30,615 nucleotides of DNA from Myxococcota bacterium. GTDB taxonomy: Bacteria; Myxococcota_A; UBA796; CAJQPC01. The stretch's first letter is position 1, and every line of letters begins with the position of its first letter. Where the stretch lies: positions 1 to 30,615 of the forward strand of contig DASCPX010000018.1 of the NCBI GenBank assembly GCA_036012755.1, written 5' to 3'. Below the pieces are notes generated by a model. It had not been told where the DNA came from. It saw only the letters and a program-made list of their open reading frames with translations, and made no database searches. The translations under genes were made by a program, and so were the position numbers. Below, one piece after another: positions 1-30,615 of the stretch.

Positions 1-200
1 CACCCTGGCCTCCGCCACCCTGGCCTCCGCCACCCTGGCCTCCGCCACCCTGGCCTCCGCCGTAGCCGCCGCCGCCCTGGCCTCCGCCGTAGCCGCCGCC
101 GCCCTGGCCTCCGCCGTAGCCGCCGCCACCCTGGCCTCCGCCGTAGCCTCCGCCACCCTGGCCTCCGCCTCCGCGGTAGCCGCCGCCACCGCCGCCGTCG
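1..200 (-). repeat. Coding tandem repeats (15-bp and 27-bp units) encoding the GGGQG / GGQGGGGYG linker of SSB
   Basis: Repeated gccaccctggcctcc and gccgtagccgccgccgccctggcctcc units. Confidence 0.9.
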
Positions 201-538
201 GCGGGTCGATCGCCGCGGCTGCCGAGGAACTTGATCTCGTCGCCGACCACCTCCGTGCTCCAGCGGTCCCGACCGTCGCGGTCCTGCCACTTGCGGGTCT
301 GGAGTCGACCTTCCACGTAGACCTGTCGCCCCTTGTTGAGGAAGCGTCCGGCGTTCTCCGCGTTGCGTCCGAAGAGCACGACGCTGTGCCATTCGGTCTG
401 GTCCTGCCAGTTCCCGTCCCGGTCCTTGCGGCGGTGGGTCGTGGCGATGCGGAGGTTGCAGACGGGCGTGCCGCCGCCAGTGGTGCGGACCTCTGGGTCC
501 TGTCCGAGGTTTCCGACGAGGATGACCTTGTTGATCAT
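1..538 (-). CDS. ssb: Single-stranded DNA-binding protein (3' end runs off the window)
   Basis: Not in the ORF track; manual translation from ATG at 538 gives MINKVILVGNLGQDPEVRTTGGGTPVCNLRIAT...TEWHSVVLFG...KGRQVYVEGRLQTRKWQDRDG...TEVVGDEIKFLGSR (SSB OB fold), then a Gly-rich linker; GAAGGA RBS-like sequence upstream. Confidence 0.97.
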   Translation of the reverse strand, partial: MINKVILVGNLGQDPEVRTTGGGTPVCNLRIATTHRRKDRDGNWQDQTEWHSVVLFGRNAENAGRFLNKGRQVYVEGRLQTRKWQDRDGRDRWSTEVVGDEIKFLGSRGDRPADGGGGGGYRGGGGQGGGGYGGGQGGGGYGGGQGGGGYGGGQGGGGYGGGQGGGGQGGGGQGGGGQG

Positions 539-603
539 GACGTTTCCTTCTGTAGGGCGAGGAGGAATGTATGCAGCGCTCCGGACAGAAAGTGTCCGGG
601 GGA

Positions 604-1440
604 TCAGATTCCCACGAGCTCCGCGCTCTTATCCCAGAGGGCGCGGGCCAGCAGAGGATCCCGAGCCTGCTTCGTGGGGGCGGTGATCTTGCAGTCGACG
701 AAGTACTCGCCGGTGACCCCCTGGACGTCCGGTGAAGAGGCCAGCCAGATCTGGGTCTCAGCGCCTTGATCGACGCTGGTCATGAGGGGTCGGACCAATC
801 CCAGGATCAGTCGCCAGAGGCCGCTGTTGTCTCGTCCGAAGCCGGTCGCGATCACCCCGGGGTGGAGGCAGTTCGAGGTGATCGCGCTGTCCTCCTCTTC
901 CAGGCGCCGGGCGAGCTCCAGGTTGAAGAGCATGTTGCAGAGCTTCGAGGTCGAGTAGACAGCCATGCCGTCGAAGCGGCGCTTCGAGAAGTCGAGATCG
1001 TCCAGGTCGAGCTTGCCGCGTCGGTGGGCGCGAGATGCGACGTTCACGACGCGCGCCCGTCCCTCGAGCTTGGGCAGCAGGAGGTGCGTCAACAAGAAGG
1101 GCGCGAGGTGGTTCACGGCGAACATCAGCTCGTGACCATCGGCCGAGAGCATGCGCCTGGTCTGCATCATGCCGGCGTTGTTCACCAGCACGTCGATCGC
1201 GCCGAGGCGCTCGGCGAGCTCGCGCACCGACTGCAGCGAGGCGAAGTCAGCCAGCTCGAGGCTGGTGTCACGACCGGTGGCCTCCTTGATCTGCCCCTGG
1301 GCGATCTCGCCCTTGCCCTGGCTGCGGCAGACGAGCGTCACCGAGGCTCCCATCCGGGCCAGCTCCCTGGCCGTGACGAACCCGAGGCCAGAGTTGGCCC
1401 CGCTGATGACGACGCGGCGTCCGCTGAGATCCTGCTCCAT
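604..1440 (-). CDS. Short-chain dehydrogenase/reductase (retinol dehydrogenase/WWOX-like)
   Basis: GANSGLG cofactor-binding motif, NNAG, catalytic YSTSK, LHPGVIAT. Confidence 0.93.
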   Translation of the reverse strand: MEQDLSGRRVVISGANSGLGFVTARELARMGASVTLVCRSQGKGEIAQGQIKEATGRDTSLELADFASLQSVRELAERLGAIDVLVNNAGMMQTRRMLSADGHELMFAVNHLAPFLLTHLLLPKLEGRARVVNVASRAHRRGKLDLDDLDFSKRRFDGMAVYSTSKLCNMLFNLELARRLEEEDSAITSNCLHPGVIATGFGRDNSGLWRLILGLVRPLMTSVDQGAETQIWLASSPDVQGVTGEYFVDCKITAPTKQARDPLLARALWDKSAELVGI

Positions 1441-1540
1441 GCTCTGTCGCTAACGGGCCGTTCCCAAGGTGGGTACGACGAATCCGCGGAGCCCGCCGAG
1501 GCCGGGCTATGGTCCTGGACCGGGCAGGTCGGAGGACGCG

Positions 1541-2287
1541 ATGCGTCTGTTCGCGATCACCACGCTCATGGCGGGGCTCACCGGCTGTACCTTTGCCTCT
1601 GGGGCGCTCCTGGGCGGCTTCATCTGGGGCGAGAGCCCGATGGCTCCCAACGCTATGTTCTAGGCGGGCCCCGGCACGGCCGTGGTCTGCGTCGGCAGCA
1701 CCGACCCCTCTATAGACGGCGACTTCGATCGCATCGAGACGCGGGGTCGCATCGTCTACGAAGTCGACCCCTCGGCGCTGGAGTTCGACCTGGTGCCCTG
1801 CCACGAGGAGCCAGTCGACGCCATCGTCATCGAGACCGAGGGCGGCGAGATCCAGATCGGATACGCCTGGATCCTCGCCGACGGCAGCGACTACACGAAC
1901 CTCGTCTATGGCTCCGAGGACGAGGCGCGAGTCGTCGTGACCAGTGGAGAGGGCGAGAGCGTCGGCTTCGCCGTTTGGGAGGATCAGCGCCTCGTCTACG
2001 CGATGGAGTCGGGCCGCGGCGGCACGACCGATCTCTCGGAGGAGGTCGGACTCAGCGTCGTCGAGGGCGCAGAGGTCGGCACCGTCGAGGACGACTGCGG
2101 CACGGTCACGCGGTCCTCGCTGGAGATCACCTCCGAGAGCTCGGACGTCACCCTCTACCCGGGCGAGGACCGCCTCTTCGACGACGAGGACGCTCGCGTG
2201 TCCTGGGCCTGCAACATCGACAGCTGGCACCGCGAGGGCGACTGCGAGGACGCGCTGCGGAGCGAGGTCAGCTGGATGGTGTTCTGA
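1541..2287 (+). pseudogene. Acidic lipoprotein of unknown function interrupted by an in-frame TAG at 1661-1663
   Basis: GGAGGA RBS, ATG 1541 with lipobox LTGC; ORFs 1469-1663 and 1682-2287 share one frame and are separated only by TAG. Confidence 0.7.
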
Positions 2288-2311
2288 GGCGGCGCCTCGG
2301 TCGGCCACGCC

Positions 2312-2869
2312 TCAGTCGGCCACACCGCAGCCGGCGTCGATGCCAGTCGGGTCCTGCGCCCACTGCATGGCCTCGACGCAGAGCTCGTCTTCTGCGATGT
2401 CCCCGTGCTCGTCCGTGATGTCGACGAAGATGCAGATCTCCGTGGATGCCAGGATCTCTGGGGGCGTGTTGCAAGCGCCGTCTTCCAGGTCGTCGACGTC
2501 GAGGTAGCCGTAGATTCCGAAGAAGTGGCTCATGCACTCGTTGTCTTCGTCCGGGATCAGCCCGACCCGGTTCCTGGTCTCCGAGACCACACCACCGACC
2601 TCGATGGCCTCGGCCACGAAGTGCACGCTCCCGAGCGCACCCATGTTCTGGACCTCGACGGCCTCCCAGATGTGCCAGCCGCCCTGGGGTCCGTAGATCA
2701 GCGGGATCGAGTCGCCCTCTTCGAGGGGGCGGTAGAAGTTCTCTCCAGTACCGATGACGACTGTCGGCTCACCGTCACACGAGCTGCCGGTCGCCGTGTC
2801 GTTGGTCGCTCCGCCACCCAGAGGGCCGGGGCCGGTTGCGCAGGCGGCGAGGAGGCTGAGGAGGCTCAT
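2312..2869 (-). CDS. Hypothetical lipoprotein
   Basis: MSLLSLLAAC lipobox; acidic Cys-containing body with GPQGGWHIW; GC3-rich codons; 3 bp downstream of the preceding gene. Confidence 0.8.
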   Translation of the reverse strand: MSLLSLLAACATGPGPLGGGATNDTATGSSCDGEPTVVIGTGENFYRPLEEGDSIPLIYGPQGGWHIWEAVEVQNMGALGSVHFVAEAIEVGGVVSETRNRVGLIPDEDNECMSHFFGIYGYLDVDDLEDGACNTPPEILASTEICIFVDITDEHGDIAEDELCVEAMQWAQDPTGIDAGCGVAD

Positions 2870-2872
2870 TCG

Positions 2873-3955
2873 TCACTCCCAGGTGAGGGTTCCGGAACCG
2901 AGGATGTCCCTGGCCGAGGCACCCTCGATCACGACCGCGACGTCGTCGATGGTGAGCTCGGCGGTGACGGTGGTCTCGGAGTCGATCAGGACCTTGTACT
3001 CCGCCGTCTCGCCGGCGCAGGTCCCGTAGGAGGCCACCACCACCTCGAAGGTCCCGCTCTGGGCCTCGAAGGCCAGCGTCGGGCAGCCGTAGTCCGGCGG
3101 CGGGAAGCTGCAGGCGTGGTCGTCGTCGGAGTAGGCCACGACGCAGGTCTCGTTGGCGGTGTCGTTGATCCAGGCGACGAGGTCCAGGGCGGTCTCATCG
3201 GAGACGGTGTCGACGGTGACGGTGACGGTCTCGCCCTCGACCCCCTCGACGGACCAGACGTCGACCAGCTCCGGGTCGCAGCCCAGCTCGCTGGTGGCGG
3301 TGAAGCCAGCCTCCTCCAAGGCGCTGGCCGAGTCATCGTCGACCAGGCAGAGGGTGTCGGCGTCCAGGTAGGCCGTGCGGGAGTCGTCAGCGATGTACTG
3401 GAACCAGCTCCAGCTGACGTCGTCGCCGTCCCGGATGAACACGCCGTAGGGGCTGCCCGCGTAGGCGATCGGGAACCAGTAGCGGCCGAGGTACTCGGTC
3501 TCTTCGCCGTCGACGACGCTCCAGCGGAAGCTCGACAGGAAGAGCTGCGAGTAGTCCTCTGTGTTCGGGAGGTAGGCCATCGCCGGGTCCTCGAGGGCGT
3601 ACTCGTAGTGGTGGTAGTAGGGGCCCTCGAGCCAGGTCGTGAACGGAGAGGGTGTGCAGCCGCCGATGCTGTTGTCCTCGAGGATCGTGGCCTCGAGATC
3701 GAAGGCGAAGTCGCAGCCCTCGCACTCCCCGGTGTAGGGGGTGCCGACCAGGCCGATGCGGAGATCGCACTCGGTCTCGTCGCCGAAGGTCGTGAGGTAC
3801 GTGAACTCGCCGGTGAACCCCGTGTAGACGTGGGGGCCGGTGTCGATCAGCTCCTGTTCTGAGTCCACGGGCACCTGCTCCGCTGGCGGGCAGCCCATCA
3901 GCAGCAGGGCGGCGCCGAAGAGAACAGGGGTGGGGCGAAGGTCGAGCTGTGACAT
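2873..3955 (-). CDS. Hypothetical lipoprotein, probable C-terminal PPC-like beta-sandwich
   Basis: LLLMGC lipobox; DVWSVEGVEGETVTVTVDT...DLVAWI...SDDD...GTFEVVVASY resembles pre-peptidase C-terminal domains. Confidence 0.75.
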   Translation of the reverse strand: MSQLDLRPTPVLFGAALLLMGCPPAEQVPVDSEQELIDTGPHVYTGFTGEFTYLTTFGDETECDLRIGLVGTPYTGECEGCDFAFDLEATILEDNSIGGCTPSPFTTWLEGPYYHHYEYALEDPAMAYLPNTEDYSQLFLSSFRWSVVDGEETEYLGRYWFPIAYAGSPYGVFIRDGDDVSWSWFQYIADDSRTAYLDADTLCLVDDDSASALEEAGFTATSELGCDPELVDVWSVEGVEGETVTVTVDTVSDETALDLVAWINDTANETCVVAYSDDDHACSFPPPDYGCPTLAFEAQSGTFEVVVASYGTCAGETAEYKVLIDSETTVTAELTIDDVAVVIEGASARDILGSGTLTWE

Positions 3956-3978
3956 GGGGCTCTCCGAAGTCCGCGGTA

Positions 3979-4695
3979 CTAACTGGTCTTCGAGGACGCG
4001 GTCCCAGGCGATTGAGCCAGCAGAGCAGGCACGCCGGAATCATGATCTGGAATCAGAAGCGCTGCTCGCGTCGGGGGAGGAGTCAGTTCGGCGTCAGCGT
4101 CGAGGAGCACCAGCGGGGGTACGTCCGTGTCTCCGATCGGGAAGGTCCCGGCGGCATCGAGCATGCCGCTCCGCGCCGAGAGCCCGAGGTTCAGCTCGGC
4201 CCGTGGATGGACCAGGGCCAGACCGGCGTGCCCCTGGTGGACGGGCACGTACGGCAGGTGGTCACCGATCTCGACGGTGCCGAACTGTGGGAAGGAGGAG
4301 TCGAAGCCGGTCTGGAAGGCCGACTCGGTCCAGGCGTAGCTGGCCGAGAGCGGGATGGAGAGCTGGATCGGGAGGCGGACCGTCCAGCCGGCAGGGGCCT
4401 CGGCGCCGTAGACCTTGACCTCGCCGCCGTTGAACTGGAGGCCGACCTGGTCTCCGGAGCAGCCTCCGGAGACCGTGCAGGCTCCGGTGAGGTTCTCGTA
4501 GTCGTTGTAGAACCGCGCGACCTCAAGGCGGCCAGCTCGCATGGCGTAGGACTCCTTGCTCTTCTCTGTCAGGACGAGATCCTGGTGGACCCGCACACCG
4601 ACCTCGGTGCGCGACGACAGCCGATCGCCGGAGACGGACCACGCCGCCGTGGGCTGGAGACCCGCCGCGTGGTACCGGCGGGCGGTCGTGCCGAG
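3979..4695 (-). pseudogene. Fragment of a FecA-like TonB-dependent receptor (part of the barrel; no plug or signal peptide; probable internal deletion)
   Basis: Frame open from 4695: GTTARRYHAAGLQ...TEVGVRVHQD...FYNDYENLTGACT...QFNGGEVKVYGAE...SYAWTESAF...GDHLPYVPVHQ; only about 200-240 aa versus about 700 for intact receptors; similarity fades near 4085. Confidence 0.7.
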
Positions 4696-4745
4696 CTACG
4701 GCTCTCGTCGACACGGCCGCGGACTGCACGCTGGACGGCTCGAGC

Positions 4746-5009
4746 GTGGGGGAGAACAGCCTCGAGCTCGACGGCAGGGCAGTCTGCGGCCAGGCCACCC
4801 ATGTCGACCATTGCTCCGTCTGCCACGGATCCGATGGGCTGGGCACCGAGTCCGGGCCCTCACTGTTCGAGATGATGCCGATGCACTCCGACCCCGAGTT
4901 GGTCATGATCGTCGCCGCCGGCGCCGGAGAGATGCCCGGCTTCGACTTCGAGCCCCAGCAGATCGCAGACCTGTTGGCCTTCCTCCACGCCGAGTTCGAC
5001 CCGCCCTGA
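4746..5009 (+). pseudogene. Monoheme class I cytochrome c, apparently 5'-truncated
   Basis: CSVCH heme motif, GPSL, axial Met in GEMPGF, C-terminal helix QQIADLLAFL; the upstream frame runs into the receptor remnant with no signal peptide. Confidence 0.7.
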
Positions 5010-5039
5010 ACGCTGGCGTCGCCCCATCCGCGGGTCCGA

Positions 5040-5055
5040 TTGAGGATATTCTCAA
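5040..5055. promoter_or_regulatory. Palindromic candidate regulator-binding site TTGAGGATATTCTCAA
   Basis: One mismatch from a perfect 16-bp palindrome; 19 bp upstream of the regulator ATG; near-identical copy at 13520-13535. Confidence 0.65.
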
Positions 5056-5074
5056 AGCCCGGAGCGCAGAGCAC

Positions 5075-6394
5075 ATGGCCATCCTCCTGATCGACGACGA
5101 CGACACCGGGCGGCGGCTGTCCGCCCACAACCTGCGCCGCTGCGGACACGAGGTGAACGAGGCCGCGGACGGGCGAGAAGGCCTGCGGGTCTTCGATCCA
5201 GGTCGCCACGAGGTCGTCGTGACCGACATGCGCATGCCGGTGCTCGACGGCATGGAGGTGCTGCGGCTGGTCCGGGATCGTGCTCCGGACGTGCCGGTGG
5301 TGGTGATCACGGCCTATGGCAGCGTGGACAAGGCCGTCGACGCCATGCAGGCCGGCGCTTGGAGCTTCATCGAGAAGCCCTTCTCCCGGGATCGGCTCGA
5401 GCTGGCCGTCCAGCGCGCCCTCGAAGCGTCCCGGTTGCGCCGCGACAACAAGCAACTGCGCTCGGTCGAGCGGCCGATCATCGCCCGGTCCGAAGCGATG
5501 GCCGAGCTCCTCGCCGTCGTCGATCGCATGGCCGCCAGCGACGCCCCGGTGATGATCTTCGGCGAGAGCGGCACGGGCAAGGAGCTCATGGCGCGCCGGG
5601 TCCACGCCCGAGGACCGCGCGCCTCGGGCCCCTTCGTGCCAGTGAACTGCGCGGCGATCCCGGCGACGCTGCTCGAAGCGGAGCTCTTCGGACACGCCAA
5701 GGGTGCCTTCACAGGGGCCCAGAAGGCCCGCCTCGGTCGCTTCCGCTCGGCGGAGGGTGGCACGCTGTTCCTCGACGAGATCGGCGAGGTGCCGCCAGAG
5801 CTCCAGGCCAAGCTCCTCCGGGTGCTCCAGGAGCGCTCCGTTGACGTGGTAGGCGCGGACCGGGCCGTCGACGTGAACGTGCGCATCGTCGCGGCGACGA
5901 ACCAGGACCTGGAGCAAGGGGTCGCCGACGGGCACTTCCGCGAGGACCTCTACTACCGGCTCAACGTCCTGCGCGTGGACATCCCACCGCTGCGAGAGCG
6001 TCGAGAGGACATCGTGCCCCTCGCCGAGGCCTTCCTCGCGGAGCTGGCCATGCGCGAGCTCGTGCTGGATCGGTCCGCCCGCGACGCCCTGCGCAAGAGG
6101 ACCTGGCGCGGCAACGTGCGCGAGGTGCGCAACCTCTGCGAGCGCCTCTCCGTGCTCGCCCCCGGCCCCGAGGTGAGCGCCGCCGACATCCCGGCCGAGC
6201 GCACGCTGAGCCGCAGCCGCAGCTGGCTGGAGCACCTGCCAGCGGACATCACCCTGACCGAGCTGGAGACCCAGGCCATCGAGCACACGCTGGACCGCTG
6301 CGGCTGGAACGTCAGCGAGGCCGCGCGCCTGCTGGGCGTCGCCCGCCACATCCTGGCCTACCGCATCGAGAAGTTCGGGATCGCGCGGCGATGA
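5075..6394 (+). CDS. Sigma-54-dependent NtrC/ZraR-family response regulator (receiver, AAA+, Fis HTH)
   Basis: Start placed at ATG 5075 (MAILLIDDDD); phosphoacceptor TDMRMP; Walker A GESGTGKE; GAFTGA loop; FLDEIGE; FREDLYYRLNV; HTH NVSEAARLLGV. Confidence 0.95.
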   Translation: MAILLIDDDDTGRRLSAHNLRRCGHEVNEAADGREGLRVFDPGRHEVVVTDMRMPVLDGMEVLRLVRDRAPDVPVVVITAYGSVDKAVDAMQAGAWSFIEKPFSRDRLELAVQRALEASRLRRDNKQLRSVERPIIARSEAMAELLAVVDRMAASDAPVMIFGESGTGKELMARRVHARGPRASGPFVPVNCAAIPATLLEAELFGHAKGAFTGAQKARLGRFRSAEGGTLFLDEIGEVPPELQAKLLRVLQERSVDVVGADRAVDVNVRIVAATNQDLEQGVADGHFREDLYYRLNVLRVDIPPLRERREDIVPLAEAFLAELAMRELVLDRSARDALRKRTWRGNVREVRNLCERLSVLAPGPEVSAADIPAERTLSRSRSWLEHLPADITLTELETQAIEHTLDRCGWNVSEAARLLGVARHILAYRIEKFGIARR

Positions 6395-7416
6395 GGGTCG
6401 CTCGCCTGTTCACGACCCGAGGGCTGCTCCTGGTCTGGGTCCCGATCGCGGCCACCGCGATGCTCCACTACCTCTCTCCGCCAGACGCTCACTGGCTCCA
6501 TGACGTGGCCAGACGGCTCTTCTATGTGCCGGTGCTCCTGGCGGGGGCCCAGGCCGGCGTGCGAGGCGGGCTGCTCGCAGCGGGGGTCGCCGTCGCCGTC
6601 TACGTGCCCCATGCCTTCATCGACCACCTGGGCCACGACCCCGCCAACCACACCGAGAAGCTCCTCGAGATGATCTTCTACGTCGTGATCGGCGGGGTGT
6701 CCGGCTTCCTCGCCGAGCGGGAGCAGGCCCGCCAGGCCGAGCTCTCGTCGAAGGACCATCAGCTGGCGCGGGCCGCTCGGCTGGAGTCCCTCGGCCAGCT
6801 GACAGCGGGCCTGGCCCACGAGATCCGCAACCCGCTGCACGCCATGCGAGGGACCGCCGAGATCCTGCTCGACGCCGTGCCCGACGAGGCCCCCGAGCAC
6901 TCCCTCGGAGAGGCCCACATCGAGGAGATCGATCGCCTTAGCGGAGTGCTCAAGCGGTTCCTGGAGTTCGCGCGGGATCCGGGGGCGCGCTCCACCGGCC
7001 CGGTCGTGCTCGACGCGGTCGTGTTGCGCGTTGCGGACCTCGTGCGCGCCCAGGCCGGGCGGCAAGAGACCCGCCTGGAGCTCAGGACCGAGGGGGCAGA
7101 GGTCCAGGGGGACGCCGAGCAGCTCACCCAGGTCGTGCTCGTGCTGGCGCTCAACGCGCTGCAGTCGGTGACCAAGGGTGGCCGGCTGTCGCTGGTCGCC
7201 GACGGGGGCCGGATCCTGGTCCACAACGACGGCCCGCCCATCGCCGAGCCGGACCTGGAGCGGCTCTTCGACCCCTTCTTCACCACCCGCGCCGACGGCA
7301 CCGGGCTCGGGCTGAGCGTCGCCTGGCGCATCGTAAAGAGCCACGGGGGCACCATCTCCGCCCGCAACACGCCCGACGGGGTCGTCTTCGAGGTCGAGCT
7401 GCCCGCCTCGGCGTGA
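6391..7416 (+). CDS. Membrane sensor histidine kinase with a His-rich multi-TM input domain
   Basis: ATGA overlap with the regulator; H-box LAHEIRNPL, N-box LALNALQS, G1 NDGPPI, F/G2 FDPFFTT..GTGLGL; N-terminal hydrophobic helices with HYL, HWLHD, PHAF, HLGHD. Confidence 0.93.
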   Translation: MRVARLFTTRGLLLVWVPIAATAMLHYLSPPDAHWLHDVARRLFYVPVLLAGAQAGVRGGLLAAGVAVAVYVPHAFIDHLGHDPANHTEKLLEMIFYVVIGGVSGFLAEREQARQAELSSKDHQLARAARLESLGQLTAGLAHEIRNPLHAMRGTAEILLDAVPDEAPEHSLGEAHIEEIDRLSGVLKRFLEFARDPGARSTGPVVLDAVVLRVADLVRAQAGRQETRLELRTEGAEVQGDAEQLTQVVLVLALNALQSVTKGGRLSLVADGGRILVHNDGPPIAEPDLERLFDPFFTTRADGTGLGLSVAWRIVKSHGGTISARNTPDGVVFEVELPASA

Positions 7417-7430
7417 AGCCCCCGCCGGAC

Positions 7431-10400
7431 TCACTCGTCCAGCGCGTCGCGGTCCAGCACCCAGAGTCTCTTCCAGAGGAGGTACAGCGCGGGCAGCACC
7501 ACGAGGGTCAACAGCGTGCTGCTGACGAGCCCTCCCACCATCGGCGCCGCGATGCGCTTCATCACGCGGGTGCCCGTCTCCGTCCCGAACATGATGGGCA
7601 ATAGGCCACACAGCGTGGTCGCGACGGTCATCAGCTTGGGGCGCACCCGATCGACGGCGCCCTCCATGATGGCGGCCCTCAGATCCTCGACGGTGTTCAT
7701 CCGCCCCTCCTCGCGGTACCGCTCGACCGCCTCGTCGAGGTAGACGAGCATCACGACCCCGGTCTCCGCCGCCAGGCCCAAGAGCGCGATGAAGCCGACC
7801 TGGACCGCCACCGAGCTGTTGAAGTCCAGCATCCACAGCAGCCAGATGCCGCCGAGTGGCGCGAAGAAGATCGTGCCGAGCATGACCATGCCGGTCTCGC
7901 CGAAGCGCCGGAAGTGGGCGTAGAGGAAGATGAAGATCAGCGCCAGGGTGAGCGGCAGGACCAGCATGAGGCGCTTGTTGGCGCGCTCCATGTACTCGTA
8001 CTGGCCGGACCACTGGATGCTCACGCCAGGTGGCAGAGGGACCTTGCTGCGCACGAGCTCCCGGGCCTCTTCCACGTAGCCGCCGATGTCGTCGGTGGTC
8101 AGATCGACGTAGATCCAGGCGGTCCGCCGCGCGTTCTCGCTCTTGATGGCGGGGGCGCCCTTCTCGATCGAGATGTCGGCGACCTGCGCCAGGGGAACCG
8201 TGTGTCCCATGGGGGTCGGCACCGCCACCCGCTCGAGGCTGTCGATGTCGTTGCGCAGCTCCCTCGGGAAGCGCACGTTCACCGGGTAGCGCTCGAGCCC
8301 TTCGACGGTCCAGGTGACGTTCATGCCTCCGATGGCGCTCTTCACGATGTCGTTGACGTCCTTGACGTTGAGCCCGTAGCGGGCGGCGTCCTCGCGCCTG
8401 ATGCGGATGTCGATGAAGTTGCCCCCGACGACCCGCTCGGAGAAGACCGAGGCCGTACCGTCGAGGGTCTGGAGCACGGCCTCGATCTGCTGACCGAGCT
8501 CCGAGAGCTCGTCGAGATCGTCCCCGAGCAGCTTCACCCCGACCGGCGTCTTGATGCCCGTCGCCAGCATGTCGATGCGGGTCTTGATGGGCATCGTCCA
8601 GGCGTTGGTCACCCCCGGGAACTGCACCATCCCGTCCAGCTCCCGGCTGATGTCCTCGATGGTCTTGCCTTCGGGCCAGGTCTCCTGGGGCGTGAGCAGG
8701 ATGGTGGTCTCGATCATCGTCAGCGGTGCTGGGTCCGTCGCGGTGTCAGCGCGCCCGATCTTGCCGAGCACGTGCTCCACCTGCGGGTGGGTGGAGATGA
8801 TCTTGTCCGTCTGCTGGAGCAGCTCCCGCGCCTTCGTGATCGACAGCCCCGGCGGGGTCGTCGGCATGTAGAGCAGGTCGCCTTCGTTCAGCGGCGGCAT
8901 GAACTCACTGCCGATCCGGCTTGCGGGCCAGGCGGTGGCCACGACCAGCGCCACTGCCAGGGCGATCACGACCCCCGGCCTCCCCAGCACGAAGTCGATG
9001 ATCGGCCGGTAGATCCCGATGGACAACCGCGAGATCGGGTTGTCCCGCTCCGGCCGGACCTTGCCTCTGACCAGGTAGAACATCAGCGCCGGGATGAGCG
9101 TCACCGCGAGCAGCGCCGAGGCCGCCATCGCGAAGGTCTTGGTCAAGGCCAGCGGCGTGAACAGCCGCCCCTCCTGCTGCTCCAGCGTGAAGACCGGCAG
9201 GAAGGAGACCGTCACCACCAGGAGCGAGAAGAACAGGGCCGGACCGACCTCTCGCGCGGCGGCGATGACCATGCGCTCCTGATCTGCGATCGCCCCCCGT
9301 TCACGGTGTTTGTGGAGGTTCTCCACCATCACGACCGAGGCATCGACCATCACCCCGATGGCGATCGCGATGCCTCCCAGGCTCATGATGTTGGCGTTGA
9401 GACCGATGGCCCGCATCGCGATGAAGGCCAGCAGGATGCCCACCGGTAGCGTCAGGATGGCGACGACGCTGGAGCGGAAGTGCAGCAGGAAGAGGATGCA
9501 GATGAGCGCGACGACGAGCATCTCCTCGCCGAGCTTGACGACCAGGGTCTCGATGGCATCCAGGATGAGCTCGCTGCGGTCGTAGGAGACGTGGACCTCG
9601 ACCCCCTCGGGTAGACCTGGCTCGAGCTCCGAGAGGCGCTGCTTCACCCCCTCGATGGTCTCCAGCGCGTTGTCCCCGAAGCGCATCAGCACGATGCCGG
9701 TGACCACCTCGCCCTCTCCGTTCATCTCGACGAGACCTCGCCGCACGTCTGGACCCAGCTGGACGTGGGCGACCTGCTTCAGGAGCACGGGGACGTGGGA
9801 CTCGCTGGCCATCGCCAGCGGGATCGTCTCGAGGTCCTCGACCGAGCTGATGTAGCCCTGGCCGCGCACCATGTACTCGGTCTCCCCCATCTCGATGAGT
9901 CGCCCGCCGGCGTCCTGGTTGGCCGCCTGGATCGCCACGCGGACCTGCTTCAACGTGACGCCGTAGGCTCGGAGCTTCTCCGGGTCGACCTCGACCTGGT
10001 ACTGGCGGACGAAGCCGCCGACCGAGGCGACCTCTGCCACGCCGGGCTGGCTCATGAGGTCGTAGCGCAGGTACCAGTCCTGGACGCTGCGCAGCTGGGC
10101 CAGGTCGAGACCGCGGAAGTTCGCGGCGCGCAACAGCTCCTCGGGCGAGAGCCCCGCCGTGGCGTCGCGGTCGAAGCCCTTCTGCGCGAAGCGGGCGCCG
10201 TCGGTGCCCAGGAGCGCCTCGAGGTTCGCGTGCTCGGGCAGCTCCGCGGCGCTCACCTCGCCGTCGTGGTCCCCGTCCCAGGCCTCGCGCAGGAGCCGGG
10301 CGCGCGGCGAGAAGTCGGTCAGCGTGTACTCGTAGACCCAGCCCACACCGGTGGCGTCTGGACCGAGCTGGGGCGTGACCCCCTCGGGGAGTCGGCCTTG

Positions 10401-10775
10401 TGCCGCGTTGAGCGACTCCAGGACCCGACTGCGAGCCCAGTAGAGGTCCGTTCCGTCCTCGAAGATGACGTAGACCATCGAGACGCCGAAGAAGCTGTAG
10501 CCACGCACGTCGTCGGCGTAGGGGACGGCCAGCAGCGAGGTCGCCAGGGGGTAGGTCACCTGGTCCTCGACCACCTGCGGCGCCTGGCCCGGATACTCCG
10601 TGTAGACGATGACCTGGACGTCGGAGAGATCCGGGATCGCGTCGACCGGGGTCGACCAGAGCGCCCAGACGCCGCCTGCGCTGGCGAGCAGGGCCAGAAG
10701 CAGCACGAAGAAGCGGTTTCGCACGCTGGCTTCGATCAGGGCGCCGACCAGGCCCCCCTTTTCGGCGGAGCTCAC
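7431..10775 (-). CDS. cusA: CusA/SilA-type heavy-metal efflux RND permease (1114 aa) with an EF-hand-like insertion
   Basis: GTG start 10775 (GTGA overlap, GGAGG RBS); DAIPDLSDVQV, GPDATGVGW, AIGVMVDA, RVRPKLMT; Met triad matching E. coli CusA M573/M623/M672 (LLYMP, PLTMIE, RIDML). Confidence 0.96.
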   Translation of the reverse strand: MSSAEKGGLVGALIEASVRNRFFVLLLALLASAGGVWALWSTPVDAIPDLSDVQVIVYTEYPGQAPQVVEDQVTYPLATSLLAVPYADDVRGYSFFGVSMVYVIFEDGTDLYWARSRVLESLNAAQGRLPEGVTPQLGPDATGVGWVYEYTLTDFSPRARLLREAWDGDHDGEVSAAELPEHANLEALLGTDGARFAQKGFDRDATAGLSPEELLRAANFRGLDLAQLRSVQDWYLRYDLMSQPGVAEVASVGGFVRQYQVEVDPEKLRAYGVTLKQVRVAIQAANQDAGGRLIEMGETEYMVRGQGYISSVEDLETIPLAMASESHVPVLLKQVAHVQLGPDVRRGLVEMNGEGEVVTGIVLMRFGDNALETIEGVKQRLSELEPGLPEGVEVHVSYDRSELILDAIETLVVKLGEEMLVVALICILFLLHFRSSVVAILTLPVGILLAFIAMRAIGLNANIMSLGGIAIAIGVMVDASVVMVENLHKHRERGAIADQERMVIAAAREVGPALFFSLLVVTVSFLPVFTLEQQEGRLFTPLALTKTFAMAASALLAVTLIPALMFYLVRGKVRPERDNPISRLSIGIYRPIIDFVLGRPGVVIALAVALVVATAWPASRIGSEFMPPLNEGDLLYMPTTPPGLSITKARELLQQTDKIISTHPQVEHVLGKIGRADTATDPAPLTMIETTILLTPQETWPEGKTIEDISRELDGMVQFPGVTNAWTMPIKTRIDMLATGIKTPVGVKLLGDDLDELSELGQQIEAVLQTLDGTASVFSERVVGGNFIDIRIRREDAARYGLNVKDVNDIVKSAIGGMNVTWTVEGLERYPVNVRFPRELRNDIDSLERVAVPTPMGHTVPLAQVADISIEKGAPAIKSENARRTAWIYVDLTTDDIGGYVEEARELVRSKVPLPPGVSIQWSGQYEYMERANKRLMLVLPLTLALIFIFLYAHFRRFGETGMVMLGTIFFAPLGGIWLLWMLDFNSSVAVQVGFIALLGLAAETGVVMLVYLDEAVERYREEGRMNTVEDLRAAIMEGAVDRVRPKLMTVATTLCGLLPIMFGTETGTRVMKRIAAPMVGGLVSSTLLTLVVLPALYLLWKRLWVLDRDALDE

Positions 10776-12193
10776 TCGACCTCCTCGAGGAACATCCCGC
10801 AGATGGAACACCGTCCAGGCACGTCTTCGATGACCTCCGGGTGCATCGGGCAGGTGTACTGACCCGGGTGGGGGCCAGTGGCCTCGCGCTCGACGAGGTC
10901 CATGCCGCACTCGGTGCAGCGCCCGGGTTCGTCGTCGATGATCTCTGGGTGCATCGGGCAGCTCCAGACCGTGTCCGAGGCCTCCTCGCGGTCATCCTCT
11001 GGGGAGAGCATCTTGCGCATCGCTTCCTGCAGCTGGCTCTCGCTGTCCAGGAGGAACTGGCCGCTGACCACGATCTCCTCGCCGTCGGCGACGCCGTCGA
11101 GGACCTCGGTCAGGTTGCGATCACCGACGAGTCCGGTCCTGACCTGGCGTGGCTCGAAGTGTCCCTCTCCACGAGCCACGAAGACGATCTCGCGAGTGCC
11201 GGAGTGGAGGATGGCCTCGCTTGGGATCGCCAGGACGTCGTCGAGGCGCCGGTACTCGATGTAGACCGTCGCGAACATGCCGGGCTTGAGCTCCAGCCCG
11301 GTGTTCTCGAACTCCAGGCGTACGGTGAGGGTGCGGCTCTTTTCGTCCAGGGTGGGGTAGATGTAGGCGACCTGGCCCTGCAGCGTCGTGCCCTTGTCGT
11401 AGGTGAGCTCCATCTGGGCTTCCTGGCCGACCTCGACCCAGGGGGCGTCGAACTCGTAGACCTCGGCCGTGACCCAGATCCGCTGGAGGTTGCCGATTCG
11501 GTAGAGGTCCTTGCCCGCGGGCACCCTGGCTCCCTCGATGACGTTCTTGTGCAGGACGAAGCCGGACTGGGGTGCGCGGACCGGCAGGGTCCGCCGGAGC
11601 TCTCCCTCGTCGCGGATGCGATCGAGGTCGCGGCCGGAGATGTCCCAGAGCTCCAGCTTCCTGCGGGCAGAGGCCGCGAGATCGCTGTCCGCTCCCTGGC
11701 TGCGCAGCGCCAACAGGTACTCCTCCTGGGCGGACACCAGCTCGGGCGAGTAGACCTCGAACAGCGCCTGGCCCGCCTTCACGGGGTCGCCGGTGCGGTC
11801 CGCGTAGAGCTTCTCGACCCAGCCGCTGTAGCGCAGGTTGACGACGGAGAGCTCGTCCTCTCCGACCTCCACCTCGCCGATGGTGCGGAGGTGGCGGAAG
11901 ACCGTCTGGCGCCGGGCGATCTCGGTGCGGACACCCATGTTCTGCTGGACGACAGGGTCGATGTGGACGCTGGCGTCCGAGCTGGCCTCGTCGGCGCTCG
12001 GCGTCGACGAGGTGTTCATCGGGGTGAGGTCCATGCCGCAGATCGGGCAGGTGCCTGGCGAGTCCTGGACCACCTGGGGGTGCATGCCGCAGGTGTAGAG
12101 CTGGCCTGCCTCGTGGGCGTGCTCCTCCTCCGTGGAGCAGCCGGCGGCGAAGACGACGAGGAGAGGGATCAACAGGAGCAGGATGCGTGTCAC
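10772..12193 (-). CDS. cusB: CusB-type membrane fusion lipoprotein with three heavy-metal-binding motifs
   Basis: GTG start 12193 overlaps the upstream stop; lipobox FAAGC; YSPELVSAQEEYL, LKPGMF, SGQFLLDSES; YTCGMHP..CPICGMDL, WSCPMHP..CTECGMDL, YTCPMHP..CSICGMFL. Confidence 0.93.
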   Translation of the reverse strand: MTRILLLLIPLLVVFAAGCSTEEEHAHEAGQLYTCGMHPQVVQDSPGTCPICGMDLTPMNTSSTPSADEASSDASVHIDPVVQQNMGVRTEIARRQTVFRHLRTIGEVEVGEDELSVVNLRYSGWVEKLYADRTGDPVKAGQALFEVYSPELVSAQEEYLLALRSQGADSDLAASARRKLELWDISGRDLDRIRDEGELRRTLPVRAPQSGFVLHKNVIEGARVPAGKDLYRIGNLQRIWVTAEVYEFDAPWVEVGQEAQMELTYDKGTTLQGQVAYIYPTLDEKSRTLTVRLEFENTGLELKPGMFATVYIEYRRLDDVLAIPSEAILHSGTREIVFVARGEGHFEPRQVRTGLVGDRNLTEVLDGVADGEEIVVSGQFLLDSESQLQEAMRKMLSPEDDREEASDTVWSCPMHPEIIDDEPGRCTECGMDLVEREATGPHPGQYTCPMHPEVIEDVPGRCSICGMFLEEVE

Positions 12194-13395
12194 GGGTTTG
12201 CTCCTATGAGTGCTCGGGTCTCGGCCCGCTGGATGTGGGTCTCGGCGGCGGCCACGAGCCAGGCCCGCTCCAGCGTGAGCAGGTCGACCTCCGCCTCGTA
12301 CAGGGAGGAGAAGCCCGCCTTGTCGACGCGGAAGTCCGACAGGGTGGTCTCCAGGGTCGCCTCGGCGGCGGGGATGAGCACGGTCTCGTAGGTGTGGGCC
12401 TTGTCCGCTGCCCGGGTCCAGCGAGCGTGGGTGGACGTGAGCGAGGCCTCCAGCTGGTCCAGCGCCGCCTCGTACTGGGCCCGCGCGGCGGAGGCCGCCT
12501 CCAGGTGGCCGCTGGCCATGCCCTCCGCGCGCTTGCGGCTGTTGAAGGGAAGCGGCGCGGACAGACCGACGCTGACGAGGTCCGTTCCCTCGGGCTGTTG
12601 GGTGCGGATGCGGTAGCCACCCCAGACCGTCAGGTCCGGGCGGGCATCGACCAGCGCCAGGTCGGCCGCCAGCTCCTCGTTCTGGGCGACGAGCTGGAGC
12701 CGCCGGAGCTCGGGACGGGCCTCCGCGGCCGAGGCGAGCCAGGCGTCGACGGTCCCCTCGACGGCGACGGGCTCCAACTCCGCGGGTGTCTCGAAGGTGG
12801 CGTCGTCGCGGGCCAGCGCCTTGGCCAGGCCCGCAGAGAGCTCGATGTCCGCGCGCTCGTAGTCTCCGAGGTCGTCCTTCAAGCGTTCGGTGAGGAGTCC
12901 CAGGCGCAGCAGCGCCGACTGGCCGGCGCTGCCCACCTCGTAGCGGGAGCGCACGGCCCCCAGGAGCTCGACCGTGAGGGCGAGGTGCCTCTCGGTGACC
13001 GAGCCGAGGGACCGGCTCAGGGCGAGCCTCCACCAGGTCTGGTCCACCTGCATTCGGAGGAGGAGCTCCGCCTCCAGCGTGGCCTGCTCGCTGATCTCCA
13101 CCTGGCCGGTCGCGACCTCGGCCCGCAGCGCGGTGACCCCGGGCGCCGGCAGGGTCTGCCGGGCCTCGAGCTGCACGCCCGACATCGGGTGGTTGCCCGG
13201 CAGGGGGGCGCTCACCGCCATGTTGGAGTACGCGGCACCGACCATCGGATCCGGCCAGACGTCCGCGACCTCGGCCAGCGCTTCGAGCTGACGGGTGCGC
13301 GCCTGCATCGCCTGCAGGCTCGGGTTTGCAGCCACCGCCTCGTCGGCAAGGCGGTCGGTGTCGTCGGCCATGGCCAGGGACAACAAGAGCAGCAT
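12190..13395 (-). CDS. TolC-family outer membrane efflux protein (CusC equivalent)
   Basis: GGAGG RBS, signal peptide, AVAANPSL, RYEVGSAG, ARPELRR, VSVGLSAPLP; first gene of the coupled operon. Confidence 0.9.
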   Translation of the reverse strand: MLLLLSLAMADDTDRLADEAVAANPSLQAMQARTRQLEALAEVADVWPDPMVGAAYSNMAVSAPLPGNHPMSGVQLEARQTLPAPGVTALRAEVATGQVEISEQATLEAELLLRMQVDQTWWRLALSRSLGSVTERHLALTVELLGAVRSRYEVGSAGQSALLRLGLLTERLKDDLGDYERADIELSAGLAKALARDDATFETPAELEPVAVEGTVDAWLASAAEARPELRRLQLVAQNEELAADLALVDARPDLTVWGGYRIRTQQPEGTDLVSVGLSAPLPFNSRKRAEGMASGHLEAASAARAQYEAALDQLEASLTSTHARWTRAADKAHTYETVLIPAAEATLETTLSDFRVDKAGFSSLYEAEVDLLTLERAWLVAAAETHIQRAETRALIGANP

Positions 13396-13450
13396 CGAGA
13401 CCTCCGCGGATCAGCGCCCCAGGGCTGTATGGCGTTCGCCAGGATCTCAG

Positions 13451-13466
13451 TGCAGTTGTCGTGCCA
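13451..13466 (-). promoter_or_regulatory. Sigma-54 (-24/-12) promoter of the efflux operon
   Basis: Minus strand reads TGGCACGACAACTGCA, matching TGGCACG-N4-TTGCW with one mismatch and exact GG-N10-GC spacing; 55 bp upstream of the TolC ATG. Confidence 0.85.
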
Positions 13467-13516
13467 CGCGTCGACAGCTGGGCGCCAGCGGCCAGCGGGC
13501 GACAATAGTGATCATC

Positions 13517-13539
13517 GGATTGAGAATATTCTCGAATCC
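13517..13539. promoter_or_regulatory. Palindromic candidate upstream activator sequence GGATTGAGAATATTCTCGAATCC
   Basis: Extended inverted repeat about 50-75 bp upstream of the -24 element; GATTGAGAATATTCTC matches 5038-5053 at 15 of 16 positions. Confidence 0.7.
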
Positions 13540-13619
13540 GCGCCGGGATCAGTTGCAGGCGCCCTCTCTCCGGTCGAACTCGTCGCCGTCACAACGCTAC
13601 CGCCGTTTCGTCCCAGGAG

Positions 13620-14102
13620 CTAGGGTCGAGTGGCGAGGACCCTGTCCCAGCTGATGTCCTCGAGGGCCTGATAGCGCACCTCGCCTCCGGGCTCCGAGTG
13701 CAGCACCTGTCCCTCTCCGGTGTAGAGCCCCATGTGCCAGGGCCAGTACTTCGTGTCTCCGTCGATGTGCAGCGGAGCGTCTGGGATCTCGTAGCCGGCC
13801 AGCAGGAAGAACACGACGTCCCCTCGCTCGAATGGGACCTCCTCGCCGCGTGAGATCACCGCGGTCTGTGGTCCGAGCAGGCCACTCGCCACCAGCTCCG
13901 AGGGGTTCACCGAGTAGCTCGCGCGGGGGGTGCCCGTGGCGGCGGAGTAGCTGCGGAAGACGAAGCTCATGCACCCGAGGCCAGGGTTCGCGGCGGTGGC
14001 CTGGCCGTTCCAGGCCCAGGGCGTGCCGAGGTAGCCCTCGGCGTGCTCGATCGCCTGGTCATGGACCTCGCCAGCGAGCGCAGCGGTGAACAACAGCAGC
14101 AT
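13620..14102 (-). CDS. Secreted NlpC/P60 (C40) family peptidase
   Basis: ATG 14102 with signal MLLLFTAALAG; YLGTPWAWNG, catalytic Cys in GLGCMSFV, RGDVVFF, His in HMGLY and VLHS. Confidence 0.85.
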   Translation of the reverse strand: MLLLFTAALAGEVHDQAIEHAEGYLGTPWAWNGQATAANPGLGCMSFVFRSYSAATGTPRASYSVNPSELVASGLLGPQTAVISRGEEVPFERGDVVFFLLAGYEIPDAPLHIDGDTKYWPWHMGLYTGEGQVLHSEPGGEVRYQALEDISWDRVLATRP

Positions 14103-14109
14103 GAGCTCT
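14088..14109 (+). repeat. 22-bp direct repeat, left copy (GAACAACAGCAGCATGAGCTCT)
   Basis: Exact match to 16178-16199; contains the NlpC/P60 start codon on the minus strand. Confidence 0.95.
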
Positions 14110-14212
14110 AAGGAAGCGGCGGCCTTTTGAGCGGCGGCCTGATCAGCGAGTGCATCAGCGAGTGCCTTGTCAGAGGATAGGAAGTTCAAAGCCCCACCCC
14201 CAAGTACATCGT

Positions 14213-14240
14213 AGTTAACATAATGTTTCTTGTGCGAAAG
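14213..14240 (-). other. dif-like XerC/XerD recombination site
   Basis: Minus strand CTTTCGCACAA-GAAACA-TTATGTTAACT with 11-6-11 layout; E. coli dif is GGTGCGCATAA-TGTATA-TTATGTTAAAT; XerD arm matches at 10 of 11. Confidence 0.7.
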
Positions 14241-14485
14241 GATAGGAAACATTAGTCCAAAACCGAGCCTGCTTGAAGGCCATCTAGCGCGCAAATAGTG
14301 GTTCACGGCCGACTTCGACAGATCAAGCCGCCTGATTTCCACCGAAAACAAGCGCCAACAGCGGGTCTCCAGCCTCGACTTGGCCAGCGGTGGAGGATAG
14401 GGAACACGGGCATCATTGAAGGTGCGGTGGTCGCTGCGGAGGCAGCAGGCGCCTTCAAGTCGCACCTCTCCAGCGGGTTGAGCCC

Positions 14486-15817
14486 ATGAGTTTCTGTGAA
14501 GCCTGCGGGACCAACATCGGGTTCTTTTCCCGAAAGAAGTACCGTGACGGTGCGGGAGAAGTGCACGCCTACTGCAGGCCGTGCTTCCGAAAACTGCCTG
14601 AGCCCGGCACCCCGCTGTACAAGGCGTGTCACGCCATCGACCGGGCCAGAAAGGCCAACGCCACCACCCTGGATCTCTCAGAACATGAGCTGCAGAGCCT
14701 ACCGTCTGACCTCTTCCAGTTCACCCAGCTTAAAGAGCTGAACCTGCAGGGCAACCAACTTGAGGCCCTGCCTGGCGAGATCGGCCAACTCCAGGCCCTG
14801 AAGAGACTGGATCTGTCGCGCAATGATCTCACCGCCCTGCCCGAAGAGCTCTGGCGGCTGAGGGCCCTTGAGGTCCTGAACCTCCAGGGCAATCGACTCG
14901 AGACGATTTCTGAGGACATCGGGCAGCTCCGCGCCCTTCAAAGGCTGGACCTGGAATCCAACCGACTGGAGCGCCTGCCCCGGGAGCTCTGGCAGCTGCA
15001 AGACCTGGACACTCTGGCCCTGGAGCGCAACGCCATCAAGGTCCTGCCTTCGGAGATCGGCCAACTGCAGAAGCTGACGCGCCTATGGGTGGGATATTGT
15101 GGCCTGGAGACGTTGCCGCCAGAGGTCTTCCGACTGCAGGCCCTGGAAGATCTGAGCTTGTCCGGCAACGCCTTGGGGTCTTTGCCGCCAGAGATTGGCC
15201 ATCTGCGGCAACTCAAGCAGTTGTACATAGAGAACTGCGGCCTGGAAACGCTTCCCGCAGAGATCGGCAACCTGCATGCGGTCCAAGAAATGTACCTGGA
15301 AGGCAACGGTCTCCAGTCCCTACCGCCAGAGATTGGCCAGATGAAAGCTCTGATCAATCTGATGCTGGATGATGTCCCCCTCTCCCTGAAGCTGCCGATG
15401 GAACTCTTTCAAATGCAGTCCCTTGAGCGGCTCTCCATCTGGCAAGATCTCCTCGACGCCCAGCCGCGGGAGGTGGCCAAGCGGGTGTGGGAGCGTGATC
15501 TGTGCTGCTTCAACGACCCTTATTCCTCCGAGGTCCCAACCACGCGGCGAGTCCGCGCCAAATACCCTGATGAGGCCCGAGGAAAGGGCATTTCTGGAAA
15601 ATGTTACGTCCGGTTCTGGGTCGACGAGAAGGGGGCGCCCTATGACATCTGGGTGGGCCCTTGTGCCGCGTACTGGCGGGATGAAGTCATGGAGGCCGCC
15701 TCGCAGTGGCGGTTCGAACCCCGGAAGGAGGACGGCCAGTTCATCAAGACCCACTACGGCGTCTCCATGCGCTTCAAAGCGGACGGCGAACCAAAAGACG
15801 ATGCGGCCGATTCATAA
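14486..15817 (+). CDS. Fusion protein: N-terminal Zn ribbon, about 11 leucine-rich repeats, C-terminal TonB-C domain
   Basis: CEAC...CRPC; 23-aa repeats of type LxxLxLxxNxLxxLPxEIGxL; KYPDEARGKGISGKCYVRFWVDEKG...AASQWRFEP...VSMRF. Confidence 0.85.
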   Translation: MSFCEACGTNIGFFSRKKYRDGAGEVHAYCRPCFRKLPEPGTPLYKACHAIDRARKANATTLDLSEHELQSLPSDLFQFTQLKELNLQGNQLEALPGEIGQLQALKRLDLSRNDLTALPEELWRLRALEVLNLQGNRLETISEDIGQLRALQRLDLESNRLERLPRELWQLQDLDTLALERNAIKVLPSEIGQLQKLTRLWVGYCGLETLPPEVFRLQALEDLSLSGNALGSLPPEIGHLRQLKQLYIENCGLETLPAEIGNLHAVQEMYLEGNGLQSLPPEIGQMKALINLMLDDVPLSLKLPMELFQMQSLERLSIWQDLLDAQPREVAKRVWERDLCCFNDPYSSEVPTTRRVRAKYPDEARGKGISGKCYVRFWVDEKGAPYDIWVGPCAAYWRDEVMEAASQWRFEPRKEDGQFIKTHYGVSMRFKADGEPKDDAADS

Positions 15818-15845
15818 GTTGATTTCAGCCATTTCCAAGATGGAA

Positions 15846-15872
15846 GGTGGAGGCGGCGGGCGTTGAAGCCCG
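15846..15872 (-). other. Degenerate remnant resembling the 3' end of tmRNA or a tRNA (att-like)
   Basis: Minus strand CGGGCTTCAACGCCCGCCGCCTCCACC resembles the T arm plus acceptor strand of ssrA; no 5' half found. Confidence 0.45.
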
Positions 15873-15873
15873 A

Positions 15874-15895
15874 CCGCCACCGACTGCGGTGGCGG
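15874..15895. terminator. GC-rich hairpin downstream of the LRR gene, possible terminator
   Basis: CCGCCACCG-ACTG-CGGTGGCGG perfect 9-bp stem; no U tract. Confidence 0.35.
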
Positions 15896-16177
15896 GGAGC
15901 AGCCCGCGCCTCTCACCGACGCGTCATCTGTTCCACCGATCCGGTTTCCTGGTGCGTTTACGGAGCGGTGATGAATTCGACAGTATGGATCTGGCTGGCG
16001 ATGATCTGGCCAGCCATGTAAGCGCCGTCGAGATCGCCATTGATGTGTCGCCCAAGCGTAAGGCTGGCAGCACACGATCCGTTTCCGGTCAGAGTGCCCG
16101 CGGGCAGCAAGAAAGAGCCTGCGTCAAGCAGTCCCTCTGTCTCCACGTCGTCCATGCAAGGACTGTCAATGTCCAGA

Positions 16178-16199
16178 GAACAACAGCAGCATGAGCTCT
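16178..16199 (+). repeat. 22-bp direct repeat, right copy
   Basis: Exact match to 14088-14109. Confidence 0.95.
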
Positions 16200-16223
16200 T
16201 GGACCGCTTGCTGCCGCCTCGGT

Positions 16224-17498
16224 TCAGAAGGCCTCGAGGTCTCCGGCCGAGCCGGCCCCTGTGCCGTCGGTGCTGGCAGCCTCCAGCTCGCCGCTCACGC
16301 CGCTCCCGGCGAGGTGCGATGCCACCGGCCAGCCCTCGTCGGTGAGGTTGCCGCCAGCGTCCAGGAAGGCCTGGGTGGTGGTGCCCGCGATGGAGCTCCC
16401 GTCGAGCGGGCCGCCGCCCGGCAGACCGATCGGGCCGCCGAAGCCCAGCGCCCCGGGCTGGAAGACGATTCCGAGGGGGTTCGTGACGAGCCCGCTGCCC
16501 CAGTCCCAGACGCTGTAGGCCTCGGCGATCTCGCCGAGCGGAGGTGGAGCTCGTTGCCGCTGACGCTGTCCGTCTCGACGATCGCGTCGACCTCGATGAG
16601 CCAGGCCAGGCCCGGGGCCGCCGCCTTGACCTTCGCTTTGTCGTCTACCAAGACGCAGCTCCCATGCGACCGCCTCGAGCATCCGCAGTTGGCCGCTCTC
16701 TTCGGGGCCGCGGAGCGCAAGGCGCCCGCCCTCCTCGAGGCAGCGGGCGATGGCATCGTCGGCTAGCGGCTGGGGCACCCGCAGAGTCGCCGCGCGCCGG
16801 CGGAGGAGTCCCAGGTCCGGTGGGCGTTGTGGGTGACCGTTGGCCCCGAAGGCGTCGGCGATCTCCTCTGCGGTCGGGCGGTGGTGGGGAGCTTCGGCGA
16901 GCATGCGGCTGATGAGCTCGCCCAGCCACGGCGTCTCGCACTCCGGGACCTGTGTGGAGGGCTGCCCGGTCAGCAGTTCGCCGAGCACGATGCCCAGGGC
17001 GTACACGTCGCTTGCTGCCTCGCCCTGGCCTGCGAGTCGCTCCGGAGCGGCGTAGTCCCGGGTGCCACCGGTGCTTTCGGCCAGCCCAAAGTCGACGATG
17101 CGGACGCGCTGCTCGGTGGCGACGAGGTTGGCGGGCTTCAGATCGCCGTGCACGACCCCGGCGTGGTGGATCGCAGGCAGGGCGTCCGAGAGACCCGCGC
17201 CGATCCGGACGACCTCGTCCTCCTGCAGCGGTCCTTACTTCAGGCGCAGTGACAGGGGCTCTCCCGGGGCCAGCTCCATCACGAGGTGGGGTGGACGACT
17301 CCCGGCGTCGATGAGCTGGACGACGTCCTGGTGGCAGATCCTCGAGAGCGCGCGGAGCTCCTCGCCGGGAGCTCGGTCGATGAGCTTCAGGGCGACGTCG
17401 CGCCCCGCTCCAGCGCTGGCTCGCCAGGTCACCCCGAAGGCCCCGGTTCCCAGGGGCTCCAGCAGGGTCCAGCGCCCGACCCGCTCACCGGGTCCCAT
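16224..17498 (-). pseudogene. Hanks-type Ser/Thr kinase with an in-frame TAA (17235-17237), truncated and joined near 16655 to an unrelated gene fragment
   Basis: ATG 17498 with GGAGG; LGTGAFG, VALK, HGDLKPAN, DFGLA, YAAPE, DVYALG; ORFs 17235-17510 and 16224-17153 share a frame; degenerate P-loop GPEESGQ before the break. Confidence 0.85.
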
Positions 17499-17582
17499 GC
17501 TCACCTCCACGTCACCTTGATACCACCAGCCCGGGTCGGGCCGATCCTCACCTCCGGTCTCTCCCCGGAGATACTCTGCGCG

Positions 17583-17933
17583 ATGCGTCGACTCCTGCCG
17601 GTCCTTGTCCTGCTCGGCCTCGCCTGCACCGGCGGCGAGGACTCCGACCCAGCGCTACAGGACACCTCGGTGGAGGACGACCCCCAACCCACCGGATGCG
17701 ACGTGCTGGAGGTCGGCTACGACGGCGAGAACCCGCCCAGCGTCGGCGAGAGCTGGACCGTCTGGCCGATCTGTGACGGCTCGCTGGTCTTCGGCGCCAT
17801 GGTCGTCCAGGTGGACCCCACGAGCTGCGCGACCATCGACGAGGGCGTCGTCACCTGGAAGGAAGCCGGCAGCTGCGAGCTCATGGTGCAGTCGGGCAGC
17901 CAGCGCGCCTACGAGACCGTGGAGGTCCAGTGA
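17583..17933 (+). CDS. Small hypothetical lipoprotein
   Basis: MRRLLPVLVLLGLAC lipobox; GTGA overlap with the next gene. Confidence 0.8.
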   Translation: MRRLLPVLVLLGLACTGGEDSDPALQDTSVEDDPQPTGCDVLEVGYDGENPPSVGESWTVWPICDGSLVFGAMVVQVDPTSCATIDEGVVTWKEAGSCELMVQSGSQRAYETVEVQ

Positions 17934-19042
17934 TCCTCTCGCTCCTCGCATGCCCCGCGCCCGAGGAAGACACCCAGGTGCCTCCGCTGATCCAGGACAC
18001 CGAGGTCGAGGACTCGCCGCCAGATTCGCCGCCGGACTCGCCGGTCGACACCGAGCCGCCCTGCGAGCCCATCAGCTTCACGACGGTCCCGGACTACTGC
18101 ACCCTCGACGACCTCGAGGGCGCCACCTGCGGGCTGGAGGGCGATCACCACGTCGCGCCCTACATCTACGTCGAGGCCGCCGGTGGCTGGTGGACGAAGC
18201 CCACCGCAGAGGGACCCACGGTGGAGCTTGCCGATGACGGGACCTGGACCGTCGACATCACGACCGGGGGCGTCGACGAGTCGGCCACCCGGATCTGTGC
18301 GTACCTGCTCCCCCTCGACGAGGAGCCCCCGCTGGCGCTGGGCGCGGCGGAGCTCGACGAGTCGCTGGAGGCCTGGCCCTCTGTCTGCGTCGATCGGCCC
18401 GCCCCGGACACCACGCTCGAGTTCGGTGAGCGCACGTGGACGATCAAGGGACAGTGCGGCACCTCGTACGGACCCGGTCCCTGCGTCTTCCGAGAGGACT
18501 ACTCGACGGTCGACGGAGACGGCAAGCTCCACCTGCTCGCGGAGGGTGCCCCCTACTGCAGCGAGGTCTACCTGCCAGAGGCTCTGGGCTTTGGCGAGTA
18601 CAGCTTCACCGTCGACACACCGCTGGACGATCTCGGCGACGTCAACGCCGTGCTCGGCATGTTCCTGTGGGACGACGACGAGGCCTACAACCACCGCGAG
18701 CTCGACTTCGAGTACACCGTGTGGGGCGAAGCTGGCGCGGACAACGGCCAGTTCGTGGTCCAGCCCTACGACACAGAGGGCAATCGCTACCGCTTCATGA
18801 TCGACGACACCACGCCCACCACCCACCGCTTCCAGTGGACCGCCGAGGGCGTCGTCTTCGAAGCCGGGGGCGAGTGCTGGGAGTACGCGGGCAGCGACAC
18901 CCCCCCTGAAGGCGACGAGCGCGTCCACATCAACCTGTGGCTCTACTCGGGCGAGGCGGCGGAGGAGAGCTGGTCCAAGGAGGTCGTGATCTCGGACTTC
19001 ACCTTCACGGCGGAGCCCGCCGAGCCCATCGAGTGTGACTGA
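17930..19042 (+). CDS. Lipoprotein with a GH16-like glycoside hydrolase domain
   Basis: LSLLAC lipobox, Pro/Asp linker, GFGEYSF...VLGMFLWD...RELDFEY (ExDxE catalytic motif), HINLW. Confidence 0.75.
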   Translation: MILSLLACPAPEEDTQVPPLIQDTEVEDSPPDSPPDSPVDTEPPCEPISFTTVPDYCTLDDLEGATCGLEGDHHVAPYIYVEAAGGWWTKPTAEGPTVELADDGTWTVDITTGGVDESATRICAYLLPLDEEPPLALGAAELDESLEAWPSVCVDRPAPDTTLEFGERTWTIKGQCGTSYGPGPCVFREDYSTVDGDGKLHLLAEGAPYCSEVYLPEALGFGEYSFTVDTPLDDLGDVNAVLGMFLWDDDEAYNHRELDFEYTVWGEAGADNGQFVVQPYDTEGNRYRFMIDDTTPTTHRFQWTAEGVVFEAGGECWEYAGSDTPPEGDERVHINLWLYSGEAAEESWSKEVVISDFTFTAEPAEPIECD

Positions 19043-19218
19043 GGGCGTGGTTCGCCCGCGGTTTCGGTGGCCCCTCTGTCCTTGAGTCCAGCGCCCAACC
19101 AGGTGGGGACTTCCTGGTCACTGGCGAGATCGACGTCGACGAGGACGACAACAACGCCGTCTACGTCTCCACCCTCTCGGTCAACACGGTCTTCCTCAAC
19201 AAGAACGACGTCTACTGA
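19043..19218 (+). pseudogene. Start-less 3' gene remnant
   Basis: Frame ending TGA 19216-19218 reads GDFLVTGEIDVDEDDNNAVYVSTLSVNTVFLNKNDVY with host-like GC3 codons but no start codon after the in-frame stop at 19036. Confidence 0.45.
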
Positions 19219-19979
19219 GTCTCGTAGCGGTAGCTGGCGCCCTCGACGAAGGGATGGGCGTCGAAGCCGCGGTCCTTCAGGGTGTCGACCAGCGGCGTCA
19301 GGATGCGCGTCGGCAGGCCGAGGGTCGCGCGGGTGTCGTTCACGAGGTCCGTGACCAGCAGCGTCCCGGGCTCGAAGCGCCCGATGAGCTGCTCGATGGC
19401 GTCGTGGTCCTCGTAGTCGACACCCAGGATCACCCAGTCCGCGCCGCCAAAGCGCTGCGCTGCTCGGCTCAGCCACTCCGCATCGGTGTTGTGGTGCAGC
19501 GAGCAGTTCAGGTGCAGGAGCCTGCCTCCGTCGGGGAAGGTCAGCTGGGCGATGATCGGCTTCGCTTCGGGGAGCCCTACCCGCCGCCTGAGACGCCGGA
19601 CCGCCAGCAGCGGGTTCATCAGCCCGGCCTTTGCCTTTCGCACGAACTCGGTGGGGGTCGCGTAGGGGATGGGTGCGTACTCGAGGGCTTCGACGAGGAC
19701 CTCGCCGAAGCGGCCGCCGGGCGCCTGGTCGCGGACACGGCCCACGGACGTGAGCCAGGCCCGCACGGCGGACGAGGCCACCACCTGGGGCTCGACCCCG
19801 GCTCGGATCGCGTGGACCAGTCCCTCCGCCCGCTCGCACTCGTGCCAGGTGAGGACGCAGCGGTCGTCCCTGCCGACGTCCCTGTAGGGGTCGAAGCGGA
19901 TCGGCTTGCCTGGCCACTCGACACGGATCGCGCTGTGGCCCTCGTGGGTCAGCCGCAGTCGCCAGGGCGAGCTCTTCAT
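19212..19979 (-). CDS. Metallo-beta-lactamase-fold protein with a degenerate metal motif
   Basis: LTHEGHSAIRVE...IRFDPY N-terminus; VLTWHECER in place of THxHxDH; ATGA overlap with rocD. Confidence 0.6.
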   Translation of the reverse strand: MKSSPWRLRLTHEGHSAIRVEWPGKPIRFDPYRDVGRDDRCVLTWHECERAEGLVHAIRAGVEPQVVASSAVRAWLTSVGRVRDQAPGGRFGEVLVEALEYAPIPYATPTEFVRKAKAGLMNPLLAVRRLRRRVGLPEAKPIIAQLTFPDGGRLLHLNCSLHHNTDAEWLSRAAQRFGGADWVILGVDYEDHDAIEQLIGRFEPGTLLVTDLVNDTRATLGLPTRILTPLVDTLKDRGFDAHPFVEGASYRYETQ

Positions 19980-21196
19980 CCGGCCTTCGCGACGACCTCT
20001 GCGGAGAGCACCTCACGGACGTGCCCGAGGGCCCAGTCCACCTCTTCCTTGGTGATCGTGAGCGGCGGCGCGAAGCGGATGACCTGCTGGTGGGTCTCCT
20101 TGCAGAGCAGACCCCGGTCCATGAGCGCTTCGCAGAATGGCCGCGCCGAGCCGCTGGAGGCCTTGACCTCGACGGCGATGAACAGCCCTCGGCCGCGGAT
20201 CTCGTGGACGTGGGGGCTGTCGATCTTGCGCAGCTCGTGCATGAAGTAGTCGCCCATCGCGGCGCTGGCCTCGACCAGGCGCTCCTCGACGAGGACCTCG
20301 ATGCTGGCCTGACCCACAGCGCAGCCGAGGGGGTTGCCGCCGAAGGTCGAGCCGTGGTCGCCGGGGTTGAAGACGCCCATGACGTCCCAGCTGGCGAGGA
20401 AGGCGCTGACCGGGAAGACACCGCCGCCGAGGGCCTTGCCCACCGTCACGCCGTCGGGACGGATGCCCTCGTGCTCGAAGGCGAAGAGCTTGCCCGTGCG
20501 GCCGAAGCCGGTCTGGATCTCGTCGGCGATGAGCAGCGCGCCGTGCCGATCGCAGAGCGCCCGGGCCGCGGCGAGGTAGCCCGCCGGCGGCACGTTGATG
20601 CCTGCCTCGCCCTGGATCGGCTCCACGAGGAAGGCGACGGTGTTCTCGTTGAAGGCCGCTGCCAGCGCGTCGATGTCACCGAAGGGCACCACCACGAAGC
20701 CAGGGGTGAAGGGGCCGAAGCCCTCCTTGTACTGGTCCTCTGTCGAGAAGCCGACGATGGTGGTCGTGCGGCCGTGGAAGTTGTCGGCGCAGACGATGAT
20801 CTCGGCCTTGCCCTTGGCGACACCCTTCTTCTGGTAGCCCCACTTGCGCGCCGCCTTGATGGCGGTCTCGACCGCCTCCGCGCCCGTGTTCATCGGGAGC
20901 GCCGCCTCGAAGCCCGTGACCTCGCACAGGGTGCCCAGGAACTCACCGAGGCGATCGTTGTGGAAGGCCCGCGAGGTCAGGGTGCAGCGACCGGCCTGGT
21001 CGACGAGCGCCTGGACGATCCTGGGGTGGCGGTGACCCTGGTTCAGCGCGCTGTAGGCCGACAGCATGTCCATGTAGCGCTTGCCTTCGGGGTCGGTGAC
21101 CCAGACGCCCTCTGCATGAGCGATGACGATGGGCAGCGGATGGTAGTTGTGGGCGCCGTACTTCTCGGCGAGCTCGATGGCCTGGTGCGTGCTCAC
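19976..21196 (-). CDS. rocD: Ornithine aminotransferase (class III PLP enzyme)
   Basis: YGAHNYHPLP, LSAYSALNQGHRHP, LTSRAF, MNTGAEAVETA, EPIQGEAG, DEIQTG, GKALGGG, HGSTFGGNPL. Confidence 0.96.
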   Translation of the reverse strand: MSTHQAIELAEKYGAHNYHPLPIVIAHAEGVWVTDPEGKRYMDMLSAYSALNQGHRHPRIVQALVDQAGRCTLTSRAFHNDRLGEFLGTLCEVTGFEAALPMNTGAEAVETAIKAARKWGYQKKGVAKGKAEIIVCADNFHGRTTTIVGFSTEDQYKEGFGPFTPGFVVVPFGDIDALAAAFNENTVAFLVEPIQGEAGINVPPAGYLAAARALCDRHGALLIADEIQTGFGRTGKLFAFEHEGIRPDGVTVGKALGGGVFPVSAFLASWDVMGVFNPGDHGSTFGGNPLGCAVGQASIEVLVEERLVEASAAMGDYFMHELRKIDSPHVHEIRGRGLFIAVEVKASSGSARPFCEALMDRGLLCKETHQQVIRFAPPLTITKEEVDWALGHVREVLSAEVVAKAG

Positions 21197-21260
21197 GCGG
21201 GCTCCGGGGAGGGAGGTTGGAGGCAGCCGGAGCCTAACCGGGAGCGGCTACGATGGCGCG

Positions 21261-22772
21261 GTGCTTTGGATGCTGTTCAGCACAGCCCTCGGAGATGACG
21301 ATCCATGGGGGCTGGTCCGCGTGGAAGACCCCGATCACCCCGACGCGATCGCGCGCTCCCACAGGGGCTCGATACTGCTCGAGCCGCCCACCGATGGCAC
21401 CGAGTGGTTCGTCGAAGAGGTCCCCCACGTCGACGAAGGGGTCGGGTCCCAGCGCGCGGACGGGGCCTCGGAAGCCCTCGGCGTAGACGCCTGGCACGAT
21501 GCCGGCTTCCTCGGTCAGGGTGTCTCCATCGCGGTCTTCGACCTGCAGTGGTACGGCACCGAACTGGACCACGAGGAGCTCGGCGACTTCGAGTCCTGGG
21601 ACTGCTGGGCCCACACGGCGTGCACCCCCGAGATCGACACCCTGCGGCCACGCTTCACCTACGAGGGAGGGGTCCACGGCCTGGCCTGCGCAGAAGTCGT
21701 CCGCGACCTCGCCCCCGAAGCCGAGCTCCACCTCGTGCGGACCAACGGGACCGTCGCCTTCGAGAACGCCGTGGCCTGGGCCGTGCGCGAGGAGATCGAC
21801 GTCGTCACCCTGTCGATGTCCTACATGAACAGCAGCTTCTACGACGGCAGCGGCCCGCTCGCGGTGCTCGTCGAGGACATCAGCGAGGGCGGCACGCTCC
21901 TGGTGACCTCGGCCGGGAACTACGCCCAGGGCCACTGGAGCGGTCCCTTCGTCGACACCGACGGCGACGGGCTCCACGAGTTCGAGGACGGCAGCGAGCG
22001 GCTCGGGGTCTACTTCCACGCGGGCAAGAAGCGAGGCCTCGCCCTCCAGTGGGACAACTACTACCGCTGCGGGGACACGGACCTGGACGTCGTCGTCTAC
22101 AGCGAGGACGGCACGGTGCTCGACGTCGGGGACCGGGTGCAGGACGGCGAGAAGGGCTGCTCCCCGGTGGAGCGCCTCGCGCCTACCCTGTCAGAGGACC
22201 AGTGGGCAGAGGTCGAGATCCGGCGCGTCGCCGGAGACCCCGCGGTGATGATGAACCTCTTGACCTCGAGCGGGCGCATCGAGGGCAGCCACGCCGACCG
22301 CAGCGTCACCGATCCGGGCACACATCCGCTGGCGTGGACCATCGGCGCCATGGACCAGGACGGGTACCTGTCGAACTCGATCGAGGGCTTCTCCTCTCAG
22401 GGGCCCAACATGGCCGGCGATCCGAAGCCGGACATCGTGGCCACCGACGGCGTCACCAGCTCCGCATATGGCCCCCGCGGCTTCTACGGGACCTCCGCCG
22501 CCTCTCCCAGCGCTGCTGGGGCGCTCGCGGTGGTGATGTCCCGGGACCCCTCCCTGACGGGCCGAGAGGCTTCCCAGCTCATCGAGGGCTGGGCTGTGTC
22601 CGAGCGCACCAGCTGGCAGGAGGTGGACAACACTATGGGGGCCGGACGCCTACGCCTGCCGCCACCGGAGGCCTCTCTCCCGGGCTGTCTCGGGCGCGCC
22701 GGTTGGCTGGCGCTCGGGATCGGCTTACCCTTGCCGCTACTGAGACGAAGACGACGAAGCCCACCTTGCTGA
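21261..22772 (+). CDS. Secreted S8 subtilisin-like peptidase with a C-terminal sorting/TM tail
   Basis: Start GTG 21261 or ATG 21270; triad IAVFD, HGLAC, GTSAASP; oxyanion SAGN; KPDIVA; tail GC-hydrophobic-RRRRR. Confidence 0.9.
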   Translation: MLWMLFSTALGDDDPWGLVRVEDPDHPDAIARSHRGSILLEPPTDGTEWFVEEVPHVDEGVGSQRADGASEALGVDAWHDAGFLGQGVSIAVFDLQWYGTELDHEELGDFESWDCWAHTACTPEIDTLRPRFTYEGGVHGLACAEVVRDLAPEAELHLVRTNGTVAFENAVAWAVREEIDVVTLSMSYMNSSFYDGSGPLAVLVEDISEGGTLLVTSAGNYAQGHWSGPFVDTDGDGLHEFEDGSERLGVYFHAGKKRGLALQWDNYYRCGDTDLDVVVYSEDGTVLDVGDRVQDGEKGCSPVERLAPTLSEDQWAEVEIRRVAGDPAVMMNLLTSSGRIEGSHADRSVTDPGTHPLAWTIGAMDQDGYLSNSIEGFSSQGPNMAGDPKPDIVATDGVTSSAYGPRGFYGTSAASPSAAGALAVVMSRDPSLTGREASQLIEGWAVSERTSWQEVDNTMGAGRLRLPPPEASLPGCLGRAGWLALGIGLPLPLLRRRRRSPPC

Positions 22773-23743
22773 CGCTGTTCCTCCCCGCATGCCACCTCTT
22801 CGCTGACGGCTCGATCCCGTGCACGCAGGACGAGCTCCCCGAGTGCGCCGAGGTCGAGGGGGACACCGACACCGACGCGGACACCGACACCGACACCGAC
22901 GCTGACGCTGACGCCGACAGCGACGCTGACAGCGACGCCGACAGCGACGCCGACACGGACATCCCTTCCGTCGCGGTCGCGCTGTCGGCCGCTGGGTCCG
23001 TCGAGTGGTCCTTCGTCGCCATCGACCAGGACGCAGCCACCGCCTTGGAGCTCGGAGCCCCCGGGACGACCTACGGGCCACCTCTCTGGCTGCCCTCCGA
23101 CGAGGTCGGGGTGGTGTTCCGAGGCCCCGAGATCTGGATGATGGCCGTCGATGGCGCCTTCCTGGTCGGCGACACCAATCTCCCCATCGAGGACGCTGCC
23201 TGGGCCGACGGGGTCATCTATGCGGCCTCGAGCGAGGCGCTGTACCGCGTCGACATCTTCACCCTTGACGGCGTGGTTGAAGTCGAACTGGTCGAGGCCG
23301 GGTTCGAGGACCTGCGCCACGTCGTGGCCGCCGCGAACAAGGGCGTCTGGCTCATCGACTTCGGCAGCGACGGCCGTCCTGATCTCCATCGGTGGACCGA
23401 CGGAGAGGTGGACTTGTGGATCGAGGACTACGACAGCATCGAGGGCCGCTCGGTCGCGGCCTTCGTCGGCCCAGAGGCCGAGGTCTGGGTGTGCAGCGAG
23501 GGCGGCGGGACCTGGTCCGTCGCGGAGATCGCTGCCGGCATCTCCGCCCCGGCGCGCCTGGCCCAGGGGGGCCTGACCGACGTGGTCGACTGTGGCTACG
23601 ACCCGGGGACCGACGAGGTCCTCATGATCAGCGGCGTGGGTGGTATCTTCCGGGTCCAGGCCGACAACACGACGTCGAACTGGGTCGGAGGCTTCGCCGA
23701 CCAGGTCGTGGTTCGCGCTGAGGTCGTTCCCTTCGACCTGTAG
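22766..23743 (+). CDS. Hypothetical lipoprotein with an Asp-X linker and a probable beta-rich domain
   Basis: TTG 22766 overlapping the S8 stop gives LLTLFLPAC; only this part of ORF 21305-23743 looks coding. Confidence 0.75.
   Translation: MLTLFLPACHLFADGSIPCTQDELPECAEVEGDTDTDADTDTDTDADADADSDADSDADSDADTDIPSVAVALSAAGSVEWSFVAIDQDAATALELGAPGTTYGPPLWLPSDEVGVVFRGPEIWMMAVDGAFLVGDTNLPIEDAAWADGVIYAASSEALYRVDIFTLDGVVEVELVEAGFEDLRHVVAAANKGVWLIDFGSDGRPDLHRWTDGEVDLWIEDYDSIEGRSVAAFVGPEAEVWVCSEGGGTWSVAEIAAGISAPARLAQGGLTDVVDCGYDPGTDEVLMISGVGGIFRVQADNTTSNWVGGFADQVVVRAEVVPFDL
22862..22960 (+). repeat. 6-bp coding repeat encoding DT/DA/DS dipeptides
   Basis: gacacc / gacgct / gacagc / gacgcc units. Confidence 0.9.
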
Positions 23744-23752
23744 AGTGGCGCG

Positions 23753-24451
23753 GTGGAACACGCCGACGCACTGCTGCTGAAGGCGCGCTGCGGTGCCTGC
23801 GCCGAGCGCGTGCCTCGCACCAACATCCTGCGAGGGTTGGACTGTCCCAGCTGCGACAGCGGCCTGTCCTGGAGCGCGGCGGGGCAGCTGACCGAGGGCC
23901 TGCGGGACCAGATGGGGTGGAAGCGCTGGCTCGCCTACGGCCTGGTGCTCGCTGGCAGCTTCCTCACGGGGCTGTTGCCCGGACTTCACGTCATCCTCCA
24001 CCCCCTGCTGATGCTGCTGGCGCTCTTCGTCGCCCACGTCTGGGTCGTTCGGCACTCGCTGCGGTGGCTGGGGCCTGCGCGGCGGGTCACGACGCGGCTG
24101 AACCTCAAGCTGCTCGCGGCGGCGCTGACCTGCTTGAACCTCGTCGTCAACGTCGCGGTCGCTCCGCTGTTGTCGGTCGCCTCGCTTCCGTTGGCCCTGT
24201 TCTCTGTCGCGCTCTTCGCGGTCTACCTGGAGACGGCGCTGTCGATGATCGGCCGGCGCCTCACCTGGGAGAGCGAGAGCGTCCCGCTGAAGACCCTCGA
24301 GTGGGCCGTCCCGGTCGGGCTCCTCGTGCTGCTGGTGGGGGTCACCGTCGGCGGGGCCTTCGGGATCTGGGGGATGCTCTACCTCATCACAGAGGCCGAG
24401 ATCCCCGCCGCCAGTGAGTTCGCGGCCTGGCTCCTGGGCGAGGGGACCTGA
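23753..24451 (+). CDS. Multi-pass membrane protein with an N-terminal Zn ribbon
   Basis: CGAC...CPSC followed by several hydrophobic helices. Confidence 0.75.
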   Translation: MEHADALLLKARCGACAERVPRTNILRGLDCPSCDSGLSWSAAGQLTEGLRDQMGWKRWLAYGLVLAGSFLTGLLPGLHVILHPLLMLLALFVAHVWVVRHSLRWLGPARRVTTRLNLKLLAAALTCLNLVVNVAVAPLLSVASLPLALFSVALFAVYLETALSMIGRRLTWESESVPLKTLEWAVPVGLLVLLVGVTVGGAFGIWGMLYLITEAEIPAASEFAAWLLGEGT

Positions 24452-25284
24452 TGGAGCTGGCTCTGATCCGCTTCCTCGCCCAGACCTTCGGCGTAGCGTT
24501 CACGGCGAGCCCCCGCCCGGGGCTGACCTTCTTCGTCGTGCAGGTGACCGTCGCCTTCGTCTCCCGAATGGGCTGGGTGACGATGGAGCCAGCTCTCGCC
24601 TGGCTGATCTCCCTGCCTTGCGTGATGATCGCCTTCGTCATGGCGGGGCTCGAGATCCTCGCGCGGCACGACGAGGAGATCGAGGAGCTCCTTCGTGACT
24701 TCAACCTCACGCACGTGCTCGGCGTCTTCGGCACCTTCACTGGCTGCCTGGTCTTCGCGGCCCTGGGCCTGCCCGAAGAAGAGGCCCTTGGGCTCGTCGA
24801 GGAGGGCGCCTCCCACGACGTCGGCACGGCGATGGCCCTCGCCTCGGCCTCTGAGCAGTCGGACGTCGTGCGCTACGGCGCCATCGGCGGCGGCGTCGCG
24901 ATGAACCTGGGCATCACCTCGGTGCGCGGTCGGATCATCGAGTTCTTCTCCTGCTTCGACCTCGACAAGCAGTGGCACCGCATCGAGACCGGCGGCGTGG
25001 TCGGCGTCCTCACGCTGCTGATCTGGCTGCCCGTGCTGGCGCTGGTCCTCGTGGTCCTGCTGACGCTGGCCCTCGGTGTCATCGCGGTCGCCGTCAAGGT
25101 CGCCGAGAAGTGGGCGGACGAGCGCGGTCGCCGGGAGTGCCCCAGCTGCGAGACGAAGGTCCGCAAGGAGGCTTCCCTTTGCTTCCAGTGCCGGAGCGCG
25201 CTGGAGCCAGAGGTCGTCCTGGGCTCTACGGTGGAGTCGCAATGGCAGCGGATGATGGCCACTCTGCGAAGACAGCCCGGCTGA
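24451..25284 (+). CDS. Membrane protein (possibly DUF4126-like) with a C-terminal Zn ribbon
   Basis: TGATG coupling; hydrophobic segments; CPSC...CFQC. Confidence 0.7.
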   Translation: MELALIRFLAQTFGVAFTASPRPGLTFFVVQVTVAFVSRMGWVTMEPALAWLISLPCVMIAFVMAGLEILARHDEEIEELLRDFNLTHVLGVFGTFTGCLVFAALGLPEEEALGLVEEGASHDVGTAMALASASEQSDVVRYGAIGGGVAMNLGITSVRGRIIEFFSCFDLDKQWHRIETGGVVGVLTLLIWLPVLALVLVVLLTLALGVIAVAVKVAEKWADERGRRECPSCETKVRKEASLCFQCRSALEPEVVLGSTVESQWQRMMATLRRQPG

Positions 25285-26013
25285 TGCGCTGGACCCTGCT
25301 GGTGTTCGGAGTGTTCGCCCTGGCCTGCACGAGCGGACGCGGGACGGAGGAGCCTCGGGACGACTGGATCGACGAGGTGCCCGGGGAATCCGACGATCTC
25401 TGCGGGAACGCCGTCGTCGACGAGGGCGAGGACTGCGATCCCGGCGCCGACGGCGACGACACGACCTGCGGTTGCCAGCCGGACTGCGCCTGGCAGTTCG
25501 AGGGCTTCCAGTGCAACGACGCGGAGACGTCTGCACGACCGACTCCTGCGACGAGTTCCCGGGGAGTGCCTCAACGAGCCCTGGACCGGAGAGGCGGAGG
25601 AGCTCTACGACATGGAGCTGTTGTCCGACCCCTCCACGCTGGATGTCGAGTTCCTCGACACGGACACGGTCTGGGTGGGGGACACGCCGGTCGAGGTCGC
25701 CCAGATCGCCTTCACCTCCTACCAGTCCACCGACTGCGAGATCGGGACCATCCGCCTCGAGGGCTCCCTCGCGGCGATCCGGGCGATCACGCTGCTCGAG
25801 GACTGGGTGGGAGTGGACGACAGCCGCCTCGGCGTCTGGGGCCACTCCGGCTCGGACATTGGAGCGGGGCTCGCGGCCGGTGTGGACTCGCGGATCTCGC
25901 TGGCGGTGATCGAGCCCAGCTTCCCGGACCTCGGCGAGTCCCAGGAGCGCTTCGAGGAGACCTTGATCATGGACGCCGCCGTGCCCACGTTCGTGCTCGG
26001 GTGTGACGCGTGA
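25284..26013 (+). pseudogene. Lipoprotein with myxococcal Cys-rich repeats and a partial alpha/beta-hydrolase domain; two frameshifts and a probable internal deletion
   Basis: FALAC lipobox, CGNAVVDEGEDCD; removing 2 nt at 25521-25522 and at 25559-25560 restores CNDGDVCTTDSCDEFGECLNEP...; VDDSRLGVWGHS...LAAGVDSRI hydrolase segment is too short for a full fold. Confidence 0.75.
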
Positions 26014-26647
26014 CTCGGAATAGAGTCACGCGATGCCCGACGGCTCCCCCTTGGAGGGTGACCCCGAGGCCCCAGGGATTGGCCGGCCGCCAGCTCCCCA
26101 TCGCGCCGATGTCCGCGACCCCTTCTTCCCCCAGGGCGCCCGCGAAGGGCTCGGGCGGATCGGGCCAGGGCCAGTCGTGGGGGTGCATCTTGTTGGTGAT
26201 GCCGAAGGGCAGCTTGAACTGTCCGGTGCGCAGGCCCAGGCCGCCGGGCAGGTGGACGAAGTCGACGTAGACCTCCTCCGGGACTCCTGCGAAGGCGGCG
26301 TGGGCCTCTTCCTCCTCTCCCTCCTCTCCCTCCTCTTCTACCGCTTCCAGCGGCGGCTCCTGCTCGAAGGCGATCACCGCCACCGCCTTGGCGTATGGGT
26401 CGACGTCGGCGCGGAGGTCGAGCTCCAGGGAGCGCAGCCAGGGGCCGGAGCGCGGATCGATGTCCGCGTCGTCGCCGGCCAGGGACAGCAGGCCGTCGCC
26501 GAAGACGGTGAGTCGGGGGTTGAAAGCGTTGGGCGAGGGGGCCGAAGATGCAGGCGGCTCCTGCTCCTCACCGAGGAAGTCGTCGACCTCGTCGGCAGAG
26601 GGAGGGTCCCCTGCCAGGGCCATCGAGGCCATGAACAGGAACATCAC
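25967..26647 (-). pseudogene. 3'-truncated outer membrane beta-barrel protein of the type found in putative Zn/metal-uptake loci
   Basis: Signal peptide; NAFNPRLTV, LELDLRADVDPY, EEVYVDF, GQFKLPFGITNKMHPHDWPW; similarity ends near 26035 with no C-terminal aromatic strand. Confidence 0.65.
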
Positions 26648-26680
26648 GCATCCGAGTCAAGGGGGATCTGGAGGGCTTTC

Positions 26681-27005
26681 TCAGATCCGCGCGGGGGGCG
26701 ATGTCTTCGGAGCGTGGAGGAGGACGTCCTCGGCCGCGATCACGCTGGCGAGCACGGGTGAGTCGACGACGGGAGGGGACACGCGGTCGGTCTGCAGCCC
26801 CGGCCCGGCGAGCGCGACGGCCTGGACGAGGCCGTCCAGGAGGCAGCCGTGGCGGTGGGCGGGCGCGAGATCCTCTGCGCGCAGCGTGTCGACAACGTCC
26901 GCGGCGCCTTCCGCGCCGATCTCCACGATCTCGCCATGGTCCGTGCACTGCACGTGTCGGACGGACAGGTCGTGGATCGACGAGGCGATGCTGCTGCCCA
27001 CCCAG
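26681..27005 (-). pseudogene. Small His/Cys protein (HxxCxxHGE...HGC...APKTSPP) missing its N-terminus
   Basis: Motif pattern typical of small proteins preceding metal-uptake outer membrane genes; start region replaced by the DUF1697 fragment. Confidence 0.55.
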
Positions 27006-27194
27006 GCTGGCCTCGAGCCCCTCCTCGATGCGTCTGCAGAGCCCCTCGCGCGGCTCGTCGGCGAAGAGCACGTTGCCGCTTGCCCGGTAGGTCGACACCC
27101 GCGCCAAGCCCAGCCCGACGAAGACCTCGGCGAGCTCCGCGTTCGTGATCCGGCGGCGACCGAGGTTCATTCCCCGCAGGAACGCGACGAGCAT
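27000..27194 (-). pseudogene. N-terminal 65 aa of a DUF1697-family protein
   Basis: MLVAFLRGMNLG...LAEVFVGLGLARVSTYRASGNVLF matches the family start; frame turns to nonsense after EASLG. Confidence 0.75.
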
Positions 27195-27222
27195 GGAGGC
27201 TCCTATCGCGGCATGATGAGGC

Positions 27223-28371
27223 GTGGACTGCCTGCTGCCGATGGCGCTCTCGGGTGCGCTGTCGCTCCCTCATCCGGACCTCGACGGCCCGGTCCCACCC
27301 CCCGGTCCGGGGAAGGTGATCCTGGGCGACCAGCCCGAAAACGCCGTCATCAGCGAGAACTTCGTCGTCTCCTGGGACAGCGCGGGTGACCAGGCGGCGG
27401 CCGAGTCCGCCAGCCTCGCCCTGGAAGAGGGCTGGGCGGCGCTCGTCGAGGAGGAGGGCTGGGCCGCGCCGGTGTCCTCTGAGGAGTACCTGTTGCGGGT
27501 CGTGCTCTTCGACCTCGGCGGCTCGGGGGTCACGACAGAGGTGGACTCCTCGCTCTTCCCAGAGGGTGTCCCGGTCATCTACGTGAACCCGGCGTTCGCG
27601 AGCAACGACGACTTCTGGCGGCATCTCTGCGTCCACGAGTTCGCCCACGCGCTCCAGTTCAAGCTGCGCGATGTGTGGACCTCGACCCCCCGCGAGGCCT
27701 GGTACTGGGAGGCCAGCGCCGAGTGGCAGGTGGAGCAGGCGCTCCCGGAGCTCGACGTCTACGCCATGCAGACCGCCTACTACGCCTGGCAGACCCAGCT
27801 GCGCTTCGACAGCACCAGCGGCAGCCACCAGTACGGCATGGTCGCGCTCAACGCCTACCTCGAAGGCCAGTGGGGTCCAGGTGGACTGCGCGAGGTCTGG
27901 GAGGCCAGCTCCGACGGCGACCCGTGGCTCGATCTCATAGGTGACGCCGAGCAGATCTGGCCCGCCTTCACCCACGCCTACGGCAACGCCCTGCTCCCCG
28001 AGTCGAGCCTCTACGAGCCCGTGATCCCGACCACCCTGAAGGACGGCTCCAGCGGGACCCTGGACACCCTCGGGAGCCACTACCTCCGGGCCGAGACCGA
28101 CACCCACGTCCGCGCCGAGGGTCCCGTGCTCCTCAGCGCGGAGTGGCTCGTCGAGGGACAGCTGCTGGCGGTCACCGGGCTCGAGGACGGCTCCAGCTAC
28201 ACCCTCGAGATCTACGAGCCGGTCGACACGGGAGACGGACACACCGGCGACTCGATCAGCGAGGGCGACTCGGGCATCGAGAGTCCGCGAGGCTGCGGCT
28301 GCGGAGGCCCCGGCTCGGCGGGCATCCTCCTGACCTTGCTCGCCCTGGGTGGTCTTCGGCGCAGGCGGTGA
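27223..28371 (+). CDS. Surface zinc metallopeptidase with a MYXO-CTERM-like sorting signal
   Basis: HEFAH zinc motif, WYWEASAEW third ligand; C-terminal GCGCGG-hydrophobic-RRRR; start may be ATG 27241. Confidence 0.85.
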   Translation: MDCLLPMALSGALSLPHPDLDGPVPPPGPGKVILGDQPENAVISENFVVSWDSAGDQAAAESASLALEEGWAALVEEEGWAAPVSSEEYLLRVVLFDLGGSGVTTEVDSSLFPEGVPVIYVNPAFASNDDFWRHLCVHEFAHALQFKLRDVWTSTPREAWYWEASAEWQVEQALPELDVYAMQTAYYAWQTQLRFDSTSGSHQYGMVALNAYLEGQWGPGGLREVWEASSDGDPWLDLIGDAEQIWPAFTHAYGNALLPESSLYEPVIPTTLKDGSSGTLDTLGSHYLRAETDTHVRAEGPVLLSAEWLVEGQLLAVTGLEDGSSYTLEIYEPVDTGDGHTGDSISEGDSGIESPRGCGCGGPGSAGILLTLLALGGLRRRR

Positions 28372-28404
28372 ATAGAGCCGGCGGGTCACCGCGAGGCACC
28401 CGAG

Positions 28405-30162
<1,758 letters not shown>

Positions 30163-30615
30163 CGGTCGGAGTCTGTCGGGCCACTGCGAGCCGGCGCGAG
30201 TTCCGACGCAGTCGGGGCTGCGACGGGGTGAATGACGGCACGCGCGGCAGGCCGCCGGGGGAAGGGCAGTAGGCCCCTAGAAGGAAACGAGTGCCTCAGG
30301 GCCGCGCCCCGGCGCGCACCCAAGGCGTCGGTGAAAGGCGCGTCGCGACTTCTGCCGAGGGGCACTGGTCAGCCCGTAGATCGAAGGGGACGCCTCTCGT
30401 CACGGAGCCGTCGTCCCACCAGTCGTGCGCGTTCGAGGATCTCTACCAGTCAGTCGTGGAACGACGCTGCCCCGGCCGAAGCGGGACGATTCGTTGCGCA
30501 TCTTCGAGGGCTCCGCGTTGCCCCCGCTCCTGGCCCGGACAGTTTCTGACCGCCCTCCTCGATACAAGCACTGGTGCTCTCGTCAGAAGACCCCACCCCT
30601 GTCGCAGGCGCGCTG

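Follow-up and report, generated by a model that had tools for sequence, protein, structure and literature searches.

The porter domains of RND pumps are among the best-studied transporter folds. The closest described relative of the pump examined here is CusA of Escherichia coli, for which the roles of a Met triad, E625, and the residues of a proton relay have been outlined (PMC8092243), and whose subdomain PN2 is contacted at its top by the adaptor CusB (PMC4338810). For Ca2+-binding loops of the EF-hand type a ligand scheme has been described, and loops of the form Dx[DN]xDG are biased to periplasmic or surface sites, where they are often structural; a Ca-binding insertion of this kind is needed for the folding of a Thermococcus subtilisin, and no transporter context for such loops is given in the available part of that source (PMC3123361). 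Among bacterial EF-hand proteins, EfhP (PA4107) of Pseudomonas aeruginosa mediates Ca2+ responses (PMC4053335). Our searches of the main text of openly available papers turned up no RND pump described as having an EF-hand, and the author of an earlier note on this DNA likewise knew of no described RND metal pump with such a module. The available parts of a 2024 phylogeny of HME pumps (PMC10872679) make no mention of an EF-hand, an insertion, or calcium, and those of a review of bacterial Ca2+ proteins (PMC10574481) make no mention of RND.

The stretch of DNA analysed (30,615 nucleotides from a Myxococcota bacterium, referred to here as the window) was found to encode a cusC-cusB-cusA operon in which cusA is the last gene:

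7431..10775, minus strand: cusA-type HME-RND permease (protein P0001, extended by a probable GTG start that overlaps the stop codon of cusB), matched by TIGR00914 and with E. coli CusA as its top solved match
10772..12193, minus strand: cusB-type adaptor with three heavy-metal-binding domains (HlyD_D23; HMBD, PF19335, three times)
12190..13395, minus strand: cusC-type outer-membrane factor (PF02321)
8568..8867, minus strand: Cu(I)/Ag(I) site equivalents M636 (8867), M686 (8717), E688 (8711), and M735 (8570) within cusA, from alignment A2

Translation of positions 7434-10772 of the minus strand yields a CusA of 1,113 residues, P0001, which scored 1169.8 bits against the family model of CusA/SilA-type HME-RND permeases (TIGR00914, cut-off 701.45). 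The adaptor and outer-membrane factor genes adjoin cusA, and among 43 related loci, some of them short, cusB was present in 41 and cusC in 38. No cusF was recognised within the window, and the operon neighbours there encode a sigma-54 activator and a kinase instead of CusRS. The earlier note had called the Cu(I) Met triad intact, and M636, M686, and M735 were indeed found to align with M573, M623, and M672 of E. coli CusA. Each residue of this triad and the equivalent of E625 is retained in 52 of 52 rows of alignment A2, as are the equivalents of D405, E567, D617, R669, and K678; 50 rows extend as far as the equivalents of E939 and T987, and both residues are found in every one of these. The proton relay D405/E939/K984 corresponds to D477, E1003, and K1046 of the window CusA. 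At the Met pair M271-M755 the aligned residues are V343 and N818, with M817 adjoining the second (49/52), and this pair was not treated as defining the family. The pump is of the CusA type and a predicted exporter of Cu(I)/Ag(I).

When P0001 was compared with solved structures by phmmer, residues 11-155 matched residues 11-155 of the E. coli CusA chain and residues 223-1100 matched residues 159-1046. The alignment is broken once, where 69 residues (F154-L222, window 10313-10107) stand in place of 5, as the earlier note had reported from its own comparison with the approximately 5 residues of E. coli CusA. The features of this segment are as follows:

10107..10313, minus strand: EF-hand-like module, the 69-residue segment F154-L222, in place of a loop of 5 residues where subdomain PN2 begins (phmmer and family alignment)
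10278..10310, minus strand: helix predicted to lead into loop 1, residues 155-165 (AlphaFold secondary structure)
10242..10277, minus strand: EF loop 1, with the canonical pattern D-x-D-x-D-G-x-V-S-x-x-E, then Leu-Pro and no exit helix (family alignment)
10173..10223, minus strand: helix predicted to lead into loop 2, residues 184-200, with an invariant Phe as its last residue (AlphaFold and alignment)
10137..10172, minus strand: EF loop 2, with D1, D3, L8, S9, and E12 kept, Thr at position 5, and Ala at position 6 (family alignment)
10110..10145, minus strand: helix predicted to lead out of loop 2, residues 210-217, with a conserved A-A-N-F-x-G return into PN2 (AlphaFold and alignment)

Loop 1 (residues 166-177, 10277-10242) and loop 2 (residues 201-212, 10172-10137) lie exactly where the earlier note had placed them. 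An assembly artefact was ruled out by insert-bearing homologues and by unchanged contigs of public runs, in which one run (X6, possibly the source of this DNA) spans the entire 1.5-kb stretch in one piece, a second (X7) covers 10063-10285, and two others (X8 and X11) cover the junction at 10313, all without differences. A chance Asp-rich loop was ruled out by purifying selection on the ligand codons, as detailed below, and by shuffling of the 77-residue stretch, for which 200,000 trials gave 4 sequences with one strict EF loop and 0 with two loops of a looser pattern. The insert in the window CusA is confirmed as real.

Structure prediction and motif comparison were then set side by side with the EF-hand pattern, in which a 12-residue loop provides oxygen ligands at positions 1, 3, 5, 9, and 12 and a hydrophobic residue at position 8. 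Window loop 1 matches this pattern fully and has Gly6, while window loop 2 has Ala at position 6 and fails at position 5, where Thr replaces the Asp present in 102 of 122 insert carriers, and is among the more degenerate loops of these carriers. Predicted disorder would have spoken against the earlier note; the AlphaFold2 model of the insert was ordered (pLDDT 80-89 in the full protein and 85.4 when modelled alone), with a helix at residues 155-165, loop 1, three helical residues, a helix at 184-200, loop 2, and a helix at 210-217. The helix-like flanks proposed in that note were therefore found on both sides of loop 2 but only on the entering side of loop 1, whose exit helix is absent because of a Pro at loop position 14 (120/122 carriers). 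Likewise, the proposal of an EF-hand pair holds at the level of the loops and not for a canonical pair: the module is EF-hand-like, with two defining features failing, as Gly6 is mostly missing from loop 2 and loop 1 has no exit helix. Fold comparison was performed with a module model that contains no Ca2+. Foldseek gave no significant match (best E 0.17, TM ≤0.34), with mostly EF-hand proteins among the matches listed; a VIA fold search gave a best Z of 5.2 with an rmsd of 3.0 over 71 residues, which is within background; and a search of the ESM Atlas gave no usable match. These fold searches show neither a new fold nor a different one.

Profile searches connected the insert with EF-hand families. 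In alignment A1, all 19 inserts were found to match EF-hand_1 at E-values up to 1, with a best value of 9.5e-11 for EF-hand_7. The window insert itself scores below the Pfam EF-hand cut-off (best 15.7 bits versus 25), and the Pfam scan of the window reported no EF-hand family. Five of seven full-length homologues pass the cut-off of a single-motif EF-hand family, these five having been picked for an EF-hand match already on record, and none of the seven passes that of EF-hand_7. Since an EF-hand family is on record for 7 of the 120 closest proteins listed, the architecture is visible in automatic annotation. A profile built from the insert retrieved calmodulin at an E-value of about 5e-5. In a separate profile search, the 120 matches listed comprise 107 RND family proteins, 1 CusA fragment, and 12 EF-hand proteins; 40 new RND matches among those listed are 58-73% identical to P0001. 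The rows checked from another profile search were CusA pieces and multi-EF-hand proteins only. No donor of the insert was found by the profile searches, in which the full-profile matches were CusA and the rest multi-EF-hand proteins, nor did these searches reveal the module in any other RND subfamily.

The family was next sampled by a homologue search blind to the insert, with residues 230-730 as the query. The 120 closest clusters listed divide into 87 with the insert, 24 with an ordinary short loop, and 9 that could not be scored. After pooling, 122 distinct carriers were available, rows without both anchor motifs or with fewer than 100 residues before the site having been excluded. Loop 1 of these 122 carriers has D1 in 120, D/N3 in 122, S/D/N5 in 122, G6 in 80, V/L/I8 in 121, and E12 in 122, and loop 2 has D1 in 122, D/N3 in 121, D5 in 102, G6 in 19, I/L/V8 in 120, S9 in 114, and E12 in 122. 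The conserved positions of both loops match the published EF-hand ligand scheme (PMC3123361), and a stricter EF pattern is present in loop 1 of 114 and in loop 2 of 101 carriers. Positions 2, 7, 10, and 11 of loop 1 and positions 6, 10, and 11 of loop 2 vary widely across the 122 carriers; exceptions among the non-ligand positions are Arg2 (101/122) and Arg7 (85/122) of loop 2. The aromatic residue that the earlier note saw before each loop is present in the window (W165 and F200) but is a family trait only for loop 2 (Phe in 122/122), as the residue before loop 1 is Leu in 109 of the 122 carriers and an aromatic there is particular to the subclade of the window. The linker between the loops ranges from 16 to 134 residues, and both loops are kept despite frequent indels, also in carriers that are only 67-86% identical. 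A pair of Cys eight residues apart was observed in the linker of 35 of the 122 carriers. The ligand pattern was unchanged in the 87 carriers from the insert-blind search and in 46 representatives with less than 85% core identity. Judged by these alignments, the insert is a family trait, not a peculiarity of the window protein, and marks more than 100 CusA clusters.

Selection on the insert was estimated from 11 disjoint pairs drawn from 27 coding sequences. The uncorrected pN/pS, in which pS is compressed by GC bias, was lowest at the ligand codons (0.17, 110 codons) and reached 0.71 at the remaining loop codons (154) and 0.68 in the linker (476); the remainder of the insert gave 0.29 and the pump core 0.26. 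The Asp/Glu ligands, whose lack of conservation in homologues would have spoken against the earlier note, were thus found to be conserved and under purifying selection across the carriers. A further regularity was noted in loop 1, where Glu9 is restricted to carriers with Ser5 (47/60 with Ser5 versus 0/54 with Asp5); in unrelated EF-hand proteins (1055 loops from 140 hits) the Glu9 counts are 18/125 and 16/798, in the same direction. A kinship-independent test of this covariation found only two pairs on well-supported branches and was not significant, a sample without power. In loop 2 the position-5 ligand is lost in 16 of 122 carriers, always together with Gly7.

Because the ligand positions of both loops are under selection while the linker changes freely, Ca2+ binding appears likely, and we consider it highly probable that the two EF-hand-like loops hold Ca2+ in vivo. 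One could instead regard the loop pattern as a relic or a mere charged turn that binds no metal, given that the window insert falls below the Pfam cut-off and that the fold searches returned no significant match. Yet conservation is concentrated at ligand positions 1, 3, 5, 9, and 12 and at hydrophobic position 8 rather than at those in between, and five homologues pass Pfam EF-hand cut-offs, such that we hold this reading to be very improbable.

The composition of the insert bears on which metal it may serve. The window insert has no Met and no Cys, and no conserved Met, Cys, or His was found in the inserts of the carriers; a Cu(I) site inside the insert was rejected as unlikely, since these residues are not conserved there. 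The net charge of the insert is negative in 121 of 122 carriers (median -10). EF loops are able to bind lanthanides, Cd2+, and Pb2+, and an acidic module might act as a metal antenna or buffer that gathers such hard cations near the pump entrance or widens the substrate range; replacement of the K984 equivalent in 29 of 87 scored carriers could be read in this direction as a hint of functional drift in one subclade. We find this improbable, as the invariant Met triad and E625 equivalent (52/52) point to Cu(I)/Ag(I) and millimolar Ca2+ would compete for the sites. A Pro at loop position 2 is a mark of lanmodulin. Position 2 of the window loops is Gly (loop 1) and Arg (loop 2), and Pro2 occurs in at most 10/122 and 1/122 carriers, respectively; not being among the seven commonest residues of either loop, it led us to reject a lanmodulin-type lanthanide EF-hand, and its scarcity weighs against the antenna as well.

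The distribution of the module was examined in public data. Of the sequencing runs searched, 12 contained at least a fifth of the operon's words, and all were labelled as marine, seawater, or hydrothermal vent metagenomes; no RNA dataset was listed among the runs containing these words. The 43 related loci all come from metagenome-assembled genomes, with no cultured carrier among the related records, and carry titles that name Myxococcota/Myxococcales (11), Deltaproteobacteria (9), Enterobacterales/Enterobacteriaceae (8), Proteobacteria (5), Gemmatimonadota (3), and others (7); the centre of the carrier distribution is inferred to lie in the Myxococcota. Within the phylum of the window, the insert profile matched at least 32 of 401 genomes, the window's own genome included, which is a lower bound since the profile missed one carrier (G012). 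Trees built without the insert required 3 changes of state (151 rows, FastTree) or 4 (54 rows, IQ-TREE quick), at least 2 of which are forced by well-supported branches. One protein with an ordinary short loop and no module, P0053, groups with three carriers as their sister (support 99). In all 15 sequence windows into which it was divided, its nearest matches were carriers, by a narrow margin or in a tie in several of them. In an AU test (quick tree, LG+G4, 54 of the 151 rows, with the group defined after an earlier tree), the carriers alone were rejected as a single clade (p 0.015), while the carriers plus P0053 as one clade were not (p 0.36). The simplest reading would be one gain and at least one loss, though the module may instead have spread by recombination. 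Module variants were also found: loop 1 is missing from L087 (1 of 13 fetched sequences), and the module is duplicated in P0080.

These histories raise the question of whether the module does anything for the pump. An EF-hand fragment may have landed once in a permissive surface loop and been tolerated as a passenger that brings no benefit, its ligands kept only against misfolding that damages the pump. Insert-free relatives within or beside the clade (24 of the 120 listed, and P0053), the patchy presence in the phylum, a near-neutral linker, the one duplication, and the one loss of loop 1 would all fit such a passenger. It is nonetheless rather unlikely in our estimate, as linker deletions are common and yet both loops persist, and as the ligand codons are under tighter constraint than the pump core (0.17 versus 0.26).

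We favor a structural role, to which we give about an even chance: the module would be a constitutively Ca2+-loaded, rigid, acidic appendage that braces the top of PN2 beside the CusB dock, and not a switch. Its position next to CusB at the top of PN2 is inferred from PN2 topology and CusBA contacts, in that the insert follows the first PN2 strand, which by fold topology runs towards the DN subdomain. We take R147 and D155 of E. coli CusA to be contacts of CusB; R147 falls in the replaced loop, and D155 aligns with Q226 of the window CusA. In the full AlphaFold model the pLDDT of PN1 is below 50. According to this proposal, a two-loop module would have been grafted into the PN2 loop of a CusA-type pump. 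Both loops would be filled with Ca2+ constantly, because periplasmic Ca2+ follows the medium, and in seawater Ca2+ is millimolar, high, and steady. The loaded module would then brace PN2 at its top, where CusB makes contact, and so favor folding, resistance to proteases, or docking of the adaptor, while copper would take the ordinary Met path and not a route via the module. Such a benefit, if any, is not essential, as P0053 lacks the module and L087 lacks loop 1.

The earlier note had suggested that a cation could regulate or stabilise the pump, and of the two our results favor stabilisation over regulation because of the periplasmic site, the marine holders, the missing exit helix of loop 1, and the insert-free close relative. 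A Ca2+ sensor would have the loops fill and empty with outside Ca2+, tuning the motion of PN2 or the engagement of CusB and hence the efflux rate. It could draw on the placement of the module on the subdomain that contacts CusB, and on loop 2, where the scarcity of Gly6 (19/122) and the loss of the position-5 ligand (16/122) could lower the affinity towards millimolar; EfhP also provides a precedent for a bacterial EF-hand protein of Ca2+ response (PMC4053335). Counter to this, Pro14 removes the exit helix of loop 1 and makes a calmodulin-type opening unavailable, the Ca2+ of seawater, where the holders of this DNA occur, is high and steady, and P0053 does without the module, leaving a sensor unlikely. 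In its most specific form, this would be the first RND pump gated by calcium, with an EF-hand pair at the adaptor interface that makes the export of Cu(I)/Ag(I) depend on Ca2+ (or lanthanide) levels outside through a low-affinity loop 2, and this too is a doubtful proposition.

Overall, the module-bearing CusA is a conserved and real variant of a known pump, apparently undescribed in view of the literature searched. The clade offers a natural experiment, in that nearly identical pumps carry the module, lack it (P0053), have lost loop 1 (L087), or have the module in duplicate (P0080). If the module is structural, it (i) illustrates the use of Ca2+ as a stabiliser by a periplasmic machine and (ii) points to a permissive position in PN2, able to accommodate up to about 175 additional residues, which may be useful for tagging or engineering metal pumps. 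If it is regulatory, it would be the first case of an RND pump under the direct control of an ion and would link bacterial Ca2+ to copper handling.

Compared with E. coli CusA (PDB 3T51, 3NE5, 3K07; PMC8092243), the window pump shares its identity as an HME-RND permease in a cusC-cusB-cusA operon, the equivalents of M573/M623/M672/E625 and D405/E939/K984/T987, and those of M391/M403/M410/M486/M501/M1009 and R83/E567/D617/R669/K678. It differs by an additional 64 residues in PN2 that include two EF loops, by Val in place of M271, and by Asn in place of M755, with a Met one residue earlier; relative to E. coli CusCFBA, its CusB has three HMBD, cusF was not recognised, and a kinase and sigma-54 activator take the place of CusRS. 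Similar to calmodulin-family pairs (PF00036, PF13499), the module has two 12-residue loops with D/N/S at positions 1, 3, and 5, a hydrophobic residue at 8, Glu12, and a helix before each loop; unlike them, it has Pro14, mostly lacks Gly6 in loop 2, has a linker of 16-134 residues, and is periplasmic and embedded in a transporter. EfhP, likened here by its description only, is also a bacterial EF-hand protein but stands alone and is not fused to a pump (PMC4053335). The Thermococcus subtilisin insertion is likewise lineage-restricted and extracytoplasmic, with Ca-type loops and host relatives without the insertion (PMC3123361), whereas the module described here has two helix-led loops and an RND transporter as its host; that insertion offers the best analogy for a structural role.

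Loop 2 of the EF-hand-like insert was examined across the 122 distinct insert-bearing CusA homologues, and its position-5 ligand was found to be lost in 16 carriers, including the window's own protein (10137-10172). All 16 of these sequences have Gly at position 7, and they are found on several separate branches of the tree. The Gly7 form lacking the position-5 ligand is thus a recurring alternative loop shape. Other variants of the module were also detected. In P0080, a CusA protein, the module is duplicated internally (residues ~143-330), giving 188 residues in which three EF loops are clear and a fourth is degenerate; at locus L087 (G231:C320:3000-4600) loop 1 is deleted from the CusA insert and loop 2 is intact. 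An extra linker segment with a Cys pair eight residues apart was present in 35/122 inserts (e.g., the CusA protein P0008 and locus L057); this pair likely forms a periplasmic disulfide hairpin. The second HME-type permease of the genome (35-41% identical; G000:C70, loci L002 and L009) lacks the insert, and the corresponding site holds a short loop.

The genes and elements accompanying cusA in the window included:
5070 (approximate)-6394, (+): sigma-54 activator, convergent with cusA
6391-7416, (+): sensor kinase with DUF4118, convergent with cusA
10772-12193, (-): CusB, with three HMBD (PF19335) domains, one of them N-terminal and the other two C-terminal
13451-13466, (-): sigma-54-like -24/-12 box with 1 mismatch, 55 bases upstream of cusC
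13620-14100, (-): NlpC/P60 protein, upstream of the cusCBA operon
14486-15817, (+): fusion of a leucine-rich-repeat protein with a TonB C-terminal domain, in a region of lower GC (60% versus ~69%)
21147-22772, (+): subtilase-family protein

No cusF was recognised within the window, and the HMBD domains of CusB may stand in for the chaperone. Genes resembling the kinase and the sigma-54 activator were found at 13 and 14, respectively, of the 43 related loci. The box upstream of cusC is suggestive by its position only, because matches to the sigma-54-type pattern over the whole window (4) were below expectation (8.4).

Among the scored CusA proteins, 29 of 87 with the insert carry Ile, Leu, or Met at the position equivalent to K984, the proton-relay lysine, compared with 1 of 22 without it. 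The carriers with this replacement, P0008 and P0011 among them, form one subclade. In E. coli CusA, by contrast, K984 is reported to be essential (PMC8092243).
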